A stretch of DNA of 64,000 nucleotides from an uncultured Actinomycetes bacterium. GTDB lineage: Bacteria; Actinomycetota; Actinomycetes; S36-B12; CAIYMF01. Position numbers and translations under genes: made by a program. The stretch spans positions 116,264 through 180,263 of the forward strand of contig CAWAEB010000006.1 of the NCBI GenBank assembly GCA_963781015.1, written 5' to 3'. The notes under the pieces were generated by a model, which did not search any database, was not told the origin of the DNA, and was given only the letters and a program-made list of their open reading frames with translations. Shown piece by piece: positions 1 through 64,000 of the stretch; within the stretch, counting starts at the first letter, position 1, and each line of letters opens with the position of its first letter.

Positions 1-682
1 TCCCCATCGCCTCAGCAGCCGAGGCCATCGTGTTGGCGGTGTACATCCCGCCGCAGGCGCCCTCGCCCGGGCAGATCGCGCGCTCGATCTCGTCGACCTC
101 CGCGCGGCTGATCAATCCGCGCGAGCAGGCCCCGACCGCTTCGAAGGCGTCGATGATGGTCACGTCGCGATCGCCGACCCGACCGGGCAGGATCGACCCG
201 GCGTAGACGAACACGCTGGCCACGTCCAGGCGCGCGGCGGCCATGAGCATCCCGGGCAGGGACTTGTCGCAGCCGGCGAAGGTGACCATGCCGTCCAGGC
301 GCTCGGCCTGCATGACGGCCTCCACCGAGTCGGCGATGATCTCGCGGCTGACCAGCGAGAAGTGCATCCCCTCGTGGCCCATCGAGATGCCGTCGGAGAC
401 CGAGATCGTGCCGAACTGCATCGGGAAGCCACCGCCGCCGTGCACGCCCTCCTTTGCCGAGCGGGCGAGGCGCTCCAGCGACAGGTTGCACGGGGTGATC
501 TCGTTCCAGCTGGAGGCGATGCCGATCTGTGGCTTGGCGAAGTCCTCGTCGCCCATGCCCACGGCGCGCAGCATCCCGCGGGCGGCGGCTCGCTCGAGTC
601 CGTCAGTGACCTCGCGGCTGCGGGGCTTGATGTCGGGGGTGCTGGGGGCGTCGGTGGTGCTGGGGGCGTCAGTGGCAGTCAT
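1..682 (-). CDS. ilvD: dihydroxy-acid dehydratase, N-terminal part (gene runs off the window edge)
   Basis: My reverse-strand translation from the ATG at 682 reads [67 protein letters not shown]...[17 protein letters not shown]...[12 protein letters not shown]. These are classic IlvD/Edd motifs. It is absent from the ORF track because it is truncated at position 1. Confidence 0.9.
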
Positions 683-739
683 GAGCGCAAGCGTAGTGGC
701 GCCTCGTGGTGACGCCTGCGGTCGGCCGACGCGCGGGCG

Positions 740-1687
740 TCAGGTCGGTGCTGGCCGATTGCCCCGAGCCGAGCGCCCAGCAACGACGACGTTGGCCAGG
801 GGATCGCCGGCGTCGAGGCGGCGGAGTTGATCGGCGACCAGACGCCGGGCTCGGGGCAGGAACGCCGAGGTGTTGCCACCTACGTGTGGGCTGATCAGGA
901 CGCCGGGCCTGCGCCAGAGCGGGTGGTCGGGCGGAAGTGGCTCGGGGTCGGTGACGTCCAGCGCAGCGCGCAGCCGTCCGCCGGCGCACTCGGCGAGCAG
1001 TGCGGAGGTATCGACGACCGGGCCGCGCGAGACGTTGACCAGCAGCGCGCCGTCGCGCATCCGGGCCAGGAATCGGGCATCGACCAGTCCCCGGGTCGCG
1101 TCGGTGAGCGGGACGATCAGGATGACCACGTCCACGGTGGGCAGCAGGTCGGGCAGGTCGGCCACGGCGTGCACGACGACACCGTCGACCAGACGGGCGG
1201 TTCGCGCCACGGCCAGAACCTCGCACTCGAAGCCCGCGAGGCGCCGCGCGATGGCCCGGCCGATCGAGCCGAACCCGACGATCAGCACGCGCTTGTCGGC
1301 CAGGGACTCGTGTCGGTCGTAGGCCCAGCGACCCTCCGGCATCGCCCGGGCGAACTCGTCGAGGTGGCGCAGGCTGGCCAGGGTGAGGCCGACTGCGAGC
1401 TCGGCGGTCGAGGCGTCGTGCACGCCGGCCGCGTTGCACAGGGTCACGCCTGCGGGCAGGTGCGGCAGGTAGGCATCCACCCCAGCGGTCAGGGTCTGGA
1501 TCACACGCAGCGCAGGCATGCGCGCGGCAAGAGCGCGGTCATCGGCGGTCGACTCGTAGGGCGGCACCCAGAGGGCCACCTCGTCGATCTGCTCGGGGAC
1601 CGGGTCGCCGGAGTCCCAGGAGATGCACGTCCGAGCAGCATCCGTGGACAGCCCCGGCAACACGTCCGTGGGCAGCATGGCGAGCAC
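740..1687 (-). CDS. D-isomer-specific 2-hydroxyacid dehydrogenase family protein (NAD-binding)
   Basis: 315-aa ORF. It has a Rossmann motif VLIVGFGSIGRAIARRL and the family motifs LLVNVSRGPVVD and DVTDPEPLPPDHPLW...SPHVGG. Confidence 0.85.
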   Translation of the reverse strand: MLAMLPTDVLPGLSTDAARTCISWDSGDPVPEQIDEVALWVPPYESTADDRALAARMPALRVIQTLTAGVDAYLPHLPAGVTLCNAAGVHDASTAELAVGLTLASLRHLDEFARAMPEGRWAYDRHESLADKRVLIVGFGSIGRAIARRLAGFECEVLAVARTARLVDGVVVHAVADLPDLLPTVDVVILIVPLTDATRGLVDARFLARMRDGALLVNVSRGPVVDTSALLAECAGGRLRAALDVTDPEPLPPDHPLWRRPGVLISPHVGGNTSAFLPRARRLVADQLRRLDAGDPLANVVVAGRSARGNRPAPT

Positions 1688-1838
1688 CCGCCGACGATAA
1701 CGGAGAAGTCCTCTGGATCAGCCGACGCCCACACGGCCGCGGCGGCAGTTGACGTCCACCCGGGCCCGCGAGGACGCACGCCGGTTGGAGTTCGTGCTCC
1801 GATTCGTGGCGCACCAAGGCTCGGCCGAGGGGTGCGCC

Positions 1839-2687
1839 CTACACGTCGGGAGTGATCACCGTGAACCCGGCCGGGTGCTCGACCCGGGCACCATGGCCGA
1901 GGGTCCAGACCGACTGGCGACCCATGACCGTCCACTCGTGCGGCCCACCGACCAGTGCGGTGTCCTCGTCGATCCCGAGCACCGTGACGCCGGCTGGCGC
2001 ATGCAGCAGCACCCTCGTCAGCAGGTCGGGCGCCCAGCCGAGCATCTTGTCGAAGTGCGGGATCACTCGCAGGTGTGGCAACAAGCCGAGCCCCGGATCG
2101 ACCGGACGATGCGCGGCACGCACGTGCGGCACCCATCCGGTCATCGCCATCGCGCCGGCGCTGCAACCTGCCAGCGCGGCACCGCCCCGCCACGCGGCCA
2201 GGACCTCGCGCCACACGGCCGAGTCACGCAGGGACCCGGCCAGGTGCGCAGGGTTGCCCCCGGAGAAGTAGACCAGCCCAGCACCGGCAACCTGGGCGGC
2301 CAGCTCCGGATCATCGGCGTCGGCGCGGTCGGCGATGAGCAGTGGCACGGCTTCGACACCGAGCCGGTCGGCCTGCTCGCGGCCGAGCCGGGTCCATCTG
2401 GCCAGGACTGATGGACCCTCGGGGGCGGCGGCGGTCGGGATCTGCACGTAGCGAGGTGCCCGCCCGGCAAGCAGCAGGCCCTCGACCTCGAGCATCTGGG
2501 GCAGGTACTCCCCCGAGCCCACCAGAGCGATCGGCCCGCTGCCGTCCGGGCGAGGGGCGACCGGGCGGGTCTGCTCGGGGCTGGTCGGGATCAGTGACAC
2601 GTCTGGCAATTCCCCCGGGCCATCCCCGGGCGCCTCCCCCGGACGATCCGATGATTCCCGCGGCTGGTCCCCCGGGATGCTGGTCAT
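1839..2687 (-). CDS. peptidase S51 / cyanophycinase-like (class I glutamine amidotransferase-like fold) protein
   Basis: 282-aa ORF with YFSGGNPAHL, GCSAGAMAM (nucleophile-elbow Ser) and VIPHFD motifs typical of S51. Its ATG overlaps the stop of the upstream gene (ATGA at 2684-2687). Confidence 0.7.
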   Translation of the reverse strand: MTSIPGDQPRESSDRPGEAPGDGPGELPDVSLIPTSPEQTRPVAPRPDGSGPIALVGSGEYLPQMLEVEGLLLAGRAPRYVQIPTAAAPEGPSVLARWTRLGREQADRLGVEAVPLLIADRADADDPELAAQVAGAGLVYFSGGNPAHLAGSLRDSAVWREVLAAWRGGAALAGCSAGAMAMTGWVPHVRAAHRPVDPGLGLLPHLRVIPHFDKMLGWAPDLLTRVLLHAPAGVTVLGIDEDTALVGGPHEWTVMGRQSVWTLGHGARVEHPAGFTVITPDV

Positions 2688-3865
2688 GACCAGCCCCAGG
2701 TCGAGCCATCGCGCGTGTCACGTACCTCGATACCCAGATCGACGAGGAGATCGCGCAACCGGTCGCTGGCCGCCCAGTCACCGGTGGCACGGGCCGCGGC
2801 GCGCAGGTCCACGACGACCTGGACGACGCGGCCGGCGAGTTCGCGATCGTGTGAGTCGGCAGCCTGCTCTGCCCGCTGCATCAGGTCGATGACGGCCGCC
2901 CGGGCAACGCCGGCAGAGTCCGGGAGCGCGTCGAGGATCGTGCGCACCAGGTCAGCGGGCGCGGGGGGATCGTCGTCGCGTGCCGGCGTCAGCGGTTCGG
3001 CGTCGGCGGGCGCAACCTCCGCGGCTGCCGACGCCGCCTGGCCCGATCCGTGCACAATGCTCGACCCCCGCAGCCCGTCGATGATCGCCTCGACCTCGGC
3101 AAGGGCCAGCTCCGAGCCCGCCGGAACCACTCTTTCGGCTCCTGCCACGCGCAGCGTCAGCCCGCCCCTGCCCGCGACCCGGACGCGGGCGGCGTCGAGG
3201 TCGAACATCACGGCAGTGTGCTCATCGACGCCGACGATGAAGCCGTCATCCAGCTCGCCCTCGATCCGCGCCAACCGCCGACCGCCGAGGTAGCAGAACC
3301 GGGTGTCGTGGGTGCCGCCCTCCTTGTTGTCGTAGTGCGGGATCACCGAGCACCGCCAGCCGAGCACCCGTTCCATCACGCCGATGCCCGGCTCCCAGCG
3401 GGGATCCTCGCCGACCTTGTAGATCTCGTAGACGGGCAGCGCCCAGGTCCCGAGGGTGACCGCAGCAGCCGAGGCCACCACAAGCGCGGCCGAGCGACCC
3501 GGCGCGACCACTCCGGCGAGCGCGTCCGGCACACCGGTGCCCGTCCATGCCCGCCGCGCGTAGCTGGGCGATCCGGGTCCGGCGAACAGCCAGTCCGCTG
3601 CCCGGATCGCAGCCAGCGCCTGTTCCTGGGCCAACGCGTCGGCCCCGGCGGGCAGCGTGATCCGCGCAACCGAGCGCCCCAGTGACTCGGCGAAGTAGCC
3701 GCTGATCCTCTCCACCAGCTCGTCAGCGTTCTCCTGGAACGCGAACGGGCTGTCCATCAGGGCCAGGCTCGCGTCAGGCGGGAGGTCGGCGAAGACCTCG
3801 CGATGCACGCTGAGCATGCCCGGGGTCGTCTCACCCGAACCCATCAGCAGCAGTCGTCGGGTCAC
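2684..3865 (-). CDS. S51-like paralogue with a C-terminal extension resembling the cysteinyl-tRNA synthetase / MshC C-terminal tail
   Basis: 393-aa ORF. The N-terminal part (LLLMGSGE, FAGPGSPSY, VASAAAV, VIPHYD) parallels the downstream S51 protein. The last ~45 aa (AARATGDWAASDRLRDLLVDLGIEVRDTRDGSTWGW) resemble the K-D/E-W/F-x-x-A/S-D-x-I/L-R-D-x-L-x-x-x-G-I-x-L/V-x-D-T-x-x-G-T-x-W ending of CysRS. Confidence 0.55.
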   Translation of the reverse strand: MTRRLLLMGSGETTPGMLSVHREVFADLPPDASLALMDSPFAFQENADELVERISGYFAESLGRSVARITLPAGADALAQEQALAAIRAADWLFAGPGSPSYARRAWTGTGVPDALAGVVAPGRSAALVVASAAAVTLGTWALPVYEIYKVGEDPRWEPGIGVMERVLGWRCSVIPHYDNKEGGTHDTRFCYLGGRRLARIEGELDDGFIVGVDEHTAVMFDLDAARVRVAGRGGLTLRVAGAERVVPAGSELALAEVEAIIDGLRGSSIVHGSGQAASAAAEVAPADAEPLTPARDDDPPAPADLVRTILDALPDSAGVARAAVIDLMQRAEQAADSHDRELAGRVVQVVVDLRAAARATGDWAASDRLRDLLVDLGIEVRDTRDGSTWGWS

Positions 3866-4014
3866 CCGCGAAGACTAGGCGCTGGGCCAGAACTGCGCCT
3901 GCGCGCGCCGGTCCCCGCACGGGCAGGCGCAGTATCCCCGAAGGTCCGTCGCATGCCGCCTGTTGGCCCTACGATCAGCCGAACAGCCAGCGAACGTGCA
4001 TACGGGAGGCAGCC

Positions 4015-4467
4015 ATGGCCAGCAAGGACGACGGATTCAGCGACGACGAGCGCGCCGCCATGAAGGAGCGCGCCGCGGAGCTCAAGGCGTCCAAGCGTGC
4101 CGGGTCGGCGGCCAAGAAGGCCGCGGCCGACGAGCAGGACGCCCTGGCCAAGATCGCCGAGATGCCCGACGCCGATCGGGTCGTCGCCGAGACGCTGCAC
4201 GACATCGTCGGTGCCCATGCACCCGAACTGGCTGCCAAGACCTGGTACGGCATGCCCGCCTATGCCCGCGACGGGAAGGTCGTGGTCTTCTTCAAGCCTG
4301 CCGCGAAGTTCAAGGTCCGCTACGCCGAGGTCGGCTTCAACGAGTTCGCGAACCTCGACGATGGTGACATGTGGCCGACGGCATTCGCCGTGGTGGCGAT
4401 GAATGCAGGCGTGCGGGACAAGCTCGTCGCGCTGGTCGAGAGGGCCGCAGGCGAACAACCGACCTGA
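4015..4467 (+). CDS. DUF1801 (YdhG-like) domain protein
   Basis: 150-aa ORF. The Lys/Ala-rich N-terminal region is followed by TWYGMPAYARDGKVVVFFKPAAKFK, which is typical of the YdhG/DUF1801 fold. Confidence 0.65.
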   Translation: MASKDDGFSDDERAAMKERAAELKASKRAGSAAKKAAADEQDALAKIAEMPDADRVVAETLHDIVGAHAPELAAKTWYGMPAYARDGKVVVFFKPAAKFKVRYAEVGFNEFANLDDGDMWPTAFAVVAMNAGVRDKLVALVERAAGEQPT

Positions 4468-4538
4468 GGCGCTGGACCGGGCCAGTCCGGCCCGTGCGGC
4501 GCACGCGCAGGCCGGATCCGCCTACGGCACCGACGAGT

Positions 4539-5462
4539 TCAGAAGGCCCGCGAGCCTGAGTCCAGCGTCCGTCCGTCGATCGTCACGAATGCCCAGCTGA
4601 ATCCCCGCTTGCGCAGCCGCAGGTCCAGGACGCCATAGTCCGTGTTGTTGAAGGCCTGACTCCAGGTGCGCGTCGTCCGGGTGGTGTCCGCACGCTGGTC
4701 CCCACCGCCGGTCCCGACCACGAATGCCGTCAGGGTGCTCGATCGGCCCTTGACCGGGGGGGTCATCCGCTCGTAGTCATGGTCATGGCCCCAGACGATC
4801 AGCTTCACGTCGCGGTCCTTGCGCACCAGCTTGTAGAGCGCGTTGGTGTTGGTCTGGTCGCCGTGATGGCCGCTGGAGTAGCGCGGCCGGTGCCACATGA
4901 CCAGCGTGGGCACCTTGTTGTACTTCTTGAGCGTCCTCTTGAGGAACGCCTGCTGCTTGGAGCTGGAGACCCGCTCGCTGTCCAGCCCGATCACCCGCCA
5001 CTTGCCCACCTTTCGCGACCACCACAACCCCCCGGACTCGCCGAAGTACGTTCGGTAGCCAGCCGCGCTGCGGGTTCGGTACTCGTGGTTGCCCGGCACC
5101 GGAAGCCAGATCGGTCGGAACCGGCCCCAAGCCGGGTCGAACTGGCTTCGCAACTGGGCGAGGCTGCCCTCGGGGTAGGCGATGTCCCCGGCCAGGAGCA
5201 CCCGATCCGGACGCAGTGAGGCGGTGAGGGCAGCGACCCGGGCGTGCGGGCTGCCGGGATTGGCGATGTCGCCGACGGCCACCACCCGCGCCCCGGAACC
5301 GGAGGCGCCGAGCTGGCGGGCAGCGAGGGTGATGGCACCGGCCGTCGTTGCCGATGCCGCAACTGCGGCCGGGACGGGCACAGCCACGGGCTGGGCGGGC
5401 ACCGCGACCAGACCCACGAGCATCAGGCCGGCCAGTACCGGGATGAGCCTTCGCATGGCCAC
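4539..5462 (-). CDS. secreted metallophosphoesterase (calcineurin-like)
   Basis: 307-aa ORF with an N-terminal signal-like segment (MAMRRLIPVLAGLMLVGLVAVPA). Motifs present: GDIA, GDIAYPEG, GNHEY and GHDHDYER. Confidence 0.85.
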   Translation of the reverse strand: MAMRRLIPVLAGLMLVGLVAVPAQPVAVPVPAAVAASATTAGAITLAARQLGASGSGARVVAVGDIANPGSPHARVAALTASLRPDRVLLAGDIAYPEGSLAQLRSQFDPAWGRFRPIWLPVPGNHEYRTRSAAGYRTYFGESGGLWWSRKVGKWRVIGLDSERVSSSKQQAFLKRTLKKYNKVPTLVMWHRPRYSSGHHGDQTNTNALYKLVRKDRDVKLIVWGHDHDYERMTPPVKGRSSTLTAFVVGTGGGDQRADTTRTTRTWSQAFNNTDYGVLDLRLRKRGFSWAFVTIDGRTLDSGSRAF

Positions 5463-5617
5463 AGGTTACGCCGGATGCCCGCGCCCCAGCCGGTACGGTC
5501 GAGCAGGTCGGCCTCGTGGGACTCGGCCTTGGCCACCCGCTAGGCTCCCCATGTCAGTCGCAGCGCCGTCAGTCAGAGCGCCGGCACCGGAGCCGGCGGC
5601 GGATCAGGAGAACTCAC

Positions 5618-6211
5618 ATGTCCCTCGCCACTCCCGCACCAGCAGTCCTTGCCGATGTCTTCGCCCGCAGCGCAGTGCGCAATGCCGTCCTCGTGGTCGG
5701 GGGCGCCGCCTTCGTGGGGCTGTCCGCCCAGGTGATCGTGCCGCTGCCCTTCACACCGGTCCCGCTGACCGGCCAGACCTTCGCAGTGCTGCTCACGGCG
5801 GCCGCGCTGGGCATGTGGCGGGCGATCGCCTCGATGAGCCTGTACGCCGTCGCCGGCCTGGCCGGCGTGCCGTGGTTCGCCGGCGCCGCGTCTGCGTTCA
5901 AGGGCGGCGCCCTGGTCGCCAGCTTCGGGTACGTGCTGGGCTTCATCGCCGCTGCTGGCCTCGTCGGCTACCTTGCCCAGCGTGGCGCGACTCGCACCGC
6001 ACCACGTACTGCCGGGCTGATGATCCTGGGCAACGTGGTCATCTACGCGCTGGGCACCCTCTGGCTGGCTGCCGCCCTGGGCGTTTCGCTGAGCGCGGCC
6101 ATCGGGCTCGGGGTCACGCCGTTCCTCATCGGTGATGTGCTCAAGATCGCACTGGCCGCAGGGCTGTTCCCGCTGGCCTGGCGCGCGGTGGAGAAGTTCA
6201 CCGCCAAGTAG
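5618..6211 (+). CDS. bioY: biotin transporter BioY (ECF S-component)
   Basis: The in-frame ATG at 5618 is preceded by AGGAG (5606-5610). The product MSLATPAPAVLADVF...VPLPFTPVPLTGQTFAVLL...FLIGDVLKI is a multi-TM protein with BioY hallmarks. The longer ORF from 5516 is Arg-rich and non-genic in appearance. Confidence 0.85.
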   Translation: MSLATPAPAVLADVFARSAVRNAVLVVGGAAFVGLSAQVIVPLPFTPVPLTGQTFAVLLTAAALGMWRAIASMSLYAVAGLAGVPWFAGAASAFKGGALVASFGYVLGFIAAAGLVGYLAQRGATRTAPRTAGLMILGNVVIYALGTLWLAAALGVSLSAAIGLGVTPFLIGDVLKIALAAGLFPLAWRAVEKFTAK

Positions 6212-6298
6212 CTGAGTGCTCGAAGGGTCGGTTCCCCTCGGGGATCCGACGGTTCGGATGTCCGCCCGAGCGCCCGGCTTGCCGCCCACCCCACAGGC

Positions 6299-6356
6299 GC
6301 TTCCGTTGTTGCGATCTGCTTCCCGAATTTGGGAAGCAGATCCGCAGATGGGAAGC
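6299..6356. repeat. 58-bp nested-palindrome repeat element, copy A
   Basis: Sequence GCTTCCGTTGTTGCGATCTGCTTCCCGAATTTGGGAAGCAGATCCGCAGATGGGAAGC. It has a perfect 12-bp stem (6313-6324 / 6331-6342) with outer complementary arms. 48 of 58 positions are identical to 24049-24106 in an ungapped hand alignment. It lies between the convergent bioY and gatB genes. Confidence 0.75.
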
Positions 6357-6411
6357 ATCGGCGAGGTGCGGTGCGGCGCGGCGCGGTGCGGCGAGGTGCG
6401 GCGCGGCGCGG

Positions 6412-7938
6412 CTACCCGTCGACGCCGAGGCGCTCGAAGATCAGCTCACGCACCCGAGCCGCGTCCGCCTGGCCGCGAGTGGCCTTCATGACCGCCCCGA
6501 CGATCGCACCGGCTGCCGCGACCTTGCCGCTGCGGATCTTGTCGGCCACGTCGGGCTGGGCGGCCAGTGCCTCGTCGATCGCTGCGAGCAGCGGTCCGTC
6601 GTCGGAGACCACGGCCAGCCCACGGGCGGCGACGACCTCAGCGGCTGACCCCTCCCCCGCGAGCACGCCCTCGAGCACCTGCCGCGCGAGCTTGTCGTTG
6701 ACCGTCCCGGCCACGACGAGCGCCTCGACCTCGGTGACCTGCGCCGGTGTGATCGGCAGGTCGACGAGCTCAACACCCTGTTCCTTGGCCAACCGGGCCA
6801 GCTCGCCGGTCCACCACTTGCGGGCAGCGGCCTGGTCCGCACCGGCTGCGATGGTGGCCTCGACGAGGTCCAGGGCGCCGGCGTTGACCACGTTGGCCAT
6901 GTCCACTTCGCTGATCCCCCAGGCGGCGGCCAGTCGGCTCCGCCGCGTCGCCGGGTTCTCCGGCAGCGTGGCGCGCAGGTCCTCGACCCATTCGCGTGAC
7001 GGGGCTATCGGCACCAGGTCAGGCTCCGGGAAGTACCGGTAGTCCTCCGAGCCCTCCTTGATCCGCCCCGAGGTGGTCAGGCCGGTGTCCTCGTGCCAGT
7101 GCCGGGTCTCCTGCACGACCCGACCCCCGGATTCCAGAAGGGCGGCCTGCCGGCCGATCTCGTAGCGCACCGCCCGCTCGACCGAGCGCAGCGAGTTCAC
7201 GTTCTTGGTCTCCGACCGGGTGCCCAGTGGGGCGTCCGGTGAGCGTCGCAGCGACAGGTTCACGTCGCAGCGCAGCGATCCCTGTTCCATCCGCACGTCG
7301 GACACGCCCAGCGCGCGCAGCAGGTCGCGCAGTGCGCCGACGTAGGCCTTGGCAACTTCCGGCGCGTACCGACCGGCGCCCTCAAGCGGCTTGGTCACGA
7401 TCTCGATCAGCGGGATGCCGGCCCGGTTGTAGTCGACCAGGGAGTAGTCGGCGCCGTGGATGCGCCCGGTGGCCCCACCGACGTGGCTGTTCTTGCCGGT
7501 GTCCTCCTCCATGTGCGCCCGCTCGATGCCGACCCGGTAGGTGCGCCGGCCCTCAGGGGTGTCGTAGTCGACATCGAGGTAGCCCTCGAAGCAGATCGGC
7601 TCGTCGTACTGCGAGGTCTGGAAGTTCTTCGGCATGTCGGGGTAGAAGTAGTTCTTGCGCGCGAACCGGCACCACGTGGCCACCTCGCAGTTCAACGCGA
7701 GGCCGATCCGCATGGCCGACTCGACCCCGATCCGGTTCAGCGCCGGGAGCGCCCCGGGCAGGCCCAGGCAGACCGGGCACACCTGGGTGTTCGGCTCAGC
7801 GCCGAACACGGTGGAGCAGCCGCAGAACATCTTGGTCGCGGTGTTGAGCTCGACGTGCACCTCAAGGCCCATCACGGGATCGAATCGCTCGATGGCGGTC
7901 TCGAAGTCCATGACCGGGTTCGTGATCGGCTGGCTCAT
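6412..7938 (-). CDS. gatB: Asp-tRNA(Asn)/Glu-tRNA(Gln) amidotransferase subunit B
   Basis: 508-aa ORF. It reads [30 protein letters not shown]...QTSQYDEPI and ends in a GatB_Yqey tail. Confidence 0.95.
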
Positions 7939-9494
7939 CGTGCCACCCCTTCCGCAATGCCCGATCGGTCAGGCACCTGATCGATCAGCAGCCCGCCCCA
8001 CCGGTCGAACAGCGCCTGCTCCAGGGCCGCGCCGACACGGTAGAGGCGGTCGTCGGCCATCGCGGGGGCGATGATCTGCAGGCCCACGGGCAGGCCGTCC
8101 TCGGGGGCCAGGCCCACCGGCAGGCTCATCGCGGCGTTCCCGGCGAGGTTCACCGGGATGGTGGCCACGTCGTTGAGGTACATCGCCAGCGGATCGTCGA
8201 GCTTCTCGCCGAGCGTGAACGCCGTGGTCGGCGTGGTCGGCGAGATGAGCACGTCCACAGCCTCGAACGCCGCGGCGAAATCGCGCTGCACCAGGGTACG
8301 TACCTTCTGCGCCGAGCCGTAGTAGGCGTCGTAGTAGCCGCTGGACAACGCGTAGGTGCCGAGCATGATCCGGCGCTTGACCTCCGCGCCGAAGCCGGCC
8401 TCTCGGGTCAGGCTCATGACCTCCTCGACCGAACGGGTGCCGTCGTCGCCGACCCGGAGGCCGTAGCGGATGCCGTCGAACTTGGCCAGGTTGCTCGATG
8501 CCTCGCTCGGCAAGATCAGGTAGTAGGCCGCCAGCGCGTAGTCGAAGCTCGGGCAGGAAACCTCCACGACCTCGGCGCCCAGGCCCTCGAGGATCGCCAC
8601 CGCCTCACTGAAGCGCTGCCGCACACCAGCCTGGTAACCCTGCCCACCCAACTCGCGGACCAGCCCGATCCGCATGCCGCGCACGTCCGCGTAGGTCGCC
8701 GCCGCGACCACGTCCGGCACCGGCTGGGCCAGCGAGGTGGAGTCGCGGGGGTCGTACCCGGCGATCACCGAGTGCAGCAGGGCGGCATCGAGCACGGTGC
8801 GGGCACATGGCCCGGCCTGGTCCAGCGAGGAGGCCAGGGCCACCAGGCCGTAGCGGGAGACCGCGCCGTAGGTGGGCTTGACCCCGACGGTGCCGGTGAC
8901 CGCGGCGGGCTGCCGGATCGAGCCCCCGGTGTCGGTGCCGATCGCCAGGGGCGCCTCGAAGGCGGCGATCGCCGCGGCGCTGCCACCCCCGGACCCACCG
9001 GGGATCCGGTCGAGGTCCCACGGATTGTGGGTCGGGCCGTAGGCAGAGTGCTCGGTGGAGGAGCCCATCGCGAACTCGTCCATGTTGGTCTTGCCGAGGA
9101 TCACGATGCCGGCCGCACGCAGTCGGGCGGTGACTGTCGCGTCGTACGGCGGGCGCCAGCCCTCGAGGATCCGCGAGCCGCAGGTGGTCGGGATGTCCTT
9201 CATTGTCAGGACGTCCTTGAGCGCCAACGGCACGCCGGCCAGTGGGCCGAGCGGCTTCCCGGCCGCGCGGGCGGCGTCGATCGCGTCGGCGCCGGCCAGG
9301 GCACCGTCGGTGTCGACGTGCAGGAACGCGTGGATCTCGCCGTCGACGGCGCCGATCCGGTCCAGATGGGCCTGGGCCACCTCGCGGGCCGAGACGACGT
9401 CACTGGTGAGCAGTTCCGAGAGCTGGGCGGCGGTGAACCGGGTCAGGTCCGGAACCTCGGCGGTGATCGTTTCGGTGAACATCGGCGGGGTCAC
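7935..9494 (-). CDS. gatA: Asp-tRNA(Asn)/Glu-tRNA(Gln) amidotransferase subunit A
   Basis: 519-aa ORF with the amidase signature [14 protein letters not shown]...[13 protein letters not shown]. It overlaps gatB by 4 nt. Confidence 0.95.
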
Positions 9495-9808
9495 TCCTCG
9501 TCCAGGATCCGCGGCACGCGGAACCTGTCATCCTCGGCGGCCGGCGCCCCGGACAGGGCCTCGGCCTGGGTCAGGCTCGGCACGGGCACGTCCTCGCGGA
9601 AGACGTTCTCCAGCGGCATCGGGTGCGAGGTGGCCGGCACGTCCGGGGTGGCGACCTCGGTGACACGGGCGACCGCGCCGAGGATGTCGGCCAGCTGCAC
9701 GCTGTAGTGGTCGAGTTCGTCCTCGGTGAGCGACAGCCGGGCCAGGCGGCCGAGGTGGGCCACCTGCTCGCGGGTGATCGCTGGGGAGTTCTCAGGCATG
9801 GGCCACAT
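9491..9808 (-). CDS. gatC: Asp-tRNA(Asn)/Glu-tRNA(Gln) amidotransferase subunit C
   Basis: About 100-aa ORF with [23 protein letters not shown] and a 4-nt overlap with gatA. The start is either the ATG at 9808 or the ATG at 9799. Confidence 0.9.
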
Positions 9809-10187
9809 CCTAGGCGGGCCGCCCCCGGCTCAGACACGCGCGATCAGGCGGCCCGGATGGCGCAGGCGGGCCGGTACCGGTCCCCCCACCGGTGCCGACC
9901 CGCCTCCCGCGCTCCCCCGATGCGCGTTGCGCGCCCCCCGATCGCGCAGCCAGAACCTCCCACGGCATCGGCGATCCGGCAAGGAGTTGTCCACAGCCAA
10001 GGCACGGGTACCCCGACGGGCTTGATCATGCTCGCGACACCACGCCGCCCCCAGGTGAGACCCGTGCGGTGAGACCCGGGCCCGTGGCGCCTGTCAGCCA
10101 CTCAGCCCCCACGGGATGCCCAGCAGGTATCAGGCTGCGAAGCCGGCAGCCGGCAGTCGGCCGCAGGCAGGGCAGTCGGCCGGTGGC

Positions 10188-13608
<3,421 letters not shown>

Positions 13609-13781
13609 GCCGCCATTCTCGTCGGCGGGGCGGCGGGATCGGACCACCGCACGGCACCGACTCAGATCCGGCCGATCCACACCGGCCGGATCCGGCCAGT
13701 GTCGGCCCGGATCCGGCCACAGGTGACCACTACCAGCCCACGATCGCGACGGACTCACGCCAGGACTGTGAGGATGGAGCC

Positions 13782-14768
13782 ATGAACACCGTGCGCATGG
13801 CCGTGGTCGGCACCAACTGGATCACCGGAGCCCTGATCGATGCCGGCCGTACCGTCGCGGGTTTCGAGGTGGTGGCGGTCTGCTCACGCTCGTCGAGTAC
13901 CGGACAGGCATTCGCCGACCAGTACGGGATCGCCCGGGTGCACACGTCGATCGAGGCCCTGGCCGCCGATCCTGAGGTGGACGCGGCCTACCTGGCCAGC
14001 CCGAACGCTTTGCACGCCGCACAGGCAATCACCCTCCTCGGAGCCGGCAAGCACGTGCTGGCCGAGAAGCCGCTGGCGGCCAGCGCGGCCCAGGTCGAGG
14101 CGGTGACCGCCGCAGCCCACGCTGCCGACCGGATCCTCATGGAGGCCTACGTGGCGCCCTGGGAGCCCAACGTCCGCGCGATCCGTGACGCGTTGCCGCA
14201 GGTGGGCACGCTGCGGCGGGTGGTGCTGGCCAAGGACCAGTACTCCTCGCGCTACGACCGGTTCAGGGCCGGTGAGCTGCCCAACGCGTTCAACCCCGAG
14301 TTCGCCGCCGGGTCGCTGATGGACCTCGGCTTCTATGAGGTCGCCCTGGCCCTGCACCTGTTCGGCGAACCCGCCTCGGTGCGCGCCACCGGGACGCTGC
14401 TGGCCAGCGGGGTCGATGGGCAGGGCACGATCCTGCTGGGCTACGACGGTTTCGAGGTCGTCGGCCTGCACTCGAAGATCGCTCCCGGCGGGGTCGGCTC
14501 GCAGATCGCGGGCGAGGACGGTGTGCTGCTGTTCGACGACTGCAGCGTGCCCACGCAGGTGACCTTCACCCCGCGAGGCGGGCAGGTGGAGGACCTGACC
14601 CGCGAGCAGTCCGAGGACCACATGCGCTACGAGGTGGCGGAGTTCCTGGACTGCGTGCGCACCGGGCGGCCTTCCCAGGTCTGGCCGGTGGCGCGTTCGC
14701 TGGCGGTTGCTCGCATCCTCGACGAAGCGCGCGACCAGGTCGGTGTGCGGTTCGCCTCCGACTCCTGA
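13782..14768 (+). CDS. Gfo/Idh/MocA family oxidoreductase
   Basis: 328-aa ORF. It has the N-terminal Rossmann MAVVGTNWITGALI and the EKP motif (HVLAEKPLA). Confidence 0.85.
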   Translation: MNTVRMAVVGTNWITGALIDAGRTVAGFEVVAVCSRSSSTGQAFADQYGIARVHTSIEALAADPEVDAAYLASPNALHAAQAITLLGAGKHVLAEKPLAASAAQVEAVTAAAHAADRILMEAYVAPWEPNVRAIRDALPQVGTLRRVVLAKDQYSSRYDRFRAGELPNAFNPEFAAGSLMDLGFYEVALALHLFGEPASVRATGTLLASGVDGQGTILLGYDGFEVVGLHSKIAPGGVGSQIAGEDGVLLFDDCSVPTQVTFTPRGGQVEDLTREQSEDHMRYEVAEFLDCVRTGRPSQVWPVARSLAVARILDEARDQVGVRFASDS

Positions 14769-14815
14769 GCCGGCGGGCGGTTGGGGTCTGGCACCGGGCC
14801 TGCCCGCTGACCTGA

Positions 14816-15121
14816 TCAGCCCAGGCCGAGCGCGCGCAACACCGCGGCCGTGGCAGCCGCGGACAGCACAACGACCAGGAACGGCGCACGCAGGAGCAGC
14901 GCAACCACCGCCACCGCGACCCCCGCGACCCGCGCGTCGAGGCTGAACCCGTCGGCACCCCAGAACGTCTGGATGGCGAAGAGCGCGGCGAGCAGCGCGA
15001 TCGGCAGCATCGCAGTCGCGCGCCGGATCAGCGGCCGCTCCAACAGCTCCTCGGGCAGCAGGTGACCAGCCCACTTGGTCAGGAACGCCGCGAGCGAGGC
15101 GACCAGGACACCTGGCCACAT
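14816..15121 (-). CDS. azlD: branched-chain amino acid exporter small subunit AzlD
   Basis: The start is taken at the internal ATG at 15121 ([23 protein letters not shown]...). The product is about 100 aa and hydrophobic. There is a 1-nt stop/start overlap with azlC. Confidence 0.75.
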   Translation of the reverse strand: MWPGVLVASLAAFLTKWAGHLLPEELLERPLIRRATAMLPIALLAALFAIQTFWGADGFSLDARVAGVAVAVVALLLRAPFLVVVLSAAATAAVLRALGLG

Positions 15122-15981
15122 CAGCCGGTCCGTCCGCGAGCAGGTCCGGTTCCCGCGCCCTCTCGAGTGAGCCAGAGGGCACCGGCCACGGCCAACCCCG
15201 CACCGGCCAGCACCGGCACTCCCGGGCCCAGGACGGGGACGAGCGCAAGCGCCAGGAACCCGGAGGCGACAGCCAGCGCCCACGTGGCACGATCGACCAA
15301 CCGCGGCCACAGCAGGGCCAGGAACCCGGCCGGGATCGCCGCGTCGAGTCCGAGCACCTCCGGGTCGCTCAACGAGGCCGCGCCAAGGGCCCCGAGCAGC
15401 GTGCCGAGGTTCCACAGCAGGAACACCGCCCAGCCGGTCGCCCAGAACGCCCGGCGCGCAGCGTCCCGGTCCGGCTCGTAGGTCATGACCATCGCGGTGG
15501 TCTCATCGATGGTGAAGTGCGCTGCCCCGAGCCGGCGCCAGCCGGTCAGCCGCTCGCCCTGTCGATCACGGGCGGACAGCACCGTGCCCAGGTGCAGCGC
15601 GTACAGGCCGTTGCGCAGCCCGAGCAGCCAGGCCGTCAGGACGGCGACCAGCATGCCCCCGCCGGCTGCGATCACACCGACGAAGGCGAATTGCGACGCA
15701 CCGGTGAACATCAGCGCCGACAGCGCCTGGGCCTGCAGAACGGTCAGGCCGGCCGCGACACTGATCGCACCGAAGCTGATCGCGTAGGCCCCGACCGCGA
15801 TCCCGATCGACAGTGCTCGTGTGTTGATCCCGGCCGGATCAGGGGCCGCGGTGGCCGGGCCCGGCACCTCGGTACCCGGGCTTTCGGCACCCGGGCTTTC
15901 GGCACCCGGGCCCGTGGTGCTCGGACCAGTCGCGCCCGACTCCTTCGACTCACCCTCGTCCGGCGCAGACCCGGGGCTCAC
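15121..15981 (-). CDS. azlC: branched-chain amino acid exporter AzlC
   Basis: Multi-TM protein with [15 protein letters not shown]. No ATG is available. A GTG at 15981 overlaps the mnmA stop (GTGA). An alternative GTG lies at 15867. The N-terminal ~45 aa are low complexity. Confidence 0.75.
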
Positions 15982-17054
15982 CGATCGGCCCGGGTGATGG
16001 TCCCCGATCCGACCACGCGCGTGCCCTCGTACAGCACCGCGGCCTGCCCGGCAGCGATCCCGCGGATCGGTTCCTCCAGCTCGGCGACAAACCCGTGCTC
16101 GGTACGGGCAACCGTGGCAGGCACCTCCTCCCCGTGCGCACGAACCTGCACGCCCAGCCGAGCCCCGTCCAGCGGCGGGGCCCCGCACCAGCGTGGCCGG
16201 ATCGCGGGGATCCGATGCACGTCGAGCATCACGACCGGGCCGACCGCCACCCGCCGCGAGGTGATGTCGACGTCGACCACGTAGCGCCGAGCGCCATCAG
16301 GAGCGGGTCGACCAAGGGCCACCCCACGCCGCTGACCCACCGTGAACGAGTACGCCCCGGCATGTTCGCCGAGCACCTCGCCGGTCTCGGCGTCGACGAC
16401 CTCGCCGGGCGCTTCCCCGAGCCGATCACGCAGGAAGCCCGCGGTGTCGCCGCTGGGGATGAAGCACACGTCGTGGCTGTCCGGCTTGGCCGCCACCGCC
16501 AGGCCGAGGTCGGCGGCCTCCGCGCGGACCTGGGCCTTGGTCGAGTCCCCGAGCGGGAACAGGCAGCCGGCCAGTTGGGCGGCGTCCAGCACACCGAGCA
16601 CATAGGACTGGTCCTTGCCAGGGTCCACCGCCCGATGCAGCTCACGCCCGGCGGGCCCGTCGACCAGGCGCGCGTAGTGCCCGGTGGCGACGGCGTCGAA
16701 CCCGAGTGCCAGCGCCCGGTCGAGCACGGCAGCGAACTTGATCCGCTCGTTGCAGCGCAGGCACGGATTGGGGGTTCGGCCGGCCGCGTACTCGGCCAGG
16801 AAATCGTCGACGACCTCCGCGCTGAACTCCTCGGACATGTCCCACACGTAGAACGGGATCTCGAGTCGGTCCGCTGCCCGCCAGGCATCCCGGGAGTCCT
16901 CGATGGTGCAGCACCCGCGCGCCCCGGAGCGCAGGGACTCGGGCGTTCGGGACAGCGCCAGGTGCACTCCGGTGACCTCGTGTCCGGCAGCGACCATCCG
17001 GGCGGCGGCCACCGCTGAGTCGACGCCACCGGACATGGCGGCCAGCACGCGCAT
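15978..17054 (-). CDS. mnmA: tRNA 2-thiouridine(34) synthase
   Basis: The start is taken at the ATG at 17054 ([22 protein letters not shown]-loop SGGVDS). It also has a conserved [10 protein letters not shown] segment. The long upstream extension of the ORF is Arg-rich and non-genic in appearance. Confidence 0.93.
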
Positions 17055-17059
17055 CGGGC

Positions 17060-18265
17060 TCACGTCCCGCTGCGGGCAGCTGCCGAGAGCGCCGCACTGA
17101 TCCGGACCTGACCGGCACGTCGGGCGCGGGCCACCACAGCGGGCAGCGCTGCGATCAGCGCGTCGACGTCTGCGTCGGTGGAGGTGTGCCCGAGGGTGAA
17201 CCGCAGCGACGAGCGCGCCAGTACCGGGTCGATCCCCATCGCGAGCAGCACGTGGCTCGGCTCGGGCACCCCCGCGCTGCACGCAGAGCCGGTGGACACC
17301 TGTACGCCGGCAGCGTCGAGGAGCATCAGCAGCGCGTCGCCCTCGCACCCCGGGAACGACAGGTGTGCGTTGCCCGGCAGTCGGCCGGCGCCGAGCACAC
17401 CGTTGACGATCACCTCGGGGCACTCACGGAGCACGCCTTCGATGAGACGGTCGCGCAAGGTCGCCAGCTCGGCGCTGCGCTCGTCCAGGTGCGCCGTGGC
17501 GTCCTCGATCGCGGCGGCGAACCCGACGACCGCCGGGACGTCGACCGTGCCGGAGCGCACCTGGCGCTCCTGGCCACCGCCGTGGATGAGTGGGGTCAGG
17601 TCCAGACCGCGTCGTGCGACCAGCGCCCCGGCCCCCAGCGGGCCACCCAGCTTGTGCGCCGAGACGGCCATCGTGGTGAACAGCGTCGCGTCGACGGGGA
17701 TCGACCCGACGGCCTGCACGCCGTCGACATGCAGCGGCACATCAGCCCGCGCGCAGACGGCGGCGATCGCCTCGATGGGCTGGATCGTGCCGACCTCATT
17801 GTTCGCTGCCATGACCGCGACCAGCGCAGCGCCGCGGGGGTCGGCGGCCAGTTCGGCGGCCACCTCATCAGGGTCGACCCGGCCCAGGGCGTCGACCCCG
17901 AGCCAGACCACGTCCGCGCCCTCGTGCTCCCCGAGCCACTCCACCGGGTCGAGGACGGCGTGGTGCTCGATTCGTGCGGCCAGCACCCGCCGACGGGCCG
18001 GCTGCTGAGCGACTCGGGACCACCAGAGACCCTTGACAGCCAGGTTGTCCGCCTCGGTCCCACCCGCGGTGAGGATCACCTCCGAGGGCGTGACTCCCAG
18101 AGCCTCGGCGATCGCCTCCCGGGACTCCTCCACCCGGCGACGGGCGGCGCGGCCCGCTGCGTGCAGTGAGGACGCGTTGCCGGCGGACCCCAGGACGCCC
18201 AGCATCGCCTCGCGGGAGCTGTCCAGCATCGGCGTGGAGGCCGCGTGGTCGAGGTAGGTGCTCAT
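17060..18265 (-). CDS. cysteine desulfurase (NifS/IscS class, PLP-dependent)
   Basis: The start is taken at the ATG at 18265 ([13 protein letters not shown]). It has the PLP lysine motif [10 protein letters not shown] and the active-site Cys loop STGSACSAG. Confidence 0.9.
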
Positions 18266-18474
18266 GGTGGCCCCAATCGTAGGCTGTGGACCCGAGTGCG
18301 ACCCGCTCCCCGTCCGTGGGCGTGCGTGCGAAGGCCACCGTCGCACGGCGCCGTCCTGGGCGCACATGAGCATGCGCAGCCAACGCGCCAGCATCGGGGA
18401 CGCGTCAGCGTGCGATGATGCGCCCGTTGACAGGGCGGGGGCCGGGCAGGGCCTCAGCAATGAGGAGGAGCCGC

Positions 18475-19849
18475 ATGTCCCGATATCTGCGAGCCGTGAT
18501 CGCCAGCCTCCTCGCCGCGGGCCTCATCGCGACCGGTCAGCCGGCCGGGGCATCGCAGGCGGTGCCGACGCGGCAGTGGCCGGTCACTCACGCGACAATC
18601 GGCTCACTGTACGGATCCCCGGACCCCGGTGGCGTGGCCAGCCTGCGGACCTGGGGCACCGCGATCTGGTGCTACGTCCAGCCCACGGCCAAGGCCAACG
18701 TCCAGGCGAACCTGACCCGGCTGCTGGCCCCGAGCCTGGACCGGGTCAAGGCGGCCAAGGGTACGGCGACCATCACGATCGGGCACCCCGCCCCCTGGGT
18801 GTTCGACAACCACCCGAGGGCAGTGGCTCCGACCAAGCTGTGGGCGTGTGGTGACCATGCGTCCGGGGTGTCGATCCCGAGCCCGAAGTCGCTGAAGCCC
18901 AGCAAGAAGGGCGTCCCGTCGACTCAGGCACGCATCTGGGCTGACTATGTCGGCAAGGTCGTGGACTTCATCAGGGGCCGGTACGGATCCTCAACTCAAG
19001 GTGCAGATCGAGGCATGGAACGAGCCCAACCTGTCCAGCGGGCTGAACTTCCGGCTCCGGATCCCCGGCGCGGCCCAGACCCGCGAACAAGCAGCCTCGG
19101 CGCTGCACACCTACGAGTCGATCGCCTACGACGTGATCCGCCGCAAGGGCGCGCAGGGCACCATCACGCTGGCCTCCAGCCCTGTCTACCAGCGATCGGA
19201 CAAGTTCACGAAGCTGTACCTCAAGGCACACAACAAGAAGCGTCGGGTCGATGTGATCCACGTCAACGTCTACAGCTACCAGAGCCGCAGCATCGACGGA
19301 ATGGCCAAGGAATGGGACAAGCGGGCGGCCGCGTTCCAGAGCAAGCTGAGGAAGTACAAGAAGCTTCGGAAGCTGCCAGTGACCCTCAGCGAGACCAACC
19401 TCAACCTGATCAACAGGGACGGCAACCCGTCGAACGTGCGCGCGTCCGTCAAGGCGCCCGCCACCCAGCGCCGGCTGGCGACTGCGACCCAGATGAACGC
19501 CTACTACCGTGGCTACTCGGCCGTGACCTGGCTGGTCCCGTTCCGGCCCGCGCAGGCTGCGGTGCACATCGCGACCCGCCCGGGCAACCCCGCCCGGGAC
19601 TCCCTGGCCGTGCTGCAGGGCGCGCTGAAGGGCAGCACGATGCAGTCGTGCGCGTCCCGCAAGGGCGTGCGGACCTGCACGTTCAAGGCACCCAACGGCG
19701 CCCGGATCAAGGTGCTCTGGCGGCTGTCGGGCATTTCGAAGGTCACGCAGACCTCACGGGTCGAGGTCCTGGCGATGACCGGCGGCCGCAGCACGGTCCA
19801 GCGCGGCCAGAAGGTGCGTGTGGGCACGACCCCGATCGTTCTGCGCTGA
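18475..19849 (+). pseudogene. secreted clan GH-A-like glycoside hydrolase, interrupted by a 1-nt frameshift near 18986
   Basis: GAGGAGGAG (18462-18470) precedes the ATG at 18475, followed by a signal peptide (MSRYLRAVIASLLAAGLIATGQPAGASQA). Frame 1 reads ...WADYVGKVVDFIRGRYG. The sense continues in frame 2 as DPQLKVQIEAWNEPNL (the acid/base WNEPN motif) through to the stop at 19849. Confidence 0.6.
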
Positions 19850-19898
19850 GCAACGCGTCCCAACGAGGACCGTCCGAGAGGCGCAGCGACGCACGCAG

Positions 19899-19944
19899 GC
19901 ACGCAGCGGGGCCCGACCGGGTGTGGTCGGGCCCCGCTGCGTGC
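19899..19944. terminator. bidirectional intrinsic-terminator-like hairpin
   Basis: There is a perfect 20-bp GC-rich stem (19899-19918 / 19925-19944) with a 6-nt loop GGGTGT. It sits between the convergent glycoside-hydrolase gene and etfA. Confidence 0.7.
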
Positions 19945-19956
19945 GTGGCTGGTGGA

Positions 19957-20910
19957 TCAGCCCTTGCGCTTGCTGACCTCCTCGGTCAGCTGCGGAACGA
20001 CCGCGAACAGGTCGCCCACGACGCCGAAGTCGGCGAGCTCGAAGATCGGCGCCTCCGGGTCCTTGTTGACCACGATGACGGTCTTCGAGGTCTGCATGCC
20101 CGCGCGGTGCTGGATCGCCCCGGAGATGCCGTTGGCGATGTACAGCTGCGGGGCGACCGTCTTGCCGGTCTGGCCCACCTGGAACTGGTGCGGGTACCAG
20201 CCGGCGTCAGTCGCCGCGCGGGAGGCGCCCACGGCACCTCCGAGCGCGTCTGCCAGGCCCTCGATGATCCCGAAGCCCTCGGCCCCGCCGACCCCACGAC
20301 CACCGGAGACCACGACTGCGGCCTCCGTCAGGTCGGGCCGACCGCCCTTGGCCTGCTGCACCCGGTCGGTGACCTTCGCCGCAGTGGCGCCCGCCGACAG
20401 CTCGACGGTCACGTCCACCCGGGTCCCGGCACCAGCCGACGCCTCGGGAGCGGTGCTGTTGGGACGCACGGTGATGATCGGCGTACCGGTCGTCACCTTC
20501 GACTTCACGACCGTCGCCCCACCGAACACCGACTGGGTCGCGGTGCCGTCGGCGGCCACGTCGACCGCGTCTGTGATGATGCCCGAGCCGGAGCGGATCG
20601 CCAGGCGTGCAGCGACCTCCTTGCCTTCGGCCGAACTGGCCACCAGGACCGCCGCCGGGGCCTTGTCGGCCACGAGCTTGGCCAGCACCTCGGCCTTGGG
20701 AGCCACCGGGTGCGCGACAAGCTCGGGGGCGTCTGCGACATAGACCGTCGCCGCGCCGTACTCGGCCAGGCCGGGGAGCGCCGCATCGGCACCGGGGCCG
20801 ACCAGAACCGCCGCAGGCTCACCGATGCGGGCAGCCAGCGTGAGCAACTCGTACGTGACCTTCTTGACATTGCCGTCGACATGCTCGACGAGCACAAGCA
20901 CTTCAGCCAT
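19957..20910 (-). CDS. etfA: electron transfer flavoprotein alpha subunit
   Basis: 317-aa ORF with a C-terminal FAD-binding signature PQLYIANGISGAIQHRAGM. Confidence 0.95.
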   Translation of the reverse strand: MAEVLVLVEHVDGNVKKVTYELLTLAARIGEPAAVLVGPGADAALPGLAEYGAATVYVADAPELVAHPVAPKAEVLAKLVADKAPAAVLVASSAEGKEVAARLAIRSGSGIITDAVDVAADGTATQSVFGGATVVKSKVTTGTPIITVRPNSTAPEASAGAGTRVDVTVELSAGATAAKVTDRVQQAKGGRPDLTEAAVVVSGGRGVGGAEGFGIIEGLADALGGAVGASRAATDAGWYPHQFQVGQTGKTVAPQLYIANGISGAIQHRAGMQTSKTVIVVNKDPEAPIFELADFGVVGDLFAVVPQLTEEVSKRKG

Positions 20911-20921
20911 GGCTGGCCTCC

Positions 20922-21701
20922 TCAGATGAACTTCTGCGCGGACAGGAAATCGGCGATGGCGGCGCCACCGTTGCCCTCGTCGGTGACGATGGTGCCCTTG
21001 GCCTTCGGCGGCCGGGCAGCAGCCTCCTCGACAACCGACCAGGCAGCCCCGAGGCCAACCTCAGCCGCGGGCACGCCCACTGCTGCGAGGTCGACGGTCT
21101 CCACGGGCTTCTTCTTGGCCGCCATGATCCCCTTGAAGGACGGGTAGCGCGGCTCGTTGATCTTCTCGACCACGCTGATCACCGCGGGCAAGGGCGCCTC
21201 GACGACGTCATAGCCGTACTCGGTGACGCGGTTGGTGGTCACGGTGCTGCCCTCGACGGTCACCGAGCTGGCGAACGTCAGCTGTGGCAGGCCCAGCCGC
21301 TCGGCAACCATGGCAGGCACGACCGACATGCGTGCGTCGGTCGACTCGCTGCCGAGGATGACCAGGTCGGCCGCGCGGCCCTCGATGGCCTTGGCCAACG
21401 CGAGGGAGGTGGCCACGGCGTCCGAGCCGTGCAGTCCGTCGTCGAGGATGTGCACGCCCGCGTCGGCACCCATGGCCAGGGCCTTGCGGATCGTGTCAGT
21501 CGTCTGGGAGGGGCCCATCGACATCACGACGACCTCGCCGCCGTGCGCCTCCTTCAGGCGCAGCGCCTCCTCGACTGCGTACTCGTCGATCTCGTTCATG
21601 ACGGCGTCGACCGATTCGCGGTCCAACGTGTAGTCGGACGCATTCAGCGTCTTCTCCGCCCAACTGTCCGGTACCTGCTTCACACAGACAACGATCTTCA
21701 T
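20922..21701 (-). CDS. etfB: electron transfer flavoprotein beta subunit
   Basis: 259-aa ORF reading MKIVVCVKQVPD...VVMSMGP...DLVILGSESTD. Confidence 0.95.
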   Translation of the reverse strand: MKIVVCVKQVPDSWAEKTLNASDYTLDRESVDAVMNEIDEYAVEEALRLKEAHGGEVVVMSMGPSQTTDTIRKALAMGADAGVHILDDGLHGSDAVATSLALAKAIEGRAADLVILGSESTDARMSVVPAMVAERLGLPQLTFASSVTVEGSTVTTNRVTEYGYDVVEAPLPAVISVVEKINEPRYPSFKGIMAAKKKPVETVDLAAVGVPAAEVGLGAAWSVVEEAAARPPKAKGTIVTDEGNGGAAIADFLSAQKFI

Positions 21702-21954
21702 GGTCGCGATGTCGACCTCTCTTTTCGGCCGGTGCGCAAAGGCGTCCCGGTGGCCAGTTCTACCGATCCGCTGGGCGCTTCCGCCGCCCGCAGGGTCATG
21801 CTACCCGCGGGTAACAAGACCCGCCGATCGGGTCAATCCTAGGGGCGCCGCACCGGCACCAATGCGGCACCCCGGCCCTTGCCCACAGGTCGAAGGTCCC
21901 GGGCCTGCCCGTCCGCGGCCAGCGGCCCCGGCACGGGCGTACGATTCGTCCTCG

Positions 21955-23244
21955 ATGCGCATCCTGCACCTGACCTGGGAGTACCCGCCCGTGATGTACG
22001 GCGGGCTCGGTCGGCATGTCTACGCACTGGCCGATGCCCAGGCCGCGGCCGGCCACGACGTCGTGGTGATCACCCAGGCACCGAACTCCGCCGCGCCGGC
22101 CCGAATGGCGTGGGGGTCCACCAGTGCGGTCCGGGTGCTGCGTGCGACCGTCGACCACTCCAGGCACGATCCCAGCGACCTGTTGGCGCACGTGGCTGAG
22201 ATGGAGTGCGACTTCACCGGGCACGGCAACCGTCTGCTCCCCGAGTGGCACCCCGACGTCATCCACGCCCACGACTGGATGGTCGCCCACGCCGCGGCCG
22301 CCCTGCGCGCCAGTTTCGGCACGCCACTGACGGCCACCATCCACGCAACTGAGGCTGGGCGGAACATGGGCTGGGTCAGCACTGCGCTGTCCACGACCAT
22401 CCACGGCATCGAGTGGTGGCTGGCGAACACCGCAGACTCGGTCATCACCTGCTCGGCCACGATGCGCGACGAGGTGGCCGACCTGTTCGGCGTGGCCGAG
22501 GCCCATGTGGTGCCCAACGGGATCGACGCTGCGGGGTGGGTGGCAGCCGAGTCCGACGTGGCCCGGATCCGGGCCGAGAACGCCGACGCCGCACCGCTGA
22601 TCGCCTACACCGGCCGAGTCGAGTGGGAGAAGGGCGTGCAGACCCTGGTCGCGGCCATGCCGGGGCTGCGCGCGACGTACCCCGGTATCCGACTGCTGGT
22701 CGCCGGTCACGGCAGTTACCTCGACGATGTGCGCGGGCAGGCGGCGAGTCTCGGCCTGCGTCACAGCGTCCGATTCCTCGGTTGGGTCAGCGAGGCGGAC
22801 CTGCGTGCGGTCGTGGTCGCTGCGGATCTGGTCGTCGCGCCCAGCCTGTACGAGCCGTTCGGGCTGGTGGCCCTGGAGAGTGCCATCATGGGCACGCCGC
22901 TGGTGGTCGCCGGAACGGGCGGCCTCGAGGAGTTCGCCGCAGGCGACAGACTGGCCCTGACGTTCTCACCCGGCGCGCCGGGCAGCCTCGAACATGTCGT
23001 CCTGCGTGCCCTGGCCGACCCACAGGCCGCCAGGGCGCGCGCCGAGCTCGCCGAGGCGACCGTTCGCTCGCAGTACTCGTGGTCGTCGGTCGCGCACCGG
23101 ACGACCGAGGCCTACCTGGCCGCTGCCGAGAACCTGGGCGCGGACGCCGACGACCCCCGCCGCCTCAACGCCGAGGCCCGGCACGCACTGCTCCCCCCGC
23201 ACTTCGAGTCCCCCCCGGGGATGCTGATGGACGTCAGGCCGTGA
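21955..23244 (+). CDS. GT4 family glycosyltransferase (glycogen-synthase-like fold)
   Basis: The start is taken at the ATG at 21955 (MRILHLTWEYPPVMYGGLGRHVYALA). It has the E-x7-E region PSLYEPFGLVALESAIMG. Its position after etfBA resembles mycobacterial Rv3032, from my recollection. Confidence 0.85.
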   Translation: MRILHLTWEYPPVMYGGLGRHVYALADAQAAAGHDVVVITQAPNSAAPARMAWGSTSAVRVLRATVDHSRHDPSDLLAHVAEMECDFTGHGNRLLPEWHPDVIHAHDWMVAHAAAALRASFGTPLTATIHATEAGRNMGWVSTALSTTIHGIEWWLANTADSVITCSATMRDEVADLFGVAEAHVVPNGIDAAGWVAAESDVARIRAENADAAPLIAYTGRVEWEKGVQTLVAAMPGLRATYPGIRLLVAGHGSYLDDVRGQAASLGLRHSVRFLGWVSEADLRAVVVAADLVVAPSLYEPFGLVALESAIMGTPLVVAGTGGLEEFAAGDRLALTFSPGAPGSLEHVVLRALADPQAARARAELAEATVRSQYSWSSVAHRTTEAYLAAAENLGADADDPRRLNAEARHALLPPHFESPPGMLMDVRP

Positions 23245-24032
23245 CGCCTGGGGTGGGCCGGCGGGGCGTTGCACCTGCGGGCCTGTCCCGGGGGATGCTG
23301 GTCGCCGAGATCCTCATCGTCCTCGCACTGTCTCTTGGCCGCTCCGGGATCTACTCGATAGTCAGCTTCCTGGGCGACCTGACCAGCGGCGTTCCGTTGG
23401 CCGACCAAACTGCGGTGCTCAACAACACGTTGGCGCCCGGTCGACCCCTGCTGGACCTGGTCCGCCAACTGCTGCGGATCGCGTTCGCCCTGGCCCCGGT
23501 GGCGCTGGTCTGGTACCTGCTCGCACGCTCCGGTGAGGGGATGCGCTCGATCGGGGTCGATCGGTCCCAACCCGGTCGGGACCTCGGGCGTGGGGCGGCG
23601 CTGGCTGCGGTGGTCGGGTCGGTGGGGCTGGCCGGCTACCTGATCGCCTACGAGGCGGGGGTGAACCTGGCGGTGGTGGCCCAGGCCCTGCCCGAGACCT
23701 GGTGGCGCTGGCCGGTGCTGATCGGCGCTGCCGTTCAGAACGCGATCGTCGAGGAGGTCCTGGTCGTCGGCTTCCTGATGCGCAGGCTGACCCAGATCGG
23801 CTGGTCCCTGCCGGCGGTGATCGCCACCAGTGCGCTGGTCCGCGGCTCCTACCACCTCTACCAGGGCATCGGCGGGATGCTGGGCAACATCGCGATGGGC
23901 CTGCTGTTCGCGTGGCTGTTCCACAGGTGGGGCCGCGTGCTGCCGCTGATCGTGGCCCATGCCCTGATCGACATCGTGGCGTTCATCGGGTACGCCGCCC
24001 TGGCCGGCTCGGTCAGCTGGCTGCCGGGCTGA
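23241..24032 (+). CDS. CPBP (CAAX) family intramembrane metalloprotease
   Basis: Motifs present: NAIVEEVLVVGF (EExxxR-like motif 1), SYHLYQG and VAHALIDIV. The GTG at 23241 overlaps the GT4 stop (GTGA). An alternative ATG lies at 23295. Confidence 0.8.
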   Translation: MTPGVGRRGVAPAGLSRGMLVAEILIVLALSLGRSGIYSIVSFLGDLTSGVPLADQTAVLNNTLAPGRPLLDLVRQLLRIAFALAPVALVWYLLARSGEGMRSIGVDRSQPGRDLGRGAALAAVVGSVGLAGYLIAYEAGVNLAVVAQALPETWWRWPVLIGAAVQNAIVEEVLVVGFLMRRLTQIGWSLPAVIATSALVRGSYHLYQGIGGMLGNIAMGLLFAWLFHRWGRVLPLIVAHALIDIVAFIGYAALAGSVSWLPG

Positions 24033-24048
24033 CGCCCCCGCGGCACCC

Positions 24049-24106
24049 GCTTCCCTTCTGCGGATGTGCTTCCCGAGTTTGGGAAGCGGATCCGCAGAAC
24101 GGAAGC
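24049..24106. repeat. 58-bp nested-palindrome repeat element, copy B
   Basis: Sequence GCTTCCCTTCTGCGGATGTGCTTCCCGAGTTTGGGAAGCGGATCCGCAGAACGGAAGC. It has an 18-bp stem (24057-24074 / 24081-24098) with one mismatch and one G-U pair. It is homologous to 6299-6356. It lies 17 bp after the CPBP stop and about 110 bp before the E1-alpha start. Confidence 0.75.
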
Positions 24107-24217
24107 GTCTGCAGGCGGCGGCGGGGCGGACGGGGGCGGAGCCGGGGGCTGCGGGTCTGCGCTCGTCGGCGGGACGGTGCGGCGGGTCGGTGCCACGATG
24201 GCGGTGGAGGTAGCGGC

Positions 24218-25303
24218 ATGGCGATCGACGGCGGACCCGAACTCGTCGGACTGCTCAGCCCTGAGGGCCAACTGGTCGAGCACCCGGGCTACGCCCTGAC
24301 CCTGTCCGACGAGCAGTGGCGCGCCCGCTACGAGGACCTGGTGATGGTGCGCCGCCTGGACACCGAGGCCACCGCGCTGCAACGACACGGGGAGCTCGGC
24401 CTCTGGGCGCCCTGCAACGGTCAGGAGGCGGCGCAGGTGGGCGCAGCCCGGGCCACCCGGCCAGCTGACCGGATCTTCCCGACCTACCGGGAGCACGGCA
24501 TGGCCTACGTGCGCGGGGTCGACCCAGTGACCCTGCTCGGACTCTTCCGCGGCACCACGATGGGCGGCTGGGACCCGGCCGAGCACGGCTTCAGCCTGTA
24601 CACGATCGTGATCGGCGACCAGACGTTGCACGCGGTCGGGTACGGCATGGGCATCCAGCGCGACGGCACCGACGACGCCGTTCTGGTCTGCTTCGGCGAT
24701 GGGGCCTCGTCCCAGGGTGACGTGGCCGAGGCGTTCGTGTTTGCGGCGGTCAATGACGCTCCGGTGGTGTTCTTCTGCCAGAACAACCAGTGGGCGATCT
24801 CCGAGCCCCTGGAGCGCCAGACCCGGATCCCCCTGTTCAAGCGCGCCGCCGGGTACGGGTTCCCTGGTGTGCGCGTGGATGGCAACGACGTGCTGGCTGT
24901 GGAGGCCGTCGTGACGGCGGCCCTGGACCGCGCACGGTCGGGCGGCGGGCCGACACTGGTCGAAGCGTTCACCTACCGGATGGGGGCGCACACGACCTCC
25001 GATGATCCGTCCCGCTACCGCACGACCGCCGAGGGCGAGGCGTGGAAGCTCAAGGACCCGATCGAGCGGGTGCGGGCACACATCGTCCGTTCCGGGATCG
25101 CCGACGCGGCGTTCCTCGCCGTGGTCGACTCTCGTGCTGAGGCGCTCGGCGAGCGCATGCGGGCCGCGTGCCGGGCGATGCCCGATCCGGCGCCGACCTC
25201 GATGTTCGACCACGTTTACGCCGACCAGCACCCAGCCGTGGATCGAGACCGCGCCTGGCTGAGCGCCTACCTGGCCGGGTTCACCGACGGGCGGGGGGCC
25301 TGA
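24218..25303 (+). CDS. 2-oxoacid (branched-chain / pyruvate) dehydrogenase E1 component alpha subunit
   Basis: GGTGGAGG (24203-24210) precedes the ATG at 24218 (MAIDGGPELV). It has the TPP-binding region CFGDGASSQGD...FFCQNNQWAIS. Confidence 0.9.
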   Translation: MAIDGGPELVGLLSPEGQLVEHPGYALTLSDEQWRARYEDLVMVRRLDTEATALQRHGELGLWAPCNGQEAAQVGAARATRPADRIFPTYREHGMAYVRGVDPVTLLGLFRGTTMGGWDPAEHGFSLYTIVIGDQTLHAVGYGMGIQRDGTDDAVLVCFGDGASSQGDVAEAFVFAAVNDAPVVFFCQNNQWAISEPLERQTRIPLFKRAAGYGFPGVRVDGNDVLAVEAVVTAALDRARSGGGPTLVEAFTYRMGAHTTSDDPSRYRTTAEGEAWKLKDPIERVRAHIVRSGIADAAFLAVVDSRAEALGERMRAACRAMPDPAPTSMFDHVYADQHPAVDRDRAWLSAYLAGFTDGRGA

Positions 25304-25304
25304 C

Positions 25305-26279
25305 ATGGCCGTGCTCACGATGGCCAGGGCCGTGAACGCGGGGCTGGCGGCTGCCCTGCGTGATGACCCGAAGGTGCTGCTGATGGGCGAGGACATCGGC
25401 CGGCTCGGCGGGGTGTTCCGGGTCACCGACGGGCTGCTGGCCCGCTTCGGCGAGGAGCGGGTCATCGACACACCGCTTGCCGAGAGCGGCATCATCGGGA
25501 CCGCGGCGGGGTTGGCGATGCGCGGCTACGCCCCAGTGTGCGAGATCCAGTTCGACGGGTTCATCTTCCCGGCGTTCGACCAGATCACCACCCAGGTGGC
25601 GCGCTTGCACCTGCGCTCGGCCGGGGCCCTGTCGATGCGGATCGTGATCCGGGTGCCCAGCGGCGGCGGGATCGGCGCGGTCGAGCACCATTCGGAGTCC
25701 CCCGAGGCCTACTTCGCGCACTCCCCCGGGCTGCGGATCGTGAGCCCCAGCGCACCCGCCGATGCGTTCATGATGATCCGCCAGGCAATCGCCCATCCTG
25801 ATCCGATCCTGTTCCTGGAGCCCAAGCGACGATACTGGGACAAGGCCGAGGTCGACGAGGGGGCACCGCTGGCCCCGCTGCCGGGGCTGTTCCGCGCCCG
25901 GGTGGTACGCCCGGGCCATGATGCGACGCTGCTGTGCTGGGGGCCGATGGTGCGGACCTGCCTGGACGCAGCCGAGGCCGACACCCGCGACCTCGAGGTG
26001 ATCGACGCCCGCAGCTTGGCGCCCCTGGACCTGCCGACGATCACGGAGTCGGTAGCTCGTACCGGGAGACTCATCGTGGTGCACGAGGCACCGGTGGTCG
26101 GCGGGCTCGGCGCGGAGATCGCCGCCTCCGTCTCCGCTGAGTGCTTCTACCAGTTGGAGGCGCCGGTGCTGCGGGTCGGCGGGTTCCACGCCCCCTACCC
26201 GCCCTCGAGGATCGAGGACATCTACCTGCCCGACCTCGACCGGATCCTGGAGGCGGTGGACCGTGCGATGGCCTATTGA
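25305..26279 (+). CDS. 2-oxoacid dehydrogenase E1 component beta subunit
   Basis: 324-aa ORF reading GEDIGRLGGVFRVTDGL...DTPLAESGIIG...CEIQFDGF. Confidence 0.95.
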   Translation: MAVLTMARAVNAGLAAALRDDPKVLLMGEDIGRLGGVFRVTDGLLARFGEERVIDTPLAESGIIGTAAGLAMRGYAPVCEIQFDGFIFPAFDQITTQVARLHLRSAGALSMRIVIRVPSGGGIGAVEHHSESPEAYFAHSPGLRIVSPSAPADAFMMIRQAIAHPDPILFLEPKRRYWDKAEVDEGAPLAPLPGLFRARVVRPGHDATLLCWGPMVRTCLDAAEADTRDLEVIDARSLAPLDLPTITESVARTGRLIVVHEAPVVGGLGAEIAASVSAECFYQLEAPVLRVGGFHAPYPPSRIEDIYLPDLDRILEAVDRAMAY

Positions 26280-26311
26280 CACCTCAGGCACCGAGCAACG
26301 GAGGAGGAGCC

Positions 26312-27892
26312 ATGCTGCGTGAGTTCCGGATGCCCGATGCCGGCGAGGGCCTGACCGAGGCGGAGGTGCTCGGCTGGCGCGTCGCGGTCGGTGACATGGT
26401 GACCGTCAACCAGGTGCTGCTGGAGGTGGAGACCGCCAAGGCGGCTGTGGAGCTGCCCAGCCCCTATGCCGGCCGAGTCGTGGAACTGCTGGCCGAGGCC
26501 GGGCAGGTCGTTCCGGTGGGTCAGCCCATCATCCGGATCGACGAGCCCGGGAGTTCCGGAGAGGAGCCCGGATCGGGTTCGACGGCCAGCGGCTCGGCGG
26601 CGCCAGCAACCGGTGGTGCGGTGACAGATGGTGCGGTGAGCGATGGTGCGGCCGGGGCGGTCGCGGGTCACGCTGGTCCGGTCGGATCTGGGCAAGCCCG
26701 AGCAGAGGAGCACCAGGGCAGCGGCGGGGGTGCCGCTGCACGCGGCGGTGCGGCGACGAGTGAGGCTGCAGCCGGTGGTGGGGGTGCGGCAACGGGCGAG
26801 GCACGTGAGGCCGTCCTGGTGGGCTATGGGGTCAGGCCGGGGCAGACCCCCAAGCGACGCCCGCGGGCGACCCCACACGGCGCCGACCACGTCGAGGCCG
26901 GGCCACCGGGTGAGCCTGCCCGCCCGGTCCGACTCGGTGGACTCGAGTTGGGACGCGGGACCGAGCGCCGCCTCGGCGCGGACCAGGTCCGGGCGAAGCC
27001 ACCGGTGCGCCGTCTGGCCCGGGACCTCGGAGTCGACCTGGCCAGCGTGGCACCCACGGGGACGGGCGCCACGATCACGCACGCCGACGTCCAGCGCGCC
27101 GCGCAGGCCACCACGGGTGTCACGTCGCGGCCGTCGGGCGCGAAGGCCCTTGTGGGCCAGACGAGAGCTGCGCCCGACCGGGCCATGCCCGACGCGGACG
27201 AGATCGTTCCGCGCTCGCACGTCGCCCGGATGATGGCCCAGGCGATGACTGCCTCGGCGTTCACCGCCGCGCACGTCACGGAGTGGGTTGACGTGGATGT
27301 CAGCGCGATGAGCGCGCTGATCCGGTTGGCGCGGGAGCGCCCCGACCTGGCTGGCCTGTCCATGACCCCGCTGACGTTCGCGGCCCTGGGACTCGTTCGC
27401 GCGGCGCGGGCGCATCCGATCGTCAACGCCAGCCTGGACGGCACCGGGGAGAACCTGGTCGTGCACGGCGACGTGCACCTGGGAATCGCGGTTGACTCCC
27501 CCCGCGGCCTGATCGTGCCGAGGATCGTCGCCGCGCAGGGTCTCGACCTGCGCGGGATGGGCCAGGCCCTGGCGCACCTGATCGAGACCGCCCGGGCAGG
27601 GAGGTCACGACCCGAGGACCTGCGCGGCTCGACAATCACGATCACGAATGTCGGCGTGTTCGGGGTGGACGGCGGCACACCGATCCTCAACCCGGGGGAG
27701 GTCGCGATCCTGGCCCTGGGTCGAGTTCTCCCTCGCCCGTGGGTCATCGATGGTCGCGTGGACGTGCGTGATGTGGTGACGCTCTCGCTGTCCTTCGATC
27801 ATCGGGTGGTCGACGGTGCGCTGGGTTCGCGGGTGCTCCGCGAGGTCGCAGACTTCATGGCCGATCCCGCCGCTGCCCTGGCGCTGGGCTGA
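26312..27892 (+). CDS. dihydrolipoamide acyltransferase E2 component
   Basis: GGAGGAGGAG precedes the ATG at 26312. Elements present: lipoyl domain (LLEVETAKAAVELPSPYAG), a long Gly/Ala/Ser linker, a peripheral-subunit-binding domain (PPVRRLARDLGVDL) and the catalytic motif SFDHRVVDGA. Confidence 0.9.
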   Translation: MLREFRMPDAGEGLTEAEVLGWRVAVGDMVTVNQVLLEVETAKAAVELPSPYAGRVVELLAEAGQVVPVGQPIIRIDEPGSSGEEPGSGSTASGSAAPATGGAVTDGAVSDGAAGAVAGHAGPVGSGQARAEEHQGSGGGAAARGGAATSEAAAGGGGAATGEAREAVLVGYGVRPGQTPKRRPRATPHGADHVEAGPPGEPARPVRLGGLELGRGTERRLGADQVRAKPPVRRLARDLGVDLASVAPTGTGATITHADVQRAAQATTGVTSRPSGAKALVGQTRAAPDRAMPDADEIVPRSHVARMMAQAMTASAFTAAHVTEWVDVDVSAMSALIRLARERPDLAGLSMTPLTFAALGLVRAARAHPIVNASLDGTGENLVVHGDVHLGIAVDSPRGLIVPRIVAAQGLDLRGMGQALAHLIETARAGRSRPEDLRGSTITITNVGVFGVDGGTPILNPGEVAILALGRVLPRPWVIDGRVDVRDVVTLSLSFDHRVVDGALGSRVLREVADFMADPAAALALG

Positions 27893-28002
27893 TCCAGGCA
27901 ATGGCCAGCGCGCCCGTGTGACCGGTAGGCGTCGCGTGGACCAGACCGCAGCTGGTGCCCTGCGTGCGGTTCAGGACGAGTGGGCCTGCGCGGTGGACGA
28001 GC

Positions 28003-31000
28003 TCAGGCGAGGACCTCGACGACGGACGGTCCGTCGCGACGGACCCTGCGGATGGTCAGCCGCTCGCTGATCCGTTCCTTGAGGTCGGGCACATGGCTGA
28101 CGATGCCGACCACCCGACCGTTGCCGCGCAGGTCATCGATGACGGCCATCACGTCGTCGAGCGTGTCTGCATCGAGGCTGCCGAACCCCTCGTCGATGAA
28201 CAGCGTGTCGAGTTGGGCACCGCCGGCCTGGGCCACGACCACGTCGGTCAGGCCGAGCGCGAGCGCCAGTGACGTGTAGAACGTCTCCCCGCCGGACAGC
28301 GTGCCAGGATTGCGCTCCTTGCCGGTGTGCCGGTCGAGCACCGAGATCCCCAGACCTACCCGGGCGTCCCGGCGCGACCCGCTGTCGGTCCGAACGAGCT
28401 GGTACTTGCCGGCGGACATCTCCGCGAGGCGCAGGTTGGCCGCCGCCACCACCTGCTCGAACCAGTAGCGCAGCACGAACGTGGCCAGCGGCATCCGCGG
28501 ATCGCCGGCCATGCCGCGGGCGTACTGGTCCAGGGTGCGTGCCTCGTGCGCTGCGTCGGCCAGCACGGACTGCTCCTCCGCGGCGGTCCGGACCTCATCC
28601 AGCCGGGCGGCGAACCGCTCCTGTGTGCGAGCCGCGACCGAATGCTGGGCATGCGCGGACTGCGCGGACGCGCTCGTGCGGCTGCGCGCGGATTCCAGGG
28701 CTGCGACCCGGGCCAGCACGTCGGCTGTGCTGAGGTCGGCGACCTCGACCAGTTCGGGCTCGGCGATCTGGGCCCGGGCCGTTGCCACCTCCCGGTCGAA
28801 CTGCGCGACGACTTCCTGGAGGGCCCGCAGGTCGTCCGGCTCGAGGATCGCAGCCCGGGCGGCCTCCAGATCGGCGAAGCCGGATGCGGCTGCCTCGCCC
28901 GACGCGCTGGCGAGCGCCTCGGCATGTCGATCCGCCGCCCGCTCGACCTGGGCCAGCGCCTGGCCGAGGTCCGCCCACTGCTGGGCCGACTGCGACAGGT
29001 GCGCCACCCGGGCCCCCACCGTGGGGAAACCGTCGCGGCCATCGCGGACACGCGCCCCGGCGGTGTCGACCTGCGCCTGGACGGAGTCGATCCGGGCAAC
29101 GAGCGCAGCAACCTGCGCACCGAGACTCGCCGCATCCGTTCGGGCAGCCTGCTCCGCCCCGACCAGGCGATCGAGCTCCTCGGCCAGCCCGGGCAACGAC
29201 TCCCGCGCCCGGCTGCCCGTGTCCACGAGTTCGCCGAGTTCGGCGCACACGGCGTCCCACTCCTGGGCCGTGTGGTCATCTGCCTCACGACGGGCGCTGG
29301 CCAGCTCCGCGTCGAGCTGAATCACCAGTCGGTCGGCCTCGTCGAGCACATGCCGAGCCTCGTCGCGTGCCGCCGCTGTGTCCCGGAGATGCTGCTCGCT
29401 GACCCCGTGCGCCGACCCCGACGCCGGTGCCGGGTGCTCGACCGAGCCGCACACCCCGCATGGATCCCCAACGGCCAGCTGGCTGGCGATCTCGACCCGC
29501 AGGTCCGTCATTCGCGTCGAGAGCAGGAGGTCGTGCTCGTCGGCTGCCGCCCCTACGGCCCGCTTGGCCTCCCGTGCCTGCTGCTTGGCATTCTCGAGCT
29601 CCGGTTCGAGTGCCTGCACCCGCCGGGCAGCCTCGGTCTGTCGCCGCGCTGTGGCGAGCAGGCTGGTCGCACCGCTGGCACGCTCGACCGTCACCCGCGC
29701 GGCGTCGATCTGGGCCCGCGCACCGGTGACCTGGCCAGGCAACTCGCCGGAGAGGCGAACGGCTGAGTCCAGTGCGGCCCCGAGGTCGGCACGGGACTGC
29801 CGGTCACTGACCAGTGCCTCCTCCTGATCAGCCAGGGACTGCTCTGCCTCGACGAGGTGCACCAGGCCCGCAGCTGTCGCGCGCAGGTCCTGGGCGCGCT
29901 GCGTGGCCTGCTCGGACGACGAGGCGAGGTCGCCCCCGAGGCCGACGCAGACCGAGCCGGCCTGTTCGGCGCCCACCGCCCCGGATGCGCCCGCCGACGG
30001 GGCATCCGCCAGGACGGCTGACTGCAGGGACTCCAGAGCCGCACGTCGGCCTGCCAGGTCGGCGCTGCAGGCTTCCGCGATCTGCAGCAGCGGGCGGACT
30101 GCACGCGCGCGCTGGGCCGCGACCAGCCGCTCGCCGCACTCCTCGTGCGCCGACCGCTGCACCTCCAGTGCGGCCAGGGCCTCCCGGATCCCGGTCAGCC
30201 GGGTGACGCGGGCGGCCAGATCCGAGGCCGTGGCCAGATCCCTGCGCGCTGCCAGCTCTGCTTCCGTCGCCGCCCGCAGCGCCTCGGCTGCTGCCTGCGC
30301 TTCGGCAGACACCTGCACCCCCGACACCTCGAGCTGGGCGAGAAGGCGCATTCCATCGAGTTTCGCGAGCTGCGCGACCACAGCGTCGCTGAGACCCGCG
30401 GCCTCGCAGGCCGCGGCCACACGAGCCTCCAGGGCGCTGTCAGCCACGTCCAGCACGCGTCCGGCCTCCTGGGCACGGTCGCGCAGCTGCGCGGTGATCC
30501 GGTCGAAGAACTCCGTGCCGAACAGTGTGACCAGCACGCCCTTGCGGGCGTCGTCGTCGGCACGCAGGAAGGTGGCGAACTCGCCCTGCGGCAACAGGAC
30601 GACCTGGCGGAACTGGGCGCGATTCAGGCCCACCAACTCACCGATCAGGGTGCCGACCTCGTCCTTGGCGTGCGACTGGCTGACCCAGCTGCCGTCAACC
30701 CACTGCTGCAGGTGCACCGCGGACTTCTCCCTGGTGGAACCGCCGCCCCGCTTCTTCAGCCGCAGGTACTCCGGGGATCGGGTCACCCGATACCGGGCGC
30801 CGCGCACCGAGAACTCGCACGTTACCTCGGGCCGCTCATCGGGTGCGGCGAAGTCCGAACGCATCCGGGCTGCATCCCCGGATTCGCTTGCCAGACCGCC
30901 GTAGAGCGCGAACGTGAGCGCGTCCAGGATCGTCGTCTTGCCGACTCCGGTCGGGCCCTCGAACAGGAACAGCCCGCCTGCGCTGAGCCGGTCGAAGTCG

Positions 31001-31059
31001 ATGACCTGCTCGTCGGCGAAAGGCCCGACGGCTCGCAACCGGAGCTCATGCAGGCGCAT
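28003..31059 (-). CDS. sbcC: SbcC-type SMC-like ATPase (exonuclease SbcCD subunit C)
   Basis: 1018-aa ORF. Motifs present: Walker A GPTGVGKTT, long coiled-coil, zinc hook DPCGVCGS, signature LSGGETF and Walker B LFIDEGFGSLD. Confidence 0.85.
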   Translation of the reverse strand: MRLHELRLRAVGPFADEQVIDFDRLSAGGLFLFEGPTGVGKTTILDALTFALYGGLASESGDAARMRSDFAAPDERPEVTCEFSVRGARYRVTRSPEYLRLKKRGGGSTREKSAVHLQQWVDGSWVSQSHAKDEVGTLIGELVGLNRAQFRQVVLLPQGEFATFLRADDDARKGVLVTLFGTEFFDRITAQLRDRAQEAGRVLDVADSALEARVAAACEAAGLSDAVVAQLAKLDGMRLLAQLEVSGVQVSAEAQAAAEALRAATEAELAARRDLATASDLAARVTRLTGIREALAALEVQRSAHEECGERLVAAQRARAVRPLLQIAEACSADLAGRRAALESLQSAVLADAPSAGASGAVGAEQAGSVCVGLGGDLASSSEQATQRAQDLRATAAGLVHLVEAEQSLADQEEALVSDRQSRADLGAALDSAVRLSGELPGQVTGARAQIDAARVTVERASGATSLLATARRQTEAARRVQALEPELENAKQQAREAKRAVGAAADEHDLLLSTRMTDLRVEIASQLAVGDPCGVCGSVEHPAPASGSAHGVSEQHLRDTAAARDEARHVLDEADRLVIQLDAELASARREADDHTAQEWDAVCAELGELVDTGSRARESLPGLAEELDRLVGAEQAARTDAASLGAQVAALVARIDSVQAQVDTAGARVRDGRDGFPTVGARVAHLSQSAQQWADLGQALAQVERAADRHAEALASASGEAAASGFADLEAARAAILEPDDLRALQEVVAQFDREVATARAQIAEPELVEVADLSTADVLARVAALESARSRTSASAQSAHAQHSVAARTQERFAARLDEVRTAAEEQSVLADAAHEARTLDQYARGMAGDPRMPLATFVLRYWFEQVVAAANLRLAEMSAGKYQLVRTDSGSRRDARVGLGISVLDRHTGKERNPGTLSGGETFYTSLALALGLTDVVVAQAGGAQLDTLFIDEGFGSLDADTLDDVMAVIDDLRGNGRVVGIVSHVPDLKERISERLTIRRVRRDGPSVVEVLA

Positions 31060-32222
31060 CAGGCCACCGACTCCGCCCGGGTCGCGGCACCGACAGCCTG
31101 GGTGAGGAGCTGCCTCTGGACCTCGGTCACCTCGGTCCCGGACACCTCAGCAACGAATTCGGCGCAGATCTGGACGGGATCGCTGGCTTCGGTGTACCGG
31201 CGTGGACCGGTGCTCGCAGCAGCCTCACGGTCAGGCTCGAACTCCAGGACGAGCGTGTGTGGCCAGACCTGGCGCAACCGGTCCATCGGGTTGGGCACCC
31301 GGCCCGGGTCGGTCAGCACCACCTTCACCCACGCGTCAGCCAGGTGCGCCAGATCTCCGTCGGCGCGGGCGATCAGCTCCTCAAGCCGGCCGGACACCTG
31401 AACCAGCGGGCGGGGCACCGGGGTGGCAACCCGGCGCAGCGCCACGGAACCCGCAGCATCGATGTCCACGACGCTGACCGATGTCTCGTGCGCGCGCTCG
31501 GAGAAGGAGAAGGCGAGCGGGGATCCCGAGTAGGACAGCTGCGTCGGCGAACCCGACAGGGCGATCCGCTGTGGCCGATGCAGGTGGCCCAGAGCCACAT
31601 AGGTCAGGCCGTCGAACACCGAGGCCGGGGTGTCCCCAACTCCGCCGACCCTGATCTCCCGCTCGGATTCCGTGGCCGCGCCACCGGTGACGAACGCGTG
31701 GGCCATCACGACGACTCGGTCGAGGGAGCGCTGTTCGGCGTCGACGCGAATGCTCTGCACCACATGCCCGAGCACAGCCGCGTGCGACCTCTCGACGGCC
31801 AACTCGGCCATCACCGAATCGGGCAGCAGGAACGGGATCGCGTACACCCCGACGGGACCAGCGGCATCGGACAGGACCACCGGCTCCCGGACCTGGGCGA
31901 TCTCAGTGCGCAGATGGATCCCGGTCGCGGCAAGGACTTCGCCGGCGTACTGGAGGCGAACAGCACTGTCATGATTGCCACTGGAGATGACCAACGGGAT
32001 ACCGGCCCGGACGAAAGCCGCCAAGGTGCGGTCCATGAGCCGCACCGCGTCGGCACCCGGCTGCGCACGGTCGTACACGTCGCCGCTGACCAGCACGGCG
32101 TCAACCTGCTCAGCACCGGCCAGCTCAACCAACCAGTCGAGGAACTCAGCCTGATGGGCCAGCAGGTCCTCCCCGTGCAGCCGACGGCCCAGGTGCCAGT
32201 CGGAGGTGTGCAGCAATCTCAT
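31059..32222 (-). CDS. sbcD: exonuclease SbcCD subunit D (Mre11-like nuclease)
   Basis: The start is taken at the ATG at 32222 (MRLLHTSDWHLGRRLHG). It has phosphoesterase motifs SGDVYD, SGNHDS and GHLH. There is a 1-nt stop/start overlap with sbcC. Confidence 0.9.
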   Translation of the reverse strand: MRLLHTSDWHLGRRLHGEDLLAHQAEFLDWLVELAGAEQVDAVLVSGDVYDRAQPGADAVRLMDRTLAAFVRAGIPLVISSGNHDSAVRLQYAGEVLAATGIHLRTEIAQVREPVVLSDAAGPVGVYAIPFLLPDSVMAELAVERSHAAVLGHVVQSIRVDAEQRSLDRVVVMAHAFVTGGAATESEREIRVGGVGDTPASVFDGLTYVALGHLHRPQRIALSGSPTQLSYSGSPLAFSFSERAHETSVSVVDIDAAGSVALRRVATPVPRPLVQVSGRLEELIARADGDLAHLADAWVKVVLTDPGRVPNPMDRLRQVWPHTLVLEFEPDREAAASTGPRRYTEASDPVQICAEFVAEVSGTEVTEVQRQLLTQAVGAATRAESVA

Positions 32223-32338
32223 GGACGACACCCTGACACGGGGGTCTGACACAGCGATCGAGACTCGCGGTGCCACCCGGATGTCATCGACAGATCTGTG
32301 CAGGCCCACCGGGGGATCCCCCGACTCGGGCCGGCCCG

Positions 32339-33517
32339 ATGTCTGATCTCGGCGCTACGCTGCCCGCGGAGGTGCTCATGACCGACGAGGATGCGCGACG
32401 CGCAGGTGAACGGAGCCTCCGGACCGCCCGGATGGGCAGCCTGCTTCTGCATGACGCGCCCGCGGATCGCCGCACGATCCCCCAGGTCGTCGAATGGTTG
32501 GGCGCCATGCAGGGTCAGGACTTCGCCAGTGTGCAGTGGTCACTGGGGGTGCGAACGGGGGCCGACCGCGAGCACGTGGTCCGAGCATTCGACTCAGGCG
32601 ACATCCTGCGTACCTGGCCGATGCGTGGCACGCTGCATGTGGTTCCCGGCCGAGATGCGCGTTGGATGCTCGAGCACCTGGGCGCACGCGCCCTGGCCGG
32701 AGCAGCCCGGCGGCGCGAGGTCCTGGGTCTGGCCGCATCTGACGCGGACCGTGCGGCTGACGTGCTGGGCGCTGCCCTGGTGGGGGGCAGGGTGCTCACC
32801 CGGGCCGAATGCGTCGAAGTGCTGGAGTCCGCGGGCATTCCCGCAGCCGGTCAGCGTGCCTACCACCTGCTCTGGTACGCCAGCCAGAAGGGGATCACCT
32901 GCATCGGACCGTCCCGGGGCAAGGAGCAGACCTTCGTACTCCTCGACGACTTCGCCCCGCCTGGTCCGGCGCTGGACCGGCCGACGGCGCTGGCAGAGAC
33001 TGCTGCACGCTTCGTACGCGGCCACGGCCCGGTCAGTGCGCATGACCTGGCCCGCTGGGCAGACCTGACCCTGACCGACGCCCGCACGGGCCTGGCCTCG
33101 GTGCCCGGGCTCACGACACGCACGTTCGACGGTCGCGACCTGCACGTCACCGAGGAGCACCTTGACACGCACGGTGCGGGATCGACCGGCTCCGCAGGAC
33201 CACTGCCTGCCCGCGCCCTGCCCGGCTTCGACGAGTTCGTCCTCGGCTACCGCGACCGAACGGCACAACTCGACGCCGAGCACGAGCGCCTGGTCGTGCC
33301 CGGCGGCAACGGGATGTTCGCCAACACGATGGTTGTCGACGGCCGCGTGGTCGGCACCTGGCGCCGGCGCGAGCTGACCCGCAGCGTCCAGGTCACCGCC
33401 ACGCCGTTCCACCAGCTGCGCACACGGGACCGGCAGGACCTCGAACCCGCGCTTGCCAGCTACGCCGAGTTCCTCGGCAAGCCCGCCCGGATCGACTGGT
33501 CGGAGCCGGTGGGCTGA
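32339..33517 (+). CDS. winged-helix HTH_42 (DUF1006) protein, AlkZ/YcaQ-like DNA glycosylase family
   Basis: The segment VVEWLGAMQGQDFASVQWSLGVRT...ILRTWPMRGTLHVVP matches the family hallmark (l-Q-a-Q-d...R; RgTlH). The start is uncertain: ATG at 32339 or at 32378. Confidence 0.7.
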   Translation: MSDLGATLPAEVLMTDEDARRAGERSLRTARMGSLLLHDAPADRRTIPQVVEWLGAMQGQDFASVQWSLGVRTGADREHVVRAFDSGDILRTWPMRGTLHVVPGRDARWMLEHLGARALAGAARRREVLGLAASDADRAADVLGAALVGGRVLTRAECVEVLESAGIPAAGQRAYHLLWYASQKGITCIGPSRGKEQTFVLLDDFAPPGPALDRPTALAETAARFVRGHGPVSAHDLARWADLTLTDARTGLASVPGLTTRTFDGRDLHVTEEHLDTHGAGSTGSAGPLPARALPGFDEFVLGYRDRTAQLDAEHERLVVPGGNGMFANTMVVDGRVVGTWRRRELTRSVQVTATPFHQLRTRDRQDLEPALASYAEFLGKPARIDWSEPVG

Positions 33518-33584
33518 GCCGGTGGGTTGGGCAGGGGTCCGGGATCAACCTGCATGTAGTCGCCCGCTGGCCCACAATGGCCGG

Positions 33585-34532
33585 ATGCGCGCCATGTGGA
33601 GCGGAAACGTCGCATTCGGGCTGGTCCACATCCCGGTGAAGATGTATGCCGCCACCCAGGACCTCGACGTGAGGTTCCACCAGGTCCACCTCGCTGACGG
33701 CGGGCGGATCAAGTACCAGCGCCAGTGCCAGGCCTGCGAGCAGGTCATCCCGTTCGCCGAGATCGGCAAGGGCTTCGAGGACGAGACCGGGCGCCGAGTG
33801 CTGGTCGCAGAGGATGAGCTGGACTCGCTGCAGGTGCCGCACGGGCGGGATCTGGAGATCATCGAGTTCGCCCCCGCCGCGCAGGTCGATCCGATGTTCT
33901 TCGAGAAGGCCTACTACCTCGAACCGGCCACCGGCGCCGCCAAGCCCTACGTGCTGCTGCGCCAGGCGCTTGAGCGCACCGAACGGATCGCGGTCGTGAT
34001 GATGACGTTGCGCAAGCGGACCCGGTTGGGCCTGCTGCGGGTGCGCGACGACGTGCTGGTGCTGCAGACCATGCTCTGGCCCGACGAGGTCCGGGTGCCC
34101 GACTTCGCCGGCATCTCCGACGAGGAAATCTCCGTGCGACCCCAGGAGCTGGCGATGGCCGGCTCCCTGGTGGACAGCCTGAGCGCGGACTTCGACGCCG
34201 CCGCGCACACCGACGAGTACCGGCAGGCAGTGCTGGACCTCGTCACCCAGAAGCTCGCCGGCGAGGACGTGATCACTGCCGAGGTCACGGCCGAGAGCGC
34301 GGAGTCCGGCACGGTCATCGACCTCATGGCCGCACTCCAGGAATCTGTGCGACGCTCCCAGTCCGCCCGGGGTGGGTCCGAGGCGAAGCCCGTCGAGGCT
34401 TCTGGACCGGAGCCTGCCGACGACGCCCCCGCGGTCGCCACGAAGAAGCCGGCCACGCGCGCTGCGGCGAAGAAGACTCCGGCAAAGCGAGCCACTGCCA
34501 AGAAGGCGCCCGCGAAGGAGGCCGCCGGGTAG
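33585..34532 (+). CDS. ku: non-homologous end joining protein Ku with Lys/Ala-rich C-terminal tail
   Basis: The start is taken at the ATG at 33585 (MRAMWSGNVAFGLVHIPVKMYAAT...). The core is followed by the tail KKPATRAAAKKTPAKRATAKKAPAKEAAG. Confidence 0.9.
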   Translation: MRAMWSGNVAFGLVHIPVKMYAATQDLDVRFHQVHLADGGRIKYQRQCQACEQVIPFAEIGKGFEDETGRRVLVAEDELDSLQVPHGRDLEIIEFAPAAQVDPMFFEKAYYLEPATGAAKPYVLLRQALERTERIAVVMMTLRKRTRLGLLRVRDDVLVLQTMLWPDEVRVPDFAGISDEEISVRPQELAMAGSLVDSLSADFDAAAHTDEYRQAVLDLVTQKLAGEDVITAEVTAESAESGTVIDLMAALQESVRRSQSARGGSEAKPVEASGPEPADDAPAVATKKPATRAAAKKTPAKRATAKKAPAKEAAG

Positions 34533-34785
34533 GCCCCAGTCCAGAACGACGGAACCCGGTGCGCCAGGCACTTCTGGCCGGCCACTGGACGTGCCGGGCA
34601 CACGCGCGTGCTGCCCACAGATCCCTGCGTCGTGGTCGACAATGGAGCGGACGCTGACCGAGGAAGCCACGCCGCGCGGGCAGCACGTGTGGGATGCAAC
34701 GACCAACGACCCGCGCACGGGCGCGGCCCCCGCGCCGAGGACACCGCGAGGTGGTCAGCGAAGCGACGCAGGGAGGAGACAGGTC

Positions 34786-35616
34786 ATGGCTGGTCGGCCG
34801 CTGTCCCGACGCGTTCGCCGCCGACGGTGGGCGTTCGGCCTCTCCACGCTCGCCACCCTCGTAGCGTTCCTGGCGGTGGGCGCGGCTGCCATCGGAGCGA
34901 TGGGTGCGGTAGCACCCATCGAGACCGGTCCCGAGCGGATCACGGGCATCCCCCAGCCGGCAGCGGTGGACTGGAAGGGCAGCCAACCGGACCATGGGGT
35001 CGACGTCTCGTTCCCCCAGTGCGGGCGACAGCTCGGCGACCTCGGCGGCGGCTACGCGATCGTCGGCCTCGACGGCGGCATGCCCGACCGGCCGAACCCG
35101 TGCTTCGCCGAGCAGTGGCGCTTCGCGCTTCGCCAGGCGGGCAGTGCGGTCTACGTGAACACCGCGGACAACGGCCGGGGGGACCCGAAGAGGGTCGGCC
35201 GCCGGGCGGCCGAGGGTGACCTCGAAGCTCTCGCCGAGCAGGGCGTGCCGAAGGGGACGCCCGTCTGGCTGGACGTGGAACTGCCCGAGGTGTGGACCGG
35301 ATCGCCGGCGCGACATCGTCAGGTGATCACCGAGCACCTGACGGTGCTGGCAGAGGCCGGCCATCGGGTGGGCATCTACTCAGCGCCCGCACTCTGGCAG
35401 CAGATCACCGACGGTGCCGCCGTCGACGTGCCCACCTGGGTGGGCATCGGCACCGCGAGCAGGGCCCGGGCCACCCGGACCTGCGGGGTCGACTCGTTCG
35501 GGGGCCGACCCCCAGCGATCGTGCAGCGCATCGGCACCGGCAGCGACGGCCGGCCACTGGACCGGAACCTCACCTGCCCGGGGACCGACCTGAGCGGTCT
35601 GATCCGGCCGAACTGA
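34786..35616 (+). CDS. membrane-anchored GH25/DUF1906-like glycoside-hydrolase-fold protein (putative muramidase)
   Basis: GGGAGGAG (34771-34778) precedes the ATG at 34786. It has an N-terminal anchor (RRRRWAFGLSTLATLVAFLAVGAAAIGA). It then reads GVDVSFPQCG...VWLDVE...GIYS...IVQRIG...PLDRN, in the order expected for a GH25-like barrel. Confidence 0.5.
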   Translation: MAGRPLSRRVRRRRWAFGLSTLATLVAFLAVGAAAIGAMGAVAPIETGPERITGIPQPAAVDWKGSQPDHGVDVSFPQCGRQLGDLGGGYAIVGLDGGMPDRPNPCFAEQWRFALRQAGSAVYVNTADNGRGDPKRVGRRAAEGDLEALAEQGVPKGTPVWLDVELPEVWTGSPARHRQVITEHLTVLAEAGHRVGIYSAPALWQQITDGAAVDVPTWVGIGTASRARATRTCGVDSFGGRPPAIVQRIGTGSDGRPLDRNLTCPGTDLSGLIRPN

Positions 35617-35684
35617 TCTCCCACCCGAACTGATCTCCCACCCGAACTGATCGGCCCACTCGGGCTGATCGGCCTACTCGGGCC
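35608..35684. repeat. degenerate 17-19-bp tandem repeat (about 4.3 copies)
   Basis: CCGAACTGATCTCCCAC occurs twice perfectly (35608-35641). It is followed by CCGAACTGATCGGCCCACT, CGGGCTGATCGGCCTACT and CGGGCC. The repeat spans the stop codons of both convergent genes (TGA 35614-35616; TAG complement 35674-35676). Confidence 0.85.
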
Positions 35685-36051
35685 CGGACCCCGAATCGGC
35701 GCTGGGAAGGACGGCCGGGGCGATCCGGCAGGCGTCGCCGTCCTGAGCGGCCGGGAGCGCATGGCCGACCCGCAGGTGGTCGTACCTGGGCGAGACCCGC
35801 TGCATGAATCCATCCACATACCAGCAACTGGGGATCACCGATACCCCTGCGTCCTCGGCGGCATCCAGGGTGAAGCCCACGAGCTTCGCGGCGATCCCCC
35901 GGCCCTCGTACCCAGGCGAGGTGACCGTGGAGTAGAGCTCCCAGACCCCATCAGCCTCGGCCACGGAGGCCCGACACACCTGGACACCCGCCAGCGTGGC
36001 GGTGAACAGCGAGGGATTCGCGCGGGTCAGGACCAGTTCAGCGGAAGCCAT
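35674..36051 (-). CDS. small GNAT-like N-acetyltransferase (YjdJ-type)
   Basis: 125-aa ORF. It reads ELYSTVTSPGYEGRGIAAKLVGFTLDAAEDAGVSVIPSCWYV, typical of the short single-domain GNAT family. Confidence 0.7.
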   Translation of the reverse strand: MASAELVLTRANPSLFTATLAGVQVCRASVAEADGVWELYSTVTSPGYEGRGIAAKLVGFTLDAAEDAGVSVIPSCWYVDGFMQRVSPRYDHLRVGHALPAAQDGDACRIAPAVLPSADSGSGPE

Positions 36052-36223
36052 GGGCCAACGCTAATCGCTGCGCGCGGTCTGCGCACCCAGGTACCACGGC
36101 CGGTTCGATCGGCACCGATGTGCTCCGCATTCGGCGCGCCGGGTGGATCTGCGAACCGCAGCGTGCCAGCGGACGTAGAATCCTCACGTCACCAACGACA
36201 CATTCCTCACGAAAGGCAAGCCC

Positions 36224-36622
36224 ATGTGGGACTTCAACAACAACAGTCTGCTCGACGCCCTGATGTGGATGCTCGTGTTCTTCATCTGGATCGCGTTCAT
36301 CTTCATCTGGGTCCGCTGCGTCTTCGACCTCTTCGGCGACCACACCCTCGGCGGTTTCGCCAAGACGCTGTGGGTGATCTGCTTCATCTTCTTCGCGCCC
36401 CTGACCACGCTGGTCTACCTCATCGCCCGCGGCAAGAGCATGGGCGAGCGTCAGGTCGCACAGATGGCCGACGCCCAGGCGCAGCAGGAGAAGTACATCC
36501 AGACCGTGGCCGCGAAGACGGTCACGCCGGCAGAGCAGATCACCCACGCCAAGGGGCTTCTGGACTCCGGTGCGATCAACCAGCAGGAGTTCGACGCCCT
36601 CAAGGCCAAGGCACTGGCCTGA
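36224..36622 (+). CDS. PLDc_N (phospholipase_D-nuclease N-terminal) membrane domain + SHOCT domain protein
   Basis: 132-aa ORF. It has two TM helices with a Trp/Phe-rich segment (LMWMLVFFIWIAFIFIWVRCVFDLF...WVICFIFFAPLTTLVYLI) and a C-terminal SHOCT-like segment (AKGLLDSGAINQQEFDALKAKAL). It is visibly less GC-rich than its neighbours. Confidence 0.75.
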   Translation: MWDFNNNSLLDALMWMLVFFIWIAFIFIWVRCVFDLFGDHTLGGFAKTLWVICFIFFAPLTTLVYLIARGKSMGERQVAQMADAQAQQEKYIQTVAAKTVTPAEQITHAKGLLDSGAINQQEFDALKAKALA

Positions 36623-36651
36623 ACGCACGCCTGATCAGCAACCGCTGATCC

Positions 36652-36689
36652 CACGAGGACCCCGGACCGCCGTGTCCGGGGTCCTCGTG
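36652..36689. terminator. bidirectional terminator-like hairpin
   Basis: There is a perfect 16-bp stem CACGAGGACCCCGGAC / GTCCGGGGTCCTCGTG with a 6-nt loop. It sits between convergent genes (stops at 36622 and 36699). Confidence 0.65.
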
Positions 36690-36698
36690 CGTGTTCAG

Positions 36699-37586
36699 TC
36701 AGCCGAGTCGGCCCATCCGCAGGATGACCGGCTCCACCACGGGCGGCGAGTAGTCCACCGGAAGCAACTCGACACGTTCCCCGGGCTGCACATGCGCCCA
36801 ACGTCCCAGGTCCGCGGTCACGACCACCCCGATGATCGGGTAGCCGCCCATCGTCCCGGCATCCGGGCCCAGCAGCATCCACTCCCCCGTCGGCAGCACC
36901 TGGATCGCACCCGGCAGCACCCCGCAGGACATGAGGCCCCCGGGCAGCTCGCCGCGCGGGGCTGGTCCCCGGTCCGCGGACCGGCCCCGACCACCGCCCG
37001 TCACAACCCGCAGCCGTACGCCGATCCGGGAGGTGTCCACCACCTCGACCACGCTGGGCCCCAGTTCCAGGTGCGGGCCAGCGACCGCGCGAACCGCACC
37101 GACGCCAGGTGCCAACCTCACCACGTCGCCGACCGTGTCCGATTCAGGATTGCTGCTGATCGGGATCCGATGTCCCGCCCGCACCGGCGGCGGGCCGAGC
37201 CCGTCGAGCACCGATGTCGATCGGGATCCGAGGACTGGACCGGGACGCAGGCCCCCCGCGACTGCCAGGTACAACCGCCCCTCGGTAGCCAGTGCCAGCG
37301 CCGCGCCCGGGGCCAGGTCCAGCGAGGTCCCCAGTGGTACCCGACCGCCGTCGATCCACGCCTGTCCACGGCCGGTGACCGCTGCGGTGATCCGGGTGCT
37401 CGGACGAAGCACGGCCCTACCCACCAACTCCAGCGACGCCTGGCCCGGGGCGCCACCGACGAGCGAGACGCCGGCGGCCGCCGCGGCGCGATCGAACGCC
37501 CCGGAGACCGGCACCCCGCTGGCCAGATGTGCTCGACCAGCGTCCTGGAACAGCGCGGAACCAGCCAGCTCGACAACCTCGATCAC
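36699..37586 (-). CDS. pxpC: 5-oxoprolinase subunit C (biotin-dependent carboxyltransferase family, KipA-like)
   Basis: 295-aa ORF reading ALFQDAGRAHLASGVPVSGAFD...LAVAGGL...GSRSTS...G. It overlaps the upstream gene by 4 nt. Confidence 0.85.
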   Translation of the reverse strand: MIEVVELAGSALFQDAGRAHLASGVPVSGAFDRAAAAAGVSLVGGAPGQASLELVGRAVLRPSTRITAAVTGRGQAWIDGGRVPLGTSLDLAPGAALALATEGRLYLAVAGGLRPGPVLGSRSTSVLDGLGPPPVRAGHRIPISSNPESDTVGDVVRLAPGVGAVRAVAGPHLELGPSVVEVVDTSRIGVRLRVVTGGGRGRSADRGPAPRGELPGGLMSCGVLPGAIQVLPTGEWMLLGPDAGTMGGYPIIGVVVTADLGRWAHVQPGERVELLPVDYSPPVVEPVILRMGRLG

Positions 37587-39061
37587 CGGGCTGCCTCACG
37601 GAAGGAGACCACGTCTCCGATTTCGAGCAGAGCCGGTCGGTCTGCGCCAGCGTCGAACAGGACCGTGTCCGTGCGGCCGACCAGTTGCCAGCCACCCGGG
37701 GATTCGGACGGGTAGACCGCGCACATCCCGGCAGCCAGCGCCAGCGATCCGGCCGGCACCCGCGGCCTCGGGTCGGCTCGGCGCGCGATGGCCTCGAAGA
37801 TGGGGTCCGAGCTGGTCAGGTAGCCGAATCCGGGCGAGAAGCCCACCGCGGCCACGGTCCAGTGGGCCCCGGCATGCCGGGCGGCCAGCTCTCGGGCGCT
37901 CACCCCGAGGGCGTGGGCCAGGTCAGCCAGGTCGGGGCCGTCGTAGTGCACGTCGATCTGGTGGTCGCGGGTGCCAGGGCTGCCGCTGCGGCCACCATGC
38001 ACCCCACCGCCGGCGGCCAGGCGCGCACCCATCTGCGCGGGCGGGGGTCGGGCCGCGGGATGGTCGAAGACCACCAGCACGCTGGCCAGGCCGGCGACCA
38101 CCTCGGTTCCCGGCCAACCTGCCCGCGCCCGCGCGGCGATCCGCAGGACCCACGCGGTCGCAGGCCCCGCGTGCCCGAGCGGTTCGAGCAGCACGGCCCG
38201 GTCACCGAACGGCAACGCCCGGATCCGCGGCGCCGGGTGGGCATCCCCAGGCACCAACGCAACCTGGGGGCTGGGCGACTCGATCCGGGCCCAGGGAGCG
38301 CTCACCTGCCACCCGGCGTCCAGCAGGGCCGAATGCACCGCCACCGCCACATCGACCGCATCCGGCGTGTCGCCGTGCACGCACATCGAACCGACCACCA
38401 GGTCCAGGGTTGACCCGTCGACGGACCGCACGCGCCCGGCAGCAAGGTCCAGCGCCTGGGCGACCATCGCCGCGATCGAGCCGTGCAGGTCACCGTGCAG
38501 ACCCCGAGCGACCAACTGCCCCGTCGGCTCGTAGCCACGGTCAACGAACCCCTCGGCAACCAACGGGGAGCCAGCCGCTCGGGCGAGCTGGGCCAGGTGC
38601 CCGTGCGGCTGGCTCATCACCGCGACCGGGTAGCCGAGTCGATCGGCGATGGAATGGACCGCGTCGAGCACCACCCGGGCCGGCTCCGGATGGGCCACAG
38701 CCTCGTTGTACAGCGATCCGTGCGCCTTCACATGGGTCAATGGGGCGCCCGCCCGCTCGACGGCACGAGCCACTGACAGGATCTGGTCAACCAGGTCGCG
38801 CACCAGGGCAGCCCGTGCGCCAGCTTCGGCTTGCAACGCTGCCAGGTGCGAGGCTCGCCCGAACCCGCCGCGGTCACGATATGAGGGATGGGCTCCCACC
38901 GAGACCCCGCCGGCCACTGCGCTCTGGACGGCTCGACGCAGCACGCGACCCCCACCGGCGTGTGCGCCCGTGGCGATGTTGGCCGAGGTCACGATCCGCA
39001 GCAGGGCGTCATCGTCGCCGATCCCCTCCCCGAGGTCGGCGTTCAGGTCGATGACGCGCAC
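37583..39061 (-). CDS. fused 5-oxoprolinase subunit A (LamB/YcsF) - subunit B (KipI-like)
   Basis: The N-terminal half reads VRVIDLNADLGEG...ANIATGAHAGG...HVKAHGSLYN (PxpA). The C-terminal half reads ALPFGDRAVLLE...IDVHYDGPDL...GFSPGFGYL...YPSESPGGWQLVGRT (PxpB). Both are in one frame. A GTG at 39061 is preceded by GGGAGGG. An alternative ATG lies at 39106. Confidence 0.8.
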   Translation of the reverse strand: MRVIDLNADLGEGIGDDDALLRIVTSANIATGAHAGGGRVLRRAVQSAVAGGVSVGAHPSYRDRGGFGRASHLAALQAEAGARAALVRDLVDQILSVARAVERAGAPLTHVKAHGSLYNEAVAHPEPARVVLDAVHSIADRLGYPVAVMSQPHGHLAQLARAAGSPLVAEGFVDRGYEPTGQLVARGLHGDLHGSIAAMVAQALDLAAGRVRSVDGSTLDLVVGSMCVHGDTPDAVDVAVAVHSALLDAGWQVSAPWARIESPSPQVALVPGDAHPAPRIRALPFGDRAVLLEPLGHAGPATAWVLRIAARARAGWPGTEVVAGLASVLVVFDHPAARPPPAQMGARLAAGGGVHGGRSGSPGTRDHQIDVHYDGPDLADLAHALGVSARELAARHAGAHWTVAAVGFSPGFGYLTSSDPIFEAIARRADPRPRVPAGSLALAAGMCAVYPSESPGGWQLVGRTDTVLFDAGADRPALLEIGDVVSFREAAR

Positions 39062-39167
39062 TGCCACCACCCTCCCGACCCGGACCGAACCGTGTCGGGC
39101 CAGCATCGCCGACCCTGGCCGGACGGTCAACGCCTCGCCCCCACCTGGGCACGCAGCCGCGGAGCTG

Positions 39168-40895
39168 ATGGGGGTTCTGGACCGAGATCTGCCCTCGCAT
39201 GCCCCTGGATTCACGTACAGTCGTCCCGTGGCCACGACCGAACCCGCCCACCTGGTTGACGCCCTGGACGAGCAGTCCGCGAGCTACGCTGCCGTCCCGG
39301 AGTCGATCATCGAGGCACACCGCACGGCAGCTGTGGGAGCCGCCGTGTTCGACGACAAGGGCACTCTGCTGTGGGCCAACGCGGCCCTGGAGTCCCTGTC
39401 TCAGCTGACCACCGACGAACTGGTGGGTCGCCGGCTGCCGGAACTCGTGTCACGCCTGGACCGTGCCGAGGTCGAGCGAGCGCTGGCAGGGCTGGGCCCC
39501 GACCACGTCACGGTGGCCCGACTTCACGGACCACAGCCCGGAACGTGGCTGCACGTCTCGCTGAGCCTGATGCCGCGGCACGGCGACACCGGCCCAGCCA
39601 TGCTCGCCCAGCTGATCGACATCACCGAGTCGGTGCAGGCCCAGCACTCCCTGGAGGTCATGAGCCGCAACGTCCTGGACGTCGTCGCGCTCGTTGATGA
39701 GGCCGGGATCATCACCTGGGCCTCGCCCTCGATCGCCTCAGTCCTCGACCGGCGGCCCGAGACGCTGGTCGGACGCGAACTCGTCGACCTGGTGGCGCAG
39801 GACGATTCCGGCGGCTACGCCGATGCGCTGGCCGGAGCGGAGCCCGGCATGGAAACGATCGCCCGAACCGTGCGGCTGAGGACCCAGTCGGGGGCCTATC
39901 GCTACATGTCTGTGACCGCAAGACCCGTCCCGGACAACGGCACCGGGCTGCACATCGCGGTCGCGATGCGCGACGTGACCGAGGAGCATCGGGCCAAGCG
40001 CGAGCAGGCCCGAAGCGAGGCGCAGTTCCGGATGGCGATGCTCGGGGCACCCGAGGGCATGGCGGTGGCCGACTCGCAGGACCGGATCGTGCAGGTCAAT
40101 CCAGCGCTGTGCGAACTGCTCGGGATCTCATCTGGGGCCCTGATCGGCCATCGGTTCCGCGAGTTCATCCCCACCGACGAGCGCGAGTCCGTGGACCGGT
40201 GGCGTGAACGCCTCCTGCGCGGCAACTCCTCGATCGAGCGCAGCCAGCACCGGTTGGCCAGCACCACCAACGAGGTCTGGGTGGATCACTCGGTCGGGAT
40301 CATGCGCGATGAGCTGGGCAATCCTGCACTGTTCGTGCACCAGTTCGCTGACCGGACCGCCGCCCGGCGCCTCGAGGCGGACCTGGCCTACCGGGCCAGC
40401 CACGACCTGCAGACCGGGCTGGCGAACAAAGAGTCGCTGCGCACCCGCCTGACCCAGCGGCTGGGCCTGTCCTTGGAGTCCGACGACACCGTGGGGGTCC
40501 TGTTCTGCGATATCGACAACCTCAAGCCGATCAACGACCGGTACGGGCACCTGATCGGCGACGCAGTCATCTCCGCCGTGGCCAGCCGGCTGGAACGCGC
40601 CATTCGCCGTCAGGACGAGGTCGCCCGGTACGGCGGGGACGAGTTCTTCATCGTGCTCGACCACTGCGCATCGAACGAGGAGCTCGCGGTGGTGGCCCGC
40701 AACGTGCAGGCTGCGGCCAGCCATCCCGTCGAGACTCCTGAGGTAGCCGTCGAGGTGAGCATCTCGGTGGGTGCGGTGCTTGCCGAAGGAACGGCAGACA
40801 CCGACGAGGCATTGCGCCGGGCCGACGAGGCCCTCTACCGGGCCAAGCGCCGAGGCGGCAACCAGATCTGCGTCGAAGGCTTCGACGCCTGCTGA
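39168..40895 (+). CDS. cytoplasmic triple-PAS diguanylate cyclase (GGDEF)
   Basis: It has three PAS-like segments (...LLWANAALESL..., ...IITWASPSIASVL..., ...IVQVNPALCELLG...). These are followed by ASHDLQTGLAN...FCDIDNLKPINDRYGH...RYGGDEFFIVL. The start is taken at the ATG at 39168; a later GTG is possible. Confidence 0.85.
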   Translation: MGVLDRDLPSHAPGFTYSRPVATTEPAHLVDALDEQSASYAAVPESIIEAHRTAAVGAAVFDDKGTLLWANAALESLSQLTTDELVGRRLPELVSRLDRAEVERALAGLGPDHVTVARLHGPQPGTWLHVSLSLMPRHGDTGPAMLAQLIDITESVQAQHSLEVMSRNVLDVVALVDEAGIITWASPSIASVLDRRPETLVGRELVDLVAQDDSGGYADALAGAEPGMETIARTVRLRTQSGAYRYMSVTARPVPDNGTGLHIAVAMRDVTEEHRAKREQARSEAQFRMAMLGAPEGMAVADSQDRIVQVNPALCELLGISSGALIGHRFREFIPTDERESVDRWRERLLRGNSSIERSQHRLASTTNEVWVDHSVGIMRDELGNPALFVHQFADRTAARRLEADLAYRASHDLQTGLANKESLRTRLTQRLGLSLESDDTVGVLFCDIDNLKPINDRYGHLIGDAVISAVASRLERAIRRQDEVARYGGDEFFIVLDHCASNEELAVVARNVQAAASHPVETPEVAVEVSISVGAVLAEGTADTDEALRRADEALYRAKRRGGNQICVEGFDAC

Positions 40896-41051
40896 GGCAG
40901 TCCGGTACCGGTCGCTGTCCGCGTCGCTCAAGACCGCCGCCCACCACCCAGCGCAAGGGAGGGGCCTCCACGCCTTGTGCACGGGATCGACGTTTGTTAC
41001 CGTGCGCTACTGGACACTAACTCTCCGATAAGGCGCGGGAGGAGGCAGGTA

Positions 41052-43199
41052 ATGCAGGCAGGCCTGTCCAGAGCGCGCTATCCCGCTCTGTTCGTGATCG
41101 GCTGGACCGGCGGTGTCGCACTCGGCTGGGGACTGGCCATTGTGGCGGTGATCCAGTTGCAGGACCTGTCGGACCTGCCCGTCTCCGAACTCGCTCCCCT
41201 GCTCACCCTGGCGGTGCTGGTGTTCATCGCCGAACTGCGCCCCCTGGTCATGACCCAGATCGAGGGCGACCCCGTCTCCATCTCGTGGGCGTTCGTCTTC
41301 GCGGCGCTCTACATCTGGGGACCGTGGCCGGCGCTGGTACTGATCGCCGGCGCCGTGACGACCAGCGAACTCGTGGCTCGCAAGGCTGCCTGGAAGTTCG
41401 CGTTCAACGTCGGGCAGTACACGTTGTCCGTCGGAGCGGCGTGTGCGGTTCTGGCGCTCGGGGGCTGGTGGCCGGAGTCCGGGCCCAGGCCGCTGGACCA
41501 GCTCACCCTCAACGATCTCGGACTGGTCTTCCTGTCCTGGCTGGCCTTCCACCTGCTCAATCTGGCGCTGGTGGCCTGCGTGACCCCTGACCAGTCCTGG
41601 TGGGCCTCGTTCAGCGAGGAGTTCTGGTTCTACACGACCTCCACGTTCGCCGTTCTCGCCCTCTCGCCGCTGGTCGCCGTGGTGGCAGTGGCCAATCCGC
41701 ATTCCTGGGCGCTGCTGCCACTGCTGCTGGTGCCCCTGCTCGCCCTCGAGCGCCAGTCCCAGCTGTCCCAGGAGCGTGAGCACCGCGCCCTGCACGATCC
41801 GCTCACCGGCCTGCCCAACCGGCTGCTGCTCGCCCAGCGGATCGAGGATGCGCTGGCCCGGGCCGCCCGGCCAGGACAGCGTCCGGTCGTCCTGCTACTG
41901 GACCTCGACTCGTTCAAGAACGTCAACGACGGTCTCGGGCACGGGGTCGGCGACGCACTTCTCGTCGATGTCGCCGACCGGTTGTCCACCCTGATGCGCA
42001 CCGGAGACACACTGGCCCGCTTCAGCGGTGATGAGTTCGCGGTGGTCTGCAAGTCCGTGCGAGACGAGGAGGTCGAGAACCTCGTCGCGGCCATCCGCAA
42101 GGCCCTGGCCAGACCGTTCCGGGTCGGCCAGCTGGACATCTCGGTGACGGCAAGCATCGGGGTGGCGCCCGCGACACCGGGAGCCACCCCGCAGTCGATG
42201 CTCCGCGAGGCCGACGCGGCCATGTACCGGGCGAAGGAGGCCGGGCGCGACCAGGCCACCCGGTTCCGCCAGGAGATGCACGACGCCGCGACCGCGCGCC
42301 TGGATGACCAGCTCGGCCTGCGCCGAGCGCTGGAACGAGACGAGCTCCGGGCGCACTTCCAGCCTGTGGTGGACCTGCGCACCGGCGAGCCGGTCGGCTT
42401 CGAGGCCCTGATCCGCTGGCAGCACCCCGATCGCGGGCTGATCGGACCCGATCAGTTCATCGAGCTGGCTGAGGAGACCGGCCTCATCCTGCCGGTCGGT
42501 GCGTGGATGCTCGATCACGCCCTGGGTGCGCTGCAGCGCTGGCGCCGCGAGATTCCCGCCACTCGGGATCTCTGGGTGGCCGTCAACCTCTCGGCGCGCC
42601 AGTTGACTGACCCGGACCTGCTGCACAAGGTGAACCGGGCCCTGGCCGAGACCGGGGTGCCCGCAGCACAGCTGCACCTGGAGATCACCGAGACCGCGGT
42701 GATGCGCTCGCACGAGGTCTCCACCGCCACGCTGGACGCGCTGCGCCACCTCGGCGTGAACCTGATCATCGACGACTTCGGCACCGGCTACTCGTCGCTT
42801 GCCCGGCTCAAGCGACTGCCGGTGACCACGTTGAAGGTGGATCGGTCCTTCGTCGACGGACTGGGCCGGGGGTCCTCGGACGTCTCCATCGTCGACGCGA
42901 TCGTCAAGATGGCCGAGTCACTGGACCTGAAGGTCATCGCCGAGGGGGTCGAGACACGGGGGCAGCTGGAGATACTGGACTCCCTGGGCGTCAGGTGGGG
43001 CCAGGGCTACCTATGGTCGCGTCCGCTGCCCGCTGCGGTGCTCGCCGCGTGGCTGACACCCAGCGTCACGACGACGCGGACCTCGCTTCCCGAGACCCGT
43101 GGCGAGATCGGCACCTTCGGATCATGGTCCACACCATCGACCGTGACCGCCGAGACCCCCGACGATGCCCCGTCCGGGTTGCGCACCTCGATCAGGTAG
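41052..43199 (+). CDS. membrane-bound GGDEF-EAL protein (GGDEF motif degenerate: SGDEF)
   Basis: GGAGGAGG precedes the ATG at 41052. It has about 7 predicted TM segments. GGDEF domain: HDPLTGLPNR...RFSGDEFAVV. EAL domain: EALIRWQHP...DDFGTGYSSL...KVDRSFV...EGVET...GQGYLWSRP. The last ~45 aa overlap the convergent GH94 gene. Confidence 0.85.
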   Translation: MQAGLSRARYPALFVIGWTGGVALGWGLAIVAVIQLQDLSDLPVSELAPLLTLAVLVFIAELRPLVMTQIEGDPVSISWAFVFAALYIWGPWPALVLIAGAVTTSELVARKAAWKFAFNVGQYTLSVGAACAVLALGGWWPESGPRPLDQLTLNDLGLVFLSWLAFHLLNLALVACVTPDQSWWASFSEEFWFYTTSTFAVLALSPLVAVVAVANPHSWALLPLLLVPLLALERQSQLSQEREHRALHDPLTGLPNRLLLAQRIEDALARAARPGQRPVVLLLDLDSFKNVNDGLGHGVGDALLVDVADRLSTLMRTGDTLARFSGDEFAVVCKSVRDEEVENLVAAIRKALARPFRVGQLDISVTASIGVAPATPGATPQSMLREADAAMYRAKEAGRDQATRFRQEMHDAATARLDDQLGLRRALERDELRAHFQPVVDLRTGEPVGFEALIRWQHPDRGLIGPDQFIELAEETGLILPVGAWMLDHALGALQRWRREIPATRDLWVAVNLSARQLTDPDLLHKVNRALAETGVPAAQLHLEITETAVMRSHEVSTATLDALRHLGVNLIIDDFGTGYSSLARLKRLPVTTLKVDRSFVDGLGRGSSDVSIVDAIVKMAESLDLKVIAEGVETRGQLEILDSLGVRWGQGYLWSRPLPAAVLAAWLTPSVTTTRTSLPETRGEIGTFGSWSTPSTVTAETPDDAPSGLRTSIR

Positions 43200-45478
43200 G
43201 TCGCCCCGCGCCACTGCCGGCGCATCGTGAAGCCGTCCCAGTCCCGCGGGATGCACGGGTTCACCACCAGCCCGGTCAGGCAGGGCTGCACGCCCAGCAC
43301 CCATTTGGTGATCGCCGTGTACATCCACCCTGCCGTTCCGGTGAGCCAGGGGTTCTGCGCCTTGCCGAACCACTCGTGGTCGCGGCCGTAGATGAACTGC
43401 ACGTAGGAGTAGGGCTCGGCACCGCGCACGTCGATGTGGTCGTTCTGGTGGTAGGGCAGGATCGAGTCGTAGAAGGCAACGGCCTCGTCGCCGCGGCCCA
43501 GGATGGCCTCGGCGATGACCGGCCAGGCGTTGGGGTGGCTGAAGATCGCGGCGTTCTCCTTGACACCCGGGTATACCCGGGTGACGAACCCGACCGAGTC
43601 GTCCACCTTGGTGAATGCGGGCCAGTTCAGGTGGGTGCCGTACTGCGAGCCGAGCAGCTCACGCACCGAGTCCATCGCGGCCCGACCACGCTCGGGGGTC
43701 GTGATCCCGGCGATCACCGGCCAGGCCTGGTGCTCCAGGAAGATCCGGCCCTCGTCGTTGGCTGCGGAACCGATCCGTGCCCCCTGGCTGGTGAACCCGC
43801 GGATCCACCACGCCCCGTCCCAGAGCTCATCCTCGGCCACTGCGGCGATCCGCTGGAGCTCGGCGAGGTACCGGTCCACGCCCTCGGTACGTCCCAGGTG
43901 CTCGGCCACCTCGAGGAACGCCCGGATCGCCCAGGCGTGCAGGAACGTGACCAGCGCACTCTGGCCGCCGCCCAGGTTCAGGCAATCGTTCCAGTCCGCG
44001 CGCAGGCCCAGCGCCACCCCGTTGTCGCCGACCTGCGCGGCAGTGAAGTCGAGCGCGGCGCGCAGGTGCTCGTACACGGTGGCCGGGGTGCCCTCGGCGA
44101 ACGGAACCTCGAGGTCGAGGAACGCCAGGTCACCGGTCTCCTTGACGTACTCCACGATCGAGGGCACCAACCACAGGTGCGAGTCCGAGGAGGTGTCCTC
44201 CAGGCCGTGGATCAGGTCCGCCCCGGCGGCGGTGGGCACCACCGTCGGTGACGGGATCTCCGGCAGCGGCTCCGCATCCGGATCGAAGGCCTTCGGATCG
44301 AACAGGTGCAGGCCGTAACCCGCCCGGGTCTGGGCGCGGAGCAGCTCCATGATCCGCGCCCGGGTCTTGGTCGGGTTGGAGTGCAGGACGCTCATGACGT
44401 CCTGGGCGGTGTCCCGGTAGCCCAGGCCGGTACGACCCCCGACCTCGACGAACGACGCGAACCGCGACCACTGCACGCACGTCTCGGCCTGCAGCAGCGT
44501 CCACGTGTTGATCATCGTGTCCATGCCCGGGTGCGGGGTACGGATCTGCAGCACGTCCGCCTTGGCCCGCCAGTACGCCCGCAGTGCGGCGAACTCCGCA
44601 TCGACGACCGCCGGGTCGGCGTACTTGGCCTGCATCGCCCGGCCGACCTCGTCGCGGGTTCCGTGGCCCAGGACGTAGGCGATCCTGACCGTCTGCCCAG
44701 GGTCGAGCGTGACGGTGTGGAACAGCGACCCGCAGTGATTCTGGGTCGTTGCGCTGTGATTGCTGCCCCTGCCGCGCTCCACGGCGACCGGATTGGTCTC
44801 GGTGCGGTAGGGGCCCAGGAAGGACTCGCGCAGCGAGTCGTAGGAGTCCGGGGTGCGGCTGGAGGTGAAGTAGTGCGCGGTCCATGGCTCGTAGTGCAAG
44901 TCGTACTCGATGATGCCGTCGTCGTAGGAGGAGCCGGCGGCGTAGAGCGACATCTGCAGGTTCTGGTTGTCGATGGTGATGGAGTGGAAGCTGAACTCCA
45001 CGTAGGTGGCCAGGGTGATCGTGCGCGGTGTGTCACCGGTGTTGGTCAGCCGGACGTCCCACACCTCGAGGGGGTCATCGACGGGCACGAACACGGTCTG
45101 GCTTGCCTGGATCCCACGGTAGGTGGACTCGAAACGTGTATAGCCCATGCCGTGGGCGGCAGTGTGGATCGCGCCACCGTCGGCCCCGGCCGCAGCCAGC
45201 GGCTTGCCGACCGGCTGCCAGGAGATCGACCAGTAGTCCCCATCGGCGTCGTCACGCAGGTACACATAACGCCCGGGCCGATCCAGCGGTACGCCGTTGG
45301 GCCGGAACCGGGTCACCCGCCCGGTCTGCGGCGAGCGGTAGTAGGAGTAGCCACCGCCGTTGTGCGACAGCACCACGCAGTAGTCCTTGGCGCCCAGATA
45401 GTTGGTGAACGAGACCGGCACGTCCGGCCTGTCGATCACGTACTCGTCGGCGTCTGTGTCGAAGTGCCCGTAGCGCAT
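43007..45478 (-). CDS. GH94 disaccharide phosphorylase (cellobiose / chitobiose phosphorylase family)
   Basis: 823-aa ORF. The N-terminus MRYGHFDTDADEYVIDRPDVPVSFTNYLG is close to Cellvibrio cellobiose phosphorylase as I remember it. The catalytic region is LGLRADWNDCLNL. The specificity (Glc vs GlcNAc) cannot be read from the sequence by eye. Confidence 0.88.
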   Translation of the reverse strand: MRYGHFDTDADEYVIDRPDVPVSFTNYLGAKDYCVVLSHNGGGYSYYRSPQTGRVTRFRPNGVPLDRPGRYVYLRDDADGDYWSISWQPVGKPLAAAGADGGAIHTAAHGMGYTRFESTYRGIQASQTVFVPVDDPLEVWDVRLTNTGDTPRTITLATYVEFSFHSITIDNQNLQMSLYAAGSSYDDGIIEYDLHYEPWTAHYFTSSRTPDSYDSLRESFLGPYRTETNPVAVERGRGSNHSATTQNHCGSLFHTVTLDPGQTVRIAYVLGHGTRDEVGRAMQAKYADPAVVDAEFAALRAYWRAKADVLQIRTPHPGMDTMINTWTLLQAETCVQWSRFASFVEVGGRTGLGYRDTAQDVMSVLHSNPTKTRARIMELLRAQTRAGYGLHLFDPKAFDPDAEPLPEIPSPTVVPTAAGADLIHGLEDTSSDSHLWLVPSIVEYVKETGDLAFLDLEVPFAEGTPATVYEHLRAALDFTAAQVGDNGVALGLRADWNDCLNLGGGQSALVTFLHAWAIRAFLEVAEHLGRTEGVDRYLAELQRIAAVAEDELWDGAWWIRGFTSQGARIGSAANDEGRIFLEHQAWPVIAGITTPERGRAAMDSVRELLGSQYGTHLNWPAFTKVDDSVGFVTRVYPGVKENAAIFSHPNAWPVIAEAILGRGDEAVAFYDSILPYHQNDHIDVRGAEPYSYVQFIYGRDHEWFGKAQNPWLTGTAGWMYTAITKWVLGVQPCLTGLVVNPCIPRDWDGFTMRRQWRGATYLIEVRNPDGASSGVSAVTVDGVDHDPKVPISPRVSGSEVRVVVTLGVSHAASTAAGSGRDHR

Positions 45479-45489
45479 CGTGGGTCCTC

Positions 45490-45531
45490 GGGTCGTTGGG
45501 TCGGGGGTCGGGGGTCGGGGGCGGGCGTGGG
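45490..45531 (+). repeat. G-tract array (seven runs of 3-5 G in 42 nt)
   Basis: Sequence GGGTCGTTGGGTCGGGGGTCGGGGGTCGGGGGCGGGCGTGGG. It lies in the 75-bp spacer between the fusion-gene stop (45554) and the GH94 start (45478). It includes 3 tandem copies of GGGGGTC. Confidence 0.8.
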
Positions 45532-45553
45532 TGTGGCCGCAAGGACCGACTGA

Positions 45554-47746
45554 TCAGCCGGCAGTGACGAAGCCGCGCAACCAGGTCAACAACTCAGCGG
45601 CCTTCTCCGGGCTGTCGGCCTCCACGAACAGGCGCAGGGCCGGCTCGGTGCCCGAGAACCGCAGCAGCGCCCAGTTGTCGTCCTCGAGCAGGATCTTCGT
45701 GCCGTCCAGGTGCGAGACGCTGACCACCGGGTAGGCGCCGATGTGGGTCAGCGGCTCGGCCTCGAGCCGTCGGGGCACCTCCAGGCGCATCTCGGGCGTG
45801 GCCGCGACGCTTTCGTCCAGGGCGTAGAGCCGGCCGGTGATCTCGTAGATCATCTCGCGCAACTCGGAGATCCGCTTGCCCGTGCGAGCCAGCATCTCCA
45901 CGACCAGGGCGCAGGCGAAGATTCCGTCCTTGCCCTTGATCCAGCCCCGGATGGTCAGGCCCCCGGAGGACTCCCCACCGAGGACCGCGCCGATCTCGTC
46001 CATCCCGGCGGTCACGTACTTGAACCCGACCCGGCACTCGTAGGACTTCTCCCCGAAGTGCGCGGCCAGTCGGTCGAGCAGGTGGGTCGTGGCCAGGTTG
46101 CGCACCACTCCCCCGGATTCGCCGCGGACCTCATGCAGGTACCAGTAGAGCAGCAGCAGCAGGTCGTTGGTGCTCACGTACTCGCCGGCCTCGTCCACGA
46201 TCCCGATCCGGTCGGAGTCGCCGTCGGTGGCCAGACCCAGGTCGTAGCGACCGCCGCCCTGGGTGATCATCGCGATCAGTGCCGAGAGCCGCTCGAGGTC
46301 CGGTGCGGGGGCGACCCCACCGAACAAGGGGTTGTGCGCAGCGTGGATGAACTCCGTGCGCACCCGCATGTCGTTGAGCACCATCCCGAGCGTGAGCTGG
46401 CTGGTGCCGTACATCGGGTCGACGATCACGTGCAGGTCCGCGTCCTTGGCGGCGTCGACATCGATGACCGTCTCGATGGCGTCGACGTAGGGGTTGGTCA
46501 GCGAGCGCTCCACGATCATGCCTGCTTGTCTGGCCAGGTCGAGGTCCAGGGTGATCACATCGTCGACGCCCAGGGCGTTGGCCTCGTCCTGGAACCGGTC
46601 GGTCTCCTCGTCCAACGGGAGCGAGCCGTCGGCTCGGAAGACCTTCATGCCGTTCCACTCCGGCGGGTTGTGGCTCGAGGTGATGATCACGCCGTAGGCG
46701 GCATTCAGGTGGGGGGCTGCGAAGGTCACCAACGGCGTGGGGACGTCGTCGGGCAGGAGCACGACGGGGATGTTGTTGCCGGCGAACACCTCGGCGGCCG
46801 CCACTGCGGAGTCCCGGGACAGGAAGCGCCGGTCCCCACCGACCACGATCGGCTGGGAGTCCAGGCCCGTGCGGATGGTCTCGTTGGCGATCGCCTGGCA
46901 CAGCCGCCGCACATTGGCCATGGTGTACCCCTCACCGATGACCGCGCGCCAACCCCCGGTGCCGAACACGATGGCGGTGTCGGTGTTCTTGCGGGGCACG
47001 AACAGGCGCTTGAGCACGATGTCCTGGGCCAGGCCGAGCTCCTCGGGGGAGTTGATGCCCTGGACCTCGTCGGGATCGTGGATCTGGTAGCTGTGCACCC
47101 GCCCGCCACGCGTGATGACGCGCCGGGCCAGGTCGGTCAGCCGGTGCTCGCCGGCGGCGACCATCGTGGCGAGCTCGCCGAACAGCAGGTGCGAACTGGC
47201 CAGGTAGCTGCCAACGTTGACCTCGGCAATGGCGTCCTGGGCATCGGAACGGTCGGAGTCCTCCGCGATCGCCACGATCCGGCCCTCTTCACGGACCACC
47301 CGGCCGTAGGCCTCCGGCGCGGTCTCCAGCACCGCAGTGAGCAGGGACAGGTCCGCACCCTTGAGCCGGTGGCGGGTGAAGAGCCCGAGCAGCGATTCGG
47401 AGCGCAGCATCGGGGTGTCGGCATACGTGACCAGCACCTGATCCACGTCGGAGAGCAGGAACCCCAACCCAAGCAGGGCGGCATCGGCTGTGCCGAGCGC
47501 CTCAGCCTGCTCCGCGTAGACCAGGTCGTTGCCCAGCAGGTCACGGATCTGGCGGTCCCCTCGTGCCACGACGACGACGATCCGGTCGGGGTCCACCACC
47601 GCCCGGACGTTAGCCACAGCCAGCTCCACGACGGTCGAGCCGCCCAACGGCCTGGTCAGCAACTCGCGGGAGCTGTCATCGGACCCCGCGGCCAGCACGA
47701 CCGCCGCGCGAATCCCGAATCTGTTGCGTGCACTTGGCGGTGTCAT
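45554..47746 (-). CDS. fusion protein: GlmU-like sugar-1-phosphate nucleotidyltransferase domain + alpha-D-phosphohexomutase (PGM/PMM) domain
   Basis: The N-terminal ~250 aa align by eye with the GlmU pyrophosphorylase domain (QAEALGTADA, VTYADTPML, AYGRVV, EVNVGSY, EHRLTD, EVQGINS). The C-terminal ~470 aa carry the phosphoserine loop TSSHNPPEWNG, the metal loop ATDGDSDRIG and the sugar loop GGESSGG. The start is the ATG at 47746 (GAGGGG upstream) or the ATG at 47809. Confidence 0.8.
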   Translation of the reverse strand: MTPPSARNRFGIRAAVVLAAGSDDSSRELLTRPLGGSTVVELAVANVRAVVDPDRIVVVVARGDRQIRDLLGNDLVYAEQAEALGTADAALLGLGFLLSDVDQVLVTYADTPMLRSESLLGLFTRHRLKGADLSLLTAVLETAPEAYGRVVREEGRIVAIAEDSDRSDAQDAIAEVNVGSYLASSHLLFGELATMVAAGEHRLTDLARRVITRGGRVHSYQIHDPDEVQGINSPEELGLAQDIVLKRLFVPRKNTDTAIVFGTGGWRAVIGEGYTMANVRRLCQAIANETIRTGLDSQPIVVGGDRRFLSRDSAVAAAEVFAGNNIPVVLLPDDVPTPLVTFAAPHLNAAYGVIITSSHNPPEWNGMKVFRADGSLPLDEETDRFQDEANALGVDDVITLDLDLARQAGMIVERSLTNPYVDAIETVIDVDAAKDADLHVIVDPMYGTSQLTLGMVLNDMRVRTEFIHAAHNPLFGGVAPAPDLERLSALIAMITQGGGRYDLGLATDGDSDRIGIVDEAGEYVSTNDLLLLLYWYLHEVRGESGGVVRNLATTHLLDRLAAHFGEKSYECRVGFKYVTAGMDEIGAVLGGESSGGLTIRGWIKGKDGIFACALVVEMLARTGKRISELREMIYEITGRLYALDESVAATPEMRLEVPRRLEAEPLTHIGAYPVVSVSHLDGTKILLEDDNWALLRFSGTEPALRLFVEADSPEKAAELLTWLRGFVTAG

Positions 47747-48098
47747 GAGCCCCTCATCGTCGTCGCCGGTCCGCACATCACGGGCAGGCGGGCACAGGGC
47801 TGTGGTCACCCACCCGGGTGCCGGACATCGCCCGTGAGTCTAGGCCGAACGGGCCGTGTACCCGGTCTGGCCCAGCAGGCCTGGGGTGCGGGTCTTCTGC
47901 CCCAATGAGGGCACGCCATGTCGCCATTCGTGCTTGGAGAGCGCTCATCGGAGGCGGCGATCAGGGTCCGGCGCCGAAGGTCTCGACTCGATCTCAAGTT
48001 CATCACAATGCATGTCGATATCGGAATGCGACCGGCTGACTCCACTGTGTCACTGCCGGACTCAGAGGGAGCAGTCCCACGTCAGAGAGGCACACATC

Positions 48099-48761
48099 AT
48101 GGACGAGTCCCGCCGGCGCCGATTCACCCGCGCTGCCGCCATCCCGATCGGCCTGTTGGCCTCCGGCGCGCTGGTCTTCGCCGGGTCCCAGTCGGCCTTC
48201 ACGGCCACTACGGACAACGCAGCCAACACTTGGACCGCAGGCAAGGCGGAGCTGAAGAACAACGGCGCAAAGGCCACTGCTGCCTTCGACGTCAGCAGCA
48301 CACCGGCGGCCTTCCCGGCCACGGGAGGCGGCACGAACCTCACGATCAAGCCCGGGGACACCGGCTCGAAGTGCATCGTGGTCGCCAACTCGTCCAGCGT
48401 CAATGGGCAGGTGCGGTTCTTCGCCGACAGCGTCGCTGGATCCGTCAATCCGCCAGGTAACGCCGCCCTGACGACCCAGTTGCTCGTGACGGTTGATTTC
48501 GCGGCTGGCCAGTTCCTCGGCTGCACGGCGTTCCCCGCCGCCCCGACCAACGTCTTCGGTGGCGCCGCGGGTGGGCTGGTCGGCGCCATGCCCACCTCGT
48601 ACGCGGGTGCGGCCGCCGGGATCTGGAACCCTGTGGGCGGCGGGGCGGACGACTTCGGGACCTACCGGGTCACCTGGACGCTGCCCAACAACACCACCAA
48701 CGACGCGGTGCAGGGCGGCACGGCCACGGCCGACTTCAACTGGGAGATCCAGAGCACCTGA
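48099..48761 (+). CDS. TasA/camelysin-like secreted protein with SipW-dependent ('alternate-type') signal peptide
   Basis: AGAGAGG precedes the ATG at 48099. It reads MDESRRRRFTRAAAIPIGLLASGALVFAGSQSAFTATTDNAANTWTAGKAEL. This parallels the B. subtilis TasA region GGGTWAAFNDIKSKDATFASGTLDL (A-F-x-D...N-x-F/W-x-A/S-G). The remainder is Gly/Ala/Thr-rich and looks beta-rich. Confidence 0.65.
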   Translation: MDESRRRRFTRAAAIPIGLLASGALVFAGSQSAFTATTDNAANTWTAGKAELKNNGAKATAAFDVSSTPAAFPATGGGTNLTIKPGDTGSKCIVVANSSSVNGQVRFFADSVAGSVNPPGNAALTTQLLVTVDFAAGQFLGCTAFPAAPTNVFGGAAGGLVGAMPTSYAGAAAGIWNPVGGGADDFGTYRVTWTLPNNTTNDAVQGGTATADFNWEIQST

Positions 48762-48856
48762 TCGTCTGCGCACGGCGTGGTCGGGGCTCGCGGCGCTTGG
48801 CCCGCCGGGTCCCGACCAATCGGGCGATCACCACAACCGCCTGTGGAGGGGTGACG

Positions 48857-50404
48857 ATGACCGACAGGAGCACGGTCGAGCCCCTCGCGCCCCTGGCCGG
48901 TGCGCCGAACGTCACGACAGGGCCCGCGGTGCCAGCCGGCGAACTGTCGTCACCCGAACTCGGGCAGCTGCCCTGGTGGGGGTTCACCGCGGCTGTTCTG
49001 GGACGGCTCTGGCTGGCCCTGGTCACCGGCACCCTGCTGATCGCCACCCTGCCGGCACTCCTGCTGCCAGGATGGCAGGCACACGTGGTCGTCTCGGGCA
49101 GCATGGAGCCACGCATCAACGTCGGCGACGTCGTGATCTCCCAGGACCGCGATGACTACCGACCGGGTCAGGTGATCGTCTTCGACGACGCGGACCGAGG
49201 CGCGATGACCCACCGCCTGCAGTCGATCGACGGCGAGCAGTTCACCACCAAGGGCGACGCGAACCCGACCGCTGACAGCGCTCCGGTGCCGCGCGAGGAC
49301 GTTCTGGGGCTGGGCCGGGTCCTGGTCATGTTCGCCGGCCTGCCCTGGGTCTGGTTCCACACCGGCCAGTGGCTGGCGCTGCTGGCCCTCGTCGTCTCGC
49401 TGCTGCTCGCGGCTGCGGCCGTGGCTGCCGACCGCCCGGGCCCGCCGCCCCCACCGGCCACCCCGAGGCGCGGTCGTCGAGCACCCCTGCTCGTGCCCGC
49501 GGGTGCCCTGTTGCTGGTCCTTCCCCTGGGCATCGGGGCTGCCCGGCCGACATCGGCGGCCTTCACGGCGAGGAGCACGAACGTGGGCAACACCTGGACC
49601 GCGGCGATCACCACTCCCCTGAGCTACGCGGCGACGGTCCTGGCTGACAACCCATACATCTACCTGCGCCTGAACGAGGCCCGCCCGGGGAACGCCTCAG
49701 TGACCGCGCCGGCTGCGAACCTGGGCTCCAGCGCACTGGACCAGCTCTACACGCGGGCATCAACGGGCAACTTCAATCAGTCGATCCGGCTGGAGAGAGC
49801 GGGCAGCGACAACCTCACCCCTGCGCCCAACACCAGCGCGGAGTTCCGTCAGGATGAGGCCTGCGTCCTCCCACCCAGCAGCCAGCCCGCCCTGACCAAC
49901 CCAGCGGCAGTCACGGTGGAGGCCTGGATCCGCAGCACAGGTAGCGCCGGGGGCAAGATCCTCGGCTTCGAGAACCAGGCGAGCAACACGACGGTGTCCA
50001 GCCAGTACGACCGTCATCTCTACCAGGACGGCAGCGGCTACGTGTACTTCGGCGTCTGGACCGGTGCCACGAGCACCGTCAAGTCACCGACGCCGCTCAA
50101 CGACAACGCCTGGCATCACCTCATGGGCACGCTGAACGGTCCCAACGGCACGCAGCGCCTCTACGTCGACGGAGTGCTGGCGGCCAGCCGCACGAACATC
50201 ACGGCCCAGAACTTCCCGGGCCGATGGCGGGTTGGCTGCGGGAACCTCACCGGCTGGACCGGGGCGGGCGACTGGTCCGGCACTGTCCCCAGCGACCTGA
50301 CCGTCAACCAGACGTTCATCGGCTACATCGACGAGCCCGCCATCTACTTGACGGCGCTCACTGCTGCCGATGCAGCAGAGCGTTGGTCGCTCGGCAAGCC
50401 CTGA
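48857..50404 (+). CDS. SipW-type (S26B, archaeal/ER-type) signal peptidase I fused to an internal signal peptide and a LamG (concanavalin-A-like lectin) domain
   Basis: GGAGGGG precedes the ATG at 48857. Order of elements: N-terminal TM; catalytic SGSMEP; TKGDANPTAD; C-terminal TM WLALLALVVSLLLAAAAVAA; a Pro-rich linker; RRGRRAP + LLVPAGALLLVLPLGIGAA + AAFTARSTNVGNTWTAA; and about 260 aa of LamG (WHHLMGTLNGPNGTQRLYVDGVL...FIGYIDEPAIY). Confidence 0.75.
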   Translation: MTDRSTVEPLAPLAGAPNVTTGPAVPAGELSSPELGQLPWWGFTAAVLGRLWLALVTGTLLIATLPALLLPGWQAHVVVSGSMEPRINVGDVVISQDRDDYRPGQVIVFDDADRGAMTHRLQSIDGEQFTTKGDANPTADSAPVPREDVLGLGRVLVMFAGLPWVWFHTGQWLALLALVVSLLLAAAAVAADRPGPPPPPATPRRGRRAPLLVPAGALLLVLPLGIGAARPTSAAFTARSTNVGNTWTAAITTPLSYAATVLADNPYIYLRLNEARPGNASVTAPAANLGSSALDQLYTRASTGNFNQSIRLERAGSDNLTPAPNTSAEFRQDEACVLPPSSQPALTNPAAVTVEAWIRSTGSAGGKILGFENQASNTTVSSQYDRHLYQDGSGYVYFGVWTGATSTVKSPTPLNDNAWHHLMGTLNGPNGTQRLYVDGVLAASRTNITAQNFPGRWRVGCGNLTGWTGAGDWSGTVPSDLTVNQTFIGYIDEPAIYLTALTAADAAERWSLGKP

Positions 50405-50657
50405 GCTTCCCACCCCGGACACGTCTGAACTCGCCGTCAGGTCTTCACCCTGCGCGGCTCCGAGTCCTCCCCCGAGTTGTGACCTGGGCCACACGCCGTT
50501 TCGACATATGCCACCAGGGGCATGCACGATGGACGAGCCCGGACCCGATCAGCGGAAACCACCGCGGCACAAGGCCCCCATAGCGGCCGGTGCGACGATC
50601 GTCCCAGTAGGAAGCGCAGCCGGGCTTCATCCGTCGTCACGAGGAAGGTCCGCAGCC

Positions 50658-51617
50658 ATGAGTCGTCCTGACTCCACCGACTGCCCCGACACCACGTCCC
50701 GCCAGTCCACCACGTCCACCAGCCCCGCCCGTCGCGCCGGTGTGCGCACCGCGGTGATGTCGCTGGCCCTGCTCACCGCGGCCGGCGCCGCCGTCGTCGT
50801 GCCCCTGAGCAGTCCCGAGGTTCCCGTGGCGCACGCCGCGCAGCCCGCGGCCGGCGCTGCGTTCCAAGTCGAGATCGACCCCAACCTCCTGGCGGAGCGC
50901 CAGGCCGCCGCCGACGCACGCGCCTCGCGGTCGGCGAGCCGGGGCACGCTTCCGATCCCCCCCGCCGAGGCACCCGAGGCTGAACCGGAGCCGGACCCCG
51001 AGCCCGAGGTTGTGGGCAGCCGCTACACCACGGCGGGGGTCAACGTGCGATCCAAGCCGACGACGGACTCCAAGGTTGTCACCGTGCTCGACCGCGGCGA
51101 CAAGGTGAAGATCACCGACGTCAAGGACGACGGCTGGCGCATGGTCATGATCAAGGACGAGACCCGCTGGATCAAGGCCGACTTCCTGTCCAAGTCCAAG
51201 CCGAAGGCGCTGCCCAAGGCCACGTCCTCCGGCAGTTCGGGTGGCTCGGGTGGCGGGGTCTCCGGCGGTGCCTGCGCGAGTGGGTCCGGTGTGGAGTCGG
51301 GCCTGCGCTCGAACACCATCAAGGTGCACCGTGCGGTGTGCAACCGGTTCCCACAGGTCTCCAGCTACGGCGGCACCCGGGGCGGGGGCGGCAACCATGG
51401 CGCCGGACTCGCGCTGGACATCATGATCAGTGGGGGAACCGGCTGGGACATCGCCAACTACGTGCGTGCCAACGCGTCGCGCCTGGGCGTCACCGAGGTC
51501 ATCTACTCGCAGAAGATCTGGACCACGCAGCGCTCCGGCGAGGGCTGGCGCGGGATGTCGGACCGTGGGTCGACAACTGCCAACCACTACGACCACGTGC
51601 ACGTGTCGGTGCGCTGA
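50658..51617 (+). CDS. secreted SH3b-domain protein with C-terminal LAS/M15-like (H-x3-G-x-A-x-D ... H-x-H) putative peptidoglycan hydrolase domain
   Basis: GAGGAAGG precedes the ATG at 50658. It has a TM/signal segment VMSLALLTAAGAAVVVP and an SH3b segment YTTAGVNVRSKPTTDSKVVTVLDRGDKVKITDVKDDGWRMV. After a Gly/Ser linker comes the C-terminal GGNHGAGLALDIM...ANHYDHVHVSV. Confidence 0.55.
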   Translation: MSRPDSTDCPDTTSRQSTTSTSPARRAGVRTAVMSLALLTAAGAAVVVPLSSPEVPVAHAAQPAAGAAFQVEIDPNLLAERQAAADARASRSASRGTLPIPPAEAPEAEPEPDPEPEVVGSRYTTAGVNVRSKPTTDSKVVTVLDRGDKVKITDVKDDGWRMVMIKDETRWIKADFLSKSKPKALPKATSSGSSGGSGGGVSGGACASGSGVESGLRSNTIKVHRAVCNRFPQVSSYGGTRGGGGNHGAGLALDIMISGGTGWDIANYVRANASRLGVTEVIYSQKIWTTQRSGEGWRGMSDRGSTTANHYDHVHVSVR

Positions 51618-51715
51618 GGCGTGCGCCTGCTGGTCACCGGGCAGCGGTGGCAGGGACTCGCCACTGCCCCGGACCGGGCCTGAGGCCCTCACCACTGGCA
51701 GGGCAGGATGGGCCG

Positions 51716-52495
51716 GTGCTCACCCTCCTACCGCCCAGCGAGGGCAAGACCACTCCGGCATCCGGGCCTGAGCTGGACCTCGCCGCGCTCAGCCTGCCCG
51801 GCCTCGAGGAGGGTAGGAAGACCGTCCTCGACTCCCTGGTCAGCCTGTGCCGCACCGATCCCCCTGGTGCGCTTGCCATCCTTGGCCTTCGCCCCCGGCA
51901 GGTGGGCGCGGTCCAGGCCAATGCGACGCTCCACACGGCCCCGACGGCACCGGCCTGGCAGGTCTACACCGGCGTGCTGTTCGCCGCCCTGGGCATGGCA
52001 GGCAGTCCGCCCGCAACCCGTCAGCGGCTGTCGAGCAACGTCCTGGTCTGGTCCGGTCTGTGGGGCGCGGTCGGGCTGGCCGATCTGATCCCGGCCTACC
52101 GGCTGTCCGGGTCAGTCACACTGCCCGGCCCGGGCCGGCTGACGTCGTACTGGCGAGCCCCGCTGCGCATGGTCCTGGTCGATCGGGTGGCCGGCCAGGT
52201 GATCCTCGACCTGCGTTCGGCGACGTACGCCACCTACTGGACCGGGCCTGCGGAGCACACGGTTGCGGTCCGGGTGATCCACCAGCAGGGCGACCGGCGC
52301 ACGGTGGCCAGCCACTTCAACAAGGCGACCAAAGGTCGGCTGCTGCGTGCCCTGGCCGGCGCGGAAGCCGACCCGACCACGCCCGACGAGCTGGTGGACG
52401 CGATCCGAGCTGTGGGATTCCAGGCCGAGCCGGTCGGCTCATCGGGCGGTGCGCGGGGTCGCATGGTCGTGGACGTGGTCGTCGATCAGCTCTGA
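51716..52495 (+). CDS. yaaA: YaaA family (DUF328/UPF0246) peroxide-stress protein
   Basis: The GTG at 51716 gives VLTLLPPSEGK..., the family N-terminal hallmark. It also has VYTGVLF and HFNKATKGRL motifs. Confidence 0.8.
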   Translation: MLTLLPPSEGKTTPASGPELDLAALSLPGLEEGRKTVLDSLVSLCRTDPPGALAILGLRPRQVGAVQANATLHTAPTAPAWQVYTGVLFAALGMAGSPPATRQRLSSNVLVWSGLWGAVGLADLIPAYRLSGSVTLPGPGRLTSYWRAPLRMVLVDRVAGQVILDLRSATYATYWTGPAEHTVAVRVIHQQGDRRTVASHFNKATKGRLLRALAGAEADPTTPDELVDAIRAVGFQAEPVGSSGGARGRMVVDVVVDQL

Positions 52496-52606
52496 GCGCC
52501 GCCAGAGGCGGTGGGCATCGAGTCCTCGGTCAACAGCCGAGGGGCATCGGCGCCGTCGACCTGCAAGAGTTGGCCACGCAACCAGCCAACCCCTGAGGAG
52601 AACACC

Positions 52607-53242
52607 ATGGCCGACCCCACCATCAAGGCTGTGATCTTCGACCAGGACGGGACACTGATCAACACGTTCATCCCGGCGCTGCACGCCTATTCGGCGGCAA
52701 CTGGACGCACGATCACCCTCAAGGAGCTTGAGCCGGTGGCACACCTCGGCGCAGCACGGAACCTGCTCAGCGCGCTGCTCGGTCGGGCGGCCACGGACTC
52801 CGACAACGATGTCTTCCACGACGCACTGGCACAGGAGGTCACGCAGATCGACCCCTACCCGGGGATCGTGGACCTGCTGGTGCAACTGCGTGACTCAGGC
52901 ATCGGCACGGCGCTGGCCACCAACTCCGACGGGCGTTCGGCGCAGGTCGTGCTGGGGGCGCACGGGCTGGACGCGCTGTTCGACGTGATCGTCACGGTCG
53001 ACCGGGTCAGCGGACCCAAGCCTGACCCCGAGATGGTCGAGGTCGTCCTGGGCCGGTTGGGCGTTGCGCCCGAGCAGGTCGCGTTCGTGGGCGACAGCCG
53101 GGCCGACATGGCTGCGGCGCGCACCGTCGGCATCCTGGCCGTGGCCGCCGGCTGGGGCCACCAGACACCGGGGATCCCGGACGACGAGATCGATGTCCGG
53201 GCCGAGACCCCGGCCGACGTGGCGCGGCTCATCCTCGGCTGA
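52607..53242 (+). CDS. HAD-superfamily hydrolase (phosphoglycolate phosphatase-like, subfamily IA)
   Basis: GAGGAG precedes the ATG at 52607. It has motif I VIFDQDGTL, motif II ATNS and motif IV VGDSRADM. Confidence 0.8.
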   Translation: MADPTIKAVIFDQDGTLINTFIPALHAYSAATGRTITLKELEPVAHLGAARNLLSALLGRAATDSDNDVFHDALAQEVTQIDPYPGIVDLLVQLRDSGIGTALATNSDGRSAQVVLGAHGLDALFDVIVTVDRVSGPKPDPEMVEVVLGRLGVAPEQVAFVGDSRADMAAARTVGILAVAAGWGHQTPGIPDDEIDVRAETPADVARLILG

Positions 53243-53298
53243 TCACAGCGGAGCCCAATCGGACCGGACCACCCCGCGCGCCGGCCCAGGCCCCACTG

Positions 53299-55896
53299 TC
53301 ACAGGCAGTCCACGGAGGTGACCCGAACCATCGCGACCCCCTCGGCGTCACTGGCTGCGAGGTCCACCTCGGCGCTGATCCCCCAATCGTGGTCGCCGGC
53401 CGGGTCGTCGAACACCTGGCGGACCTCCCACCGGCCGGGCCGAACCTCGACCTGCAGCAGCAGCGGACCGCGGGCCGCCGGGCCGGTGCCCACCTCGTCG
53501 TGTGTGACGTAGTAGTCGCCCATCGCAGCCGCCCAGCGGTCGGCGTCCCACCCTGATTCGGCGTCCAGTGCGCCGAGGTCGTGCCAGCGCCGCAGAGCGG
53601 CCAGCTCGACGCGGCGGAACAGCGCGTTGCGCACCAGCACCCGGAACGCCCGAGCATTGGCGGTCACCGGCGGCGGGCCGGTGGGGACCAGCTGGTCGCG
53701 CACGGGGCGGGCATCCTCGGGGTGCAGCAGCTGCTCCCACTCGTCGAGCAGGCTGGAGTCCACTTGGCGCACCAGCTCACCGAGCCACTGGGTCAGGTCC
53801 TCGAGCTCCTCGGTGCGTGCCTCCTCGGGCACCGTGCGCCGCAGCGCCTTGTACGCGTCAGCGAGGTAGCGCAGCACCAGACCCTCGGAGGCGGCCAAGC
53901 GGTGATACCCGACGTACTCGACGAACGTCATCGCCAACTCGTGCAGCTCGCGAGCCACGGACTTGGGTCGCAACGGGTACTCAGTGACCCAGGGGTGGCC
54001 CTCGGCGTAGATGTCGTAGGCAGCCTCGAGGAGGTCGGCCAGCGGCTTGGGCCAGGTGATCTCCTCGAGACGCTCCATGCGTTCCTCGTACTCGATGCCC
54101 TCCGCCTTCATCGCCGCGACGGCCTCCCCGCGGGCCCGGTGCTGCTGGCGCGAACAGGATCTGGCGAGGGTCCTCAAGGGTGGCCTCGAGCACCGACAGC
54201 ACGTCCACGGCATACGTCTCGGACTCCCGATCGAGCAGCTCGATCGCGGCCAGCGCGAACGTGGACAGTGGCTGGTTGAGGGCGAAGTCGACCTGCAGCT
54301 CGTCGACGATCCGCATGGTGCGCCCATCTGCGTCCGGCGGATCGAGCAGCTCCAGCACGCCGGCGGCCACCAGCGAGTCCCGGATGGCTGCGGTGCGCTC
54401 GACCAGGCGTTCGCGGGCCTCGGGCTCCTCGTCGTTGTCGACCAGCAGGTGGTCCATCGCGGCGGCGGCGTCGGCCCGGTGCGCAACATTGAGCAGCATC
54501 GCATGCGTCACGTCGAACCGGGAGCGCAGCGGCTCCGGCTCGGCAGCAACCAGCCGGTCGAACGTGGCCTGGCTCCAGGTCGGCACCCCCTCCGTCGGCT
54601 TCTTGCGGACCACCCGGCGGCGCTTCTTCAGGTCGTCGCCGGCCTTGGCCAGCAGGCGCTCGTTCTCGATCTCGTGCTCGGGGGCCTGGATCACGACGGT
54701 GCCCTGGGTGTCGTAGCCGGCGCGACCAGCTCGACCCGCGATCTGGTGAAACTCGCGGGCCCGCAGCAGCCGCACCCGCCGCCCGTCGTACTTGCTCAAC
54801 GAAGTGATCAGCACAGTGCGAATGGGCACGTTGATGCCCACGCCGAGCGTGTCGGTACCGCAGACGACCTTCAGCCGCCCGGCCCGGGTCAGCTGCTCGA
54901 CGAGTCGTCGGTAGCGCGGCAGCATGCCCGCGTGGTGCACGCCGACCCCATGGCGGACCAGCCGGCTCAGGGTCCGGCCGAATCCGGCGGTGAACCGGAA
55001 GTCGCCGATCGCCTCGGCGATCGCGTCCTTCTCCGCACGGGTGCACATGTTCAGGCTCATGAGTGCCTGTGCGCGTTCCAGGGCCGTGGCCTGGGTCGGG
55101 TGCACCACATAGATGGGCGCGCGGTCGTCGGCGAGCAGCTTCTCGATCGTCTCGTGGATCGGGCGTCTTGGCGAACTCGTACTCCAGGGGCACCGGGCGC
55201 TGTCGACGGGCGACTACTCGGTCGGCCGGTCGGTGCGCCGGATCAGGTCGTCGCTGGAAGCGCCGCACGTCACCCAGCGTCGCCGACATGAGCAGGAACT
55301 GGGCACCCGTGAGCTCGATGCAGCGGCACCTGCCAGGCCCATCCACGGTCCGGGTCGGCGTAGTAGTGGAACTCATCCATGACGACCACGTCCACATCGA
55401 CGGCCGACCCCTCGCGCAGGGCGAGGTTGGCCAGGATCTCGGCGGTGGCGCAGATGATCGGGGCCTGCGGATTGACCGCGGCATCGCCGGTGACCATGCC
55501 CACCTGATCTGCGCCGAACAGGTCGCACAGGTCGAAGAACTTCTCCGAGACCAGGGCCTTGATCGGCGCGGTGTAGTAGCTGCGTCGGCCCTGGGCCAGG
55601 GCGAAGAACATGGCCCCGACCGCCACCAGGCTCTTGCCCGAGCCGGTTGGCGTGCCCAGGATCACGTGCGAGCCTGAGGCGAACTCCAGCAGCGCGTCCT
55701 CCTGCGCCGGGTAGGGCGGATAGCCGTTGGCCGTGGCCCACGCGGTGTACGCCTCGAGCAGGTCCTCAGGGCTGGACGGCGAGTCAGGGCCGGCCTCAGC
55801 CAGCAGGCCGTGCAGGGATCCCTGCCGCGCCGTTGCAGCGGACGGCTCGGAGGCCACCTGGGGTTGCGGTCCTGGGGGTGCGATGGCAGCGGTCAT
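53299..55896 (-). pseudogene. DEAD/DEAH-box (Ski2-like) helicase with DUF3516-type C-terminal domain, disrupted by about five single-base frameshifts
   Basis: The sense can be followed across four overlapping ORFs. (1) GTPTGSGKS...VVMDEFHYYADPDRGWAWQVPL. (2) IELTGAQFLLMSATLGDVRRFQ. (3) DDLIRRTDRPTE followed by TAG. (4) VVARRQRPVPLEYEFAKTP. (5) IHETIEKLL...HHAGMLP...QIAGRAGRAG...DPRQILFA. (6) QQHRARGEAVAAMKAEGIEYEERM... through to the stop at 53299. GGGAGGG precedes the ATG at 55896. Confidence 0.75.
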
Positions 55897-56129
55897 GCGA
55901 GGACCCTCCCACGACCTACGTCCGATGACCCTCTCCGCGTCCGGTGGAGGTCCCCGGCGGCCCCACCGACCGCCATCCGGATCCCGGACGACGCAACACC
56001 AGGTCGCCGCTAGGCTCTCAGACCAGTCCAATGGCCACAACCGAGCCGAACGTGCGCACCGGTGGGACGGACGTCGGCGACAAGACAGGATGTGCGGAGT
56101 TGCAGCCAGACCGAGCGGCAGAAGCGATC

Positions 56130-57929
56130 ATGAGCACCGGGTCGAGCACCGGGTCGATCACCGGGCTGACCCCCGGGTTGACCATTGATCGGGAGCCCGT
56201 CGCCGATCCGCTCTGGTACAAGGATGCAGTTGTCTACGAGTTGCACGTCAAGGCGTTCTTCGACTCGAACGGCGACGGGATCGGCGATCTCGCCGGGCTG
56301 ACCCAGAAGCTGGACTACCTGGCCGACCTGGGCGTCAACACGATCTGGCTCCTGCCGTTCTATCCCTCACCGTTCCACGACGACGGCTACGACGTGGCCG
56401 ACTACCGCGACATGCACCCCGCCTACGGGAACCTGGCGCAGTTCCCGGAGTTCGTCCGGGCCGCCCATGACCGGGGCCTGCGGGTCATCACCGAGCTGGT
56501 CATCAACCACACCTCCGACCAGCACCCGTGGTTCCAGGCAGCGCGCCGGGCGCCCAAGGGCTCCCCGGAGCGCGACTTCTACGTGTGGTCCGACGACCCG
56601 GAGCTCTACGCCGGCACGCGGATCATCTTCACCGACACAGAGCGGTCCAACTGGACCTACGACGAGGAGGCGGGTCAGTTCTTCTGGCACCGCTTCTTCA
56701 GCCACCAGCCCGACCTGAACTTCGACAACCCGGCGGTCCGTGCGGAGATCCTTGACATCCTGCGGTTCTGGCTCGATATGGGCGTCGACGGGTTCCGGCT
56801 GGATGCCATTCCCTACCTGATCGAGCGCGACGGCACCAGCAATGAGAACCTGCGCGAGACCCACGAGGTCATCAAGGAGCTGCGGGCAGGCCTGGACGAG
56901 CAGCACGAGAACCGGTTGTTCCTGGCCGAGGCCAACATGTGGCCCGAGGACGTCCGCGAGTACTTCGGCGACGGCGACGAGTGCCACATGGCCTACCACT
57001 TCCCGCTGATGCCGCGCATGTACATGGCGATCGCCCAGGAGGACCGCCACCCCATCGTCGAGATTCTGGCGCAGACCCCGGACATCCCGGAGTCCAGCCA
57101 GTGGGCGATCTTCCTGCGCAACCACGACGAGCTCACCCTCGAGATGGTCACCAGCAAGGAACGCGACTACATGTGGTCGACCTACGCTGAGGACACCCGG
57201 GCGCGCATCAACCTAGGGATCCGGCGTCGGCTCGCGCCGCTGATGGAGAACGACCCCGAGCGCATCAAGTTGATGAACAGCCTGCTGCTGTCCATGCCCG
57301 GCTCCCCGTTCATCTACTACGGCGACGAGATCGGGATGGGCGACAACTTCTACCTCGGCGACCGCGACGGGGTGCGCACGCCGATGCAGTGGACCCCGGA
57401 CCGCAACGGCGGCTTCTCCCGGGCCGATCCGCAGGGCCTGTACCTGCCGCCGATCATGGACCCGATCTACGGCTACGAGGCGATCAACGTCGAGGCCCAA
57501 CTTCGCGAGCCTGCCTCGCTGCTGAACTGGACGCGGCGGATGCTGGCCGTGCGCAAGACCTCGCACGCATTCGGCCGTGGGGAGTTCACGTTGCTGCATC
57601 CGGGCAACCGCAAGGTGCTGGCCTACATCCGCACCCACGGCGACGATGTCGTGCTCTGCGTGGCCAACGTCAGCCGGTCGGCCCAAGCGGTCGAGCTCGA
57701 CCTGTCGGCGTTCGCCGATCGGGTGCCGGTGGAGATGCTTGGGCGCAACGCCTTCCCGCCGATCTCGCATCGGCCCTACGTGCTGACACTGCCGGCCCAC
57801 GGCTTCTTCTGGTTCAAGCTGATGACCGACGTCGAGGCCCCGAACTGGCACGAGGACCGACCTGCGGTGGAGTCCCTGCCGCTCGTCGTGTTCTTCGCCG
57901 GTTGGTCGAGCCTGTTCCGCGAGCGCATT
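56130..57929 (+). CDS. treS: trehalose synthase (maltose alpha-D-glucosyltransferase) domain of a treS-mak fusion; 3' boundary approximate
   Basis: Motifs present: [58 protein letters not shown] and [13 protein letters not shown]. The start is the ATG at 56130 or at 56031. The same frame stays open to 58256, but it turns into Arg/Gly-rich non-genic text after about 57930. Confidence 0.85.
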
Positions 57930-57930
57930 C

Positions 57931-59574
57931 CTGTGTGGCGAGCAGGCATGGCCGACCAAGCTGCGCGCCAGGTTCGAGACCGACCTGCTGCCCGCCCACG
58001 TCGCCCGGAGTCGTTGGTATGGCATGCGGGGCGCGCCCATCGATCGAGTGGAGTTGGGCGAGCATGCCGTGCTCGAGGACGAGGGACACACGTGGTTGCT
58101 GGTGGTGGTGCAGGTGCACACCGCGGAGCAGTCCGAGCGGTACTCCCTGCCCCTGGCACTGGGTTGGGAGGATACCGAGGAGGAACGGATCAAGCAGATC
58201 GCCGGTGGCGCGGTCGCCCGGGTGCGCCAGCAGGCACATGTCGGCCTGGTGGCTGACGCCACCTACGACGAGGCCTACTACCGCGCGCTCGTCCGCGCGA
58301 TCCGGGCCGGGCGCACCTTGGACACGCGCACGGGACAGATCCGTTTCGTCGCCGCTGCCGGGTTCAGCGAGTTGGTCCCTGAGATCCCCACCGACCTGGC
58401 CCCCAACCGGTTGCCTGGCCTGGGCAGCAACAGCAACAGCGTGCTCGGCGATGCGCTCTTCCTCAAGACGTTCCGCCGGCTGCGCCCGGGGATGAACCCC
58501 GAGCTCGAAGTCGGTCGCTTCCTCACCGAGGTCGCCAGGTTCGACCGGTGCGTGCCAGTGGTGGGGCACGCCGAGTACGTCGACAAGGACGGCGAGGTCA
58601 CAGTCCTGGCCCTGCTCCAGACCCACATACCGAACCAGGGAGACGTCTGGACCTTCACCGTCGACGAGCTCACCAGGCATCTCGAGGATTCGCTGACCAC
58701 GCCTGCCGCTGGCACCACCCCGATCATGCCGGCCCGCTCGACTGCCGACGGTGTCCCCAACGAGGCCATCAGCACCACGACCTCGATTCCCATCATCACC
58801 AGTGCGGAGCACCCGCCGAGCCTGGACGGTTACCAACCGCTGGCTCGTAGTCTGGGCCGTCGGACCGCGCAGCTGCACGCTGCGCTGACCCTGCGCACCG
58901 GGGATCCGGCCTTCGATCCGGAGCCTGTCGTCCAGGCGGACATAGAGCACTGGGCCGAGCTGACCCGCCAGGACGTAGCTGCGACCATGTCCGCCCTGGA
59001 GGCGCACCTCGACCAACTGCCCGCCGGCCTGGCACCGCTGGCATCGGAGCTGCTCGGCACCGCACCCGCCCTGGTCAACAGGATCGATGAGTGGGGGCAC
59101 CACCGGGCAGCCGGGGTCAAGACCCGCTACCACGGCAGCTACCACCTCGATCAGGTGATGCTCGTGGAGAACGATGTGGTGATCATGGACCTCGAGGGCG
59201 AGCAGGGCGTCTCGCTGGCGCGGGCGCGGGCGAAGAGTTCAGCGCTGCGCGACGTTGCCTCCATGCTGCGCAGCTTCGACTACGCACGCCGGGCCGCTCA
59301 GGACCGGGCCACCCAGCACGAGGGTGACCTGGAACGCATGGCCCCGGCGGCCGCAGCCTGGCTGGATTCCACGAGGGGGTCCTTCCTTGCTGGATACCGC
59401 GAGGAGGCTGTCGCCGCCGGTCTCTACGCGGACGATGCAGCCTTCGACGCGCAGCTCCCTCTCGTCAGCCTCTTCGAGCTTCAGAAGGCGCTGCAGGAAC
59501 TACGCTTCGAGCTGGACCACCGGCCCGAATGGGTCGGTATCCCGCTGCACGGGCTGGCAGCGATGATCCAGTAG
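57931..59574 (+). CDS. mak: maltokinase (Mak/Pep2) domain, in the +1 frame relative to treS; 5' boundary approximate
   Basis: This frame reads ...[32 protein letters not shown]..., comparable to M. tuberculosis Pep2 LPWSDWLSRQRWYAGRNRE. It also reads [28 protein letters not shown]...[15 protein letters not shown], comparable to RVHGDLHLGQVL...IDFEGEPG...LRDVAGVLRSFEYA. The first ATG (58024) falls inside the conserved RWY motif. Confidence 0.75.
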
Positions 59575-59681
59575 CCCAGCCTGCCGGCCCGGGGGTGGGC
59601 TGCCCTGCGGGCCCGCGGCGTGGGCTGACCTGCGGGCATGCAAGGATCTGTGCACCGTTACCGACCACGAAGGGAACCACC

Positions 59682-59897
59682 ATGGCCAAGTACGACCTCA
59701 CGACCACGACCCTCGGCTCGCTGCTCGAGGACCCCGAGGTTGTGGCGATCATGGAGAAGCACGCCCCCGGCATCACCTCCAACCCCATGCTCGGCATGGC
59801 CAAGGGCATGCCGGCCGCGCAGGCCGTGGGCATGGCCGGCGGGATGATCGGCCAGGACGCCGTCACGGCGATCATGTCCGACGTCGAGGCGCTGTAG
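59682..59897 (+). CDS. small (71 aa) Met/Gly/Ala-rich hypothetical protein
   Basis: GAAGGGAA precedes the ATG at 59682. The product is MAKYDLTTTTLGSLLEDPEVVAIMEKHAPGITSNPMLGMAKGMPAAQAVGMAGGMIGQDAVTAIMSDVEAL. It has high third-position GC and is followed by a hairpin. I recognise no family. Confidence 0.45.
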   Translation: MAKYDLTTTTLGSLLEDPEVVAIMEKHAPGITSNPMLGMAKGMPAAQAVGMAGGMIGQDAVTAIMSDVEAL

Positions 59898-59910
59898 CTC
59901 GTACGCATCC

Positions 59911-59944
59911 GAGGGCGGGGTGGGCCGGAGGCTCCCCCGCCCTC
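59911..59944. terminator. terminator-like hairpin between convergent genes
   Basis: GAGGGCGGGG (59911-59920) pairs with CCCCGCCCTC (59935-59944) around a 14-nt loop. Confidence 0.4.
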
Positions 59945-59972
59945 AGGCATGTCCGGGCGGGTGACAGCCGGG

Positions 59973-60569
59973 CTACGGGGCGGCGATGGTGAGATCGCGC
60001 TCCCTGGCGAATCCCCGCGGCTCCGAGATCAGTCCGTCGAGTGCTGCGACCGGTATCACCAGCAGCTGTCCGAGGATGGTGGAGACCTCCCAACCCAACG
60101 AGCTGTTCGGGTCCGCACGCCCCTGGACCCGTGCGAGCAACGCGCTCAGGGGGATCCCCATCGCGTTGCCCCACATCATGGTGCGGGTGGCGACCAGGAC
60201 GCACAGGGCCTGCTGCTCGCCGTACTGCTCGATGACGGCTTGCCAAGCGCCTGGATCAGGATGTCCGCGGGTGTCGGCGTAGTGCTGGCCGAACGCGACG
60301 GCGGGCAGTTGGTCGTCCGGGACACCCTCCGTGATGCCGCCGAGCAGGTTCCGCACCTCGTCGCGGTCCATCCCTGCCTCCAGCGCATACCTCGTGTGGG
60401 CGTGGGAGCACAGTTCGCAACCGTTGACTTCAGTGACTGCCAATCTGATTCGTTGCGCGAACACCTGGTTGCAGGTGATGTCGGCCCTGCGCATCCGCAC
60501 CACGGTGCGCACGGCCTGCGCGGTGATGCCGTAGGTGTCGCGCACGGAGTAGTGCTTCTTTGCAACCAT
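59973..60569 (-). CDS. carboxymuconolactone decarboxylase (AhpD-like) family protein
   Basis: The start is taken at the ATG at 60569 (MVAKKHYSVRDTYG). It has the AhpD-type CxxC motif VNGCELCSHAH. Confidence 0.8.
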   Translation of the reverse strand: MVAKKHYSVRDTYGITAQAVRTVVRMRRADITCNQVFAQRIRLAVTEVNGCELCSHAHTRYALEAGMDRDEVRNLLGGITEGVPDDQLPAVAFGQHYADTRGHPDPGAWQAVIEQYGEQQALCVLVATRTMMWGNAMGIPLSALLARVQGRADPNSSLGWEVSTILGQLLVIPVAALDGLISEPRGFARERDLTIAAP

Positions 60570-60731
60570 GTGCACACTGGATGGTCTCACGCGCAAGCGG
60601 GCACCGGACCCGATCGCGCCCTTCTGGATGCCTTCCCCGGAGTTCTGGACCACGCGCCGCGGAATGGACCGGGTGACTGCGGACCCGCCCACCACAAGGC
60701 TCGAGACCGCGCGGTCGCTGCACGCCAGCGG

Positions 60732-60759
60732 TTGCCCGACGCGCGTTGCCGCGTATGTT
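60732..60759 (+). promoter_or_regulatory. candidate sigma-70-type promoter for the repeat-protein/JmjC operon
   Basis: TTGCCC (60732-60737), a 16-nt spacer, then TATGTT (60754-60759). It lies about 37 nt upstream of the ATG at 60796. This is a pattern match only. Confidence 0.25.
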
Positions 60760-60795
60760 GGGCACGTCACATCCCACTACCCGGAGGCATCTTCA

Positions 60796-61107
60796 ATGAG
60801 CATCAGCGACGAGGACATCACGACCGCCGCAGCTTCGGCAGGCGAGGGCACCGCCGACGGCGGAGCCAACCCCGCAGGCCACGACGGCGGCGCAGACGGC
60901 TCAGCAGGCGAGGGCACCGCCGACGGCGGAGCCAACCCCGCAGGCCACGACGGCGGCGCAGACGGCTCAGCAGGCGAGGGCACCGCGGATGGCGGAGCCA
61001 ACCCCGCAGGCCACGACGGCGGCGCAGACGGCTCAGCAGGCGAGGGCACCGCGGATGGCGGAGCCAACCCCGCAGGCCACGACGGCGGCGCAGACGGCTC
61101 AGCTTGA
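60796..61107 (+). CDS. acidic Gly-rich repeat protein (14-aa leader + 4 identical 22-aa units AGEGTADGGANPAGHDGGADGS)
   Basis: GGAGG (60783-60787) lies 8 nt before the ATG at 60796. The frame is open across all four 66-bp repeats. The only repeat-to-repeat DNA differences are at wobble positions. The TGA stop overlaps the TTG start of the next gene. The antisense frame shares the same wobble positions and cannot be excluded on that criterion alone. Confidence 0.5.
   Translation: MSISDEDITTAAASAGEGTADGGANPAGHDGGADGSAGEGTADGGANPAGHDGGADGSAGEGTADGGANPAGHDGGADGSAGEGTADGGANPAGHDGGADGSA
60838..61101. repeat. 66-bp x 4 head-to-tail tandem repeat
   Basis: The unit is GCAGGCGAGGGCACCGCCGACGGCGGAGCCAACCCCGCAGGCCACGACGGCGGCGCAGACGGCTCA. 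Units 1 and 2 are identical to each other, and units 3 and 4 are identical to each other. The two pairs differ only by GCCGAC versus GCGGAT. Confidence 0.97.
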
Positions 61108-62375
61108 GCACGAGTCCCGGGGGCGGGCCGGGAGACCGGCCCGCCCTGGCCCGTTGCATCAGCATCGACCCCGCGGAGTTCGCCGAGTCCTACTGGGGCC
61201 GCCGACCGCTGCTGTCGTGCGCCGCGGACCTGGGCGGGGGCTTCTCTGATCTCTTCTCCGCGGCTGCGGTCGACGAGCTGGTGGCCGATCGCGCATTGCG
61301 CACGCCGTTCGCGCGGATGGCCAAGGAGGGCGTGCTGCTCGCGCCATCTCGCTACACCGCATCGGGCGGGCTGGGGGCCGAGATCGCCGACCAGCTGGCC
61401 CCGGAGCAGGTACTCTCCGAGCTCGCGGCCGGTTCCTCGCTGGTGTTGCAGGGCCTGCATCGCACCTGGCCCCCGCTGGCCGAGTTCACCCGAGACCTGG
61501 TCGCCGACCTGGGGCATCCGTGCCAGGTCAACGCGTACATCACCCCAGCGTCCTCCCGGGGCTTCGACCCGCACTACGACATCCACGACGTCTTCGTCCT
61601 CCAGATCCACGGCGAGAAGCACTGGACGATCCACGAGCCGGTGCATCCCGATCCGCTGCGCTCCCAGCCCTGGTCGCAGCGCAGTGCCAAGGTGGCTGCG
61701 CGGGCGGAGCAGGAGCCGGCGATCGACGCGACCTTCAGGCCTGGCGATGCGCTCTACCTGCCGCGAGGGTGGATCCACTCGGCCACCGCACTGGGCGGCA
61801 CCTCCATCCACCTGACGATCGGCGTCCCGGCCTACACCCGGCACGACATCGTCGAGGCTGCGGTGGCACTCGTCGCGCAGAACTCGGCAACCACCGAGGC
61901 CGCCGAACTGCGCGGGTCGCTGCCGGTCGGCGCCGGGCACGCGGACCCAGATGCGCTGCGCCCCAGCGTGCAGGCGACGCTGGACGCCCTGATCGCCGCA
62001 CTGGAGCGGCTCGGTTCCGACCCGGACCTCGCCGAGCGGATCGCGACCGACCTGAGGTCCCGTCTCGCCGCAGACACCCGGCCCGAACGGGTGCGCCCCC
62101 TGGCCGCCCTCGACGCACTCGCCGACCTGGGTGCCCGAACGTCCGTCGGGCTGCGCGACGGTCTTCCGGCCCGCATCGAGGACGTGGACGGACAGGTGGC
62201 CGTCATCGTGCCCGGCAAGCGGATCACGCTGCCCGCTGAGGCCCGTCCCGCACTCGAGTTGGCGCTGAGCGGATCCCCGGTACGGGTCGGCGACCTGCCG
62301 GAGCTCGACGCCGACTCCGCGCGGGTCGTCGTACGGCGACTGCTGCGTGAGGCAGTCCTTGTGGTGCGGGCGTGA
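61104..62375 (+). CDS. JmjC / cupin_4 domain protein (ribosomal-oxygenase-like Fe(II)/2-oxoglutarate oxygenase)
   Basis: It reads PALARCISIDPAEFAESYWGRRPLL...LVLQGLHRTW...GFDPHYDIHDVFVLQIHGEKHW...LYLPRGWIHSA, giving an HxD...H facial triad, plus a C-terminal winged-helix-like region. The only in-frame start near the conserved N-terminus is the TTG at 61104 (TTGA overlap with the upstream stop). Confidence 0.8.
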   Translation: MSTSPGGGPGDRPALARCISIDPAEFAESYWGRRPLLSCAADLGGGFSDLFSAAAVDELVADRALRTPFARMAKEGVLLAPSRYTASGGLGAEIADQLAPEQVLSELAAGSSLVLQGLHRTWPPLAEFTRDLVADLGHPCQVNAYITPASSRGFDPHYDIHDVFVLQIHGEKHWTIHEPVHPDPLRSQPWSQRSAKVAARAEQEPAIDATFRPGDALYLPRGWIHSATALGGTSIHLTIGVPAYTRHDIVEAAVALVAQNSATTEAAELRGSLPVGAGHADPDALRPSVQATLDALIAALERLGSDPDLAERIATDLRSRLAADTRPERVRPLAALDALADLGARTSVGLRDGLPARIEDVDGQVAVIVPGKRITLPAEARPALELALSGSPVRVGDLPELDADSARVVVRRLLREAVLVVRA

Positions 62376-63271
62376 CCGCGACCGGCGACTGGCTGCCGTG
62401 CAGCGCGCGATCGCGCGACCGAGGGGACCCGCTGACCGCCACGGCGGGCCGTGGGGAGCGCTGGCTCCTGGTCGAGATCGACGGTGGTTGGGGATCGCAC
62501 GCCTTCCTCGACTCCCGGCTCGACCCCGCCCTGGCCGAGCGCCTGGTCGCACGGGTCGAGGGCGCCGGCATCCGGCCGCTCGCGATCCGGCGCACGGGCC
62601 GTCGGGCCGACGAACGCCGTGCGCAGTCGTCCTACGCGTGGGCCCTGGTCGATGCACGACCGGGCCACGAGCAGGTCCGGTGGGGCCGAGCGCAGGACCA
62701 GGCCGAACTGCTGACGGTCCCGCTGGACGGCTCCGCGGGCGTCCCGTCCAGCGATCCGGTCATCTGCGTCTGCACGCATGCACGCCACGACCAGTGCTGT
62801 GCCGTACGCGGCCGGCCACTGGTCGCGGCGTTCGCACGGGAATACCCCGAGCTCACCTGGGAGTGCTCACACCTCGGCGGTGACCGGTTCGCCGCGACGA
62901 TGATGGTCTTCCCCGAGTCGCTGATGTTCGGCCGGGTGGGTGCCGAGGACGCCGTCAGCCTCTATGAGCGCTACCGCGCCGGGCGGGTCGACCCGCGGCA
63001 CTTCCGCGGCCGGGCCTCGCTGTCGAACATCACGCAGGCCGCGCAGGCCTTCGCGGCGCAGGCCTCGGGCGATGACCGGATTGCTGCCTACCAGCCGGTC
63101 GCTGAGATCCCGGCGGACGGGGGCTGGCGGGTGGAACTGGACCACGAGTCAGCACCCGTCGTGGTCGACATCGGCACGACACAGTCCGAGCCGCTGCTCA
63201 GCACCTGCCGCGCCACGCACGCCGTGCCGGTCCGGGAATTCACCCTCCGGTCGATCCGTCCCGCCGGGTAG
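62372..63271 (+). CDS. sucrase/ferredoxin-like (thioredoxin-like [2Fe-2S], Apd1/Aim32-type) family protein
   Basis: The GTG at 62372 overlaps the JmjC stop (GTGA). It has motifs VCVCTHARHDQCCAVRG and CSHLGGDRFA. Confidence 0.8.
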   Translation: MTATGDWLPCSARSRDRGDPLTATAGRGERWLLVEIDGGWGSHAFLDSRLDPALAERLVARVEGAGIRPLAIRRTGRRADERRAQSSYAWALVDARPGHEQVRWGRAQDQAELLTVPLDGSAGVPSSDPVICVCTHARHDQCCAVRGRPLVAAFAREYPELTWECSHLGGDRFAATMMVFPESLMFGRVGAEDAVSLYERYRAGRVDPRHFRGRASLSNITQAAQAFAAQASGDDRIAAYQPVAEIPADGGWRVELDHESAPVVVDIGTTQSEPLLSTCRATHAVPVREFTLRSIRPAG

Positions 63272-63424
63272 CAGGGGCCCGGGCAGATCAGGCTCGGATC
63301 GCGACCTCGAGGCGGGCCCACCGAGCGTGGCCGCCCGCCGTGCCGGTCGCGCCCGAGCGCGGACGGCCTTCGCCATCTGCAAGGCACTGCCGCCGAGAGT
63401 GCTCCGACCGCCTACCGTTGAGCC

Positions 63425-63928
63425 ATGCCCGAGTTCACGCCCGAGATGGCCACCGCTTTCGTCCACCAGGCTGTTCCGGCGGTCGGACGGCTCGGTGTCG
63501 TGGTCACGGCGATCACGCCGGGGACGGTCAGCCTGCGCGTCCCGATCGAGGGCAACGCCAACCACATGGGCACCATGTACGCGGGGGCGTTGTTCGCGCT
63601 CGCGGAGCTGCCCGGTGGCCTGATCCCGTTGGCCGCTCTGGGGGTCGGGCGGTACACGCCCATCGTGACCGGGATCGAGATCCAGTTCCTGGCCGCGGCG
63701 CACACGGACGTCACCCTCACCGCGCACATGGGCGTTGCCGAACTGCGCACGCTCGCCGAGCAGGCGGATGCCGAGGGCAGGTCGAGCTTCACCCTGGATC
63801 TGCAGGGTGAAGACACGCGTGGCCGGACCGTGGTCAGCAGCCGTGCGCACTACCAGCTGCGACCCAGCCGCGAACGCGACCAGAAGCGCGATCATGCCTC
63901 AGATGGCCGATCGATCCGCGATTCCTGA
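63425..63928 (+). CDS. hotdog-fold thioesterase (PaaI / YiiD_C-like)
   Basis: 167-aa ORF reading GTVSLRVPIEGNANHMGTMYAGALFALAELPGG...IEIQFLAAA. The last ~25 aa are probably a low-complexity tail. Confidence 0.7.
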   Translation: MPEFTPEMATAFVHQAVPAVGRLGVVVTAITPGTVSLRVPIEGNANHMGTMYAGALFALAELPGGLIPLAALGVGRYTPIVTGIEIQFLAAAHTDVTLTAHMGVAELRTLAEQADAEGRSSFTLDLQGEDTRGRTVVSSRAHYQLRPSRERDQKRDHASDGRSIRDS

Positions 63929-64000
63929 GCACTGGACCGTGCCGATGGATGCCATGAGGCGGCGCAGACGCCCGTACAGCAATGCCTTCGCGAGCAGCTT

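Follow-up and report, generated by a model that had tools for sequence, protein, structure and literature searches.

Does the short repetitive reading frame that directly precedes a JmjC oxygenase gene in an uncultured Actinomycetes bacterium encode a protein and, if it does, is that protein what the oxygenase modifies? The window in which it lies, that is, the whole stretch of DNA analysed, is 64,000 nucleotides long and carries three adjoining genes on the same strand: the repeat frame, the JmjC gene and a gene for a sucrase/ferredoxin-like (Suc_Fer-like) protein (Table 1). Protein hydroxylation in bacteria has scarcely been explored, and the only known role of JmjC enzymes of the ribosomal-oxygenase type is, to our knowledge, the modification of ribosomal proteins. 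An initial annotation had proposed that the repeat protein is either a multi-core RiPP-type precursor or the dedicated substrate of the JmjC enzyme.

Table 1 Features of the repeat protein/JmjC/Suc_Fer-like locus, with positions in the window.
Feature	Position	Strand	Basis
Putative promoter: -35 TTGCCC (60732-60737), 16-nt spacer, -10 TATGTT (60754-60759)	60732-60759	+	Sequence reading
Shine-Dalgarno (SD) GGAGG, 8 nt 5' of ATG 60796	60783-60787	+	Sequence reading
Small acidic repeat protein, 103 aa	60796-61107	+	ORF reading, orthologues, codon entropy
Leader-like N-terminal segment MSISDEDITTAAAS, 14 aa	60796-60837	+	Counts over 76 orthologues, alignment
Four tandem 66-bp units, each encoding AGEGTADGGANPAGHDGGADGS	60838-61103	+	TRF
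JmjC_2 (ribosomal-oxygenase-type) Fe(II)/2OG oxygenase, 423 aa, TTG start	61104-62375	+	Pfam, PDB search, AF2/Foldseek
Suc_Fer-like (PF06999) protein, 299 aa, GTG start	62372-63271	+	Pfam, 73 orthologues
Putative [2Fe-2S] site C134-x8-C143 ... H167-x3-D171	in 299-aa protein		Sequence motif

The predicted product of the small ORF has the composition MSISDEDITTAAAS + 4 x AGEGTADGGANPAGHDGGADGS + A, without a single basic residue among its 103. The SD, ATG, 14-aa leader and four identical 22-aa units of the initial annotation are all present: TRF returned 4.0 copies of a 66-bp unit with 99% matches, and units 1+2 differ from units 3+4 by two synonymous changes only (GCC GAC vs GCG GAT). The same plan recurs throughout the family. 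Position-wise counts over 76 orthologues give the leader consensus M-[SAT]-[IL]-[ND]-D-D-D-[IM]-T-[TS] followed by a variable linker, with M-x-I-N-D-D-D-I-T-T almost invariant, and a logo of 232 units gives the almost invariant E-G-x-A-D-G-G-[AS]-N-P-x-G-H-D-G-G-A-D-G-[ST]-A. Orthologues are 60-122 aa long and carry 2 to 5 near-identical units of 21-22 residues, joined by variable linkers of 0 to 5 residues. The Asn, Pro, His and Asp residues of the unit had been put forward as candidate targets of hydroxylation, a list that holds less well for His: Q or S stands in its place throughout L082, and some Micromonosporaceae-like sequences and some from metagenomes have Q, R, V, S or N there. Since the repeat His is not universal, the target residue is uncertain.

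Before any function is assigned, the frame has to be distinguished from an open GC-rich tandem DNA repeat, a regulatory upstream ORF, or a tail of the JmjC gene split off by an indel. Spurious ORFs are many in high-GC DNA, the exact 103-aa product has no record as a called gene, neither Pfam nor NCBIfam returned a match to the small protein even at E<=10, and a few database entries read through from the repeat into JmjC. However, the codon-position entropy over 229 units is 0.24/0.13/1.17 for positions 1/2/3: third positions vary while the amino acids are almost invariant, which shows strong purifying selection on this frame. Amino-acid entropy is 0.35 in the coding frame vs 0.51-1.38 in the other five, the value of 0.51 belonging to the reverse frame with shared wobble positions. 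In 150 independent loci the ORF keeps this frame, its SD and a stop codon of its own, and a purine-rich SD stands at equal spacing to the start in nearly all orthologous small-ORF loci. The repeat lies in a frame separate from that of JmjC, and the N-terminus of the JmjC orthologues is itself conserved (M-x3-5-RG-x-x-DRPAL[AS]RC, in agreement with the TTG start) and begins after the repeat; the repeat is therefore not a frameshifted JmjC tail, and the read-through entries are visibly frameshifted. We accordingly rejected the N-terminal tail, the non-coding repeat and the regulatory upstream ORF on the JmjC N-terminus, the recurring frame and the codon entropy, and regard this group of readings as highly improbable. 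As judged from these codon and frame patterns, the small ORF is a real gene. Natural repeat-JmjC fusions were also rejected: long JmjC homologues carry C-terminal tails and no N-terminal repeats, and the long matches to the repeat profile are frameshifted read-throughs. The family is one of microproteins that have no Pfam or NCBIfam model and often go uncalled as genes, an example of how annotation misses conserved small repeat ORFs in high-GC genomes.

Upstream of the SD, the putative promoter has a counterpart, TTGCCC-N16-TAGGTT, in both of the closest relatives (L001, L002). A promoter/terminator scan with E. coli-type consensus, which was uninformative in this high-GC DNA, returned no promoter match, and Rfam gave no match over 60300-61300. 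For a 5' UTR hairpin in Microbacteriaceae, RNAalifold gave no structure and pair counting found conservation without covariation.

The three genes are tightly joined, as the initial annotation had noted: the TGA of the small ORF (61105-61107) overlaps the JmjC start codon at 61104, and the TGA of JmjC overlaps the Suc_Fer-like start at 62372. Across the family, 52 of 78 small ORF/JmjC junctions are 4-nt NTGA overlaps and the rest are mostly TAGTG, TAATG or TGATG; by this layout, the genes of the module are translationally coupled. Whether the repeat ORF and the ferredoxin-like gene recur among relatives had been left for comparison, and both do. The small ORF, with its variable number of units, lies directly 5' of the JmjC orthologue in 80/80 genome loci (76 small ORFs found by tblastn and four divergent ones read by eye). 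In the reverse direction, JmjC lies directly 3' of the small ORF in 70/71 metagenome loci found via the small ORF, the sole exception having degenerate repeats. The linkage between the two genes is obligate in both directions. The genome loci come from Microbacteriaceae, Cellulomonas, Brachybacterium, Nocardioides, Rhodococcus, Aldersonia and Nanopelagicales; the full trio is also found in two Mycobacterium lineages, and Salinispora has the small ORF and JmjC pair without the Suc_Fer-like gene. At least four orders are spanned (Micrococcales, Mycobacteriales, Propionibacteriales, Micromonosporales, Nanopelagicales). The Suc_Fer-like gene follows in 73/80 loci from genomes and 27/34 from metagenomes (~80-90%), and its absence from about 10-20% of loci indicates that it is not essential to the core of the module. 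No further gene family, including any protease, exporter or other tailoring gene, is common to at least 8 of 82 neighbourhoods. This conservation gives good support to a functional module made up of the small protein, the hydroxylase and, in most loci, an Fe-S protein. Pfam, NCBIfam and the searchable literature hold no description of the small protein or of the trio, only generic precedents, in keeping with the initial remark that no such system had been described; Iyer et al. 2010 make no mention of the module.

The enzyme belongs where it had first been placed. A Pfam search matched the 423-aa protein to JmjC_2 (PF08007, E 9e-28) and Cupin_8 (E 1.5e-9), and the PHYD...H motif is present. 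In a PDB sequence search the best match is NO66 (E 5e-23, with the phmmer alignment covering query residues 100-399), then MINA53 (3e-17), with YcfD and RmROX ranking after them (E 2e-6). Foldseek with the AF2 model (pLDDT 77) gave full-length matches to NO66 (E 1e-22, TM 0.64), MINA53 and YcfD. In all 18 orthologues compared, H157, D159, K172 and H225 are unchanged. The iron triad of the JmjC double-stranded beta-helix, H157-Y-D159 and H225, matches the PHYD and H of NO66 in the alignment, and K172, the 2OG-binding Lys on the strand that follows HxD, aligns with the NO66 Lys in 'egrKlw'; the Fe/2OG catalytic site is intact. According to DSSP, the 246-340 region contains helices and a b/a domain follows at 347-421, and the model has the three-domain architecture of ribosomal oxygenases, with JmjC, helical dimerisation and C-terminal winged-helix domains. 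A conserved loop of low pLDDT at residues 80-96, with invariant G88, G89, G91, A92, E93, D96 and Q97, would fit a substrate lid.

Human NO66/RIOX1 and MINA53/RIOX2 are histidyl hydroxylases of RPL8 and RPL27A. They are the nearest solved relatives of the module enzyme by sequence, fold, three-domain architecture and PHYD...K...H site, and both modify His residues that lie in Gly-rich loops, which we count as a further likeness. The identity is only 23-25%, however, and their substrates are ribosomal proteins encoded elsewhere, whereas the module enzyme in every case has a tandem-repeat microprotein, unrelated to those substrates, co-encoded and translationally coupled with it; nor are NO66 and MINA53 known to have an Fe-S partner. 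YcfD/RoxA from E. coli and RmROX from Rhodothermus marinus, which hydroxylate L16 at Arg (Arg81 of uL16), represent this three-domain family in bacteria; they are more distant than NO66, and we know of no co-encoded peptide or Suc_Fer-like neighbour for either.

The third protein matches PF06999 with E 1.3e-19 and 71.5 bits (gathering cut-off 34.9), and its CTHARHDQCC and SHLGGD motifs are present as first described. Apd1/Aim32 thioredoxin-like ferredoxins share this domain and bind their cluster through CX8C...HX3H (PMC8482512). The module protein has the CX8C, as C134...C143, and the His of an H-x-G-G-x motif, but the second motif reads H167-L-G-G-D171, with Asp in 73/73 orthologues, in place of HX3H. 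It also differs in context, being bacterial, operonic and encoded beside a JmjC enzyme, and in having additional invariant residues: C10, H136, H139, C142, C165 and C279 are conserved in all 73 orthologues together with C134, D140, C143, H167 and D171. The AF2 model is confident (pLDDT 82, pTM 0.83), with pLDDT <50 in the loops with the putative ligands, and neither Foldseek with this model (E <0.1) nor a sequence search gave a PDB match. Of the earlier label 'thioredoxin-like [2Fe-2S] protein', the family and the CX8C thus stand, whereas fold search did not confirm the fold and the ligand motif deviates; the protein is probably an accessory [2Fe-2S] protein.

Of the two ideas in the initial annotation, the substrate/enzyme pair is favoured and a secreted RiPP is less likely. 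We judge the chances about evenly divided that the locus is a dedicated intracellular substrate/hydroxylase operon with an Fe-S accessory, conserved across Actinomycetota; that the peptide is the substrate we infer, as we do the modified residue, the way of docking and what the Fe-S protein does. The RRE-like order of elements in the C-terminal domain of the enzyme, a possible peptide-binding feature, and the precedent of BipG and CzlI, JmjC enzymes that hydroxylate peptides encoded alongside them, suit this reading as well as the RiPP reading below. In such an operon, translational coupling would yield the NO66-like hydroxylase together with a small cytoplasmic protein that is very acidic and intrinsically disordered. 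The N-terminal I-N-D-D-D-I-T-T of this small protein would act as a leader-like docking element, which may bind the C-terminal winged-helix/RRE-like domain of the enzyme, and each of the 2-5 units would offer an invariant G-H-D-G-G-A-D-G to the active site, where a side chain would be hydroxylated, the likeliest being His or the adjacent invariant Asp. Ribosomal oxygenases hydroxylate Arg as well, and we therefore count the Arg found at the repeat His position in favour of hydroxylation. The product would be a multiply hydroxylated acidic protein, with a likely role in metal binding or in O2/Fe/2OG-dependent signalling. The Suc_Fer-like protein might keep the iron of the enzyme in the reduced state or see to its supply; alternatively, its target might be the product. 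In vitro, JmjC hydroxylases are not known to depend on a protein reductant, which makes this helper role conjecture. There is a parallel in FIH (factor inhibiting HIF), whose targets in an ankyrin-repeat substrate are Asn, Asp or His residues at corresponding positions of many repeats. FIH, a distant fold match in Foldseek, pairs a JmjC enzyme with a tandem-repeat substrate, but it belongs to a different JmjC subfamily and acts on folded repeat domains encoded elsewhere, with no dedicated co-encoded substrate known. If the peptide is the substrate, the module would be a new post-translational modification system in a compact, testable cassette of two or three genes, a bacterial model for NO66-like substrate recognition, and the first functional context for bacterial Suc_Fer-like proteins.

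The small protein is obligately coupled 1:1 to the enzyme, which would fit a substrate as well as a partner. As a partner, it would be an acidic Fe(II) metallochaperone or buffer for the JmjC and Fe-S proteins, or a pseudo-substrate or regulator of a hydroxylase that targets ribosomal proteins such as uL2. All characterised ribosomal oxygenases known to us, the closest characterised enzymes among them, act on ribosomal proteins, and the module enzyme could therefore do so too, though its genomic context points rather to the co-encoded repeat protein. A partner would also suit the extreme acidity, the richness in Asp, Glu and His, the DGGA[DN] half-units and the tolerance of substitution at the His position. 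When uL2 motifs were checked, A-N-P-x-G-H-D-G-G of the repeat proved weakly like the loop M-N-P-V-[DE]-H-P-[HF]-G-G-G, which we take to contain or adjoin the NO66 target, but this likeness is short, of low complexity and found post hoc. The near-invariant 21-residue unit and the separate N-terminal motif fit enzyme recognition better than metal buffering, and we consider a non-substrate partner unlikely, though still deserving of weight.

If the protein is instead a true multi-core RiPP, unlinked proteases would cut out the hydroxylated repeats, and the released product would be a conserved small molecule. This might be a beta-hydroxy-Asp/His metallophore or cofactor, in whose redox chemistry or iron release the Suc_Fer-like protein would take part. 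The leader, the iterated identical units of variable copy number and the short precursor-like gene next to the enzyme all look like a RiPP locus. In the AF2 model, the C-terminal domain of the enzyme has the element order b-b-b-(b)-a-(a)-a, which defines RRE-like folds reported fused to PF08007 JmjC domains (PMC12710340). JmjC Fe/2OG tailoring enzymes that hydroxylate a side chain of a ribosomal peptide from the same cluster are also on record: BipG, an ornithine hydroxylase, for biphenomycin (PMC12707348) and CzlI, a Phe hydroxylase, for curacozole (PMC11575548). These enzymes sit in multi-enzyme clusters with other tailoring enzymes, and in the case of biphenomycin with a transporter and a peptidase, unlike the two or three genes of the module; their products are narrowly distributed, and CzlI, as a further difference, is YxbC-like. 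The biphenomycin and curacozole precursors are single-core. In the module, by contrast, the 'core' is iterated and near-invariant across orders, unlike typical RiPP cores, no protease, exporter or tailoring gene is conserved beside it, and there is no conserved cleavage site. Downstream of one Mycobacterium locus lies a FecCD/ABC/periplasmic-binding-protein transporter, a neighbour that would suit a released product but was seen only once. We regard a true RiPP as rather improbable.

A broader possibility, to which we assign a low probability, is that the module makes a new, phylum-wide ribosomal product whose units are hydroxylated by the NO66-like JmjC enzyme at the beta-carbons of His, Asp or Asn. 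Whether left intact or excised, these units would serve as a conserved peptide or cofactor that binds metal, and the Suc_Fer-like [2Fe-2S] protein would be the redox or iron-release partner. This would in effect be a ribosomal counterpart of beta-hydroxy-Asp/His siderophore chemistry; the product would found a new class of modified peptides and be the first substrate of a bacterial ribosomal-oxygenase-type enzyme that is not a ribosomal protein.

The window's sequence reads as the initial annotation had it, with a Shine-Dalgarno element and ATG ahead of a small ORF made of a leader and four identical units, and with both downstream genes starting in stop/start overlaps. Its domain calls are borne out by Pfam searches (JmjC_2, PF08007, E = 9e-28; Cupin_8; Suc_Fer-like, PF06999, E = 1.3e-19). 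The module pairs a JmjC hydroxylase of predicted ribosomal-oxygenase type with a tandem-repeat microprotein encoded beside it, and its third member is a Suc_Fer-like protein. Repeat units 3 and 4 differ from units 1 and 2 solely by two synonymous changes.

Features of the three-gene module and its flanks in the window
Feature	Position	Strand	Details
CMD/AhpD-like gene	59973-60569	-	divergent; flanks the trio
Shine-Dalgarno GGAGG	60783-60787	+	read from sequence; ATG of small ORF at 60796
Small ORF	60796-61107	+	MSISDEDITTAAAS, four identical copies of AGEGTADGGANPAGHDGGADGS and a terminal A; 103 aa
Tandem repeat	60838-61103	+	TRF: 66-bp unit, 4.0 copies, 99% matches
JmjC protein, 423 aa	61104-62375	+	TTG start at 61104 overlaps TGA of small ORF
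Suc_Fer-like protein, 299 aa	62372-63271	+	GTG start at 62372 overlaps TGA of JmjC gene
DUF4442 hotdog-fold gene	63425-63928		flanks the trio

Elsewhere in the window, the Pfam domains of an alpha-amylase/trehalose-synthase-like ORF (55944-58256) stop near residue 623 of 770, and a 516-aa ORF without a Pfam match (58024-59574) overlaps it by 233 nt; the two ORFs could result from a frameshift or be one gene with two fused domains.

The linkage between the small ORF and the JmjC gene holds in both directions. A JmjC alignment searched against one genome per GTDB species returned 80 loci, and tblastn with the window's repeat protein found the small ORF directly upstream of the JmjC gene in 76 of them. 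The remaining four carry a more divergent version in the same place, read by eye, so that the short repeat ORF of varying copy number, whose recurrence in relatives had been raised as a question, precedes the orthologous JmjC gene in 80/80 loci. For the reverse test, metagenome contigs were scanned with small-protein motifs and loci were counted if 200 nt or more followed the small ORF: a JmjC gene lies directly downstream in 70 of 71. The sole exception, locus L159, has degenerate repeat units, and its small ORF may be a decaying remnant. The junction between the two genes is a 4-nt NTGA overlap in 52/78 loci and mostly TAGTG, TAATG or TGATG in the remainder.

Hosts of the 80 loci include many Microbacteriaceae genera, Cellulomonas, Brachybacterium, Nocardioides, Rhodococcus, Rhodococcoides, Aldersonia and uncultured Actinomycetota. 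The two closest JmjC relatives (84-86% identity), from an 889-kb ENA contig and a Nanopelagicales MAG, have the same trio, with an upstream gene of 81 aa and three repeats in each. Database look-ups added the full trio in two Mycobacterium lineages and the small ORF and JmjC gene, without the Suc_Fer-like gene, in Salinispora; homologues of the small protein are also present in Actinoplanes and Phytohabitans. At L159 (141-392, contig RCNJ01021736.1), otherwise invariant unit positions are substituted (HDDGADG, GADGGADG), and the opposite strand has a CMD-like ORF. One locus only, in Mycobacterium sp. SMC-4 (CP079869.1, L084:7741-10183), has an iron-siderophore/B12-type uptake system (genes for FecCD permease, ABC ATPase and Peripla_BP_2) after the trio on the same strand.

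The small ORF is a genuine gene and is conserved. Over 232 units from 79 proteins, the unit consensus is E-G-[TPV]-A-D-G-G-[AS]-N-P-x-G-H-D-G-G-A-D-G-[ST]-A, with most positions identical in 228-232/232 units, and the N-terminal consensus is M-[SAT]-[IL]-[ND]-D-D-D-[IM]-T-[TS]. Nucleotide entropy is 0.24 at the first codon position, 0.13 at the second and 1.17 at the third; amino-acid entropy is 0.35 in the frame of the small ORF versus 0.51-1.38 in the other five, among which the reverse frame with shared wobble positions gives the 0.51. The low entropy at the first two codon positions and the lowest amino-acid entropy in frame indicate strong purifying selection on the protein. That the repeat might be a split N-terminal tail of the JmjC protein is ruled out, since all JmjC orthologues start M-x(3-5)-RG-x-x-DRPAL[AS]RC. 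Most genomes have three units, the window has four, metagenomes reach five, and many database entries of ~60 aa have two. The unit His is not universal: some lineages have R, Q, V, S or N in its place, and at locus L082 it is Q or S throughout; the Asp next to it and the DGGADG segment do not vary. Some lineages (L028:2681-2983, also L074, L077, L081 and L082) have further short acidic repeats inserted between the canonical units, for example three copies of DGGATDRGADGSA or runs of DGGADG.

No Pfam or NCBIfam model matches the small protein even at E <= 10, and source records either label it "hypothetical" or lack the gene call. Searching 1.84 billion representative proteins with a profile gave only 109 matches, each of them either a similar short protein or a frameshifted read-through. 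In the searchable literature we found no paper with its motif and none describing the trio. JmjC hydroxylases are known in the biphenomycin (PMC12707348) and curacozole (PMC11575548) RiPP clusters, whose architecture differs from that of this module.

The JmjC protein is predicted, from sequence and model, to be a catalytically competent hydroxylase of the ribosomal-oxygenase type. Its best match in a PDB sequence search is human NO66 (E = 5e-23, query residues 100-399 aligned), followed by MINA53 (E = 3e-17), a Rhodothermus ROX protein, YxbC and E. coli YcfD. Foldseek with the AF2 model (pLDDT 77) likewise gives a full-length match to NO66 (E = 1e-22, TM 0.64), with MINA53 and YcfD next and FIH distant. 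The iron-triad residues (H157, D159, H225) and K172, the 2OG lysine, are invariant and have aligned counterparts in NO66. Two regions may bear on peptide binding. One is the loop of residues 80-96, which is conserved yet poorly modelled (G88, G89, G91, A92, E93, D96 and Q97 invariant). The other is the C-terminal domain, modelled in the order strand-strand-strand-(strand)-helix-(helix)-helix, which defines RRE-like peptide-binding folds; folds of this kind were recently noted on PF08007 JmjC proteins (PMC12710340). Leifsonia orthologues (P0013, P0030, P0039, P0044, P0048 and others; loci L009 and L025) have an acidic C-terminal extension of 30-60 residues with the conserved terminal motif SPDGERSATADFGTA[ST]AT, and at these loci the Suc_Fer-like gene starts ~150-200 nt further downstream.

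Downstream of the JmjC gene, the Suc_Fer-like gene is present in 73/80 genome loci and in 27/34 of the metagenome loci whose sequence extends far enough, which bears on the earlier question whether a ferredoxin-like gene co-occurs; it is absent from Salinispora-type loci. Its orthologues share invariant C10, C134, H136, H139, D140, C142, C143, C165, H167, D171 and C279. The protein shares CX8C with Aim32/Apd1, whose HX3H (PMC8482512) is replaced by HX3D. It had been labelled thioredoxin-like [2Fe-2S]: the family assignment stands, and a confident AF2 model (pLDDT 82, pTM 0.83) has no PDB fold neighbour at E < 0.1 and its sequence no PDB match, so the label is one of Pfam family and not of PDB fold or sequence. 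Within PF06999, this bacterial branch seems to have no characterised structure.

A dedicated pair of substrate and enzyme would be in keeping with the two-way obligate linkage, the translational coupling, the separate conserved N-terminal motif and the near-invariance of the iterated units. The nearest characterised relatives of the JmjC enzyme hydroxylate His in Gly-rich loops, and the repeat unit offers G-H-D-G-G. Since the unit His is replaced in some lineages while its Asp neighbour and DGGADG are not, several target residues are possible; the Arg variants deserve attention, Arg being, like His, a residue that ribosomal oxygenases hydroxylate. A classical secreted RiPP is argued against by the invariance of the "core" and by the 82 neighbourhoods, which have no conserved protease, exporter or additional tailoring enzyme and no further gene family common to at least eight of them; the small protein itself has no signal peptide, basic residues or hydrophobic core. 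We therefore favour an intracellular modified protein, the alternative being a conserved, cofactor-like product whose maturation would use proteases encoded elsewhere. The small protein could also have a non-substrate role, as a metallochaperone or pseudo-substrate. Its unit (A-N-P-x-G-H-D-G-G...G-E-G, 60838-61103) has a weak resemblance to a universally conserved loop of uL2, M-N-P-V-[DE]-H-P-[HF]-G-G-G-[EN]-[GH] (uL2 motifs verified), within which the NO66 target His216 presumably sits; this match is short, low-complexity and post hoc, and we give it little weight.

An Rfam search of the region returned no match. Upstream of the small ORF, Microbacteriaceae loci (for example L004:2683-2745 and L010:2665-2727), unlike the window, have a TAnnnT -10-like element and, ~10 nt beyond it and ahead of the Shine-Dalgarno element, an inverted repeat or hairpin of the conserved form CGGC(N4-6)GCCG. 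In it 75% of cells pair, with no covariation; a 5' stem-loop or an operator are possible roles.
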